A DNA stretch of 64,000 bases from Protoeuglena noctilucae. Its lineage: Eukaryota. Location of the stretch: the NCBI GenBank assembly GCA_958009085.1, contig OY253686.1, positions 372,001 to 436,000 on the forward strand, written 5' to 3'. The notes below the pieces were generated by a model. The model was not told where the DNA came from. It worked only from the letters and a program-made list of their open reading frames with translations, and did not search any database. Shown here in pieces: positions 1-64,000 of the stretch; position 1 is the stretch's first letter, and every line of letters begins with the position of its first letter. Both the position numbers and the translations under genes were made by a program.

Positions 1-134
1 AACTTTGCCTTCGTGGTGCTTTCTCGTGTCGCCGTCTGCTGCCTGCTATCATATCGAACAGCGGAAGGAAGGAAGCAGTGTCTGAGCGACTCTCCGGCCT
101 GCAGCGTCGCATCAGGCTTCGCACGAGACGGGGT

Positions 135-1099
135 ATGCAAGTTGGGCCTGAGGAGCGCCCAGAGGAGAGCAGCGAGCCCGGAAAGAGCAGACCTCGCTTC
201 AATTTTGGGGCCTTGACGGCGGTCTTGTCAGAACCGATCAACGTGAGCCGCCCACGCTGCGTCTGTGCGCAGGGGGGCTTCGCGCAGGGCAAGAGCGTTG
301 ACCGCGGCATCGTTGCACTCTCCGATCCGTCCAAGCGCTCTTTCTCCGCAGATGGTGCTCGAAATCCCCGATGAGATCGTTCCGGGCCTGTACTTGGGGT
401 CTATGGTGAGCCGCGAGCTGCACAAAGCGCTCGAGTGCCCAACTGCCCCCCGTGCGAACAAACCCGCTGACCTTTGCGCCTCCAGATGGCCGAGATGAAT
501 TACCGCGGTCTCCAGGCCGTCAAGATTACGCACGTCCTGTGCGTAGCGAGTGGCCTGCGGGCGAGCCACCTGGGTCGCCTCGCGTACAAGCAGGTGCCAA
601 TGGCGGACTCGGAGGCCCAGAATCTCTTGACCCACCTGGACAGCTGCTTCGACTTCATCGACGGCACGATCGCTCAGGGCGGCCGCGTTTTCGTGCACTG
701 TGCGGCGGGCGTGAGCCGGTCGGCCGCGGTCGTGATTGCCTATCTGATGTGGAAGGAGCACATGCCCCTGAAAGAGGCCCTCAAGTTCGTGCGAAGCCGC
801 CGAGGCATTGTCAGCCCCAATCCCGGTGAGTGCACGAGCAGGGGAGCTCTGGCACGGCTGGGGTGCTGCTGACGTGTGGGCGGGCCAGCTGGGCGGCCGC
901 ATGGCTTGCGGGGTTGCGATGGCCGTCATCGACTCGCCTTTGCCACCCAGGCTTCCTGTGCCAACTCCGCATCTTCGAGGAGAACGGTTTCGACACGACC
1001 AAGGAGAAGGTGCAGTGGAACTTCAGTAACTTTACTGAGATGGCGAGGACGGGCGAGATGGCGCGACTGCACCGGGAGCTCATGTCGCAGATGCCGTGA
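135..1099 (+). CDS. Dual-specificity protein phosphatase (atypical DSP), 4 exons: 135-242, 352-405, 486-825, 951-1099
   Basis: Spliced product contains EIVPGLYLGS, ITHVLCVA, the catalytic loop VFVHCAAGVSRSAAVVIAYLM and SPNPGFLCQL. GT-AG introns keep the frame. Confidence 0.92.
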
Positions 1100-1413
1100 C
1101 GGTAGCGTGTCGAGGTCCTGCACCACGCATGTACTGCGTGACAGTAGCTTCCGAGGAGTTGCACGACACGCTTGTAGTATCCATTCGTTCCCTGCAGTAC
1201 CCCTAGCAGGCAGACGCCCCGTGCCCCTTTCCCAGGATGCCCACATCGATACCATGAGAGGCTGAGAGATGTGCGCTAGAAGCGTCGAGTTAGTCTAGGC
1301 CCAGGGCAAGGGTTGGCCCCGCGCTGCCACTCCCTTTCAAGCGAGGTCCTTTCTCAAGCGACCGCGAGAGAGGCTGCAGCCAGCTGCTATGACGAGAAAG
1401 CCGCGCTACCGAT

Positions 1414-4400
1414 TCAACTGAAGAAGTACGTGCTGCGGCGGATCTCATTGAGGTCAAGGCGGTTCCCGGGGTCCGCCATCGGGGGCGCGTCGATTTGGAC
1501 GTCGTGGACCGACGCCTGCAGCTGGCGCCGGAAACTCTCGAGGAGCGGGAGGGAGTGGAGCTGTACGAACTTCTCGCGGAGGATGAGGGCGAGCTCGGGG
1601 ACGTCGCAGGCGTGCGTCCAGAAGGAGTCGTGGACGCCGGCAAACACGATGCCCCGCCTGAAACTCTCCATGGCCGTCAGCATCATGTGCGACGAGTCGA
1701 GCGAGTGCACGTAATTGGGACTCACGGCGGAGCGCTGCTTGGAGTTCTGGATGCCGGCGCGACCGGTCATGGGGTCCCTTGCCTCCACCCGCAACGTCAT
1801 TGCCTGCAAGCCCACTCCGGAGACTGCGAGCGAGAAGCGACACGCACCGTTGCACCGTTGCGCGACCTTTGGCATTCGCGCTTCCAAAGGCGAGGTCGTG
1901 CGGAAAAGCAGGGGCTTGACAGGTCCACCGCAGCATCAAGGCAGCGGCAACGGCCAGGTGGGGTGTCGCGAGCGTGAATGCGCAAGTGGTGTCACATACA
2001 TCGCGGCCTCGCGCGCTCACTCTTTACGGAGCGGGCTTGCATGTAAGGCTGCCGGATGGTGAGGCCTAGGGGTGACTTCCACACGACCTCGTGCCTCTGC
2101 TTGGCCACAATGCTCGCCATGTCCGCCAGCCACCCCATGATCGCCCGCGCCTCCTTGAACGTGTCGCCGACCGCCAGGATCGTCTGCCGCGCCGCGTAGC
2201 CCGCCGCCGCGACCGTCGCCTTGAGGTGAGGGTTCCACCCACGCTGCGCGCCCATGCGGGAGTGTCTGTTCGTCAGCGATACAACAGAAAGCCCACATGC
2301 AAGTTGTTCTCTGCCATCCAATCAGCGACAATACATCCACACGAGGACGAGTCAAGCGACACAAAGAACAATGAGAACCACTGCAGCTTAAGAGCCGGAA
2401 ACAGCCCCGCATGTGACGCACAGAGCGAATGCAAGCGGCGGCCTCTCTCACCTCGGTGAGCCGGGAAAGGATCTGGTCCCGTGCTCCGATGAACGTGACG
2501 CCGTAAACGGTAGTCATGACCGTCTGCTTGACGAGCTTCCGGTTCACCTCACCCACCAGCGATTGGGCCACAGGATCGCCTGCGGCTGCGTCGCGCTCTA
2601 CGCGGGCACGGAGCGCGTCTGCCACTGCGCTGTAGACGTCCTGGGGTCGGTCCGAGGGAGTCAGGTTGACGGTCGCGCCGCCCGCTCGGTCGCGGCCCAA
2701 GGCGGCTGCGGGCACGCGGAGGGGAGCTGTACTGAGCATGAATCGAGTTGGCACAAAGGCAGCAGAAGCTCAGCAACATGTGCATATGCCACACTGGCTT
2801 ATGTCGCCACGGTCCCTCTCGTCATATCTGCCACCCCGTCAGGCGCAGCATTCGAGGCTCTCACAAGCGCCTCACCAAAGTGCTGCAGGCCGTTGCAGGA
2901 GCCGTCCTGGTTGATGGGGAGCGTCGAAGGGAAGTCCTCAATTCGATTCCCGGCCCTATACCACTCGTACACGTCCCGGTATTCGAAACAAGCCGCCAGG
3001 AACTGCGATGCTCAGCACATACGGGTGCACGTTCCCAGTCTACACACCGCGATGTTCATATCACACGCCTCTCGACCTCTCAGCACTGGCATGAGCACCA
3101 GCCGTGCATGCCAGACACCGACTGCGTTTCTTATCATCCATCCACACAGGTCCGCCATGCCCAGCTGTACCTCACGCCATGCCACGGCCCTCGCAACTCA
3201 CACACTTATCCCCACCCCTAGTCCATCACCTGGAAAGGGTTCTCAGCCTCCTGCCACCACGTGTGCCGCATCGGGTCGGACGCGCAGTCGAGGATGCGGG
3301 ACTCGTTGTCCTCCGCAAAGGCCACGCGGCCGTCCAGAGGCAACTTGTCCACGCCTCCCGTCGCAAAAGTGTTTGCCAGCTGTATCTTGATCCAATGGAG
3401 GCCCGACGGGCCCAGTGGCTGCGGAAACAAGCCACGAATTGCCATGGCGTACTGTCATGGGCACAGCACTGCCCGTCACCAAGCTAGCAGCACCGCGGCA
3501 AGTGGGTGCAGGTGTCATGAGGTTGGTGGTACAAAGGACAGCCTCGCGCCCCACCCAGGCCCGTCAAAGAGGCCCTCACCTTGGCGACGCCGAAGACGAG
3601 GAGCCCTCTCACAAGGTCAGACCCCATGTGCTGCAGGTGCGGGTGCGCAGGGTATGCCCGACCGCGGAAGTCGAGCGTGTGGGGTTGGAACAGCACTGAC
3701 GCCTTAACGGCATCCTTGGCCGTGGCCAGCACGATCTCAAAGCTGCACTTGAGCGAATGGAAGTCCGCGAGCTCCTTCTGCAAAGCGGACTCGTAAGCAC
3801 GGGGCTTGTGACGAATGGCCGCACACTTGGCCTCTGCAGCCTGGAACTGCGCCGCGCGGTCTCGCAGGGGGACCTTGCACACGCCGCCACCTTGCTCGTG
3901 GTATATGCGCTGCGGGGATTGCCGGGAATGAGCGCGTGGGTTTCTCTGGCGGTGCGAGTGGGCGCAGGATGGGGTGCGGAAATTATGATGCGGTCTTATT
4001 GTGGCAACTGCTATCTCTATCTCGATGTCACCTGCAAGACATCGAGCACCCGGGCCTGCACACGCCAGGGCGTGGTGCCCAGCACTGTCAGCGCGGTGTA
4101 GATGGTCGACAAATCCTCTGGCTCGAAGTTATCCTCAAAAAGGTCGCAGACGGATTCGGGCGAGAAGGCGCGGCCCCCAGTGGCTGCCGAGGAGAGGTCC
4201 TGGTAGTGCTGGCACACATGCCGGCGTCGCGATGCCAGCCCCGCCACCGCCGGCCCACACCGAGACGAGGCCTCAGGGCCCGGGTCACCCCACACCTGGT
4301 CTCCACGGAACGCAGGGACGCCCCACCGGGACCCCGCGTGCCAAGGCGTGCCGGCCAAGGGCGGCCATGCACCCGACACCCCGGCGTCCGCGTCACTTGG

Positions 4401-7400
4401 TGTTGCACCCCCCCCGGACAAGTGAGGTCGAGCCGAGTAGGGCGCGCGAGCGCTCGCGTGCTCGCCATCCACTGCACTCTTCGCCTCGCCAGGCTGCCAC
4501 GTCTTCCCGTCCCAACCAGGCCCTGCCTCGGAACCCGCCACCCCCCGCTGCCTCTCGCTGAACGTCACGAGCCGCGATCGCCAGGCATCTGTCTCGATTG
4601 CGTAATCCACGCTCCCCATTTGAGCATGTGTATCCTCGCCCTGCTCCTCGTCCCCCGACTGCGCACCCGCCCTGTTCGCCAGACCCCTCCGCGACGGTGA
4701 AGAGCCCCAATGCGCTGCGTCGTAGTCAGCCCCGCGCGATGATGGCGATGCAGGTCCAGGCGATGCAGTAGATGGCCCCGGCTGCTCCCACCAACCCGCG
4801 CCGCGATGTGCCAGCCTGGGAGGCGGCGCTGGTGGAAACGGCCCCAACCCTTGCTCTCCTGCCGCCCATCTCCGGCCGGCGCGACCGCCCAGCGCGTCCA
4901 TCGCGCCTCCGTCGCGAGACGTGCTCTCTTGCAAAGAAACACTGTGCCCCCGGCCCTCTCTTGCAGCCCGCAAGGCGTCGCGATGCGCCTGTTGGTCTAC
5001 GATCCGAGACGCTGCCTCCCACCTCGCAACCTCCTCCAACTCCTTCCGATTCTCTGCGTTCGCAAAAGATACGAACAGCGCTCCCTATAGCCTGCCCATC
5101 ACATCACGCCCGGTGCCAGCAGCCCAGCGTTTGCCCAGCGTGTGCCCCACCCTGCCTGCAAGGACGGATGCATGGGCAGCGCCAGGCCGCGCACCTTGCA
5201 AGGACGGGTGCATGAGCAACGCGAGGCTGCCCACGAAGCCCCTCTCGTGCAGCTTGTCATCCACGCCTTGCACCAGACTTCGGTACACATGCCGTGCTCC
5301 CACGTTCCTCGGGCTTCGGACGACCCCGTGTTTGAGGTGGGTAAACCCACCCGTGAAGAAACCGCTCCACGGCACGGGAGGGACGAGCATGGGGGTCATC
5401 GGCGCCACGTCGCGCAGCGTCTGCGTGAGCAGCGCGATCTGCCATGGCGGCAGTCCACAAGAACCCCATCCAGCAGACCACCGTGGGGCGATCGCGGCGA
5501 GTCGCGAGATCGCAAAGTAATTACAAAGTCGTGCCGGACTGGTCATGCGTACAGCGTGCAGGTGCAGGGCACTGGCCGCTCACCTCAAAGGGCTGGGAGG
5601 ACAGATATTCCGCCAAATCTGGATCCATGGACAGCTCCCCGATGACCTTGACGTCGTCGGCGCGCTGCGGATGCACGCCGTGACGAAACACGGGGACCCG
5701 TTGCACCCTGTCCCCGTTCCCGTGCCCCTTGCTGCCACCTTCGCGCCCCTCTGGCCCCTCTGTTCCCTTGCGCAGCGGCCAGAACCGCTTGATCGTGCAG
5801 TTCTCCACCAGCAACTGCACTGCCAGCGCAGCTGCGGGGACGGAAGCGGTCCCAAGGTTGTCAACCAAGACCACTCCACCGCCGCAACGCCTTACGCAGC
5901 TGCCTGCTGCTGTTGGTCCATGCTACCCACGCAGCGCTCGCCTCACCTGCCGCCTGATTGACGAGGACGTTCTCGTTGCCCAGCGGCCCCAGGTTCAGTT
6001 CCAGGTGCCAGTCGACCAGCCAGGGCGCCCCGTGTCGCAACACGCGCTCGACGGCGTTCCTCACGTCCCTCGGCAGCCCCGCCCTCTTGTCCGACATCAT
6101 CTCCATCTTGTCCCGCGCGAGCGATCGGCTCAGGGCCTCCGCAATGTCCTCTGTGACTTTTACGATTGAGATGGACGCCGGACGCATCAACTGGGCTTGC
6201 TGCCTCATCATCGTGTGCTTCGAAAGCGCTCCCTCCCTCTGGGAATAATGAGAGGATTAGGGCGATTATCAACAACTAGATGGGCCGAGAAAGGTGAAGC
6301 GGGGCGGGGCGGCAGGGTGCGAGCGAGGCGGGGCGGCAAGGAAGGTGCACAGGGAGGGGCCAAGGCAAAAGCGTGGGAGTGGACAGAAGCGTGCTCACCA
6401 TGGTTCCCGACATGGCGCAAGCGATCGTCGATCGGGCCACCGTCTCTGGAGAGAAGAGCAGGAGCTGCGCCTCGGCCAGTTGGCGCACGCGGGACGCGGG
6501 CGTGGCGGTTGCAGTGGCGGGGGTACCGTCGCCCGACTTGACCGCACGCCTCCCGCTGCGCTCCCCGCTGCTACCCTCCAGCCAGCGCAGCGTCGCCTCC
6601 TGTTGAGCGCGGATGGCCTCCACCAACGCCGGCTGGACACGGAGCGAGGGCAGGTGGCCATGAGGCAAGCGTGTTGCTATGCTGGGTAGTTGCCACTGCC
6701 AAGCTGCCCACCGACGTGTTGCGGGTTGCACCCGCACCCTCCCGCACCCCTCCGCACTCCTGCATGTGTTTGCGACCCTCTCACCTCCACCGCCGCGATG
6801 ACTCGCCGCCCGGCGCTCGTTCCCGCGAGCTTCCCCAGACGCGCGAGCTCGGTCCACGCCCCCGCTCCCTCGTTCGCGGCGTCCAATAGCCACCCCCGCT
6901 CCTCTGCATACTGCTTGGCCACGAGATTGAACACCCAGGCGGGGATGCCCGAGGCTTCCTCAGCCTCTTCCGCCGTAAAGAGGCCCCGGCGGTGCTCCTC
7001 AAGGACTGCAAGAGCAACACGCCGAGCACGTCCGGCAGGAACACTACAGCATGGGCTCCCTGGCTGGAAACCAAAGCACGACTGGTGACAAGTGCACCAG
7101 CTCGTGCGCCAAGGGGCCTGCACTCACCGCGGTTGAGCTGGAAGGCCTTGTCGGTGCTGAAAAGCACGGCCACATCGTCCAGACTGGCACTGGAACCCTG
7201 GCTGGTACCGGGCGTGGACCTAGCTGCCGCGTTTCCAGGGCCACCAGCCCCCGCCGCGGGCGCCTGACTGCTGCCGGCGATTTCAGACGAGGTCAGCTTG
7301 TCTTCTCGGGCCACTTCGTGCGAAGCGGCCTCTGGGGTCGCCGCGCGGGCTGCGTCGTCCGTCACTGCCCGACGTTCGCGGACCCATTCCGCGAGACGCG

Positions 7401-7758
7401 GCCACCTGGGCTGCGGGCCAGGCCAGGGAAGCGAGCATCATGCTTGTGCCCACGATGACGGATGACAAGCGCTCGAGAAAAGCCCTGTGCGGGTCTTTGA
7501 GGGCGCGGCCAGCGCTCGCAAGGGCAGAAATCACTGTTGCGGAAGGGACGCGCTCACCCAGAGCTCCAGCAAGCTGCGATACTCCTCTATCGTCAGCGGC
7601 GGCCGACTGGTGGCCACTCGCTCCATGGACGAGCCGGACGCGGCCTGCGACGCCCATCGTGCCGCTGCCGAGGCCGGCGCTGGCGGCATCGCGCGGACGG
7701 CGCTGCCAATCGCGCTGATGACCCCTAAGATCCGGCACGTTTCCAAAAGACGCTGCAT
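1414..7758 (-). CDS. RPOT: Phage T3/T7-type single-subunit organellar RNA polymerase, multi-exon; start approximate
   Basis: Motifs in order: PMLVPPVPW, LDFRGRAYPAHPHLQHMGSDLVRGLL, PLGPSGLHWIKIQLAN, DGSCNGLQHF-AALGRD (motif A, split by an intron), RKLVKQTVMTTVYGVT (motif B), PNYVHSLDSSHMM, FAGVHDSFWTHA (motif C), C-terminal YFFS. The N-terminus (MQRLLETCRILG...) resembles a presequence. Confidence 0.95.
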
Positions 7759-8120
7759 CCTGGCCCTTGCCCCCCCTCCGCCCGCCGCAGGCTGGGCCGC
7801 GCACCGCGCTGGCTTCTCGCCTCCCGCCACCCAGAGCGACCCCGACAACCCGCCGCCACGATCTGGAATGGCCCGCCGCGTTCCCTCCCGCCGCTCACTG
7901 CAAAAAAGTGACGCGTTCCGGAATCCTGATGTTTCTGACGCAGGTGTACCGGTTTCCGCCGGCGACCGAATGCCGTGCCCGCCAGCCGTCGAAAAGGCAT
8001 TCTTTCGCTCACGAGGTCCGAAGTAGGCGTGATCGTGGCCGCGTAGAACGCGAACGCCCTCGATTTCCCAGCCCCGCGTGGGACCCCGAGACGGCCGGCC
8101 TAGTCCAGGGGTTGAAAAGA

Positions 8121-11100
8121 ATGCCGTTTTCCCAGGCCTGGGCCAGGAGCCAGGATGCGGCCTGGGCGGGCCACGAGACTGGGATGATGTTTCCGGAGCA
8201 GGTGGCGTCGAGCGCAGCGAACTTTCCAGGCTACAGCAACCAGTATGGGGGCGAGGCCCTCTTCGGGGAGGAGGGGGGGCAAGGTGGGCCTCCCAGCGCG
8301 CCCGCGGACCGGGCTTCGAGCATGCGCCGCCGGGGCCCCCGGCGCGCTATATGCGGGGCTGATTTCGACCGCTTTCATCGGGTTTTGAGTCGCGGAGTAC
8401 TCCGCAACCGCAGGGATGGTCCCGGTCGGCGCGTATCCGGGAGGACAGCCTGTCGGGGCGCCCATGCCCTTTGCCGCCGGCGGGCCGAGGGGGGGCCGCG
8501 GCGGGGGCACGGCGGATGCCCAGGGGGCAGCGGGCCAGTTCTACAGGATGGGCAACGCTCCGATGCACCCGGCCGGCCCCGGGCCCGGGCCCATGCCCGG
8601 CAGGGGGTCGGGATCCTGGAAGACCCCGGGCAGCCGCAGGGACCGACGGAACCGGCAGTCCCCGCTGGTGAGAGTCGCGGCGCTCCTCTCTATGTCCCGC
8701 TGTCGCGCCGGGCGCACGCGCGCTCTCAGCTGTCAACATCGCGTCCCCTGTCGCAGGATATCCTCGCTGCGCGCGAGAAGGAGCTCAACCGCGCGTTGAA
8801 GCACATCCAGCAAAAGAGGGAAGAGATATTCGCCGTGTCTCAGGAGGACGGCGGCAAGGACGGCAAGGCGGGCGCCGGGGGCACGCACCAGGCCCCGCGC
8901 CGTGGGCCGGGCGGCAGCAGCCAGGCGGAAGGCGCGGGGGGCGGCAGGCGCAGCCGGAAAGGCATTAAGGACGAAGAGAGGCGAGTCCATGGGTCCCGGG
9001 CCCACTTTTCTCATGGCAGCGTCGCAGTGCGATGTTGCAGCACCGCAGTGCGACATCACGCCTTGTCGAGGCAAACGGAGGCCCGCCACCCGCAGGGTGC
9101 TGCACGATGCTCGAAGCGCGTCGCCGAAGGGCTCCGTGGCGGGTGGCGTCGGGCTGGCGCACGCGGAGGGGGACGGCCACGAGTCCGGGAGTGGCGCGGA
9201 GCGTTCGTTTGCCAGCGGTTTCGACTCGCCAGAGCCCACCCGGGGCCGGATCCACCCCAACAACGCGGCGCTCCATGTGACGCTGCAGCACCCGCCCCCG
9301 CCGCCCAAGCGGCGCACCGGAGATGCCTTCTCTGCACCTGCCCAGGCAATGATGGGGGCCGTGCCCGCCATGGCCGCTCCGACTGCTGCTGCACCGTCCA
9401 TCGCGGTGGCCAGGTGACTGCCCTGTGCTGTCCCTGCATGGCCATCGCAACAGTGCGTTTTCCATGCGGCCACCCACGCCACTCCGGAACCCCGCCATGT
9501 GCTGAGCCATGTTGAGCGACCGTGTGCATGCAAGCAACAGGCTCTTCCTCGCCTCTTCTCGCAGCCCGCTGGACGACATGTCCAAAGCGTTCCAGGCTTT
9601 TCTCGCGCAAATGGGCGAGGCGCAGGCGCAGATGACGGCGGCAAGGGGCGGTGGCGAGTCGCAGGCCGAGGTCTCGATCCTGCGGTCCCTCATGAGCATG
9701 CCAGGGCACATGCTCTTTCAGGCAAGCATCTACGGATAGAACCAACAGCCGGCGCTGGGCGATTCCCACGATTGCAGTGGTGTGAAGGCGCTTCCGCAGC
9801 ACGACTTGCGCCCTTGGCCCCAAGTTTGAGCCTGCAGCCATCCCCACCCTCGTCTCATGCCGGCTCTCTGTCGCTGTCGACTCCCATCCTCCTCCTCTTA
9901 CACGCTGTTCACGTATCTGGCGCCCTCAGGTCGACCGGGAGGGCGTGGTGCGGCTGGCGCTGGGGCAGTGCCAAGGCATCCTGGGCTGCACTCCCGATGC
10001 CCTGGTGGGCCGCGCCGTGGGGAACCTCGTGGTCCCCGACGACGTCTGGATACTGATGGACCTGCTCAGCTCCGAGCCAGGCAACGTGGCCCGCGTTCGC
10101 TTGGTGCGGCACGACGGGCAGGACATGCAGCCCTGGTGCGAGATCTCGTGGTCGGAGGACCGGGGCAGGGGCGCGCCGGGCTACATCATCTTCGCGAGGG
10201 ACATCTCGGGTGAGCGTGGGGCCTGGCGAGGGTGGCAGTAGAGACACCTGTCACCCCGTCGCCCATCGCTTACTGCCCTGCTCGTCCCTTTTTCGCAGAG
10301 TTGGTGAAGAAGCTCGCGGCGTCGCTCGCGTCCGCGCCCCAGCACACGGGTTCCCAGCGCAACGCGGTGGGCGCGTTCGGGGGCCCGTCGGCTGCTGGCG
10401 ACTCGCCCGAGAGCCGGGAGGCCCGCGCGGCGCTGCTGGAGACGCTCTACAACAACATGCCGTGCGTGGAGGTGTCGCGGTCCGGCCACATCCTGTCGGC
10501 GAGCGTCCGCGTGGTGCCGCTGGTCGGCATGAAGGTCGAGGACCTGGTGGGAGTCGAAGTGTGGTCGTTCTTCGACGAGGTGAGAGCTGGTGATACAGAA
10601 TTGATGACATGTCTTGCCTCTTCTCATGTTTACTAGAGATGTGAGCGATGTCAGTTGACACGACCGACACGATGGTCACGTTCGTGTTGTGGTGGGAAGG
10701 CGGGGTCGCCTCGGCTGTTCCCCTTGCAACGCTCCTCGACCGCGCTCTCTCTCAGGAGCACGAGCCGTGGTTCCGCTGGTGCCTCTCGAGCCCTGACGCG
10801 ACGCACAACATCAAGGTCCTGCCGTTGCGGGGGCGCACGGCCGACGACCAGTACACGCACGTCGAGGTGTCCATCTTCCTCATGGACGATCCCAGCGTCA
10901 CCACGCACTCCGGGGTGCTCCTCCCGGGGCAGATCAGCACGGCGCCCGCCGCCATGGTCAAGCTGCGCGACGCCTCGAGGTTCGTGGTCGCGTTGGAGTC
11001 TGCGGAGGAGCTCGAGCTGTACAAGGAGGTGGCGCCCATCTGGATGGTCGTGTACGACGAGGCGGGGGTCATCGTGGACTCGAGCCCCTTCTGCCGGCAA

Positions 11101-12098
11101 CTCCTGGGCTACACGCGGCAGGAGCTCATCGGCAACAGCGTCTGGGACACGGTGTACCCCGCCGACGTGGAGAGGCTCCGCGACGTCAACCGCGCCGCCA
11201 CGAGGGAGGTCCACGACCTGCAGCTCAAGCGCACGTGAGTGGCTGCGGCGGTGGGGTGGCGATGCTTTGCACACCGCCGCCATGCCTGCGAGATGCGTTG
11301 CTGTGGCGCAAGAGACGGCGGCAGAGTTACTTTTGTGGAATGGGCATCTTGCTTGAGAAACCATCGACCGCAGTCCTTTGTTGATGCCGTGTGGATTGTG
11401 ACGCGCCCTGACTTACGTCCCTGACTCGGTCCTCCGCCCTTTCCCGCAGCGTGCCCCTGCGTCAGGTCTACCGGCGCGTCCGCAAGGACGGCACGGCGCT
11501 CTGGGTCGAGTCCTGCGGGCACATCGTCAAGCGCCCCGAGGGCCACTTCATCGTCTCTGCCGAGTGGCCCTACATCTACCTCAACGGCCGGCCGGGGCCC
11601 CAGGGCGACCCCTCGCGCCTCCTGCGCCGCTCCTCCATCGACGGCCACGTCAACCTCAGCTTCTGGATCGATGGGCTGCAGCCCGCGAGCCGCGAGGGCG
11701 ACCCGTCCCTGTCGAGCGACGCCCCGGGCCTGGCGGGCCAAGCGCTGGGCGGGACGCGCCTGCCCGCGGTCATCGGGTCCCAGAGCCTCGTGGATCACTT
11801 CGCCAAGGCGCCTGCGATGGTGCCCGACGTCCGCCGCAACTCCCTGGCACGCACCAGCGCCCCGCCGCCTGCCCCGCCGTCCTCGGCCGCCTCCGTCTCG
11901 ACCTCCGCCCCGACCTCCGCGGAGCACCGCAGCGCGAGCCCCCTCGGGTCCTCCTCCTCCATCAGCCTCAAGCCCACCTCGACGGCGATGGCGTCTCCCG
12001 CCCGCTCAAATGCGGAGTCGGCGGCCAAAGCCGACGACTCCGGGCACGCGCGCAGCGTGCGGGGCTCGCCTGTGCCCCTCAGCGCCGGGGGCGCATGA
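8121..12098 (+). CDS. Multi-PAS-domain protein with long low-complexity N- and C-termini and no recognisable output domain
   Basis: Three PAS-like segments: VDREGVVRLALGQCQGILGCTPDALVGRAVGNLVVPDD; VSRSGHILSASVRVVPLVGMKVEDLVGVEVWSFF; VYDEAGVIVDSSPFCRQLLGYTRQELIGNSVWDTVYPADVE. A PAC motif follows (YRRVRKDGTALWVES). Exons join in frame, using two GC-AG introns. Confidence 0.8.
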
Positions 12099-13195
12099 GC
12101 GCCGAGACTCGGCCGCCATGGCACGTGGCTGCTTCGCGTGCCAACATCAGCGAGCACTGTGAGAGCTCGTGCTAGGAGGCCCTTTCCCGATCCCACCGGG
12201 AGAGTGAGCCCGCTTCGTTCCGTCCCGCCCCGCATTCTCACGCATGCCCGACGCCTCCCCGCACCCGCGCATGCTCATCCGACTGCAGCGCCACGCCCAC
12301 CCCAAGCTGCGATAGCCCCAACGGGCGCGTTGGCCTGAGCCCAACCCGCCCGGACCACCCCGCGCGTTGCGCCGGTGAGTCCACCCCTTTGCCAGCAGTT
12401 CCTGAGCCGGGCAGTCTCTGACTCTCTTCCTTTCCCGGCTAGCCCACCCGGACATCGCCTTTTGCGCATGCTACGCGTTTGCTGGCGATGTCTGGTGTTC
12501 CTTGAGCAACCTCCCTTGCCACAGGCTTTCCGAAAGCCAGGCAGAGGCTATGCAGCACGCGCGGACGTCGATTCATTCACAGGGTGCATGCCGGACTTGC
12601 CGTCGCCCCCACCGCGGCCCCCCGCCCCCTGTGTCGTCTCGCTGCACGCTTCCCGCTGCCCGCCGCGCCCAGTGGTTTCCGCCCTCGTCGCCGCGATTGC
12701 CCTCGGCTGGCCGTCCGAGCGCCTTCGTGGGCGGCAGAGGCGGGCCGTCGCGTGGCGCCCGCGGCGCTCGTTGCGCCCCACTTCCCGGTGCCCCTTTGAC
12801 GTTCATGCACGTTGATGCAATGGTCTTTCTTATTGCTGACTTCCCTCTTCAGTGACAGGATCGAGTGGCAGGCCCCGTTACTCGGCAATGCCCGTTGCAG
12901 CGCCTTTGCCCGGTGCCATGGGCGGAGGGTGACCTGCCCCGCACATGCACGGCCTCCAGCCGAGGCCGCCCCCATTGCGGCCTCCGCTTGGCGCGTTTCC
13001 AGCCACGCGCGCCGCGCCATCTCGGCCGTTGGCCGACGGTCCTTCCCTCAACCCTTACCCCTCACCTTTCTCGCGCATTCGTTTCAGTGCCGGTGCGCGT
13101 CCCGTCGTCGCTGCACTCCGGTTAAGCCACGCGCCAACCCCGGCCCCGACTATCTCGGCCATGAGCCGGCTTGGGCACGGAGCGGTGTGAATTTC

Positions 13196-13650
13196 GCACA
13201 GGGGTCTTGCCGCGACTCCCTGTGCTTAGCTAAGCTCTCACGGAGGGACACCAGGCGGGCTCTGGTGTCCCACAGGCATCGGCCCCCGTGAGAGTTCCTT
13301 TCTGGCACGGCCTCGTTGCCAGAGGACGGCCGGTAGCTTCTGTCGTTTCGTCGGACGGAATCGATCCCCCAGGGTTTTTCCCGGGGTAGCACGGTCGCAG
13401 GACCGACGGACTAGGCCCCGCTGCTCGCTTGACGCCGTTGAAGTGAAGAGGGGCTGTGGTGGCACACCCCGGCACAATGCATGCCTGCCTGGCATATTAC
13501 TCCGGCGCAGGCCAGCATGACGAAAGCGTGAGTGAAAGCGGCGGCTTCAACCTGGTGACGCTGCGCGGGAGCCACCTGCGACTTCCCGGCAAGATCTACG
13601 CATATGGGCTGCCTATGCCCGGGTAGCTAGCTGGGCGAAACACATGCATC
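13196..13650 (+). ncRNA. Candidate structured non-coding RNA of unknown family
   Basis: Back-to-back stems, e.g. agctctcacgg 13233-43/ccgtgagagtt 13286-96 and gggacaccag 13245-54/ctggtgtccc 13262-71. The non-Watson-Crick positions I checked are mostly G-U on the + strand. No credible ORF. Confidence 0.45.
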
Positions 13651-13959
13651 AATGGTCGCAAAGGGCGTCGGGGACAGGCGCAAGAAATACAGCGAGGAGC
13701 GGTGCCCCCCTGCAGGTCCATGCATGCCGGGCGCGTCCGGAGCTCTCGCTGCCAGCGTGGGCGGAGCGGGGCTTCGACGGAGGCCTCAAAAGGCGCACAG
13801 ACAAAGCTCGCACAGAATCAGGGCGGCCCCAGTCACGCGGTAGGAAACAGATGCCTCTGGGAAAGCATCACATGTCACGATGTCGCAATGTCACGATCTA
13901 TGGCGAATGCGGCCTTGCTAGCACCCAGGGCCACGTGTCGGTCCTCGCGCCCCCGGTCA

Positions 13960-16900
13960 TCACCTCCGGCGCTTGCCGTTGCCGCCATTGAAGGGCCTGC
14001 CGTTGCCCGGGGCGGCGTCACTCGGGCCTGTCGGCATGCCGGGCGCGATGTCGGTCGTGAACTCCGGCACAGAAATGTGCGGGGAGCTTTCGACGGAGGG
14101 GAGCCTCCGGGCGTATGGGTCCGATCCGCCAAGGTAAATGCGAGTCAGCGCTATGCGCTGCTGCATGTCGGCGTCGGTGCCGTCCTCGCCAAACGCCTCC
14201 ATGACACGGCCGAAGAGGCGGCTCGTGTCCGCCACCACGTCCGTCATTTCAGTCTCCATGGTGCGCGCCTGGTTGCGAGAAGCAGGAGGGAGTTAAGAAA
14301 TGAAGAAGGGGTAAGAAAGCGAACGGGCGCGTCGCTAGGCGCAGCGGGGGATGTAGGGTCAGTCCGCTGCGGTGGTCAGTCGTATTGGGGTGCCACACTG
14401 TGCCATGCGTAGCCGCGCCCGAGCATGCCTCACCTGCGCAGCCATGCCTTGAATGAGCTTGCTGGCCTCGCGCAACGTGCCCTCCAACATGTTGACCGTG
14501 TTCTTCAAGGAAACCATCTCCGTCTTGGCCACCTGCACCCGTGCACGGCCAGGGCGAGCGGTGAGCCACCGGGGCCGTCGCATGGTTGCGACCTGCAGCG
14601 CTCGCAGCAGCCCGATTCTCTCACCTTATCCTTCGTCTCGAGCTCCGTGTTGCGCTGCGTCAGCTGCGCGTTCTCCTTGACCAGTTTCGACGCCCGCTCC
14701 GTCGCCTCGGCCAGCTGTGCCTTGAGCTCCTGACTCAGCATCCGCGACTCGATCAGCTGCGCCTTGCTGATCTCCACCTGGCGCCTGCGACGAACGGAGA
14801 AACACATTGATGAGGCAACCTGGCATCCGGCGGGCTGACAACGGCACGGGTGGACCGACCCTCATCCATTCCGCTCACCTCCACTGTTCTTCCGCCTCCT
14901 GCGCCTTGAAAAGCCCCTCCTCCAGGCGCTCCTTCTCCTCGCGCAGCGCCGTCGTCATTTGCGTAGACGCCCGCTCGGCCTCGTGGATCCTGCAGGGTGC
15001 ACGGGTGCGCCGATCAGATCCACCACACCCGGTGGTGCGTGGGCGCCCCCCGCTTCCATCTCCCAATTCCTACGATGCTATTCATTTCATCTACTCACTT
15101 TTCCGCGAGAGCGTCCCGATCCAGCGTCAGCTGATGCGCGAGCTCCTCGAGGTCCGCCGCACGCTGGTGCGCCGCCATCACCTCCTCCGTGAGCCCGTGG
15201 GACGCCTCGGCTTGCTCCCGGGCCTGCAGGAAGCTCGTTGAACAAGAGTGAGGGGCACGGAGACAAGGCTGGCCACGGCACATCGCGAATAGTAGCCGGA
15301 ATACAGAAGGCGCAGCCTGCCAAGCGTGCGCAGGGCCGCTGCATGACGGAAGCCTCACGTTCTTGATGGCCGCCGCCGCCCGCTCTTCCGCGTCAATGAG
15401 CGCCTCCTCCAGCGACTGCATCTGCTTGTGCATCTCCGCCAGGGCCTGGTCGCGCTCCGCCATCAGCTTTGCTGCGAGGACAGCCGGGAGCGCAGCCATG
15501 TCAGCAGCCATGTCAGCCGTGCCGCATCGCGAAACATCACCACACGCCGCCTCCGAGCACTCTGCCCACGCATCGTTGCGAACATCTCCCCCAACACATC
15601 CCGAGACTCCCCAACAGCGGTCCACCTGCTACCAATCAGACCACGCAGCAGCAGCTGACAAGCCCCGCCCCGCACCCGTCAGCTCCTGCAGGCGCTCCGA
15701 CTCGGCCTCCGCCTCGCTCAGCCGCTGCAGCGACCTCTCCATCTCCGCCCTCGCGGCCGCCTCGCGCGCTTCCAAGTCCCTCCGGGCATCCTCGGCCCGG
15801 TTCAGCCGGTGCAGGAAACTCTGCAGCTCCTTGGCCGCCGCCTCCTCCTTGGACTCGAGGACCCCGCGGCGGGCCTCGGACCGCGCCAGGAGCGCCGAGT
15901 ACTCTTTCGCCTCCAGCCGGGCCACGAGCTCGCGCTGCTCCAGCTCGCGCCGCTGGTCCTCCGCCTCCTCCAGCCGCGCCTGCGCCGCCGCCGCCTCCTC
16001 GCGCGCCTGGCTCTCCCGCTCCTCGAGCTCAGCACGCGCCGCCTCGGCCTGGCTCAGCCGCGATGTGATTTCGGCCACCTCCTCGCGCGCCGCCCGCTCC
16101 CGCTCCTCCAGCTCCCGCAGCGCCTCCTCGGCCTTCTCCAGCCGAGCGTACGACTCCTCCGCCAGCTGCCGCGCGAGCTCCTCCCGCTCCTCCAAGCCCT
16201 CCCGCGCCTCCTGGGCCTCCCGCAGCCGCTCCTCGGACTCAGTCACCATCTGCTTGGCGCGCGCCTCCCGGTCCTCCAGGTCCCGGCGCGCCGCCTCGGC
16301 CCGAGCCAGCATCAGGGCCGTCTCGTGCGCCTCCTGCCGCACCAGCCACTCGCGCTCCTCCAGCGACCGCCGCGCCGACTCGGCCTGTGTCAGCTTGGCC
16401 AGCGACTCGTCGGCAGTTGAGCGCGCCCGCCGCTCCCGCTCCTCAAGCACCTTCAGAGTCTCCCTCGCGAGGTTCAGCTGCGCGCTCGTGTCCTCCGCAG
16501 CCGCCAGCGCCTTCCTCTCCCGCTGCTCAAACTCCCGCCGCGCAGCCTCGGCCGCCTCCACCGCCCTCACGGACCGCCCCGCGTCCTCGCGGGCCTGTCG
16601 CTCCCGCTCCTCCAGCTCCCGCCGCGCCGCCTCGGCCTCCCGCAGCCGCTCCGCGACGCGCTCCTCCTCCCGCCCCTTGTACTCGCGCGCCTCCGCCTCG
16701 GCCTTGCGCAGCCGCTCGGCCAGCTCCGCCGCCTCCGCCCGGGCGATCTGCTCACGATTCGCCAGCTTCCGCCGAGCCTGCTCGTCCTCCTGCAGCTGGC
16801 GCGCCATCTCCTCCGCCTCCTTGCGCGCCTGCTTCTCGCGCTCCGCCAAGTCGCGGCGCGCCCCCTCGGCCTTGCGCAGCCGCTCGGCTACGTCCTCCGC

Positions 16901-19900
16901 GGCCGCCCGCGCCGCCCGCTCCCGCTCCTCCAGCTCGGCCTGTCGCTGCTGCGCGAGGCTCAGGCGCTCCATCGCCTCCTGTGCCGACGCCCGAGCCGCC
17001 TGCTCCCTCCTCTCCAGCTCGGCCCGCATCGCCTCCGCCTCCTCGCGAGTCTGCCGCTCGCGCTCCTCGAGCTCGGCCCGCGCAGCCTCGGCCTGACGCA
17101 GCCGCTCCTCGACCTCTTCCTGGGCCTGCCGCTCACGCTCCTCGAGCTCAGCACGGGCCGCCTCAGCCTGGCGTAGCCGCTCTTCCGCCTCAGCGCGTGC
17201 CTCCTTCTCCCGCTCTTCCAGCTCAGCACGAGCCGCCTCGGCCTGACGCAGTCGCTCCTCGGCCTCAGCGCGAGCCGCCCTCTCTCGCTCCTCGAGCTCG
17301 GCCCGCGCAGCCTCGGCCAGACGCAGCCGCTCCTCAGCCTCCTCGCGAGCCTGCCGCTCGCGCTCCTCGAGCTCCCGCTGCGCTGCTTGCGCCTGGCGCA
17401 GCCGCTCTTCCGCCTCGGCACGAGCCGCTCTCTCCCGCTCCTCCAGCTCTCGTTGCGTGGCCTCCGCTTGACGCAGGCGCTCCTCGGCCTCTTCGCGGGC
17501 TTGCCTCTCGCGCTCCTCCAGCTCAGCACGAGCCGCTTCGGCCAGGCGCAGACGCTCCTCAGCCTGAGCATGCGCCTCCCTCTCCCGCTCCTCCACCTCG
17601 CGCTGCGTCGACTCGACGTAACGCAGACGCTCCTCGGCGTCTTGCTGCGCCCGCCTCTCCCGCTCCTCTAGCTCCCGTTGTGCGGCCTCGGCCTGACGCA
17701 GCCGCTCCTCGGCCTCCTCACGCGCTTGCCTCTCGCGATCTTCCAGCTCGCGCTGCGCCGCCTGAGCTTGACGCAGCCGCTCTTCCACCTCTTCCCGGGC
17801 CTGGCGCTCGCGCTCTTCCAGCTCAGCACGAGCCGCCTCAGCCTGGCGCAGCCGCTCCTCCACCTCTTGGCGCGCCTGCCGCTCCCGATCCTCGAGCTCG
17901 GCCCGCGCAGCCTCGGCCTGAAGCAGCCGCTCCTGCGCCTCAGCGCGCGCCTCCCTCTCCCGCTCCTCCAGCTCCCGCCGTGCCGCCTCCGCCTGACTAA
18001 GCCTCTCTGCGGCATCCTCGGCCTCCTTCCGCGCCTGCTCCTCTCGCCGCGTCAGCTCCGCCCGCTCGGCCTCCGCCTGGCCCAGCCGGCCCGCGACCGA
18101 CTCCACCTCCCGCCGCGCCCGCTCCTCGCGCTCTTCCAGCTCGCAGCGTGCCATCTCGGCGCGCTCGAGCTTCCGCGCCACCTCCTCCGCCTCGCGGCGC
18201 GCCTGCTCCTCGCGCTCTTCCAGATCCCGACGCTCCGCCTCCATCCGGCCCAAGCGCTCCGCCACGTCCTCCGCACGCTGCCGCGCCGCTCGCTCGCGCT
18301 GCTCCAAAGCGCTCCTCCCCTCCAGGGCCTTGGCCCTCTCGCGCTCCAGAGCTCTCTGCGGCAGCGAACGAGTCAAGAAGTTGCTTCTTACTCGTGGTGC
18401 GCATTCCACTGGTGCACCTGACACTGCTTTCTTGCCCCACCAGCTACCAGGCAACCTGCACCCCACCTTGCCCACCCCACCCCGCATTCCCTCATCTCAC
18501 GTCTCTGAGCTGAATGTCTGTTGGCCCTATCCCAGCCATCGCAGGCTTCTCACCTCCTGCTCCTCCACCAGCGCGCGGGCCGCCTCGAGCTCCCGGGTCA
18601 GGCGCTCCTTCGACTGACGCAAGCGATCGATCTCCTCGATGGCGCCCTTGATGTCGACCGCAGTCGGTGGCTTGGGTGCCGGCGCGACCGCCAGGGACAC
18701 GTCGACCACTGGCGCGTCATCCACGGATGCCTTGGGACCGACCTCTGCGGCAGGCACGCCCTGCACCACTGGGCCGGCGGAAGCCCCGTTGACGTGGCCG
18801 TTGGCGTGCCCATTGGTGTGCCCATTGGCATGACCATTGGCATGACCATTGGCGTGCCCATTTGCATGCCCGTTAGCGTGGCCGTTGGCGTGACCATTGG
18901 CGTGCCCATTGACGCGGGCGTTGGGATGGCCGTCCGTCCCACTCGAGCGAGCCCCGATGAGGATATCGACCCCGTGGTCGCGGTACCCCCCGGACGGCTC
19001 TCTGGGGAGCTCGCCGGGCTCGTTGTCGCCGTGCAGGGGCGACGAGGGCGTCGAAGGCGGCCGCTCCATGACCAGCGCCAGCGGCCGAGAAAACCGGGAC
19101 ACGCCCAGGACAAAGTCGACGGCGTGGGGATCGAGGCGCGCCGAGGCGGCGACCGGGGCGACGTGGGCCGGCGGCGCATGGCCGTTGGCATTGGAGGGGC
19201 GTTCCATGGTCGTGGGGCCCGCAGCGGCCGTCGCGGGGGCGCCCGCCTCCGCAGCCTTGGCCTGGCGCGCCGGGGAGTTCGGGCCGGTGCCGCGGGGCCC
19301 TCCGTTACTGCCGTTGGGGCGTCGCGGGGATGGCGGAGGTGGCGGGGCAGGACGCGCATCGTTCCCGCGGCCCTCTGGGTGCCCGGGCGCGTGACGGGAC
19401 ACGTGCGCCGCCCTCTGCCGGCTTCGCGTGAGCGACTCCGAGCTGAGAGACCACACGTCAACCTCGTCACGCGCGCCGGTGGGCGGGCCTGCAGCGGGAG
19501 GAGGGCGGGGCCGTGTCAGCTGCCGCTGATGTCGCGCGCCGCTGATTGACATGGAAAAAAGCGTTATCGACAGAAGCGGCGCCGGCTCTGTCGGGCTTTG
19601 AGCGCGCGGGGATTTTGAGAACCTTTCGGATTGCGATGCAACAATGCTGCAGCGTCCCGCGGGCGCATCTTCGGGGCGCGACGGCGGCAAGCGACTGGTA
19701 GTATCACCTCGCGACTTGCGGCGAAGAGCCAGGAAGGCCGCGGCGAGCAGAACGGCGGCGCCGACCACGACAGCTGGGGCGACAATGAGGCGGTGGGTCA
19801 TCGAGCTGTACAGCGCCGACACGGCCGAGAGGAGCCCCACCCCGGCGGCAGTGATGGCCGCGATGTTGCGCCCTGCGGAACGCGACCAAAGCGAACCGTT

Positions 19901-20255
19901 CGCGGCCCGCGGCGCGGCGGGAATGGGCACGGGACGGCAGCCAGGGCCGACAGCCACCTGGGGGCGACTCACGGTGGATACGGCGGGCCACAAGCACAGC
20001 TCGGCTTATCGTGCTCCAAGGTGTCGTGCGCGAGCCCGCCACGGCGGCGCCGGCGCGGGCGCCGGCCATCACGTCGGCAGCCAGGACCGTCGCCCGGGTC
20101 TGGAGCCCAGGGTCCCGGGCGGTCGAGCCGGGCGTCCGGGGGGTGCCAGGCCACTCCGTGATACGTCTCGGAGGCAGCAGGGGCCGACCGCGACCCTCGG
20201 CGACGCCCGAGTCGCGCGCGGGGGCGGCCAACAGGCCGGATGCCGTGGCCCTCAT
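13960..20255 (-). CDS. Large membrane-anchored coiled-coil protein (transit-peptide-like N-terminus, two hydrophobic helices, Pro/Ala linker, E/R/A-rich repeat helix); architecture reminiscent of plant MFP1
   Basis: Hydrophobic segments IAAITAAGVGLLSAVSALY and LIVAPAVVVGAAVLLAAAFLAL. A ~900-aa coiled-coil exon spans about 15680-18357, and further in-frame coiled-coil exons run to a stop at 13960. Orthology to MFP1 is not established. Confidence 0.8.
17060..17959 (-). repeat. Coding tandem repeat, 12 x 75 bp (25 aa, ERQAREEAEERLRQAEAARAELEER), flanked by more diverged 28-aa units
   Basis: Units counted in the translation. The DNA recurs at 75- and 300-bp spacing (gctcagcacgagccgc at 17221, 17521 and 17821). 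Confidence 0.9.
18791..18910 (-). repeat. Coding minisatellite, 10 x 12 bp, encoding (NGH[A/T/V])10
   Basis: Direct reading: NGHA x7, NGHT, NGHA, NGHV, with synonymous codon variation between units. Confidence 0.95.
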
Positions 20256-20777
20256 TCCCCGCCCGCACGCGCTGCGGGAGCCAGAGAGCTTGCACTCATT
20301 CGCTGCGCGACGGAACGATATATTATGCGCGAAGAAACACTCGCGCTCGCGGCCGCGCGGTCTTTGCAGCGGAGAGCGGGAGCCCGCCCCGTCGTTCCCG
20401 CGGCCCTGCGCGCCACCGGACATCCACCCTCACCTTTTCACGCTCGAGTGAGCGTGTGACTGCGAGGAGAGGGCCGTATATTGACGGCGCGGGTCCGCAC
20501 GAGGCCCCGAGCCACTAGCGATGTCTGTAAGCGAGTTTCGAGCGACCTAGTCGTGCAATCGCTCGTTTCTTCGATGGTGGTGGTGCTGCGGAGGTGCGCG
20601 AGTGCCTTTGAGGGGCGGGCAAAAGTGTGCCAGAAACCGGTCGCTCGCCCTCTTTCGCCTTCCCTCAGCACACAGCCAGTGAAAGCGGAATGCTACCAGG
20701 TTGCCTGCATACTGTGCCTTTTAGCGTTCGTGCAGTTAGCAAGTGGAAGAAAGGCTTTGCGCGTTGATGCGGTGCTG

Positions 20778-22618
20778 ATGACTCTTGTGAGGTCCTACCG
20801 TCTGACGTGCCGGGATCTTCGACGGTCCAGTCGGGGCGGATCGTGTGCTGCAAGCAGGGGGCACGCATCTGTGAGCTCGGCTCCCTCTGTGGTGCGCCGG
20901 ACGCTCCTCTCCGCGCTGGGTGGCGCGCTGGTCTTGTGGGGATCGACGGGAGCTAGCCGCTCGGCACCGCAAAGCGATGCAGAGCTCTACGCAGCTCCGG
21001 GGCCGCTTGGCGTGTCCAGGCTGCCCCTCCTAGAGCACACGGCTTCGAGCGTGTACCCCGATTGCGTCGGGGACAAGTGCTTGCTTCGCATCAGCGTCTT
21101 CTACCCGCGTGGTGGCACGCGCATTGCCGGCATCGGGCCTCCCTACCCGCTCGCGATCCTTTCTCCCGGCTTCCTGGTGTCCTCTGATTCGTACCAGTCC
21201 TATGCCGAGGTGAGACAGTCAATCGCCTCGCACACGAGCTGCTGATGGCCACCTGGCTCCCATCACTCATTCCTGCCTTCGTCCCGCAGCGTCTGGCGAG
21301 CTGGGGGTACGTGTGCATCCTGTACGACAAGCGGGAGACGGTGAACGACCCCGTCAATGACGATGTGACTGTGCGCCTCTTGCGAGAGCTCATCGGTGAG
21401 CTAAGGGCGTCTTCGGTGCATGCATGGGCGCAAGCTCGGTCTCGTAAGCCCTCTGTGTGCGTGCAGTGGACCTCGCTCCGCCTCGTCTCGTGCACAGACT
21501 GGGCGACGACGGACCCGGCACTGAGCAAGCTGTGCGACACGAAGGACGTCTTCCTCGTAGGCCATTCGCGGGGTGCCAAGGTGTCCACACTCGCGGCCGT
21601 GAGCGATCCCCGCGTCAAGGCCCTTGCTTTGATCGACCCCGTGGACAACACTCAGTACGCGCCACTCGGTCCCGGTGAGCGCCCCGCCCCCACAGCACCT
21701 GCTTTCCGATCATGCATCGTGCACCCGTATGATGCCCGTCACCATCACTGCAAGTGATGCTCTGCGTCGTAACAGGCAGTGTGCGACGCCCCCCGCCTTC
21801 TGCTGCTCCGCGCAGGATACCCCTCGGCGACGCAGGCCCTCAAGAGCTTGCGGATGAGGGCAGCGCACCCTACGATGGACGGCAGGGGTGGCGGCCCGCT
21901 CGGGCCCCTCCCGATCGTCATCATCGGGGCAGGGGTGGCGTCGGACTGCGTGCCGCTGCCCGCGAATTATGACGCGTTTTACCAAGCAGCCCCGGGCGCA
22001 GCGTGGACCGTCGTGATCGAGGATGCCGGCCATTTCTCTTTCCTGGACAGTCCCACGATGCTCCAGGCCGCCATCTGCACCCCGGGACTCGCGAGCGGGC
22101 CAGCGGTGCGCGCGGCTACTCAGGCGATGATTGTCGCGTGGGCTGAGGTGGTCTTCCGAGGGCGGGCAATGCAACCGTCCACGTCTGGGAGGGAGCGGGG
22201 CAGCGGAGGCCGTAAGCCACCACCGAGGCTCGCGTCGGCAGATCGGGGAGCGGGTGGCGTGTCGGGGAACGCGTCAACCAGCGACGGCGAGACGCAAAGC
22301 CTCGCGTCTTGGCCAAGCCCAGTGAGGACTCACGCTCCAGAGCTGCTGCAGTCAGGCGAGCGTTGCGGCGGGCCAGCGAGAGCACTTACACACACGGCCT
22401 TGCCACAGCGGCCATGCAAGGGACTCGCACGCAGCAGACAATTCACTTCAGTCGCGCTCGCAGTGGCGGCAGGCCTCGCGCAGTCCCTCGCTGCGGACAT
22501 TGCGGCCATGGCCGCTGCCGCTGGGCCCCAGAGCCGGGCAGCGAAGCGGGCGAGGGACAGCAAGGTGCCGGTTCTGAAAAGCTCCTTCAAGGGCATTCCC
22601 GAGACGGTTGACGCCTGA
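20778..22618 (+). CDS. Chlorophyllase-like alpha/beta hydrolase with transit peptide and possible twin-Arg signal
   Basis: PYPLAILSPGF...YAERLASWGYV, nucleophile elbow VFLVGHSRGAKV, ALIDPVD and DAGHFSFLD. The N-terminus contains RRTLLSALGGALVLW. Confidence 0.85.
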
Positions 22619-22629
22619 CGTGCGCCACC

Positions 22630-24060
22630 CTAGGGCTGTGGCTCATGTTGGCTGGTCTTGGCCTGGGACAACACGGCCGCCATTTGCTCTGCTAGATGCG
22701 CGTTGGTGCCCAGCACCCTCCGCGATGTCAGGGACAGCGCACCACCACCGGGGTCCAAGACCTTTCCTCCGGCCTGCATGGGGCACGTCGGCAGGGGCGC
22801 AGTTGCGGGACCCACCGGCGACTCTGGTGATTTGAAACTCTCGTGCAGCACGAGCGTGGGCCTCGTCACCTCGGTCAAAATCAGCGACGCCGCGGCCACG
22901 TCCCACGGGCCCCCGAACCCAATCTCATAGAAGGCGTCCAGACGGCCCGTGGCCACCCCACACTGCGCGAGTGCGGCACGCAGACTGCTGAAGTTACACG
23001 TGCGTGAATGGCCTGACATGTGTGCCAGTGCCGGTATGCACAACGCCCGGAACCAATGCCATCACTGCCTGCTCTCACCAGGCCCATGGCGCAGGAGCCG
23101 CCGCACCGGATCGACCGGGACGCGGAGCTGACGCGCCGGATGCGGTCAAAGACGGCTTCGACCGTCTCTGCCTCCCGGCCCACGCCCAGCTCCGTGCCCA
23201 CCAGCGCGCGTGACAGGCTCGGCTCGGCGGAGCACGAGATGGGCCGGCCGTTCAACGTGGCACCTCGTCCGCGTACGGCCTCAAACATCTCGCCCAACAC
23301 GGGATTAAACACGACTCCCACCTCCACGCGCCGACTCACGGCGAACCCGATGCACACGCACTGCGCGGGCGCAGGGGCTGCAGCTCAGCGCGCTGGGTGC
23401 GAGGCAGCCCGCTCCCGCTCCGTAGCGCACGCGCGGCTCACCACGAAAGGAAAAGAGTGGACGAAGTTCGTGGTCCCGTCGAGCGGGTCGACGAGCCACG
23501 TCGGCTCGTCCGTCAGCTCTGCGCGTGTGGAGGGATGTCCGGCAACTGACGGCATGGAGCGAACACGAACACGATCGCGCGTTCAAACTGCAGTCATCAT
23601 GCTCGCGTACCAGGTATGCTCCCCAGCGCTGCTGCTTGCTCCTCCCCAATGAACTTGTGCCCCGGGAACTCGGCCTGGATGCGCTCCATGATGACCCTCT
23701 CGCATTGCTGATCCGTCACGGTCACGAGGTCCACCTGGTGGGCCGCGATTGGCAAAGAGCGTCGCATCGGTTGCACAGCGAAGCAGCGCGCTGCGCCCCC
23801 ACGCACTGTTCTGCCCTCACGTCGTTCTTCTTGCTGTCGATGCGTTTGGGCTGATCAAACGCCACGCGGATGATCTCTCCCGCTTGGCGGGCCGACTCCC
23901 GCGCGACCAGCAGGACGCGATCGACGTCTGCGGGCGTGGGAATGCACCATCGGGCATCGGGGCTCCAGGAAAGGTCCACGAGTCCACGCGCCGATCGCGA
24001 TGGTCACTAATGGCGGTGACGTTGTCCCCGGGAACCCGCTCGGGCACCTACCGCGTCCAT
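22630..24060 (-). CDS. Inositol monophosphatase family protein (IMPase/VTC4-like)
   Basis: [66 protein letters not shown]. Confidence 0.93.
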
Positions 24061-24650
24061 GGCCACTGCAATTCGAGGGGAGCGCCCAGGGGCGCGAAAC
24101 GGGGCTCGAACCAGGCAGCGGGGCGGGGCGATGAGCGTCACTCTGCAACCCGACCACCGCATCTCGGAGCCAGCGATGGGCATCTCCGCAGAAAGCTTCC
24201 GGAAGCGCGCGGGTGACGCAGCGCCAGCCCGTCTGACCGGCTGTTGTCAGGGTCGGACGGGGCCCGGCCCCCCCTCAAGTGCGCGCGTCTCGCGCCTGCA
24301 TGGACCCTTTTCAGACCGCCTTGCAGGCACTGACTGATTGCGGTCGAGGCGAGGTGAGGGGCGGTGGGAAGCACCGCGAACGGGCGCGCCGGGCCACCTG
24401 CGCCGGCGGCCGCGGCAGCGCCATCGCCCGCGCCTTGCTTGCTACCTCGAAAAGCCGTGGAGGGGCGTCCAGGGCGCAGCTTGGAGGGGCTCGCCGTGCC
24501 AGTTTCGGGTTGTCCGCGCTGGGCGCTCCGGACGCGTTCACGCTCCGCGTGTCGTACACTCGTGTTTCGCGGTCGCTGCGGGCGGCGCCGCGTGTCCCCA
24601 TGCGCCCTCAGGAAGCTGACCGCGCGTCTCGGCCGGCCCTGCGCGCGCAG

Positions 24651-25375
24651 ATGACGGGCAAGTCGGATACGCGGGAGTACACGATCAACCTGCACAAGGC
24701 GCTCCACAAGCGCCACTTGACGTTCAAGAAGAGGGCCCCGCGCGCCGTGAAGGTCATCCAAGAGTTCGCCAAGAAGGTGGTGAGTGGCCAGGCCGCGGAG
24801 CCGCGCCTGCTCGTCGTTTGGGACGTGCTGGCGCGCAGGACCAGGCGCGCGGCGCCCGCGGCTGGCCGGCGGCGCTGGGCTGGTGGTGCGCAGGGCGAGG
24901 CCCGCCCCCTCGCGTCGCGCAGACGGGCACCAAGGAGGCCAAGCTCGACGTCGCTCTCAACCGGGCCATCTGGAAGAACGGCATCAAGGTGACGGGGCCT
25001 CTGGCATCCGCGGCTGGCCCTCGCATCCCCGACTGCCGTCACGGCAGCCCTCGGCCCGGGGAGGGGCTCGCACGGGCTCTCTGGGCCCCTCACTCGCGGT
25101 GCTGTTTCCCACAGGCTCTCCCCGTGCGCCTGCGGATCCGCATCACCAAGCGGAGGAGCGAGGACGAGGACGCGAAGGAGAAGTACTACGCGTTCGCGAC
25201 GGTGGCCGAGAAGCAGGCGAGTCCGCCGGCGGTGGAGCGCAGGAGATGGAGGAGCACGGGTGTTTGAGCGTAGCGTGCTCCGAGGCTGGGCGCGCGCCTG
25301 AGTTGCCCTGCCCCACGCCTGCCGCAGGAGTTCCAGGGCCTGGGCGTGGTGGTGGTCGACGACGCGGAGAACTGA
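24651..25375 (+). CDS. RPL31: 60S ribosomal protein L31 (eL31), 4 coding exons
   Basis: [10 protein letters not shown]...[19 protein letters not shown] / [15 protein letters not shown] / [23 protein letters not shown] / [11 protein letters not shown]. The last intron is GC-AG (25217-25327). Confidence 0.95.
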
Positions 25376-26276
25376 GCGTTCCGAGGCGACTCACTGCTTG
25401 CCATGTTGTCTGTCTTTTCGTGGAGATGACGGGGGGATGGATGGGGGATAATTGAGGCTGGCCGCTGTCTGCGCACAGCCCTGGACGGCCTGGACGAGGA
25501 AAGGTGCCGGTCGAGCCGAGCTCGCTTAGAGTTAAACGAGCTGCACGGCATGGCACCTACGCCGCGAGGGCCTGGCGCTTGCCATCAACGCTGAGTTGCA
25601 AATTGACTCTCGCTGCGCCCGCCGGACTCCGGTGGCCCTGTCCCGCGACCCTGCGGAGGCCGCGGAGGGTCGAGCGCGTGCGTGTAGCGAAAACACAATA
25701 CATGGGAGGGGCCAGGGCGCCCCTTGTCGCCCTGCCACGGCAACGACGCCGCGGCAGATGTGCGGACGCTGCTGGTGAGCCGCGGCGAGTCTCATGCGCG
25801 GCCCATGAAAACTGTCCATTTTTTTCTATACGGGGGTCGTATCGAGGGCCGAACAGAGCTGCGTTCGGCCCCCTTCTTCACTCCCCGGCTGCTCGCAGCG
25901 CGATGGTGCTTTGTGGCCACGCACCCAGAGGCGATGAGGGCGAGGAGCGGACTGCCATGTAGGATCCACGCCGTAACGAAGATCTTGGAGACCCTGAAAC
26001 GGCGGATGAGGGACTGTGTGCCTCGGGAGGGGAAAGCCCCGTGCCAGAGGTGGCGCCCAGGAGCGCCGTTTCATCATTACCGCTCGCCTCGGCCACAATT
26101 CGGAGTGTTTTGGGAGCCGTTCATCCTGCGTACGTCAGCATACGCATCCAGCTGATCGGAGAATCAGATCGTGGTTCTTTCTGCTCCCCCATTGCACTGC
26201 TCGCCGTCCGGCGCTGTCGTCAGGGTACTTTTGGGGGGAAGGGCCGGCTAGCCGCCGCCAGGGGAGGGGGGCAGCC

Positions 26277-27914
26277 ATGGGGAGCCTGGTGCTGCCGGGC
26301 GGGCCGTCCTGCAAAGTGCTCGTGCATCCGGTGGTGTTGTACGCGATATGTGATGCGTACATCCGCCGTGATGAGGGGAAGCCGCGGGTGGTGGGGACGC
26401 TGCTGGGGACCACGAGCCCGGACGGCGTCGTGCACGTCAACGAGTGCTACGCAGGTGCGCGCGAGTGCTCTGTGCGTGTGGGGGCATCGGCTCGCGCCTG
26501 GCTGCGCCCCCGCTTGGCGGCCAGGTGCTCGTGGGAGCTAGAGGAAAGACGCGCCACCGCGGATGGCCCGTCCCGCTCGCCCGCCCCCGCGCGTTCCACC
26601 CTCTTGCTGCCTGCGGATCAGTCATCCTACGTGTTCGTCGACTTGCCCTCAAACTGGGCACGGCCCGCGCTGTGCGATCTCCGGCGCCGCTTTCCGGTGC
26701 CCCGGCGGCTGCCCGCTCGCGCGCCGGCGATGGCCTCCGTTCCCGCACCCCGCAGTCCCACACAAGGAGGAGGAAGGGCAGGAGCTGATGATGGACCTGG
26801 TTCACCAGAAGACGCTGCTCGAGCTGCACCAGAAAGTCAATCCGAAGCAGGGCGTCGTGGGCTGGTTCTCCACGTACCCCAGCGTCACGACGGCGGACAA
26901 CCTCTTCCATAGCTTCTTCACCCAACAATACCAGCAGGTGCGTCGGGCTGGGCGCAGAGGGCTCCGCGCGCGCGGGGGCCACGGCCCGGCGAGGGTGGCA
27001 GTGACGACTTGTGTCTCGTTCGTCCGACTGGCGATCACCTACCAACCACGATCAAAAGCCCTGTGGACAGACTTATACACCACCCATAACCTGAGCCTCC
27101 TCGCCCGGCCCCGGCCCACCGCGCTGCACCCGCCCGCACGGCACGCGCATCTGCACGCGACCGGCAACACGCCCTCTCGACCCCGCTCGCCCGCAGGAGC
27201 GCGGCCCCCCGATCGTGCTCCTCACGGTGGACTGCCTCCTCCACGATGGCCCCCTGGGCATGCACGCGTACGTGTCACGGCCCTTGGACCTCCCCACGAG
27301 CCAAGACGGGGTCGGCATGCTCTTCGCCGAGACCGAGTGCCGCATCGTCACCGACGACCTGGAGGTGCTCGGTCCGAACGTCATTACGGCCCTGGAGGCC
27401 CCCGCGCAGGGCGACGACACGGGGCGGGTCCAGCGTGCTCTGGAGCAACTGCGTCTTCTCGTCGACGGCATGCTCGCCTACGTCGACGGCGTCTGCGTGA
27501 GTGCCTGCGCGAGCGGCCGCCCCGTGTCGTTGCTCGCCCCGCCGGGCCAAGAGGATACTAACGACCAAACTAACCCATGTTCCGAAACTCGTCATGTGGA
27601 GGTTCTATGATTTCAGCCTTGTCTGAGCCCGGCAGTGAGGCTACTCGCTCTTCAGGCATCAGGCGGTTATTGTCATCGAAACGATCGCTTCCTGCCTCGC
27701 CTCGCAGGAGGGACGGATCCGCGCAGACACGGCGGTGGGGCGGTACCTGGCGAGCTCGGTCGCCGCGCTGCCACGCATGTCTCAGGAGGAGATGAGACAG
27801 ATCTGCGCGGACGGCGCGCAGGACGTGGTTCTGGCGACGTACCTGGCGCATCTGCTGCGTACGCACGTGGCACTGGGGGAGAAGCTTGGCACAGCACAGC
27901 TGCCCATCATGTGA
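26277..27914 (+). CDS. EIF3F: Eukaryotic translation initiation factor 3 subunit F (MPN domain)
   Basis: VLVHPVVLYAICDAYIRR...RVVGTLLG, ECYA-VPHKE, LHQKVNPKQGVVGWFST, YVDGV, QDVVLATYLAHLLRTHVALGEKL. Confidence 0.88.
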
Positions 27915-28266
27915 GACGCGAACCGTCACACATTTGCTCAGTTCGTCAAGCCGAGACAGCGTCGACAGGGTGGCTTTCATGCAGCGCTCGCTGGGCGCTG
28001 GCCTGGCTGAGGTTGAATGGGAAGTTATGTCAAAGCATCGCTTTACGCTAGTCGACACAGCGCAGCGAGATGCGCGTCGGGCACGACGGCCGCCCAAAGT
28101 GCTCGGCTGGCCCACTGGGTACCCTGACTCGACTGGAGTGCACAACATAGGGGGTCGTGCAACTAAGACAAGCAGGTCGTCACTAGGTCCTATAATCTGA
28201 GGGTGAAGGCTAGGTCGAGGCGCCATGGCATCAGAGGAAAGGGCAGCTGGCGCTATCCAAACGTGG

Positions 28267-31200
28267 TCACCCGTCCCTTCGGGTCTCTCGGTGCGTAGAT
28301 GGCCGAATGCTCTCAATGGCCTCCGCAATGCCGTCTGCCGCGCCAGTGAGCGATGCCTCGGCAACTGAGTCCCCCGAACCCTTGCGCTTGGTCCGGCGGG
28401 ACCCCTTGGCCTTGCCGGAGCGTGACTTGGTAGGACGGGAACCGCCTCCGCCCGTCGCCGATGACCCGTCCCTAGGGCCTGGCGATGCGCCGCCACCCTT
28501 GCTGGAGGTTTTGCTTGGCGGACCCGACCTGCGGCAAGCGGCCAGGATGCGCGTCATGGAATGGGTCGGGCGCCTCACCCTCACCACAGCCTCGTGCACC
28601 TCGCAGTGCAAGCAAACCCATACCACGCATCTAAGTCAGGATGGCCTGCGTAGCCCTCACCGAGTCGTGCCCCTGGCTTTGCGCGTCGAGCTCTCCCGGC
28701 CCGAGCTGTCAGCCACGGCTTCCTCCCTCGCGCTCTGGAGCGAATCGTGCAGGGACCCCAGGGCGCTCAAGGGCAGCGCCGGGGACTTGGGCGGGGCAGT
28801 GGACGGCGCGAGTCCGAACGACGCCGACCGCCATGACGGCCGGGACGCGGGGCTCGGGGGGGTCTCCAACGCACGAGGTGGTGAGCTCGAGTCCGCCCAA
28901 GGCGCCGCGAGGCCCGCGCCTGTGCCCAGCACCCCCAGCGGGGCGCTGTCCCGTGACGGCCACGGCCCCTCTGGGGTTGGCCTGGCACGCCGCCCTTCGC
29001 CGATGCCGAGCTGTCCCGGCCCAGTGCGCCCGGCATCCCTCGCGCGCGATAGGTCCGGGTCCGCCTCGGCCAAGCCGCGCGGGAGTGGCGCGGTGCTGCG
29101 TCTGGGCATGCCGGGTGCCCCGGGGGCGTGCATGGGGGCGGACTCGCGCTCGCGTTCGTGGCCACTGGCGGAGTCCGAGAGGGCAGCGGCTTCGGCAGAG
29201 AAGGTCGCGAGGGGCTGGGGAGCGGCCAAGGAGACCCGCGGCGGCACGGCTTGCAGCGAGGTGAGGGAGGGCGTGGGGTGGGCGCCGTACATGGGCCGCT
29301 CGCCGGTGCTGGGGCCGGAGCGGCGGGACGTGGCGGCGTGGCGCGAGGGCGCGCGGGCCTCAGGGCCGTTGTCGGTGTACGTGGGGAGCATGACTGCAGG
29401 TCCCAGGCGCAGGTGACCCATCGAGCTGCGAAGACAGGGCGGCGACAGCGATTGGCACGAAACGATCGCACAGTCGCACAATCGCAAGCGACCGGTACGT
29501 CGCCCGATCCGCAGGGCACGACATGCACTACTGAAACATCCTCCATAGCTCCTTCAGCTCAGCATCAGCTACCCGTGTCACAACTGCACGCTGACAAGAG
29601 TCTTCACCTGCTGAGGTCGACCGCCATGGAGCTGCGTCGGCGAGTGGCGTGTGGGTCGTCCGTGGATGCCGGGCCCTCGCGCGAGGGTGTGGGTGTGCCT
29701 GCCAGGGCAGGCGACCGCTGGCCGGTGGTGTCACGACGCTCCCTTGGAGGCAGCAAGGGGTCCCGGGGCAGCAATGCACTTGGCGGTGCATCTCGCGCGC
29801 CCCGTGTTTGGTCGGAAATCCCCGCCTCGGTAAAGACAGGCAAGCCCTGGCCAGTCTCGGGAACCGGCCCAGCCATGGCCGCGGTCGTGGGTTGGGCGCT
29901 CTTGAGTGCCGCATTGGCGCTGGTGGACCTCTGCAGCGAGAGTGACGGGCGTTTCGAATCACGCATTCGTAAGTGCTAGTTCACTGGCGTCGCTCAACTC
30001 ATGACCGCACTGCGGACCTGGCCTTGCCCAGCCCACGCGCTCATCATACACGCGTAACTTGATCTCGATGCCGTGACCCCGCCAGCACTTCCCAAGCTCA
30101 CCTGTAGCCGAAGGGAGCTCGGGCCCCCCCGCGTGCCACGGCCAAGCTCCTCCACCTCCTCGATGCCGAAGGGACCCTGGAGCGCCGCTTTCGACGCGAT
30201 GTCACCGCTCAAATTCGGCTCCTGGTCGCCAACGTCGCCGTTCGAGCTTGCGAGACCCAAGCCAAGGCCTCCCGCATCCACCGACTGGGTCACGAGCGCG
30301 TGATCAGGCGCCCTGCCGTGGCCCGTCCAAGGCGTGAGCCCATCAACGCCCGCGCCCCCGTCTGCCGCCGCCTCGTCAACTCGGCTCCCGGTCCTCCGCC
30401 GTCCGATGTTGGGCAGCCGAGGGAGCGTGTCTGCCCTGGAAGCCAGCCCCTCCGTGCGCCCCCTGCCCGCTGCCCCAGCCACCGCCCAGGCAGGCCACTC
30501 GTCGCCCGGCCCGGTTGCAGGATGCCCGTTTGGTCCCGGAGGCCCAGAGGCCCCCAACACAGTGCCGGCCGTTGCAGAGAAGGGTCCCAGGCCGTGACTG
30601 CCCACAGTGAACAGCGACGAGCTCGCCGTTCCCGCCACCGCGCCAGGACCCGGCCGAGGCCGCCCCATGCCCTGCGCCTGCCCGAGCCCCCGCCGCGCCC
30701 CGCCCGCCTCTCCGCCCGCCTCCGCCTTGCCGTCCGCGCCGCGCCCACCGGGCCCATCACCGTAGGACACCCCCGCCGGGGACGCACGGTCACTGGAGGG
30801 CGGCCCCGGGGCCGGTTCGCCTTCGATCCCCAGCGACCCCAACGTGATCTCCTTTTCCAACTCCGGTGGGCTCCCGCAGGCGTCCACCCGCTCCCGGGGT
30901 CTCAATGACCCCGAATCCTCCCTGGGCACATCCAGCGACGTGCGTGTCCGAGACCCGGGCTCCCGATGAGGATCCGCCGCGCCGTTCCACCAGCCGTTCC
31001 CTGCGTCGGAACCGCCCACGTACCCGCTGGGCGGCCCACGCCCCGCGACCCCGCCTCCCTCGCTCTGGCGCCTGCTGCCCGACTCAATACCCTGCCCTGA
31101 CTCAGTCATGCCCGCGGCGCCGGGCGCGCGAAGAGACGCAGCGCCGCGTACGCCCCCGGTCACCCCGGGCCCCTCGTCTTCCTTGGGCCGCGCGGGGTCC

Positions 31201-34200
31201 CCCGCAGTCGCCATCGCAGCCGGATCCGGGGTTGCGGCAGGAGCGGCAGCCACGCTTCGCTGGGTTGGCGAGGACCCCGGCTCAGGCGTTGACTCCGACG
31301 CGAGGCCCTTGCCGCCCAGCACCATGCTCATGTTCCTGCAGATATGATTAAGAAGACAGCACGTTCGTGAGAGGGCCAGGCATGCCGGAGAGGGTCTGGA
31401 GCGAGCCAGTACCTGCTGAGCAGCACCCATCAATTTAATGTCAAGTGCGGGTTAAAACTTGCCACGCTCAGCTGCCCATCACACACTCACTGGATGGCCA
31501 CCATCGTGCCCGACACGGTCCTTGCACGGCCCTTCCGCAGACTCCGTGTACGGTCCCTGTGCAGCTGGCCCCTGTCACGAGACGCCGCCACCTCCTCCAC
31601 GTCCCGCTTGGCTTCAGCAAGGAGCCCGCGAATTGAGACGGGGCTGTGGCGACGGGGCTGGGACCCCTCTGCGTGAAGGGGCGGAGGTGGCAGGGCGTTG
31701 CAGGTGCGTCGCAGGGCAGGTGACGACGTGCCACTCAACGCTGCCATATGGCAATACGTCGCTAGGGTGCGGAAGGCATACGTTCTCGCGACCTGTTGGT
31801 GCCTAATGACCCCGAAGGCATGATGCTATCTGGGCTCGGCTGGGATCGGCAAACAACCTGCGCAAACGGCCTCACCCATTTCTGACGTCGTTGCGTCGTC
31901 CGGGTTCCCCGAGAAGCCGCCGTACCGGCTCCCGGATCCCATGGCCACAATGGTAGCGGCCGACAAGAAGGGGCCGGGCGGGGCCAGCGGCAGCCTCTGG
32001 CCGGGCCAGGGCGCGCCTGCGGGGTGCGCCCCGTATGACTCATCGCCCGCGCCGGCCAGCGACAGGGACACCGGGCTGGGACCGACGCCGCCGGTGGCAG
32101 CGCCAGGAACGGCGCCCCCTGCAGCGGCGGCTGCAGGCGCAGTCGGCCTCCCAACGTCGTGCCGGGCCCTGGGCTGGACGCCCTCCCCGCTGACGCCGGC
32201 CCACGTAGAGTTGTCCGCGACCCCAGGTACATGCCATGAGGGCGCGGTGGGGTCGGGGGTCGGGGCCGACGCGGGGCCCGTTGTTAGTTCTGAGAGCGAG
32301 TTGGCTTGTGCGCGGGGTGCGGCGTAAGAGGAAGCGGCCTTGGAAACGGGCGGGCGGTGGCGTGGCTTGGAAGACGAAACCGTCTTGGGCGGGGCGGGGG
32401 GCTTGGGCGGGGGCTTAGGGACGCCGAACCACTCCCGCATGGCCTGGGCGACCTGCAGGGAACAGCGTCGCAACAGCATGGTTAGCTCAGTTAGTTGCAA
32501 TTATGAATATAAGAATGAAATGGGGTGTCGCAGAGGTGAAGCAACGCGGCGACGAACGAGCGCGAGGCATGGGCCGAGGACAGCAGTCTTGTGCCCTGGG
32601 CTGTGTGGCACGGCACGGCATGGCACCTGGGCTCCCATTTGCAGGTATCGTTCTTCTGTGTTGAGGTCGACGCTGTTGAGCAGGTTGGCTTGCTGCTGGG
32701 GGCTGAGCGTGGTGAGGAGTTGGCTGGTGAGGATGGTGGCGTCGCTGGGTGGGGGGCGGGAGATGAAGAACGACACCTGCGGGTGCGTGCGAGAGAGCCA
32801 CATTAAAGCTGCACTTGCACAGGTGCGTTCGAACAACAACAGACGTCGCTCGACATGCAAGCTGTTACAGCAGGCCAGGGGGTGACTCGCCTCGAGGGTG
32901 CACGCGAGTGCGGTGGGGCAGACCTGCCCAATGACGCGCCGAGCACACCCAGCCTTGGAGTTGGAGGCATCGAAGGTGCACGATTGGTAAGAAAATCCGA
33001 GCATCGAGGACTCGAGGATCTTGAGGAAACGCGTGCTGCGGTCCAGCGCCTCCACGTCTGCGCCATGAGCAATGTATGGCAATCTAGGGTGGTGAGGTGT
33101 AGACTCGTGCCAGGGAGTAGCAAAGCACGTAACGTGGGTGGCAAGGGTAGCGACAAAGCACTTTACGTGTGTCTATGCCGGTCACACACGTCCATGTTAT
33201 GTGATGCAATGTAACGCAGTCTGCAGCTGCTGCTGCTCGCCTTCCGGGTCGCACACGTTGCAGAAGCACATGTTGGACTTGGAGGTGGAGTGCGCGTGGA
33301 CGTCCATGAAGAGCGCCAGGTCGTACTGCAGGCATAGTGGTCAACCTCGGCACGTGAGGTTTCGAGAGCGTTTCTTACATGTCACATGTTTCTCATCATG
33401 AGACAGCCGTTGGAAACTCGAAAAGGCTGTCCACAGGCCATTCGTGCCACCACCGCGCCACTCACGTGATCGCTGGCATGCAGCTGTTCCGCCAGGCGCT
33501 TGATGTGGTACAGGGGTGGCTCGAGTGCCTCGGTGCCCGCCGCCCACATACGGTTCAAATCGACGCCCGTGGAGTCCGTGCGGTAGTTGCCCAGGTAGCA
33601 GCCGTCCGGGTTGATCATGGGAACGATGACGAAGGTCACGGCGCGGCGCAGAGCCTGCGCTTCGGGACTGCACCGACCGAGGCAGGGTGCAGCAGTGGGT
33701 GCGAAGTGCGCACGTTAAGCTGGCCGAGGTCACGGGCGCTGGCCAGACCAAAGAAACTGACAAAGTAAGAACGCATCGTGTGTAAGAACAAGCAAAGGAT
33801 GAAAGGAAGGGCGCTTGTGGCAGCCACAGATGCGGTGGCCTCGCCTGTCCTCGACGATGAAGTTGAGGAGCCCCTCGGTCACAAAGCTCGAGGGCGTCTC
33901 GCCCGGATGAACGCGTCCCGTGATGAGGGCCACCGGGCGGGGCATACCCGCCTCAAGGCGGGCCAGCTCCGCCTCTGGGTCAGACACCGTGATGCAGTCG
34001 ATGCGGCGGCCCTGGAGGCTCCGGCAAAGGAGCTCCCTACGCACGTACGGGAGCTGCGGGCGGGAATTCCGGTTGCGGTTCGAGCCCGCGGCCGTGCGCG
34101 GTGCAGCGCAGGGCGTCCGGGGCATTGCTGCGACGCAGCGGGCGCAGCGCAGCGGTGCTGCAGCAGTAGAGATGACGCAGCGGGGGCGCAGTCGCACCCG

Positions 34201-35393
34201 GAGGCTCTCCAGGAGCGCCAGGTGCCGCGTGAGTCGCGAATAGGAGTATGGGAAGGAGTAGGCGAACTCGTAGGCGTCGTCCTCACGGTCAAACGTGAAT
34301 GCGAAGCTGAGGACGTAGGCCTTGCGGTGCGCGGGGGACCTGTAGTAGAACTGCGAGGGCGCAACGTGGCGAGGATTCGACGGAGGATGTGCAAATCGTA
34401 AGCATATTGGAAGCAACATCACCAGAGATGACACCGTGGCCAGAGACCGGAGCGCCCCCTCACCACGTTGCGCGCGGGAATGCGCTCCCAGCGGGGCCGA
34501 GACGAGGACCGGACGAGCGGGGTCATCGAATCACGATACAGGGACCGTTGCTTGCTGAAGTTGACAATGGAGAAGAGGACGTGCTGGTCAGCCTGGCAGT
34601 TGCCGACCTGCGAGAGGGGAGCGAATCGCCTGCTGGGCACTGCTCCCGCTGGCAGCGGCTTCTACATGTGCTTACTCATCGAAATAACCAGAAGAGAGGG
34701 TCTCGGGGATGCTTGACGGCAAGATGAGAGAGAGAAAGACTGCAGCACTTTGCGACCTCCGCTGCTGGCCCGGAGACGCCTCGCCTGGAAGTGGAACCAA
34801 AGGCGGTGACGCGGAGCCATCGTATCTGGTCGCAGCCATATCTCCCACTCGCTCGACGAGGCGGGCTTGACCACGCCCAGGTTGCCCCCCTCAAACGCTG
34901 CCGAGAACACCAGGCTTCCCCGGGGTGGAGCGGTCGATGCGTGGGCGCGAACTCGGCTGGCGGAGGCGATAGAAGAGGGGGAGGGCCCCACCGACGTCGC
35001 GCTTTGCGAGGCGCGCCGGCCCAGGCTGGTCGAATGCCGCAGCGCGACATTTCCCGGCTCGTCCGGGCCCTCCGTCCTGCGCCGGAGCGGAGCGCCGCGC
35101 GGTGTCGCACAATGGAGCATCGTGTAAGGGCGCGACAGGTGCCCGCGCACGCAAAGCCATCACCTGCCCTGCTCTTCGTCAGGCCGCGCCACGCCCTCGT
35201 CGCTCTCGTCGTCAGAGTCGTCGCTCCCACCCTGCCCACCCTCCTCCAGCTCCTCGATGACCTCCGCCTCCTCCTCATCCGCGCCTCGCGAGGTCTCGGG
35301 CTCGCCCGGCCCTCCGCTGGGTCGAGGGGCGTTCTCGAGGGGCGTTGCTCGGCCCTCAGGGCCTTCCGCGCCCGCCTGTTCCTCCTCCCGCAT
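28267..35393 (-). CDS. Cytosolic carboxypeptidase (M14D tubulin deglutamylase, CCP6/AGBL4-like) with a very long disordered C-terminal tail
   Basis: FEGGNL, RLWFHF, YEFAYSFPYSYSRL, ITGRVHPGETPSSF (zinc ligands), VPMINPDGCYLGNYR...GVDLNRMW, MDVHAHS, SKAGCARR, CTLEAS. Tail exons continue at plausible splice sites to 28267; tail joining is less certain than the catalytic core. Confidence 0.88.
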
Positions 35394-36106
35394 CTGGCAC
35401 CCCTCGCAGCAGGCTTGCAGCCCGCCGGGCGGTCGAGCTCAGCCGCACCCCGCCATGCCAGCCCATGCGCGAGCTATATCTCGTTCCTAACAAACCCAAG
35501 GACTCTGCTGGGCAAAGCGTAGAGTGCAGACGAGGCCCGGCCCGCCGGGTGTTTTGAGCGCTCCAGTGTCGCGCACACGGCGTCCTCTGGCGGCCGCTTT
35601 TGCCAGGAACAATTAGCTTCCCCAGCTGGAACACTCCATCTAGCTCGCTACCTATCCGCCCCGGTGGACATGCGGGGCTCACTGGCCCTGACTCGTCCCT
35701 CTCTCTACCTGTATTAGGGCGTCCGGCCCAAGGGCAAGAGCCATGGCGCCTCCTCGTGTCCCCTCCCCATAGCGCAGATCATAAAGGCGCCGAGAGGCGG
35801 GGAGCAGGGGAATAGCGGCGAAGCGGTGTGTCTCGGGGGAGCGGAGGGAAACGGGGGCAAACGAGGGTTACGAGGGTTCCCAAGGCGAACAAATTTTCAT
35901 TCCGGCAGGGAGGGCATTGCGACGGGCTGTTCAACACTTAGACCCGCAGAGGTGAATCGGGCTTCCTCGCGGCTCCCTGGCCTGCGTGGAGCTCCCAAGG
36001 CAGATGCGAGTTTTAGCGCAGGCGAAGGCCGGCAAATCACTTCTGCGAGTTGTCGAAAACACTAATATTTCAAGGGTCGCGCTCGCAGGCCCATATCGAC
36101 CGTCAT

Positions 36107-36937
36107 GCCGCGCTCTCGGCGTGGTGTCTGGTGGAGTCGCCCGCGAGTGTGTGGTATGTATACCTGGTGGGTACCGTCCTTCTCGATCAACAAGCGCGCC
36201 GACCGTCTTGAGGCCACTACGAGGGCCCATCACCAGGCCTGCCTGCCAGCCCGTAGCAGTATCGCTGCCCCACCACGCTCACGAGCGTGTGGTGGGACAG
36301 CGGCACTTCTGAGGGCTGGTAGGTGGGTGTGTCCATTGATCCCTCTTAACGGCCTCCAGACGGTCGGCGCGCATGTTGTGGATCGAGAAGGCTGTCCCGG
36401 GTGGGTGACCGCGACGACGTTCGCCGTCGCTTGGTTACATTCCCCAGGCACATTGGCATGCAGCCTTCATATTGGGTGCTCCTTGATTATGAAGGAAGTA
36501 CAGAGTAGTAGCGAACTACTGCTTCTTACTTTCCTTCATAGTCAAGCTGGTGCCCATATGGAGGTAAGGCTGCTTGTGCTTGGAATGTAACCAAGCGACG
36601 GCGAGTCTTGTATGCACCCGTCCCACGCATGGGTCCCGGTGGCGTCCGCGAGGGCGCCGCAGCGATGGACATCGATGGGGAGGCTGCGGGGGAGGACACC
36701 TCTGGGGACTGCAATGGCATTGAACCTGTCTCTGTGTCGGGGTCCGAGTCCGTGTCGGGACTCGGACCCCGACACGGACGTTCGTCTGCAAGGGTCTCCC
36801 TTGCAGTCCTCAGAGGTGTCTTTTGAGTGCTGGTCTGGGTCAGAGTTCGGGTGGGAGTCGGAAGAGGGGGAAGGGGAGTAGGGGGATGAGGGTGAGTAGG
36901 GAGATGTGGGGGACGACAGCGACACGGCCAGCGCGGC
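36107..36937 (+). ncRNA. Candidate multi-hairpin structured RNA (pri-miRNA/hpRNA-like) or fold-back element
   Basis: Three long imperfect inverted repeats (about 36162-36401, 36416-36607 and 36691-36824) enclosed by gccgcgct 36107-14/agcgcggc 36930-37. Includes a perfect 23-bp pair (36421-43/36582-604). Confidence 0.6.
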
Positions 36938-37175
36938 TGTATCGACCCCGGTCCTGAGACGAGCTTACCACCACGACTGCCTCCCGCTGATGTTTGCAGA
37001 AGGAGGCAATCGTGGTGGCTAAAGAGAAGCTCCCCTGCCCATCGGCGTCACTTGCACGCCGCTGCCGGCGACAGGCGTGCCAGGCCCTATGCCTCCCTCC
37101 GTTGTCATCGAGCACTTGCGTGTTTCATGTATGCGATTCGCCAGACATCGGCAGCGGAGGAGCGAGGCGCGTCAC

Positions 37176-40100
37176 ATGGCGGGGTTTCGCCTCCTAGCTT
37201 GGCTTCCGAAGGTGAGCGGCGCGCTCGGATGCGGCGACCGCCGGTCCCGGTCGCTGTTGCCACCCACTTTGTAGAGAGTAATTTTTCCTTCCCGCTCCCG
37301 CCGCGCGCAGCCGGTGCTGTTATCCTGCAGCAACGTTGCTGTCCACCTTCTCAATTCCCCCGCATCGCGGCGGGTTCACCACGAGCCTCCCGCAGCGGAG
37401 GTTGAGGACAGTCCAGATGATGGAATTCTGCCCCTCGAGGAGGGGGAGCCCGGCGGCTACGCGTGGCCCGACAAAGGTGAGTACCCGAAGATGGGAGCTT
37501 TTGACTGGCCGCCCCGCCGAACCGAAGGGGTGAACGCGGCGGCTGTGCTACCCCGGTCATCAGCAAGCGAGCGATCTAGATATCTGCGCTACGCGCGGGG
37601 TATGCGGCGCACGGCGCGGCGCCGACGTGTCCCTGTTTTCCATCACAGCTCCGCAGCATGTCCCGGCCCGCGTATTGGACTCCCTCCGGGCGGAAGCAAG
37701 CCCGCCAGCACCTCGCGATGGCAACGTCCAGTCCAAACCTTACGTCATGTGCGGTGAGATGCCGCGCGGGCGTGCTGCCCCTGCTTTTGGTGTCAATCCA
37801 TGCCCTGACCGCCGGCCGCCGGCCCGCCCGGCCCCTTTCCTACGATGGGCGAAGCTCGTTGCTTGAGATTTGACCAGCGCGACGCATAGACCCCGCCCGG
37901 CCTGCGCGCAGAGATGGTCCCCGTTGGTGTCGTCGTCCAGTCTGCGGACGGCACGGTGTGCTCCTGGAACCTCCGCCTGATGATGCAGCTGCTCCAGGCG
38001 ATGGAGCTGGCCGCCACCGCGGACCACGCGTCCCTGCGGACGGCGGCGCAACTCCTGCAGGCCCTCAGCACATTGCCGATGCGGGAACGGGCCATGGCGC
38101 TCTCGAGCATCGAATGGTCCCTTCGGGACGTCTCTCGGCCCGTATGGAACTTCACGGACGCATCCAATCGGGTCCTGGGGCCTCTCTCCCTGCCCGACCT
38201 TGCCCGGTGGTGCGCGGCAGGCAGGTTTGCACCGTGCGACACCCAAGCCCTCCTATGCCACAGGCGAGCGCCGCAGTCGTTGCTATGTGCCAGCGCACTC
38301 GCTCTGCATACCGCCCTGCGCCTGCCGCATGCTGCGTGCCCCAGAAGGTTCCACGCCGTGCTGCCGACGCGCTCAGCTGACTTCCCTGTCTGTGCAGCCT
38401 GACGGGGGTGTGGATGAGCCTCGCCCTGGCGTGCCTCCTGACGGGCGTGCCGCTCACGGGGCTTCCCGAGGTGCAGGGGACGCTGGCGCGGGCAGGGGAC
38501 GGGCGCGGGAACCAGCTGCGGATGCTGATGCCCAGCGCGTCTGGGTCAGATGCCACCGTCAGCGTTCAGGAGGGGTCGCTGAGCAAGCGCACGTCGACGG
38601 TCACGATCGCCGCGGGCGGCTCGCTGGGGCACGGCTTTTACGGCCTCTCGCAAGAGGCGGAGGCGGCGGCGGGGCCTCGGCCGCAGGTGGCGCGGGCGTT
38701 CAGCCAGCTGGCGCCCGCCACGCGCGGCCTGGTCCATGTGTCGCCCGGCGAGGGGAGCAATGACGGCAGCCGCTCGCTGGCGGCCTCCCGGCGCGCCTCC
38801 GGGGCCAACAACTCCGCATTGGGCACGTCCCCCCGTGTGGGCAGCCGGGTGGGCTCTTTGAAGGAGGAGGCCGGGGCAGGGCGCCGGAGGGCCGACGAAG
38901 ACGCGGAAATGACCGATCTGGAGGCCGGCCTCGTCGAGGAGCTCAGGATAGGTGCGGGACGGCGCGGAAAGGAAACGGCACAAACTCGCCTGCGGTTCTC
39001 CATGCCTGCAGCGAGGCTCACGAGTCGCTCAAGTGTCCATCTTCTATCTCTGAAGCTCTGCGTTTTATTTTTCGCGCAGTGCGTGCCGGTCAGGGCACTC
39101 CGGGCCGCAAGGGCGCCCCGGCTTTGACGGTCCCCGCTGAGACGGACAACGACGTGGAGATGGCGGATATGATGGAAGTCGACACGATCAAGCGAATGAT
39201 CCTCGTCCTGGACACCAACGTGCTCCTGGCGAACTGGTCTGCCGTCGCCAAGATCATGGCTGCGTCAGAGGAGGCGAGTCGCTTTAGGTCTGCGGGAGTG
39301 GAGTGACGGACCACCGCCACGCTGGCGGTGCTTTCTTGGCAGTGGCCCTGGCCGAGCGACGTTCACTGATGTAGCACACGTGCAAAACACCCGTGTAGCC
39401 AATAGAACACCTGTGTAGGGACAGCGAGGGCGCATGGCCACTTGCCACCGTGACGCTTCCGCTTGACCTGCAGATGCGCAAGCAGCCTCGCGAGGGCGTC
39501 GTCCACGAGGTGCGTGGGTACCTGCCCTACGCTGTTCTGAACGAGCTGGACGCGCTCAAGACGTCGACCTCAGTGCACGGGGGCCAGGGGCAAACGACCG
39601 GGGAGCTGGCGCGGCGGGCGCTGCGTCTCATCACTGAGAACATCGCCCGTGGTGGTCACACGTTCTTCGTCGGACAGAGCCTGGAGGAGTATGCCGAGAG
39701 CGAGCGCGCGGGAGGGGCTTTCGGGCTCAAGAACGATGGTGAGCGGCGGCTGCGATGCAATCGGCGAGGCTGGTGTTGAAGCACGCCCGTCAGGGCGAAT
39801 GCCAGGGTACATGCTATGGCGATGCGTAGAGTGCGGAGTTCGCCTCGCCCGTCCCTGTGTCGCAGACAGCATCCTTCAGGCTTGCCTCCAATTGATGAAC
39901 ACAATGGCGGTTAAAGTACGCGTCTCGCCCAACGTCGTCGCGCACCGTGGAGTCGTCATGGCAACCAACGACAACGCCCTGCGGTGCGCACACTCAAACT
40001 GTCCGCTTTTTACTTGCCTTGCCGCAGTTTCATGCTCTCTGTTTGCAAACCGAGTCAAAATAGCGTGCAGGCAACCCAGTTGCCCCCCTTACCCACCTGT

Positions 40101-41270
40101 ACCCACTGTTATCTCCGCAGTGTCAAAGCCCATCTGAGCGGCGTGCAGGCCATGGGCATCCACCAAGTGGAGCAGCACGTGGACAGCAGAGACCTGGACA
40201 GCCTCATTGGCGTCATTCTGTCCAACGCCGCGCACGTCGCCAAGCCAGGAGGCCTGCAAGCTCTCTCCCACCCTGCACGGCAGTGGCTGCCTCGCACGGA
40301 CATGGCGCGGATGGCTGCTGCGCAACACTCGCGCAGCCAAGCATCGGACGAGGGGTCGCCCGGCGCGCACTCGGCATCGGCACCCGGGTCCCGCGGCAGC
40401 TCCCAGAGATCCCTGCCAAGTACGGCTCCCGTGCCCACGCGGCCCACGCGCTCTTCGCCGGGCAACTCCCTGCGGTCCATGCCGGTCCAGCGCGCGAGCT
40501 CGTTGCTGGGCATGAGTCAGGCCATGCAGCAGCTGGCCATCCCGCTCGGCTCCTCCCCTATTATGCCCAACCAAGCCGTGTCGGTCCCGGTCTGCGGCCC
40601 GGGCCTGGGCTCGCTCCCGAGCCCTCTTCAGCTGCAGCTGCAGCACTACCTCGCAGCGCAGGGTGCTGGCATGGCCACCGGGCCCTGGATGGCCCCGGAG
40701 ATGGCCGGCTTACTTCCCATGGCCCCTATGGCACCCCACGGCGCAATCTCCGGGCCAGCCATGATCCAGATGCCAATGCCGGCGCCAGGATCGGCCGCGC
40801 CCGCGTTTGCGCCCCCGCCGGCGCTTTCTGTGGACGACATGGCGCAGGAACTGCTTCTTTGCGTGCGCAGCCTGGCGCCTGTAATCGAGGCCGCCCTCCG
40901 CTGGGCCCTGGGGGACCTCTGGGAGCACGTCGCCAAGCGGGACCCGCCGTCGACCAATTGGACAGCAGCCGACTGCGCCGCGCTGCTGCACGAGCACTAC
41001 CAGGGTGTCTTCTCGGACCTTCTGCCGAAGGGCACCCGCGGGCGCCTGGGGGATTTGGAGCGGCTGATGCAGCGCTTGGAGCGGCGCAAAGTGACGATGG
41101 GCGACCTGTCCACCACGCTGGTGTCGACGCGAGGAGTGATGGTCGCCCTGGAGTTGGGCCTCGCCAGGAAGGGCCTCGTGCAGGCCGCCAGCGCCGTGAG
41201 GCAGATCCTTGCACGCATGTCACTGTGGTCCGGCCGCGTCCCGGGGGCCGAGGGAGGCCCGCCCGTCTGA
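37176..41270 (+). CDS. SWT1-like PIN-domain RNA endonuclease; 5' exons uncertain
   Basis: PIN motifs ILVLDTNVLL, LPYAVLNELDALK, ARRALRLI, ND-DSILQACL, VMATNDNALR-VKA. C-terminal helical segment (LGDLWEHVAKRDPP...WTAADCAALLHEHYQGVFSDL) resembles the Swt1 C-terminal domain. Confidence 0.78.
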
Positions 41271-42640
41271 GGCACCGGACGACGCCGACGTGACATCAAT
41301 CGGTTACTTTGGTCGGATTCTAGTCGAATGTCAAATGTTTCGGTAGGCTTTGACTTGCGGGGCCTCACAGCCACCGAGCACGTCAGTCACCTCGCGTCAC
41401 TCGCCTTTGGCAGCCGCCCCCGCCGCAATTGCAGGCTCGTGCAAGCGGCCTGTGCGCACACAGGTGCTCTCTTAGTAATTCCTCTTGGGGTTTTCTCTTT
41501 ATCATACGAGCGCCGTTCAGGTCCATGTTTTTCGTCGTTGCCGTAACGGAGCAGGCCAGGAGGCCTGAGGGAGGGTTCAGGGTTGAGAGAGGAGGGAGCT
41601 GTGTACTCGCTTCCCCGTTTCGGTTTATGTTAGGACGAGCGCTGCCAGGGGCAGCGTGGTCCGCCAGTGGCCTCCGATGGTTGCCATGTTGTGCCTTCGG
41701 TTGGGCGTCGCCCATTGGGCACGGGGGCGCATTATGAGGAGTGGCAGCAGCAACACCAGCAGTAGCCGCGGTGTGATGGCCACATGCAGCGTAAAGAGCC
41801 AGATGTGGCTCTCGCAGATCTGCTTGCCCCGGCCCCTCCCGCTGCAGCACGCAGCGGTGACGATAGGTCGTTGATCGTGTTAGATGCTAGCTAGCCTCTG
41901 CTGCATGACCGGCACGGACCCTTTCCATGGCCCCTGTTTAGTCACGTGCCTTTCCTCGAGTCTCCCTTGCTCCTAAGGGTACCATGGGGTGGGCCTGTCA
42001 TGCCAGTATATGTACGATGGATGCAGGATCGCTGTTTCGCATCCTCCGGCGGTTGCCGGCCGCTCTGAGCATCAGGGCGCGCCGCAGTACCTGCCGCGCA
42101 AAGGAGGCTACGTGCGCGCTCCCGCATAACCATGTATCGATGTTACATGTGTTGTTGTTGTGTCTCCAACGGTTGTGTTCCAATCTCACGGGCAACGGCA
42201 ACCCGTGGGGCTGCCACAGTTGGTCTTCAGAGGTCTCGTGACTTGGGTCCGTCTGTCAAAGGCCCACGAGTCAAGTTCCCTGTATATGAGATGCCTTGCT
42301 TGCTCCATGTCACCCCACCCTGGACCTGCGCCGCCTCTGGACAATGCCGCTGTCGCACGTCCGCCTGGTTTGTTCGTTAGTCCCCGTCCCATGCAGTTCA
42401 GCGCACGTATATGGCCAATATGGGAGCATCCCCGGCTGTCGGGAGCTTCATGGGACGGTGGCCGACTGCTCACATCCCCCGCGGTTTTCATGCTTTCATG
42501 CTGTTTCTGCGAACCCGGCCGCCCCCTCCACCAGCGTTTTTGCTTGATCGCTCTCGATTGCTCTTTGAATAGGCAAAGCGTGACATGCTAAGCTACTCGG
42601 CTACCCGTGAAGTACGAAACCAGATTCCCGCTCCAGCTCC

Positions 42641-44590
42641 TCACGCGGCCTTTCGGGTACTCCTCCTGGTCGTGGTCCCATCCGCGTCGCCGTCTGCGTC
42701 CCCACCGGCCTCGGATCGCCGCCCGCGGCTCTTGGCGCGCGGCGAGGGGCCCCGGGACCGCGGTGTGCGCCCCGCCGCGCTGCGGCCTCGTCCGGCCCTC
42801 TCCGCACCCACCGCCGCCGCCGCTGTCGCGGTCGCGCCCTTGCCCAGGGCGTCGATGGCCTCCTTGCGCAGGTGCTGGAAGGACGCGACCATGCGCTTGA
42901 GGCCCTCCTCGACGGACACCGCCGGGTCGTACCCCAGGCGCTCCCGCGCACGCTGGCACGAGAAGGTCCGGTGCTTGGCCGCGCACAGCATCCGGAACAC
43001 TGCGGAGAGATGAGTCAGGCAGTCTTTGTGAGTCTGTCGACTGTGTTTATATGACTCTGCCGTCTGAGTACCTGTATTTCTCTACAGATGTTGATCTTTC
43101 GCTGATCCAGCACCTGGCCTCCACCTGGACGCATCGTGTCGACCCCTAAGGTGCCAACCCCCCACAACACGCCGACTTGCCCCGAAACGCGATGCTCACC
43201 CGTGAACTCGGTCGAGGCGTTGACGCCCAGGGCGCGCAGGAGCGCGATGGCGACCTCCGCGATGTAGGCGATGGCCACGATGAGCCAGAAAGGGAGGTGG
43301 ATGTGGGGCAGGGACTTGGGCGGGTAGCCCAAAGACCCGAGGAACGTCCCCAGAAAGGTCCAGAAGGGACGCGGGTCGCCGTTGGTGATGAAGAAGGGCT
43401 GGCCAGCCACGCCGTCGCGCCCGTCGCGCAACGCACGGTCCGCGAGCAAGTGGCTGTCCGCCACGTTGCCCACGTAAGTCCTGCGCAAGCGCAAAGCACG
43501 ACATGTGTCAGACCAAGCGCCGAATCGATGGCGGGGTCCAGAGGCGCTGCGAGCGATGCCGCGCGTGACAAAGCACGTACGATGTGCTTGCCTTCTGCTT
43601 TGATGCAGCGTGCTCTCACCAGTCCATGAGGTTCTTGCCGTCGCCGATGACGAAGCGCATCTTGCCCTCGCGGCACTGGTCGACGGCCGTGGGGACGAGG
43701 AGGGGGTCGTTCTCGCCAAAGATTCCCGAAGGACGAAGCGCGACTGCACGCAAGATATGCAGCAAGGGACATGAGAAATTCGCACGCGCGCGTTTTAAGA
43801 ACGAATATGTTTGCAGCGCAGAGCTATCCACTTGCGCTGACCGGGGCAGACATGCAATACTCCTCCTGCTCGTGAGCACCCCTACAAGAGGTCCGGGCCC
43901 TCGCCTGTCTGGACACCCTTCTGGCCGTTAGCCTCGAGGACAAGCTTCTCCGCGAGCATCTTGGTCTTGGAATAGAAGTCGTGGAACCGGGTCGGGTAGG
44001 GCACGGACTCGTCGACGAACTTGTAGTCGCTGCCGTCCCACGCCACACTGGCAGAGGACGTGTACACCAGCCGCGTGCATTTGACGGCCTGGCATGCCAG
44101 AATGACGTTCTCCGTCCCCACGACATTCACCTGCGAGCATGACGGCGGAAGCGAGGGTCTGTGGGCAACGGAGGCACGCAACAGCGACGGGGCATCAGGT
44201 CTCTGACCATGACATGCACTCGCCTTGTACATGGGGCCGAAGGACGTGGCGTTCTTGCCCGTGGGCGAAAAGGTCGCGGTGTGGAAGCACACGTCGTGGC
44301 CCCGCATGGCCTCCGTGATGGAGTCGACTGACGTGAGGTCGCCCGTGACGCTCTTGCATGGGACCGAGGGGTCCGGGAAGGGGCGCAGGTCGAAAACCGT
44401 CACTTCGTACTCCCCTGCGCACGAACGGCAGTGTAGATGAATGGGCTGCGGCAAGGGAGGAACGGAGCGCTGCAGCGATTTGCGGGGAGGCGGGACTGCC
44501 GCACTCACCCGACTCGACGAGCTTCTTCACGAGGCTCTGGCCCAGGAAACCCGACCCGCCCGTGACCAGGGCGCGGAATCGCGCAGGCAT
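42641..44590 (-). CDS. 3beta-hydroxysteroid dehydrogenase/C4-decarboxylase (ERG26/NSDHL/3betaHSD-D family, extended SDR)
   Basis: [38 protein letters not shown] (YxxxK), [39 protein letters not shown]. Confidence 0.92.
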
Positions 44591-44608
44591 CGTTGGATGA
44601 ACGCGGCC

Positions 44609-45252
44609 TCAATCGCGGGGCTCGCGGGCGCCGGGCGGGGCAGTGCCGGGGCCGTCTCCGGGCGAGTCGGGCTTCTTGGCGCGCTCGAGCACGGCGGTCT
44701 TCCAGCGCTGCCTCTCGGAAATGTTCCTCGCGATCACGTCCTCTTGGCCTTGACGCCGAAGCAGCTCCTCGTCCCAGGCGCGGTGGGGGAACTGCAAGCC
44801 GCCAGGTCCGGGCGAACGGCTCGCGATCTCGCGCCCCGTCGGTTCAGCCCGGCCTAACCCGGCTTCCATACGTCAGCAAGAGGCTAGCGGGATCGAGGTT
44901 CGCGCAGTGCCAGGCAGCGAGCAGTGGGAAACGCGGCACGAAAGCATGCCGCACTCACGAGCCTCAGCACGTACTCCCGGAGCACCGGATGCGTGGTGAC
45001 GAGCGCGACAGCGACGGGTGTTGCGACAAAGATGGAGAACTTGAACAACTGCGGGCGCGAGAGGCACGGCATCGGGCGCTGGTACCCTGCCCACGGCCAC
45101 CCCAAAATCGCCTGCCCGCGCGATGCCGCGGAACGCGATCTGCGTCCCGTCTGTCAGAGGCAGTCATTGACATCATTGAGATGTATCGCGATCGCTGCGA
45201 GCGTCATCCGCGAAGCCTTCGCCCCGCGACGCACCTCTCGGCCGTGACCCAT
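44609..45252 (-). CDS. Small PET100-like mitochondrial COX assembly protein (single TM helix)
   Basis: Splices as MGHGRE|LFKFSIFVATPVAVALVTTHPVLREYVLRL|...FPHRAWDEELLRR...EPRD*. MG..E-LFKF followed by a TM helix with a central Pro resembles the PET100 N-terminus. The middle exon structure is uncertain. Confidence 0.6.
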
Positions 45253-45691
45253 CGAGCTCCGAAGATGAAACAGGTGTGAGCGGTAATCAACAGCGGCATT
45301 CCAAACTGGCGCGGACGCGTGGGCGGAGTGGCTGCTCAGCAATGCGTTCCTGACGTCGGGCGCGCCAGCGATTGCCTGTCCTGAAGTTCGCTGCGTCCCC
45401 TACACTCACTACCACTGCCCTGCTCCTGCCAGAAGTGAGCTGGGAGGAGGAGAAGGGACAGCAAGCAGATCGCGCGGCTGCAGATTATCCATTCAGGCCC
45501 CCAGCGCTCGACGCAGCTTGAAAACAGGTTGGGGTGCCCTGATTCGCGTGACGGAAGTGGCAGCGTCTCCTTAATTAACTACAGATTCCACCGCCGGTGG
45601 CTGGCAGTGAGGGCGGCGCTTCCATGGCGGGCGAAGGTGGGCGGAGCGCTCAAGTTTCCACCTCGGCCTCGCGGCGCACGATGCCTGTTCG

Positions 45692-47925
45692 ATGCTTAGG
45701 AAGGCGGTGTTCCAAACAGTGTATTGTTCAAACTGTCCTGCAGGCGGGTCCGCTGTCGAGAACATGCAGCCCGCTGCGCCGGAGCCTGAGGCGGAGGCAC
45801 CGCCCGAGGGGATGAAGCTCGACTGGCTGGAGTGCGACGCGTGCGGCAAGTGGCGCGACAAGATGTTGCAGCCCGCGGACGGCTCGGGTTACCAGCACTG
45901 GCAGTGCGCCGTGGGGGGCCGGCGGTGTGAGGAGGACTGCGACTTTTGCCACACGTCGCCCTGCAGCTGCGACAAGCTCGGTGAGGGCGCACCGGCGAGC
46001 CCTGCGTTTCCCGCAGCCGCTAGTTGTTTCCACGAACTTCCTCTCTTGGACCCCCGCGCCCCCAGACACGAGCGCGTATCTCGTCACGGGGACTCGCATC
46101 CCGCACCCCGACTTCGTCCCCAACATCAAATGGAGGAAGGGCTTTGACGAGAATGGCATCCCGAACGGAGACCCCTGGCTGGTATGGTGCACCAAGGCGA
46201 GTCGGGCTCGCACATCGCCTCGCTTACGGGAAGATCTCAACGGGCATGCGACGACGTGCTACCGACGCTTCGGCGATCGCTCGCTTGGCTCTGTGGCCGC
46301 AGTGCAAGGTCTGCGGACGCTCGGCGACAGCGATCGATCGTCGGAAGAAGATGGACGAGTGGATCGCCAAGCACGGCCCCAACACGCGGTGTGGCAACCA
46401 GTGGGTCCGGCAGCGGGACGGGCAGACGCTCACCGCCGACGACTTCACGTACAAGCTGCCCAAGGACCAGAGGTGAGGTGCCTGCAATTCCGTCAGCGTG
46501 GCGTCGGCCTAACGCCGCTTTGTGCTGGCAGACTTGCATGTGGCTCTGCCCTAGGCATGCACCGCACCATGCACACCATGCACCAGGACGTGACACATGT
46601 GGCATGGACTGCGTGCCTTGGAACGCAGGGAGATCGCTTCGCACTTGAAGGAGATTAACCGCCTGCGTCAGGCCATGGGCCACGACGCGATCGTCATTCC
46701 CGGCAGGGCAGAGGGCGGGGGTGCAGGCGGGGCTGCGGGGGGGGCCGGGTCGCAGGGCGGGTCGACGCGGGTGCCGGCGGGGGCGGAGAGCGAAGGGAAC
46801 GGCGGGGTCGGAGCGGCACGGGGCCCGGCTGGGGCTGGACCAGCAGCTGGCGTGCCGGCAACACGGAACGGTGGCAACGGTGGCGAGGGCCAGGACACGT
46901 CTATTGGGGACCCTTTGGGCAAACGTCAGCATGAGGCGGGCGCCCCTGTTGTCGACGCGGGGACCTCTGGGCGGGGCACGGCTGAGGACGGGGAGGGTCC
47001 TGCCAAGCGGCCCAAGAGCGCGCTGTCGGGGTTGAGCGCGGAGGCTGTGAGCCAGGGGGGTCTCGCGGGGCGCCTCGCGCAGCCATCGACACCGGAAGCG
47101 GTGGAGATGGAGGCAAACGACACGGATAGGGGAGCGGTGGGGGAGGCGGAGGTGGCTGGGGCTGTCGAGGCAGCGAGTGAACCAGAGGGCCAGAGCAGGG
47201 CACCAAGCGGCGTCCCTGATGCCGCAGTTGCAGCAGAGAGGCCGCAGTGGAGGGCGCCGGAGGCGGCGGGGTCCTCACGGCAGCGCGTGGCGGATTTGTC
47301 CGCGGTGCCGGCGCTGCAGAGGCCGGCAGAGGGGCACCCGCGGTTCGCAAGCATTGAGGCGCTGCTCAGAGACGTGACGCCGGCGTCGCTGGGGCAGATG
47401 GGGCGCACGGTGGGTGGTGGGGCGGCGATGGGCGGGGTGGCAGGGGGTGGGGTGTCAGCAGGCGGGGCGGTGGGTGGGGCAGAGGGCGCTGCTCCCCTCC
47501 TGGAGCAATGTTTGGATCACTGTGAGGCGGTCATTCGCGACTGCAAAGGCGACGCGGAGATGCTCGCCGCTGCGATGCGGGGGATCGTGAGGCACCTGGG
47601 CAGGGCGGCGGCGAGGGCTTCGGTGGAGCGTGCGTCGGTGGCGGAAGAGCTCGGGAGGGTGTCCAGGTGCGGAGTGGGCAATGACGGTGTTGCACCCTGG
47701 TGTTGCACGCTGTGGCTGCTGCTTACCTTTGAAAGTGACTGCCTGCACTTGGTGTCGGGCACTTGGTGCCCGACATGCAAAGCAGCTGGGTATGCATACG
47801 TGTCGTGCAGGGCGTACGGGCAGGTCGAGGCGGCTCGGGACGAACTGGCGGCGTGCGTGGCAGCCCTGCATCACGCGACCGCCGCGGGCGGTGACGTCCT
47901 CGCGCAGCTGTCCCCGCTCAGGTGA
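45692..47925 (+). CDS. CW-type zinc-finger protein with additional Cys-rich motifs and a disordered Gly/Ala region; start uncertain (45692 or 45764)
   Basis: WLECDACGKWR...WQC...C fits the zf-CW pattern. It is followed by CDFCHTSPCSC, a later WL-CKVCG and a basic PAKRPK motif. Confidence 0.7.
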
Positions 47926-48359
47926 ATCGAATGCGGCCGGCTCAGCACATACTCGGGATTGTTTCCTTGCGGCGCTGTCCCTTCCCAAAAAGAGAGACAC
48001 TCTGCAAGATATTACTTCATTAGAATCATCATGGATAAGCACGTGGTGCCATGGTATGTTCATCTACAATAACGCCTTGCCCCCGCAGTCGTGCGGCAGT
48101 GACGCGACATTCGGCTGCCATGAAGGATCAGCGGATGGGGACGAGCGCCAGCGGCTCATAGGGGCAGTGCGTAAGTGTCCTGCACACGAGCCGCATGCAC
48201 CAACACCCCGTTTCCTCCCTTCCCTTCAACACAACACCAACACCAAATGTTGCTGACCCAGGCCACGTCTCCCACGCCGCCCCTAGCGCGTCTGCGCGTT
48301 GCTTGCCGTCGCGGCGCCTTGCGGATGAGACTTTTTTTGAACATTGTCTCTGTCGGCGC

Positions 48360-51300
48360 CTACATGAGGCGGGCACGTTGCTCCCGACGGTGCTCGAGAT
48401 TCCGGATCTCCGCCCACCTGTGGCAAGCAGCGGCCTGCCATGTGAACGCTGTTTTGCTCGACAAATACATGCCAGCATGACAACCAGGCTAATCAAGATT
48501 AGATATCTGCAATGTCACTCGGCTGGCTAGTTTGACGGCAATGTCACTTCCGTGCAAATTGAGCTAGCACCGGACCACCCCGTCTCACCTCGCCGTCGTC
48601 ATCTCCGCCTCTCCGTGACTGGCGCACAGGGCCCGCCCCAGCGTCAGCCAGCGGTGCAGGTCGCCCGCCGTCAGCGCCGAGTCTGTCGACTTGGCCTGAG
48701 CCATATCGGCCTCGATATGGGAGGCGACCCCGGGGGCCATGCGGTGCTGCGTCGTCAGCTCTCTCGCCTCTGCCAAGAAGCGCCGACAGAGCTGCTCGTC
48801 GACCTGGGGGCGGTCAGAGCCAGGGAGGGTCGCGGGAGTGAGTGGTGGGAGCAACACGGCCTGACAGCGAGTGCCACCTTGGGTGCGCTTGCTCACACAT
48901 GTAATTGTTACAATGTAACCTAGTTGACATGGGCAGTACGCATCCTGCTGACGCACTCAGTGCAGCGCATCATGCAACGACGGACCTGGCTTAGCGCTTG
49001 CCGCACGGCCTGGAGCGTGGGTTCTGACGAGCCAGCTGGCAGGGGCACCACGGTGTGGGCTTTGGCGAGGGACTTGCTCGACGAGAGGACGAGCACGGGC
49101 GCATCCACCTGCGTACATGCCGGGATGGGCCACACTCATCGCAACTGCGTTGGAATGCCTCAAGTAACAAAGCGCGGCAAGGGCGAGCTCACAGCAAAGT
49201 TCGAATGCAGGTGCCGCCGTCTGTGTCCATACCAACCACGGTGCCTATCAACCACGGTGCCCGTCCCTCTCTCTCACCGGCATCGTAATCTGGTAGAACT
49301 GGAGGTCGTAGTCGACGATCTGCCGCTCCGCGAGGGCCGCGATGGCCGCCATGTTCCGCACGCCACTCTCGTTGAGCTGGCCCGGGTGCATCGCGGTCTC
49401 GTCCAGCAGCACGACCGTGCCGTCCGCCGGCCGCAGCACGCCCTCAGACACGCGCCCGCGCTCGTAGTCTTTCCAAGGGCCCCACCGGCCCGAGTTCAGC
49501 CCCGCGAGCGTCACCCCCACGGGCAGCACCCGGGGCAGCAGCTCTGACAGCGCCAGGTGCGTGGCGGCAGCCGCGGGGGTCACTGCCAGCGAGTGCCCTT
49601 CCAAAGGCGTGCCAGCGCCCCAACCGAGGCCAGACACGCACGGGACGTCCTGAGCCAGCTTGGCGGTCGGCAAGCCCAGGATGTTGAGGGTGTGCGCCCC
49701 GACGGGCATGTCGCCGTGCCGGCCGTGCACCCGCGTCAGGAGGTGGCAGAGTGCGTACTCAGCCGACAGCTCGTCACCCCCCAGCGCTGCCGCAAGCACC
49801 GACTTGACCTGGACGCGTGCCGAGGCGACCTGCTCGGAGGACAGCGTCCATGGCACCACGGAAGGGGAAGCACTGCCCGCGGTAGGGTCGCGATTGACAC
49901 CCGCTGCTTCGTTGCTGGCTGGCCCCGTGGGCGGTGCGGCGCTCGCTCCGGCGCCCCGGGGCAGGGCCGCGTCGGAGAGGGCGAGGGGTGCCAGGTGCCT
50001 GCGGTGGAAGAGCACGTGGACCCGGGGGACGGCGCTGGTGGGCGGCACAGCTGCCTCCCGCTCCTCCGCGAAGGCCACGCCCTCTGCGAACAGGGCATCG
50101 TGGGCCATGATATATACGGGTTTGTTTCATGACATAGCTGGCTTATGACGCGGGGGTTGTAAGACGCAATGCAAAGCGCTGGGGAGCGTGAGAGGGATCA
50201 ACTCCGCATGTCGTCGCGACACCGGCCACATTAACCTTGTCTCAAGCGAACAGCGCCGATAAAGTAGGTGCCGATTGATCTCACCGCGCCACTCGGGATC
50301 GAGGTACGCCGCCCCGATGCTCGGCGTGACGGTGAAGATACCGACGACCTCCACCACGTCCCCCAGCCGAAGCTTCTCGTCTCCGTACTGCAGGAAACAG
50401 AGGGAGGGCCTGGCGGTGAATTGCAAATTACATATGCTGGATCACCTTCATGGTTCTGGTCATGCCTTTGACCCACGTGTGGAGTGCGGGGTGCTACCAC
50501 CTCTCTAACACCGGTGCCCCTATTCCACTCACTAGATAGGCAAGCACCTGTCCCTGCCGGGTCCCAGGTGCCGCCAAGCCCTTGGTCCCCGCGGTGGCCG
50601 CGGCCCCTGCCCTCTCCTCTCCAGGTGTCGCGGCCTGGCCCTCCTGTGCCCCGTCCTCCTCAAGACGTCCCGCCACCGACCTCCCATGCGAGGCGTCCAG
50701 AGCGGGCGTGTCCTGCGGAGCCCGGAAAACACTTAGTTAGCAACTTCAGGGCTTTAGAACAGCTGCATGGGTTACATGAATGTAGCTCCTGCTCTCTTTG
50801 CTCGTGTTAGCTCTCTAGTGTGTTCAAGTCCCCACCTGGTCCATATCGGCATCCATGCTGTCATCGTCCCTAGGTCGCTTTGGGCGTGTAGGGACCGACG
50901 CGGGCGTTGCGGGAGCTGCAGCGTTCACGGGATCACCGGACAGCATGCGAGTCGCCCACTCACTCTCCCTGAAAGCCACGGGCCCGGTCGATGCGGTGAG
51001 TCAACGGCAGCTGGGCATGTGCAGCTTAGCAGACCTCGGCGGAACTCGCTTCACTCACCCTGGCACGAAGGACAGAAACACGGGACGGCGCTCCAGGAAA
51101 CCACCGGCTCCGTTCTGGTCCACGACGCAGTGGGGCGGGATGGCGTCGCGATAGAGAGAGCTGTGGCGCTCGCCACTGGGGTCCGAGAAGCTAGACACGA
51201 AAATCTCGGAGTCCAGCGTGTCCTGGACGAGCCCGCGGAAGCGCACTGCGGGCCAGGGCGCGCGTGCATGCATTTCCGAAAGCCATTCCGTTGCGTGGGA

Positions 51301-51538
51301 ACCGGCGGGGCGTCATCGATGGCTTCGGCTCACCCAGGGTGTCAGGAGGAACTTGATTGAGGTCGGTGACGTTGAGAGACGGCACCTTGGCCAGGGCGGA
51401 GGCGTCGCTCAGGCAGCGGGCGAAGTGCCCAGCGCAGGCATCGTGGCCCACGCCCCCGGCTCCGGACGCGGCATGCTGGCGCAGCAGCGCATCCACGACG
51501 CGGAGGGGACAGTGAATTTCTTCCCCGCCCTGCGTCAT
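48360..51538 (-). CDS. MCMBP: Mini-chromosome maintenance complex-binding protein
   Basis: VPSLN...VRFRGLVQDTL, LERRPVFLSFVPGE, YGDEKLRLGDVVEVVGI, PPTSAVPRVH, LGGDELSAEY, PWKDYERGRVSEGVLR..GTVVLLDETAMHPGQLNESGVRN, YDLQFY, DLHRWLTLGR. Confidence 0.93.
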
Positions 51539-51985
51539 ATCGCCTGCACGCGACGGGGAGGCCGAAACAGCGGCGACAGAGAAGGAGCTCGTTTCGACGT
51601 ATTCCGCGAGTATTTCCAAGAGAGTCCCGGGATATGGTTTGTTGGTCGCAGAAATGAGCGGTGGCAATAAAGATGCTGGGAAGAGAGCGCTTTTGCGGTG
51701 AGCTCCACGCGCAGCTGTCGCCAAGGGCGGGAAGCCAGTAGGGCGCGGCTTAGCTTAGCTCAGGCCAAGTGCACCGCCTGCGGTGTTAGCACTAAGTCTG
51801 ACCTTCCCTCATCTCCACATGTGTCGGCTCTCGTGCCTCCCGAGGTCCAGACAGACAGGGGGTGTCGCATCGACTCAGGCCCGCGGCCCGGCTCCATTCC
51901 TTCCACTCTTGCCAAGCAGCGGTCATTATCATCACCATCTGTCTTGCTGGAGTCCCACACGCTCAGGCCAGTCGTATTCATCGCC

Positions 51986-54255
51986 ATGACAAGCGCCGAG
52001 AGCCCTGGAGGGATGGCCGCGCCCCCTTCGGCTGGGCGCGTCGCCATTGCCCTCGATTGGACGCCCAACACGAATCATGTGGGCTTCTATGCGGCCAGGG
52101 CCTTCGGATGGTACCAGGCGGCCGGGCTGGACGTTCGGGTGCGTCGTGTGGGCCGCTAACCAACTGCTGCGCGCGATATCGGAGGCCTCCGGGCCTCTCG
52201 TAACCGATCGCTGTTCTTGATATGCAGTTCATTTCGCCCGCTACCGATGGGTACAAGGCCACGCCGGCATCGCGCCTCGTCAGGTGCGTGGCTGGGCAGT
52301 CAACTGCAGCGGCAACCGTGGGTCGCCCCGTGCGAGCGGACGACACTCTGTGCCCACAGTGGCGAGGCCTTGCTGGCCGTGACGCCGAAGGAAACGGTGG
52401 TGTCCTATTTCACGGCCCCCGAGTCTCGCAAGGACACGCACCCTCGCCTGCGTGCCGTCGGTTGCATCCTGCAGGCGAGTGGTCGATGCACGGTCCGTTT
52501 TGCAACCGTCTAGACCTGCGATCCCACGCACATGGAACTAGTTATGACTTGAGGAGGCTGGGCTTCTCAAGAGCGTATCGGAAAGGCTCAGGTGCCAGGC
52601 TTATGACGGTGTTTGCCACGGAGCCCAACGCCTGGCTGGTGTCTCTGTCTCTTCAGGACAACACTTCCGCCATCGTCACGCTCAAGTCCTCCGGCATCGA
52701 CAGCCCCAAGCAGCTGGACGGGAAGAGGTATGCGTCGTACGGCGCTCGCTATGAGGGGCGCATCGTGCAGCAGATGATCAAGGTGAGCTGATGTGCAGAG
52801 CATGTGGTGGTAGCCAGCCGTTCAGGGCCGCTGATGGACTGCACAGGCACATGCTGCTGTGGCCTATGCTTGAGTATAACTCAGACATCAGCTGTGCTGT
52901 GCTGTCCATGGTGCCTAGTGCTACTCGCTGATGACGTGCCGCCACCTGTCTGTCCATCCACGCAGAGCGACGGGGGCAAGGGCAAGTACGAGGAGGTGGT
53001 GGAGCCCATGCTGACGCTGTGGGACTCCGTCGTTTCTGGCAAGTTCGACGCCACGTGGGTCTTCATGGGATGGGAGGGCGTGGAGGCGGAGATGAAGGGG
53101 GTGCCGCTCAACGTCTTCATGCTGCAGGCGAGCTGTGCATTGTTTTATCTGGGACCCAGCAGGTACATGAAAGCAGGTACACGAGAGGTATGCGATGTCA
53201 GGAAGCATCTTAACCGTCCCTTTGCTTTGATAGGGCACAGATCGTATCACTCGCAACCTGCCTCAACTCTCGTCTCCTACCCTCGCCTGCTCTCAGGACT
53301 ACGGCATTCCGTACGGGGAGGGCCCGATGATCGTGGCCCTGGACAGCGAGTGCCAGAAAGACGACACGATGGTCGCCGCCGTCATGGCCGCCACGGCCCG
53401 GGGATACCAGTGGGCGGCCAACAACCCAGACGAGGCCGGTGAGAGTGGGAAGCGAGCAGCGTGACGTTACTTGTCGGTTCTAAGGTATCATATCAACCTT
53501 GTAGTCATGAGCAATGGACGAGTGACGTGTCACTTAGCCTTGCCGGATGCAACGTGCTCTCTGCGCAATGCACGTGCAACGTGCGCTGTGTGTGTCGCTT
53601 CTGCTTGTTGCAGGCGCGATGCTGGCGGACGAGGCTCGGGCGGACGGGGTGGAGCTGGACAGGGACATGTGCGTGCGATCGATGCGGTACCTGCAGAGCC
53701 ACTTCCTCGACAGGGACGGCAAGGCGAGAAGAGACATGGGCTGCGTCGATGCTATTTCACAGCAGTAGCTGCAGTCAAAATATACTGGTGAAAGACCGAG
53801 TGTGCAGTCGGGAGTTATCATGGTCACATTTTGACAACGCTGCTCTGTCCCGCAGTGGGGATCGATCCAAGAGTCGGCGTTTGGGGACTTTGTGTCCTGG
53901 CTGCACAAGGAGGGGCTGCTCACGACCAAGATGCAGAGCAGGTACGTGTCTTGGCTTGGGTGGGCATGGCTGACTGGCATGGCTGGCAAGGCTGGGCTGG
54001 GCTGGGCAGTCCACGCTTACAGTCGCCCTGCATGGCTATCTCTGCTTGCTCACTATCGCCCATGGTTGTTTACCATGCCGCTGCTTGTCACCGTGGTTCC
54101 TCACGAAACGTTCACGAGCCCTTTCGTGTCGCAGGGAGGGGTCGGCGACCGACACTGCAACGCTGGACGAGCTGAGGGCGGGCGACGGTGGGGATTTGAT
54201 CCCTCTGGACGCTGTGCCTGCCAAGGAGCTGTACACGAACAAGTTCGTCGCTTGA
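51986..54255 (+). CDS. NMT1/THI5-like family substrate-binding-fold protein (ThiY/SsuA-like)
   Basis: IALDWTPNTNHVGFYAARAFGWYQAAGLDV, TSAIVTLKSSGIDSPKQLDGKRYASYGARYE, DATWVFMGWEGVEAE, DYGIPYG, GYQWAANNPDEA, ELYTNKF. Confidence 0.88.
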
Positions 54256-54506
54256 GTGTGGCATTGACGGTCCTCGTAAGGGACTGACTAGGTGCTGATG
54301 GAGGGATTGGCTGGCAAAGGTCAGAACCTTGCAAACGAGTGTCTGCTTTGTGCTGTCCGTGTGTCTTTCAAAGCAGCGCACGTTGACTTGTGGTAGTAAG
54401 AGACGGCCTAAATGAAGAGGCACTGATGCATTGCCGCAGAGCCCAGCTGGCTCTTGGTATACAAATAAACTCCCGACACCTCTCTCTATGTGTTCCGTGC
54501 ATGCAA

Positions 54507-56702
54507 CTATCCAAACAGAATGCTCGCCGCCAGGTCCAGGTTACCCCCGCACTGCTGCAGGACCTCAATGCACAGACTTCGAGGGAACCCCATTTCCTCC
54601 AGCTGCTTCACCGAAGCCTCAGACACGCCCGCGGGTAGCGCGGTGGCCGGGGCAGCCGGGGCGGCCGTGACTTGCCCCCCGGTCGCACCCCCCGGCTCGC
54701 GGTTCGCTCCCACTGCGGCCCCAGCCGCCGCGCCCGCCCCCGCGTTCGCACCGCCGTTGCTGGCAGCGACAGCCGGGTCGGCAGCCGGTGCCGGGGTGGT
54801 ACCCTGCTGGCCCGGCTGGCCCTGGTCGCCCCCACTCACGCCCGCTTCAGCCTCGTCCTCCATGTCCGTCATTTTCTTGGGAATCTCGCTCTCGCTGAGG
54901 AAGGGCAGGGCCGTGTCGACTTCCGGGAACTGCGGGGCGGGACGGGCAGCCGGATGAGCGTTGTGTGAGTGGCTGCACATGCATGCACGTGTGTGTCCAT
55001 GACCACCCCGTCCCGCCATGCTCGCGTGGACGGGTGATACCCCTTTCAAATCATAGTGCACTCACGTAGAGGTGGTTCTTGTTGAGGTCGATGGAGCAGC
55101 GGTGTCGCTTGAGGTTGTCTAGGCCGAAGAGGAAGTCCATCTTGTTGTTATCAAGGATCTGAGGGACGTGGCGACGTGAGAGAGGGATGAGAGGGATGAG
55201 GTGAAACATGTTTGCACACCAATACCATGATAAAATCATCGTGATGAGCGACGGTCGACGGCATAACATGACATGGCCCTCGTGTCGCGGCGACGCACCG
55301 TGATGGCACAATTGATGTTGTGCGTGCCAACTTTGACCTTGACGGCGTGGATCTTGCCCACAATCTTCGCCTTCCCCACACCAACCGCAAAGCCCTCGAA
55401 TCTCGTGTCGATCCACGGCTCAAGCCCCAGCTCCGTGCGACCCAAAGAAGAGCGAACGCCGTCGTTGCACCCCAGTCGCGCACGCACGTCTGCCCCCATG
55501 GCACCAGTCGAACACGACCCTTGGCGGCAAGTGCCAAAGCGCGAGAAGCTGTCGAAGCAGGTTCTCCCCATGCCACGCAAGGCGCGCATGGGACCGGTCA
55601 TCTGTTACGCGCGTGCGAAGCCCCACACGAGCACGCCCCAGCTCACGTGGCGTACTGCATGCTCATGACGGTGATTTGCGCCCCAGAGTCCACGAATGCC
55701 TTGACCGAGTGGTCGTTGATCCACACGTCAATGTACAGCATCGTGACGGACCCCACCACCAGCTCCGGCTGATGCTCCATGATGTCCTCGAACTGCGCCT
55801 GCACCCGCTCCGCCCTGACCTGCTCCATGATGCGCCGCTGCACCTCTGGGTCATTCTCGTCGAGCTCCTGCCGTGCAGCCATCTGCAAAGAGGTGTTGCG
55901 AGGCGTTGGGGTGGGCTTGAAGGGAGGGAAGGGGTAAGGGCACACTCAGGGTCAGGATAAGCACACAAGCATTGAGATCTGGGCGTAGCAGCGACGGTGA
56001 GGGGCGAGAGCGGGGCGAATGCAGGGCGAGAGCTGCGCCGTCACCAGTTGGGGGAGCATGGGCGCCAGTTCCCGCCAAAAGGCATCCATGTCGCGAGACT
56101 GGAGGGCGGCGCGGAGTCGAGGGTTCGAGTCCATCACCCTCGCCATGACAGGGTCCCGGGAAGCTTCGTCCATCATACGCTGCATAATGGCAGGGTTGGG
56201 CCGGGACGGTGCGGCAGGCGCCGTCGTCAGGAGCATCACGACCTCTCGATCGGCGAGGTTGTACGTGGAAATCCTACGGTCGTCTTCCATCTGCGCGGAG
56301 CGGGAGCGCGATAGGCGCTTCTGGTTGCACAAGCAAGAGAAAAAATCACGTCTCATGTCACGTCTCGTGTCTGTCCGTGGTGTCGCGCACCAGCTGGTTA
56401 GCAAAGGTGACGAGTTGTTGCGCGCCCTCTGGAATGCCCATATGCCTCTGGATGCCGGCCTTCAGCTCGCGAACGGTGCGCTCCGTGTCGACCTGGCGGG
56501 GCGGGCGAGGAATGCAGCTAGGCAAAAAACCGTCGCAGATCTGGCATGTGGTAGCCAGAGCAGCACTCGAGATGGCAAGGCAACGCCACGAGTCGGCGCA
56601 GGCGTGTCCTGAACGCGCGGCAGGCCTTGCTGCCTGGCAACACACCGTGATTTCTCGCCTCCTCCCATCGGGCATCACCAGCGTCACAACAATGGACGGC
56701 AT
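54507..56702 (-). CDS. DDI1: DNA-damage-inducible protein 1 (UBL, helical domain, retroviral-like aspartyl protease, UBA)
   Basis: UBL (TVRELKAGIQRHMGIPEGAQQLVTF), MLYIDVWINDHSVKAFVDSGAQITVMS, IDTRFEGFAVGVGKAKIVGKIH, MDFLFGLDNLKRHRCSIDL, PFLSESEIP, UBA (QLEEMGFPRS...GGNLDLAASILF). Confidence 0.95.
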
Positions 56703-57136
56703 GGCAGCGCAGGCGCGCCCAGGACGGCGGCGTGGGCCACGGCAATGGCAATGCGCGAGTCCCAATAGCGCTGTTGCAAACCCGTTTCAGATTTTGGGGG
56801 GTTCAGGCCGTTGAACGCAGTCAGAGTCAGATGATGCGACATAGCCTCTTCGGTGTCTCCGTCGGGCTTTGCCCTTCGACGGAAACGGCAGCGTCAGGCC
56901 CACGCCCAGGTCCACTTTGCTTCGGAAGGCGAGATGGCCGGCTGGGGGACAGAGACGGGCTCAAGGATGCTTATGATTCACTAAAGTGTGTTCCTCTCCC
57001 TCTCTTTGACGCATCCGGGCCGTCCGCATTTGAATCCCTTGACCCAGCTGTCGCAGGCCCCAGCGCGCGTGCCATCCAGCCGTTGCCGGAATAGAGGCGC
57101 TTGACGCATCGAAGCGACAATGGACACGGTGCCGCC

Positions 57137-59679
57137 ATGGGCGGCCGACGCCGCCGAGCTCGGCGCGTGGCAGAGGGTCGAGCGGAAACGTCTGCTGGAG
57201 AGGTGCGGGCTCGCAGAGCACGCAGTGTAATCACTGCGTGCCCTGCGCCCTGCCGTTACCACCAGATTCATGCCCAACGCAGGGTTGGGTCGTCGGTCTG
57301 CGCGTCGTGCCCCTCCCCTTCCGTCCAGCGCATCTGCGTAGCGGCAGACAGGACCGTGAAGGCCACGTTCGGCGACAGCCAGACCCTTGTGATTAGTCCC
57401 GATGGAGGCGCCTTCGAGGTGTTTGGTCCGGACGGCCAGAAGCGAGGACGGTGAGGGCGCTACTGCACACGGACCGCGGGGCCCCCTGCTCAAGCTGAGC
57501 CCTACTTCAAGCAATGGCAGTGACTCCTGTAGCACAGCGTTTACGACTCATCTGCTGTTCTCCCAGGCACTTGACGGGAACGTGCACATCGCAGCACGCC
57601 TTCATGCTGGCGTCAGCTATGCGTGTTCGCAACGTGTACGTTCCCCACCCCGCATACTGCCGGGCTCTTGACGAAGGGGACGCCGTCTTCACGCTCGGGT
57701 GACTGCTGCGTGCAGATCGGAACCGCTAGCGACGCACCGCACATCGCCGTCCTTTCATCAATCTGAGGCTGATAGAGGGACCTCTCACATGGCAACCCTC
57801 GCCCCGTCACCTCTGCAGGCACCCCTGCACCTGGGCGACCTTCCCCAGGAGTTTGTCCGAGGCCACAGAGCTGGGGCAGCTGGTTGTGGATGCGGTGCAT
57901 GGCGTGCGCCTCGTCTCCACCGACCGCACCGTGGCCGTGACTCTGCACCCGACCCTGCTTGTCCTGCGGGCCACCTACCCCCTGCGCCTCAACAGGCGAG
58001 GCTCCTGCACTTTCGACTCTTACATCCAGCTCCCTGACCCCTCTCTCCACCAACATCTCATCATCTCTCGCTGGGTCGCTCGCAGGAGCGAGGCACCGTG
58101 GAACCCGCAGCCCCCGACCCTGCGGCACCATTACGCGTGGGTGACCCAGGAGTTCCCCAGCACAGCGGTGCCCGAGTGGCTGCAGGGCGCTCTGGCCCTC
58201 TGCGTCATTGCGGCGTGCGAGGCGGGCCTCGTTCCCTCGCCGGCCCTCGAGCCACATCAGGACACCACGCCGTCACCCAAAGACTCGCTGTCTTCCATCC
58301 AGCATTTCCTGGCGCGCTGGGCTCCCGGAGCTCTCGCAGCGTCCCCCCGGTTCGTGGAGCTGCCGACCTGCCAAGCGACGTACAGCCGTGCCGCCCCACC
58401 TGGCGCACCGGCTGACCGGGCCACGGTCACGGCCGACACGAACGGCGAGGCTCTGTCCTCGTGGCCCGGGCACCCCTCGGGAAGCTGGTGGGCATCACCG
58501 GCGACGGTCACCTGGCCGGGAGACGCGGTGCTCGTCGCAGAGTGGACGCCCCAGGGCACGCAGCTCCTGGTACCGGTACCGTCCTCTGATCTCGGGGACC
58601 ACGGACAGGGCGAGGTGGGGCCTGACGCCATGCAGGCTCCTGTGGTGGGTGGCTCCAGCACGACGGGTGGCGTGGAGGCCTTGACGGTGATGCATGAGGA
58701 CGGCTCTCTCCTGCTGACGTCGGGGGCAGGTCGGTACGTCCTGCACGTGCCGCCCGGGGAGTCCAGGCCGCGGCTACACCTGTCCAACGCGCTGCCCGAC
58801 CGTGTCGCGACGGGCGCGCCTGTGCTGGGAGACACCTTCGCTGGGGTGGGACCCCGCTGGGCCGACCTGGACGACGAAGGCAGCAGCGAGGGCGTTCGGA
58901 TGCGGCAGGGCACTGTTGCCCTGGGGCCCTGCGCGTCCCGGCTCCTCGCCTTACGGGGCGTCGCCGAGTCAGCCATACGGTTGACCGAGTCCACAACAAA
59001 GCGCCCCTCACGATACTCGGGGTCCATCCACGATACCCCGGGACCCTCTTCTTATGGCGGCACCGCTAGTGGGAGGGAGCGGTGGGTGATGGCGGGCGAT
59101 GCATACGTGGAGGCGGCGCGATTCCCAAGCGCCTTTGTCGAGCACCCCGTGGCTGGCCGCAAGGTTGCGTATCATCGGCCAGGCGGGGGGCCATTGGGGT
59201 ACCCCGGTCCCTGGCATGGAGTAGCGGGGGCGGGCGGTGACGAGCGAGTGGCGCCGGCATCTGAGGCTCAGGCGAAGGGTTACTTCAGCTCGGCGGGGTC
59301 GTATAGAGAGCGCTACGAGATGGGCAAGGACGAGGGCGTGGTGGAAATGGGGTTCGATCCCGCGGTGGGGCACTTCACGGCCTTCGCGGACGGCCGGGTG
59401 CAGGTGCGGTTCGTGGACGCGGCGGTGGCGTGGGTCGAGCCGGACGGCGTCCTGTGCCGGGTCGTGCTCCCTGGTGGCGGGCCTCCGCGCGCCGTGAGCA
59501 CCGCGAGGCCCATCGGGGTGGAGGCGTACGTCACGGCAGCGATGGAGTTCCGCGGCTGGGCCCTCCAGGGACCCACGGGGCGGGCGGCGGCGCTGCGGGC
59601 CCAGCGCGCGGTCGCCGCCGAGCTGTCGCGCATCCAGCGTCAGGTGGCCATCGTGCAGAGCGGGTGGCGCCCCTCTTGA
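57137..59679 (+). CDS. C5orf34-like uncharacterised protein (DUF4524-like N-terminus, DUF4520-like C-terminus)
   Basis: ATG in gccgccATGg context. N-terminal RICVAADRTVKATFGDSQTLVISPDGGAF and C-terminal VGHFTAFADGRVQVRFVD...YVTAAMEFRGWA resemble the C5orf34 family as I recall it; not verified by search. Confidence 0.6.
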
Positions 59680-59759
59680 CGCGGCTTGGAGTGAGCGCCT
59701 GCCTTGCGTGGTCACCTAGGCTCTACCCTACACAACTCTGCCCTACTGGCTAGTAACAG

Positions 59760-60491
59760 TTAGTACCCAGTGCTGCCAGCCTCGAAGGGCGCCGGCTGAC
59801 GCAGCAGCGGATTGGATAGCCTGGCCATGACCTTCTCTAGCCGTTGCTTGCGGTCGACGTCGCCGTCCCGTCCAGCTTCCCTGGGGGCAAGCACGGTGGG
59901 CGATAATGGGCGCACCCGGACAGCCCTTGCTTGCTGCAGTGCAGAGCGGCAGCCCAGTATCATCCCAAGTCATACCTGATCCGATGGAACAGCCAGTCGA
60001 AGTACTCCTCCTCAAACACCCTGTCTGCGCGGAACGACCGAGCCGTCTCCCAAAACACCATCCCCGATTGGTCCGCCGTGTACGCCTGGCAAAGCGCGTC
60101 GAGGATGGAGTCCCAGCTCTGCCCCGTAGGCACCTGCGCAGCCGTAGGAGTAGCCATGACAAAGACAGCGATGAAAAACTCGTGAGCATGGCCGCCAATG
60201 ATCCACCACACGCACCTGTCCTTCCACCATGTACTTGCCGAGCTCTTGGCTCGGAGTTGCCGCGCCAGGGCCGCTGGAAAGCTCAGCTGGGGGGTCCCAC
60301 TGGGTCTTGTTCGTCGCTGTGTCCCAGTAGTACGTGCGCCCCGAAGCCGGATCGACGACCGCCTCCCAGCCCGGCGGAAGGCTCCTCTGGGCGCTTCGGG
60401 TGAGAACGCGGGGGCCGCGATGTGCACTACGGAGGCTTGGGCGCGGCGCAGCGTGCGATGTCCGCGCTAGGGGCGCGGATAGCACACGCAT
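59760..60491 (-). CDS. Small WW-domain protein with transit-peptide-like N-terminus, 3 exons
   Basis: LPPGWEAVVDPASGRTYYWDTATNKTQWDPP is a canonical WW domain. The leader is Arg/Ser/Ala-rich and lacks acidic residues. Confidence 0.85.
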
Positions 60492-60815
60492 GAGACCGGC
60501 ACGGCAGAGACTTTATCAACCGCACATGGTGTGAGAAGGTCTGCGGCACAATGCTGCCGATGGGGAAGGCTCGACGTAAGGACAGTTTTGCCTTGCGTGT
60601 CAGGGCACACCTGGTTCTTCGCGAGGGCAGGCGCTCGACCTTCGCCACCGCTCCCGCATATACTCAGTAGATCATAGCATCTGTCGATGCGTCTGTAGTC
60701 CAAGCATTTGCCGCCCAGTGGCTCCCACAGCTGTGGATACACACACGCCAGCACCTGGAGACGCGTGGCCCTCGGCGACGGCGTTCTTCCTGTCGTCACG
60801 CTAGAAACCGTTCGG

Positions 60816-62407
60816 ATGCCGTGCGCGGTCGCAGTCATGCCGCTTTTCCGGGCGCCAGGGGCCCTGTGCTGCCCGCCGCGCTTGCCAAGTTGCGCAGCCA
60901 CGCCCTGTCCCAGCCGCGCGCTATCTAAGGCTTTCCGCCAGCGCAGCTCTCCTTTTCGTCGTGCGGAAATCGTGTACGCCTGCCGAAGCATAGAATCGGG
61001 CCGCATCGACGCCCCGCTGAGTCGGCGCGCGGCCATCGCATCCGTTCCCGCGCTCTCCGCGCTGGGACTCGTCGTGCCCAAGGAGGCGGTCGCCAGCAAG
61101 TTGGGACCTGTGGGCGATCGTGTGTGGGAGGCGATGGGTGGAGGCCCCGCGGATCTAGTCTTTCCCGACGCATTTGTGGGGGCATGGGAAGTGGTGAGGC
61201 GACCCCAGCGGCTTGCACGCGTGGTGCATGCGAAGCGAAATGCCTGGTCGAAGCATTTGTCAAGTTTCTTCCGCAGGTCAGCACATTGGTGAAGGTGGAC
61301 ACGCCCCAAGGCGAGGCGATGGTGCCGGACATGGGCGTCGTGAAGCGTGCGATTGACTCCGACTTAAACCGCACGGCGCGGTACACCGTCGCCTTCACAC
61401 GGAACAGCAGGTGAACGGACGATCCATGAACGACCTAGGTCGGGTTGCTGACCATGGCGTCCCACACATGGTGTGCTATCGATAGAGCTGTTTCCCTAAC
61501 ACAGGCAGCAAGTCGTGTTGGATCGGAGGAGCAACACGGCGTCGATGCTGGAGGTGTACATGGGTCCCAAGGCCGACAAGATCTACGACCGCATCCAATG
61601 GGACGTCGATGACCCAAACGTGCTGCGGCTCTCGGTCCCGGGGGGCCTGGCCATCAACACCCGGGTCACGCGGAGGTCGCAGCAGCAGAACGGGACCAAC
61701 AGGCGAGTCGAGAAGATGCTTGTTTCGGTTTCTGGAGCAAGTGTGCGTGGTATCTGCCAAGCACGGTGTCTGCTCCGACCAGGCCCTGTCTTGTTGCACC
61801 ACCCAAACAGTTGCATTGGAATCTGCTTCAGCTGCGCCCTGTCAAGCATCCCTCGTGTCAGGGTGTCAGGACACCACACATAACCACACATTCTGGTCAC
61901 TGGTCGCCACACATACGACACGTACCACACAGACCCTAAGCCTCATCCTTCATGCGATTCAGGACGGAGACGAGTGAGTTCGTGGAGCAGGTGTTCGACG
62001 ATCCCGGCTCGGGATCGCCGACCCGCGTCAAGGCGTCTCAGGTGTTCACCAAGTACCTCTGGCGGGAGCAGGCGGACGTGCGGGTCGACGAGGGCGAGGT
62101 GCCACTCATCGTCGCCACGCAGGCGAGCCACGCGTCGCATGTGATGGTCCTTTATACTTTGACTGGATGTCGCGTAATCGCACATGTGACCATCCCAGCT
62201 TGCATATGGATACCAGGAGCCAGCTCTAAGGCAATCGCTGCAGTCATGTTTGGCCGTCACATCGGACCCCTTTGTGTCTTACTTCCGCAGGTGGTCTCGG
62301 ACTATCTGACGGCCTATGATGGGGAGGATAGGATGATGCGCGCTGGGAACAAGCCCGTGGTCCAGTACACGTACCGCATGGCCTTCTTCAAACCCCGGGC
62401 AGTCTAG
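60816..62407 (+). CDS. Conserved plastid/cyanobacterial-type protein (DUF6816-like) with possible twin-Arg thylakoid signal
   Basis: SRRAAIASVPALSALG leader; DLVFPDAFVGAWEV-VSTLVKVDTP, VLDRRSNTASM, WDVDDPNVL, ETSEFVEQVF, IVATQ-VVSDYL, PVVQYTYRM. Family assignment is from memory. Confidence 0.65.
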
Positions 62408-62449
62408 AACTGCAACTACCTTCGTGAGATTTGAAGCTCTGACGCCGCC

Positions 62450-64000
62450 TTAAGCCCTAGCACGCTTGTCGTCACCCGCACCCTCGCCCTCGCCCTCCCG
62501 GCCCCTCTTCAGGCCCCGCTGGACGCCCACAATCACCAAGTCGTCGTCGCTGTCATGCCCCGCCCCGTTCACAACCACCTCCAAGTCGTCGTCATCGCCA
62601 TCGCCAATCAACGCGTTGCACGGCCCCGCCCCCGACGGACCCGCCCTGTCCCCGCCGTGCCCCGCGCGCTCCGCCGGCACGTGTGCCTGCGCATGCAGCA
62701 AGTCACAGATGCAGTCCGTATACTGAGCCACAAGCAAGGTGCTTTGCACCCCACAGTGCATGCCCCACACCCCAAGACCCCACATGCCCCAGCCACCGCA
62801 TGCCCCGGGCACCTCCCCGCTCGGCTCACCTTGGGCGCCTCCCCCGTGAGTTCAAATCCCTCCGGGAACTCCTCGTTATTTAACACTGCGACGTGCTCCA
62901 CGCGCAGCCGAACATCGAAGTCCTGCATATGGTCCTGCAACACCATGACGCTCCCGCCCCGCACCCCGCGCTTGGGGAGGCGGGCGAGGGGCATTGAGAG
63001 GCGGCGCTTGTAGACGTCCAACTCGTCCTGAGGGAGAAATTTGAATTTGAGGATCTTCACAGAAGCGTGGGTCGAGGCGTGAGATGGCGCGCCTGGGTGG
63101 CGACGATAGCCATCGCCCGACAGCCAGCACTTAATAGATATCTATCGCCCCAGATCTATGTAATATATCGCCCTTTGTCCCATTCTCGTCCTCACCTCGT
63201 CCAGGTCCGACCCCTCTTCGTACAGCAGGTCCGTGTCGTCGCAGTCGATGAAGGGCCGCGCCAAGCCGAGGCGACCCTTGGCGACCTTGCTCACCACGTC
63301 CCCCAGCGTGGCCGTCTCTGCATGGTGGGGCAAGCATGTAACGAAGCGATGTGGGACATGCTGCTCTAAGAGAGGGCTCGTAAAGAGACGTGTCGGACAA
63401 AGAGTTGTGAGTAAGAGCAGTCAACCATTACATGCCCCATCGCATGCCCCTGCGCCGCTCACCCGTGTTGACACGCAGTAGCATCTCCGCCTTGCCGCAC
63501 GCGATGCACCCGGGCCTGGGTTTCGGGGGCGGCACCGCCTGCAGGAGCTTGCCTCGGAACCTGGGGCGCTGCTCGCTGGCGGGGCTGAGGCTCGTCCACT
63601 TGCAGTGCTCCGAGACGCCCGCCAGGACCTGCGGGGGATGAGGGAGCGAGAGATATGGCGGAAGATGAGAGAGAGATGATTGGTGGGAGAAGTGAGGGAT
63701 GGTGTATTCAAATGACAGCTACTTCATCTCATCTCATCCAATCGGATCCCATGAAGAGTTGATGCTATCCATGTCGAAAGCCTCACCTTGAGGGCCTCGA
63801 TGGTCATGAGGCCAGCGACGATGGCGTTGGTGGTGGCGATGGCGTGGATGATGTTGCCCGCCATGCCCTTGCACTCAAACAAGCCCTGCTTCGGGATGCC
63901 GTAGCACGACGCCCTGCACAAAAGGGAAAGACAAGCCTCTTGCCACCTGCCTGAGAGAAGGCAGGCAGGTTCGATACTGCGGCAACAGCCGCCACCGCCA
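62450..64000 (-). CDS. SAE2: SUMO-activating enzyme subunit 2 (UBA2/SAE2), 3' portion; gene continues beyond the window
   Basis: [31 protein letters not shown], zinc motif [12 protein letters not shown] with LLYEEG, acidic SIM-like tail (DDDLEVV, DDDLVIV) and terminal KRARA. Confidence 0.92.

What the first reader, a model, noticed from the sequence alone, without database searches (positions are those of the whole stretch)
36107..36937. Three-armed giant fold-back element: candidate polycistronic small-RNA precursor or new large ncRNA
Seen: arm 1 (about 36162-36401) has ccttctcgatc 36178-88/gatcgagaagg 36381-91, gcgcgccgaccgtct 36194-208/agacggtcggcgcgc 36358-72, gcctgccagccc/gggctggtaggt and an apical cccaccac..gctc/gagc..gtggtggg. 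Arm 2 (36416-36607) has a perfect 23-bp pair 36421-43/36582-604, plus gcagcctt/aaggctgc, cttgattatgaaggaa/ttccttcatagtcaag and agtagtag-cgaa-ctactgct. Arm 3 (36691-36824) has gacacctctggggactgcaa/ttgcagtcctcagaggtgtc and a 21-bp stem 36731-51/36758-78. The arms are unrelated in sequence, lie close together and are enclosed by gccgcgct/agcgcggc. Many deviations are G-U on the + strand (A-C on the - strand), which argues for RNA-level selection. Arm 2 is AT-rich, so GC bias cannot explain it. An AT-rich ctaatattt (36062-70) lies just upstream, divergent from the CCP gene. Known: chlorophyte miRNAs arise from long imperfect hairpins. Inference: a clustered pri-miRNA/hpRNA locus or an undescribed multi-arm RNA.
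Basis: partly seen in the sequence, partly recalled or inferred. Interest (0 to 1): 0.8.

Follow-up and report, generated by a model that had tools for sequence, protein, structure and literature searches.

The report
Clustered long RNA hairpins in alga
Three long, unrelated fold-back hairpins sit side by side between two genes of a tiny marine green alga; they look like substrates for its RNA-dicing enzyme, but the partner protein that normally uses diced RNAs was not found, so their role is still open.

Summary
The three arms are real, single-copy and far beyond chance (z about -10 to -14 each; the top three local fold-backs in 164 kb). Two details weaken. The enclosing 8-bp stem is chance-level, so these are three independent hairpins rather than one three-armed fold. 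The G-U bias holds for arms 2-3 (13:1) but not arm 1 (7:6). The host is a pedinophyte green alga. The cluster lies between divergent, spliced CCP and SWT1-like PIN genes. A second, unrelated two-arm cluster lies head-to-head between genes on contig C23, so this is a class of loci. The genome has a divergent Dicer-like gene, but six searches found no Argonaute. No Rfam family, snRNA-type promoter, telomerase template, coding signal or dispersed copy was found. Best reading (0.5): a + strand multi-hairpin transcript cut by Dicer, yielding guides if an Argonaute was missed (0.3) or acting by cleavage alone (0.2). Rivals: decayed inverted duplications (0.2), a one-per-chromosome DNA element (0.12), another structured RNA (0.12). 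Transcription and small RNAs are not shown.

The parts
36062..36070 (+). AT-rich TATA-like tract about 30 nt upstream of a possible start; not the snRNA-type promoter of this genome
   Evidence: sequence; the U6/U2 upstream element is absent here
36104..36158 (+). small local 5' hairpin that outcompetes the proposed enclosing stem
   Evidence: pair probability 0.96
36178..36391 (+). arm 1, long imperfect hairpin, 75% half-to-half identity, no strand bias (G-U:A-C 7:6)
36421..36604 (+). arm 2, 50% GC hairpin with a perfect 23-bp basal stem, G-U:A-C 8:0
36639..36660 (+). short 9-bp GC hairpin in the linker between arms 2 and 3
   Evidence: pair probability 0.99
36691..36824 (+). arm 3, two helices of 23 and 21 bp split by an internal loop, G-U:A-C 5:1; ends in the only T4 run on + between 36015 and 37281
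36865..36913 (+). G-rich tract with a 9-nt period and G-quadruplex pattern; resembles the 5' part of introns of this genome, and the pattern is common (23 on + in the window)
36892..36999 (+). candidate 108-nt intron that would join the hairpin exon to the leader of the downstream gene; unproven (donor score 8.5 is within the range of true donors, acceptor score 5.6 is below all 12 true acceptors)
   Evidence: splice matrix from 12 RNA-shown introns; no RNA joint seen
36961..37032 (.). fourth, shorter hairpin; pairs better on the - strand
36105..36590 (+). 161-codon orphan ORF across arms 1-2, judged non-coding
   Evidence: only identical copies of itself plus one repeat-protein chance hit; codon score -0.43, between the 5th and 25th percentile of 192 long frames
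33000..35595 (-). flanking gene: cytosolic carboxypeptidase (M14), spliced, divergent from the cluster (laid part only)
   Evidence: 6 RNA joints; Peptidase_M14 E 4.5e-4; spliced frame
37100..41270 (+). flanking gene: SWT1-like protein (weak GYF, PIN_4, weak HEPN_Swt1), spliced, with an intron in its leader
   Evidence: 6 RNA joints; PIN_4 E 4e-7 and HEPN_Swt1 E 0.18; GYF E 0.12

Best explanation
An endogenous multi-hairpin RNA locus. A + strand non-coding transcript starts near 36090 from the promoter region shared with the divergent CCP gene. It is either its own unit or an extended leader of the SWT1-like mRNA (inferred). It folds into three independent long imperfect hairpins (computed), and these are cut by the genome's Dicer-like enzyme (enzyme gene shown, cutting inferred). 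If an Argonaute exists and was missed, the cuts release guide RNAs of about 21 nt, as in polycistronic MIRNA or hairpin-siRNA loci (about 0.3). If it is truly lost, the cut itself is the function: it destroys or trims the transcript that carries the hairpins, as DCL3 does to fold-back mRNAs in Chlamydomonas (about 0.2).
For: Fold far beyond shuffles and beyond neighbouring DNA. The + strand is favoured: G-U:A-C 20:7, p 0.019; arms 2+3 13:1, p 0.002 post hoc. Arms 2 and 3 keep longer perfect blocks (21 and 18 bp) than simulated neutral decay (p 0.03 and 0.017; 300 simulations each). A Dicer-like gene lies at G000:C5 886.5-895.7 kb with DEAD, Helicase_C and both halves of two RNase III domains. 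A second cluster of two adjacent unrelated arms lies at C23:90454-90905, also between divergent genes. All five clustered arms have 71-76% half-to-half identity. The layout matches plant non-homologous clusters of 271-1192 bp (PMC2812943, section 7). Direct DCL3 cleavage of fold-back mRNAs is described (PMC4817775, section 8).
Against: No Argonaute by Piwi, PAZ and ArgoL1 profiles, one motif pattern, and insect and plant Piwi-domain queries, nor by an AGO profile over about 761 kb held locally. Arm 1 (7:6) and both C23 arms (14:13) show no strand bias and fit neutral decay (p 0.29-0.71). No covariation data exist because no relative was found. No plausible target lies in the stretches compared (best match 21 nt, outside the arms). 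Five arms were tested, so p values of 0.02-0.03 are modest.
Confidence: 0.5

Rival explanations
1. Non-functional, decaying inverted duplications made by local template switching in long head-to-head intergenic regions; the strand bias comes from transcription-linked mutation or chance.
For: Arm 1 and the C23 arms fit uniform neutral decay and lack strand bias. No Argonaute was found. The C23 cluster lies between two copies of a 78%-identical direct repeat, a sign of local rearrangement.
Against: It needs three unrelated duplications within 650 nt, twice over, in a repeat-poor genome: no shared repeat between 164 kb of C19 and 320 kb of C23. No young near-perfect long repeat turned up in about 761 kb. 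Arms 2-3 have excess G-U and perfect blocks.
Confidence: 0.2
2. A DNA-level, one-per-chromosome element such as a short cryptic centromere or origin, marked by dyad symmetry (cruciforms), not an RNA.
For: Exactly one cluster in the 81% of C23 held (342,614 of 422,614 bases) and one in 164 kb of C19; none in 20 scattered 10-kb samples from 13 contigs. C23 arms have no strand bias. A centromere atlas calls the centromeres of all 4 algae sampled cryptic (10.64898/2026.09.17.752431, passage). Inverted-repeat centromeres of some yeasts are recalled, not looked up.
Against: G-U bias in arms 2-3 favours single-stranded pairing on one strand. Neither cluster lies in a GC trough. Transcribed genes come within about 500 and 80 nt of the C19 cluster. 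The same counts also fit scattered loci at about one per 500 kb.
Confidence: 0.12
3. A stable structured non-coding RNA (scaffold or decoy for double-strand-binding proteins) that is not diced, ending at the T4 run after arm 3.
For: T4 directly after arm 3 and none inside the element. A TATA-like tract lies upstream. No Argonaute was found.
Against: The upstream element shared by U6 and U2 of this genome is absent. The closing stem is not favoured. No Rfam family reaches its gathering score. The C23 cluster shares no sequence with it.
Confidence: 0.12
4. A relic of a fold-back or MITE-type transposon, or of a viroid-like or viral element.
For: Long inverted repeats are typical of such elements (general knowledge).
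Against: No second copy in the genome. The ends are not inverted repeats of each other. No ribozyme by Rfam or motif scan. No exact match of three arm 20-21-mers and no relative of the ORF in viral contigs.
Confidence: 0.05

Closest known systems
Plant non-homologous polycistronic MIRNA clusters (e.g. Ath-MIR859-774, Osa-MIR1876-1862d-1884b; PMC2812943)
   Same: Two or three unrelated long hairpins on one strand within about 1 kb, intergenic, lineage-specific sequence.
   Different: Spacers here are 29 and 86 nt (81-670 nt in the paper). No small-RNA reads, target or Argonaute shown. Different lineage.
Chlamydomonas DCL3 substrates: fold-back non-coding RNAs and UTR hairpins (PMC4817775)
   Same: Long imperfect fold-backs near or in transcripts, a chlorophyte Dicer-like enzyme without detected PAZ, and possible direct cleavage of the host RNA.
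   Different: Chlamydomonas has three AGO and three DCL genes (PMC12026948, passages). Here there is one detected DCL-like gene, no detected AGO, and the hairpins come in tight clusters between divergent genes.
Endogenous hairpin RNAs (hpRNA) of Drosophila and plants (search listing only)
   Same: Single-copy long imperfect inverted repeats with G-U pairs.
   Different: hpRNAs usually resemble a target gene (recalled); no such source gene was found here.
Rfam MIR8788, MIR1883, MIR848 (best Rfam scores)
   Same: Generic long-stem shape only.
   Different: Scores of 22-33 bits against gathering scores of 90-128; no sequence kinship.

Membership tests
Polycistronic MIRNA cluster | Several unrelated hairpins on the same strand within about 1 kb | tested here: met
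   arm 1 gives no strand signal
Polycistronic MIRNA cluster | Stems able to hold a 21-nt duplex with few mismatches | tested here: met
   47, 70 and 26 such windows in arms 1-3; computed only
Polycistronic MIRNA cluster | One transcript spanning the hairpins | tested here: inconclusive
   four metatranscriptome runs held as contigs cover both flanking genes but give no bridging piece
Polycistronic MIRNA cluster | Precise miRNA/miRNA* reads with 2-nt 3' overhangs | not testable with these tools
   no small-RNA run among the 12 listed
Polycistronic MIRNA cluster | Dicer-like enzyme in the genome | tested here: met
   C5 gene with DEAD, Helicase_C and two RNase III domains; very divergent, activity not shown
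Polycistronic MIRNA cluster | Argonaute in the genome | tested here: inconclusive
   0 matches in six searches; exon-wise search, no eukaryotic positive control, some contig ends lack telomeres
Polycistronic MIRNA cluster | Complementary target mRNA | tested here: inconclusive
   none in the stretches compared, under 3% of the genome; the genome-wide DNA search is not sensitive to 21-mers
MITE / fold-back transposon | Many dispersed copies | tested here: not met
   self-matches only
MITE / fold-back transposon | Terminal inverted repeats bounding the element | tested here: not met
   the 8-bp end match is at chance level, 19 of 122 controls
MITE / fold-back transposon | Short target-site duplication | not tested
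   element ends are undefined
snRNA-type (type 3 promoter) RNA, including telomerase RNA | Upstream element shared with U6 and U2 | tested here: not met
   13-mer at -67 (U6) and -75 (U2); 10 window matches at up to 2 mismatches, none within 1.9 kb of the cluster, chance mean 7.4
snRNA-type (type 3 promoter) RNA, including telomerase RNA | Template for the TTAGGG telomere repeat | tested here: not met
   no permutation inside 36100-37400 on either strand
Any Rfam family | Gathering score | tested here: not met
Viroid-like element / retrozyme | Self-cleaving ribozyme | tested here: not met
   no Rfam ribozyme at gathering score; no hammerhead core on + and only one lone core-like word on -
Short regional centromere | One per chromosome | tested here: inconclusive
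   one in 81% of C23 and one in 18% of C19
Short regional centromere | CENH3 occupancy | not testable with these tools
   needs ChIP

The most novel reading that the evidence does not exclude
This pedinophyte has lost Argonaute but kept Dicer, and uses clusters of long hairpins between divergent genes as dedicated, guide-free cleavage modules. Here they would sit in the leader of, or just upstream of, the mRNA for a SWT1-like PIN ribonuclease, so that one nuclease sets the level of another. (A second bold reading, one cluster per chromosome marking cryptic centromeres, is listed among the rivals at 0.12.)
Probability: 0.18. Interest if true: 0.78.

Novelty: new variant of a known kind. Interest (0 to 1): 0.5.

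Why it matters
No paper on small-RNA loci or RNAi genes of pedinophytes turned up in ten library searches, and the main text of the one pedinophyte genome preprint checked does not mention Dicer, Argonaute or miRNA (its supplements were closed). In the passages read, small green algae have both enzymes or neither (PMC4014436, PMC9871001). If the arms give guides, this is a polycistronic small-RNA locus in the sister lineage of core chlorophytes, which bears on how often miRNA-like genes arose. If Argonaute is really gone, it is a natural case of Dicer kept for guide-free cutting of its own dedicated substrates. The second cluster makes either reading testable genome-wide.

Tried and rejected
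RNA cover: four metatranscriptome runs of one study, held as contigs, match both flanking genes nearly letter for letter. On the arms they show only short loose-ended pieces that run on into unlike sequence (X4 from 36184; X2 at 36860-95), and 40 pieces were not displayed. Contigs cannot show absence, so this counts neither way. One enclosed three-armed RNA: rejected. Protein-coding reading: the 161-aa ORF has no relative but itself (same translation on 11 and 4 unnamed contigs, possibly the same species or assembly), no Pfam match and non-coding codon bias. snRNA-type promoter and telomerase template: not found. tRNA: none. Viral or prokaryotic source: 0 exact matches for three 20-21-mers in viral contigs, one 21-mer in prokaryotic genomes and one in JGI metagenomes. 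The search for syntenic relatives in metagenomes was run in the wrong reading frame; its one hit, L042, is spurious, so conservation in relatives is untested. A 10-mer found only upstream of both clusters (2 hits in 641 kb; 0 in a further 120 kb) was set aside: it is post hoc, about 0.6 are expected between the regions compared by my rough estimate, and it lies 1.1 kb from the C23 arms. A GC dip in the last bin was a script artefact, corrected. Single Dicer exons did not find solved Dicers, which shows how weak single-sequence queries are for RNAi genes of this organism. Earlier findings of the scan: none returned.

Full report
Observation. The 831-nt stretch folds at -500 kcal/mol on + (z -18.3) and -421 on - (z -17.5), each against 20 shuffles. 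Folded singly on +, arms 1-3 give z -14.1, -14.4 and -10.0 and MFEI 1.05, 1.24 and 1.14. In 164 kb of the contig they are the three strongest local inverted repeats (131, 86 and 61 bits; next 39). They share no word longer than 7 nt and have no second copy in the own-genome search (a lower bound by the tool's own warning). Two claims do not hold as written. The closing 8-bp stem is replaced by a local hairpin once flanks are included, and 19 of 122 control flank pairs have an equal match. The G-U excess is 20:7 overall (p 0.019) but 7:6 in arm 1, 8:0 in arm 2 and 5:1 in arm 3. A fourth short hairpin at 36961-37032 prefers the - strand.

Host and surroundings. The genome is 26.3 Mb in 27 contigs with TTAGGG telomeres. 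Its plastid carries green-type rbcL and minD, and MinD is 90% identical to that of Marsupiomonas sp. and 80% to Pedinomonas minor, so the host is a pedinophyte. Contigs of four marine metatranscriptome runs of one study show a spliced CCP gene on - reaching 35595 and a spliced gene on + from about 37100, with 12 joints. The latter encodes a PIN_4 domain with weak GYF and HEPN_Swt1 matches. The cluster thus fills a head-to-head interval. These contigs say nothing reliable about the arms themselves.

A class of loci. I scanned about 761 kb of nuclear DNA (2.9% of the genome). Only six local inverted repeats exceeded 55 bits: the three arms, two adjacent arms at C23:90454-90721 and 90757-90905 (178 and 58 bits), and one intronic hairpin at C23:99035-99147 (110 bits). 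The C23 pair folds at z -16. It lies between a PUS10-like gene on - and a gene on + that I read as an Arc1-type tRNA-binding protein from recalled motifs (no Pfam match). It shares no sequence with the C19 cluster and has no strand bias (14:13). All five clustered arms have 71-76% half-to-half identity. Against simulated neutral decay, arms 2 and 3 keep longer perfect blocks (p 0.03 and 0.017), while arm 1 and the C23 arms do not (p 0.29, 0.38, 0.71). C23 was read for 342,614 of 422,614 bases.

Machinery. A gene at C5:886.5-895.7 kb has DEAD and Helicase_C matches and both halves of two RNase III domains with the acidic catalytic signatures (signature residues recalled). It is very divergent: two of its exons did not find solved Dicers. 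A second RNase III gene lies on C1. Argonaute was not found with the Piwi, PAZ or ArgoL1 profiles, a recalled motif pattern, or insect and plant Piwi-domain queries, nor with a 12-sequence AGO profile over the held stretches. The same tool did find a 36-residue RNase III piece, so the Piwi blank has some weight. But there was no eukaryotic control, the search is exon-wise, and the assembly has open ends. I put the chance that an Argonaute was missed at 40-45%.

What it is not. No Rfam family reaches its gathering score. U6 and U2 of this genome share a 13-nt upstream element that is absent near the cluster, and there is no telomerase template. The 161-codon ORF is an orphan with non-coding codon bias. 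There are no dispersed copies, terminal repeats, ribozyme or viral match.

Mechanism. Shown: the folds, their rarity, a + strand bias in two arms, a second cluster and a Dicer-like gene. Inferred: transcription on +, cutting by that enzyme, and the fate of the products. The best reading (0.5) is a multi-hairpin Dicer substrate: guide production if an Argonaute was missed (0.3), or guide-free cleavage of the carrying transcript (0.2). A candidate intron 36892-36999 could link the hairpins to the SWT1-like leader, but its acceptor scores below all 12 true ones. Rivals: decaying inverted duplications (0.2), a one-per-chromosome DNA element (0.12; the counts fit, but there is no GC trough), an undiced structured RNA ending at the T4 run (0.12), and a mobile relic (0.05).

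Comparison with print. PMC2812943 (outline and section 7 read) describes plant clusters of unrelated miRNA hairpins of 271-1192 bp, mostly intergenic. PMC4817775 (passages and section 8) reports 118 DCL3-sensitive RNAs in Chlamydomonas, including 64 non-coding siRNA precursors, 5 mRNAs with 5' UTR precursors and 9 fold-back mRNAs without clear siRNAs, and concludes that DCL3 cleaves mRNAs directly. PMC4014436 and PMC9871001 (passages) list small algae that lack both enzymes, and the former says Chlorella and Coccomyxa have both. PMC12026948, PMC7994812 and 10.1101/2022.01.18.476847 (passages; section 6 of PMC7994812) gave context; the word stem 'Pedino' does not occur in the main text of the latter two. 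The pedinophyte genome preprint 10.1101/2021.10.04.463119 has no main-text mention of Dicer, Argonaute or miRNA (term search). The centromere atlas 10.64898/2026.09.17.752431 (three passages) calls all 4 algal centromeres cryptic. PMC11194562 (listing and start of abstract only) reports Argonaute-independent Dicer defence against viruses. No supplements were read; gene-presence tables there, and the closed bioRxiv ones, may bear on the Argonaute question. The locus works like a polycistronic hairpin-RNA gene, but membership of the MIRNA class is unproven because reads, target and Argonaute are all missing.

Verdict. A real, strong and non-random feature that belongs to a small class in this genome. 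It is most likely an RNA substrate of Dicer, with an unresolved and testable twist in the missing Argonaute. Interest 0.5; new variant of a known kind.

Noticed in passing
L077:454-905 (G000:C23:90454-90905): Second cluster of two adjacent unrelated long imperfect hairpins between divergent genes, lying between two copies of a 78%-identical 250-nt direct repeat and overlapped by an orphan 213-codon frame on - with near-coding codon bias.
   Followed up: partly
L077:9035-9147 (G000:C23:99035-99147): 110-bit hairpin inside what looks like a long intron, built from a local repeat unit, 8 kb from the second cluster.
   Followed up: partly
L008-L009 (G000:C5:886.5-895.7 kb, -): Very divergent Dicer-like gene with long low-complexity insertions and no detected PAZ, in a genome where no Argonaute was found.
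   Followed up: partly
L040:1434-1446 and the region upstream of U2 in L041: U6 and U2 share a 13-nt upstream element at -67 and -75; it could be used to find the telomerase RNA and other snRNA-type genes of this lineage.
   Followed up: partly
window 37100-41270: SWT1-like PIN protein with a GYF-like stretch at the N-terminus where animal SWT1 has a WW domain (recalled); intron in the 5' leader.
   Followed up: partly
window 33058-34784 and 39274-39473: 4 of the 12 RNA-shown introns begin with GC rather than GT, an unusually high share.
   Followed up: no
L017:80-300 (G000:C26): In the mitochondrial atp9 frame, AGA stands at several positions where arginine is not expected, suggesting a reassigned codon, as a listed paper on pedinophyte organelle codes (PMC12574857, listing only) may describe.
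   Followed up: no
L039:946-3621: A full-length insect AGO2-like Argonaute gene on a 51-kb contig of the viral collection, next to an AT-rich virus-like gene.
   Followed up: no
window 35861-35878: Tandem 9-mer resembling a telomere-box motif about 300 nt upstream of arm 1; a similar motif lies about 260 nt upstream of the C23 arms (L077:190-200).
   Followed up: no
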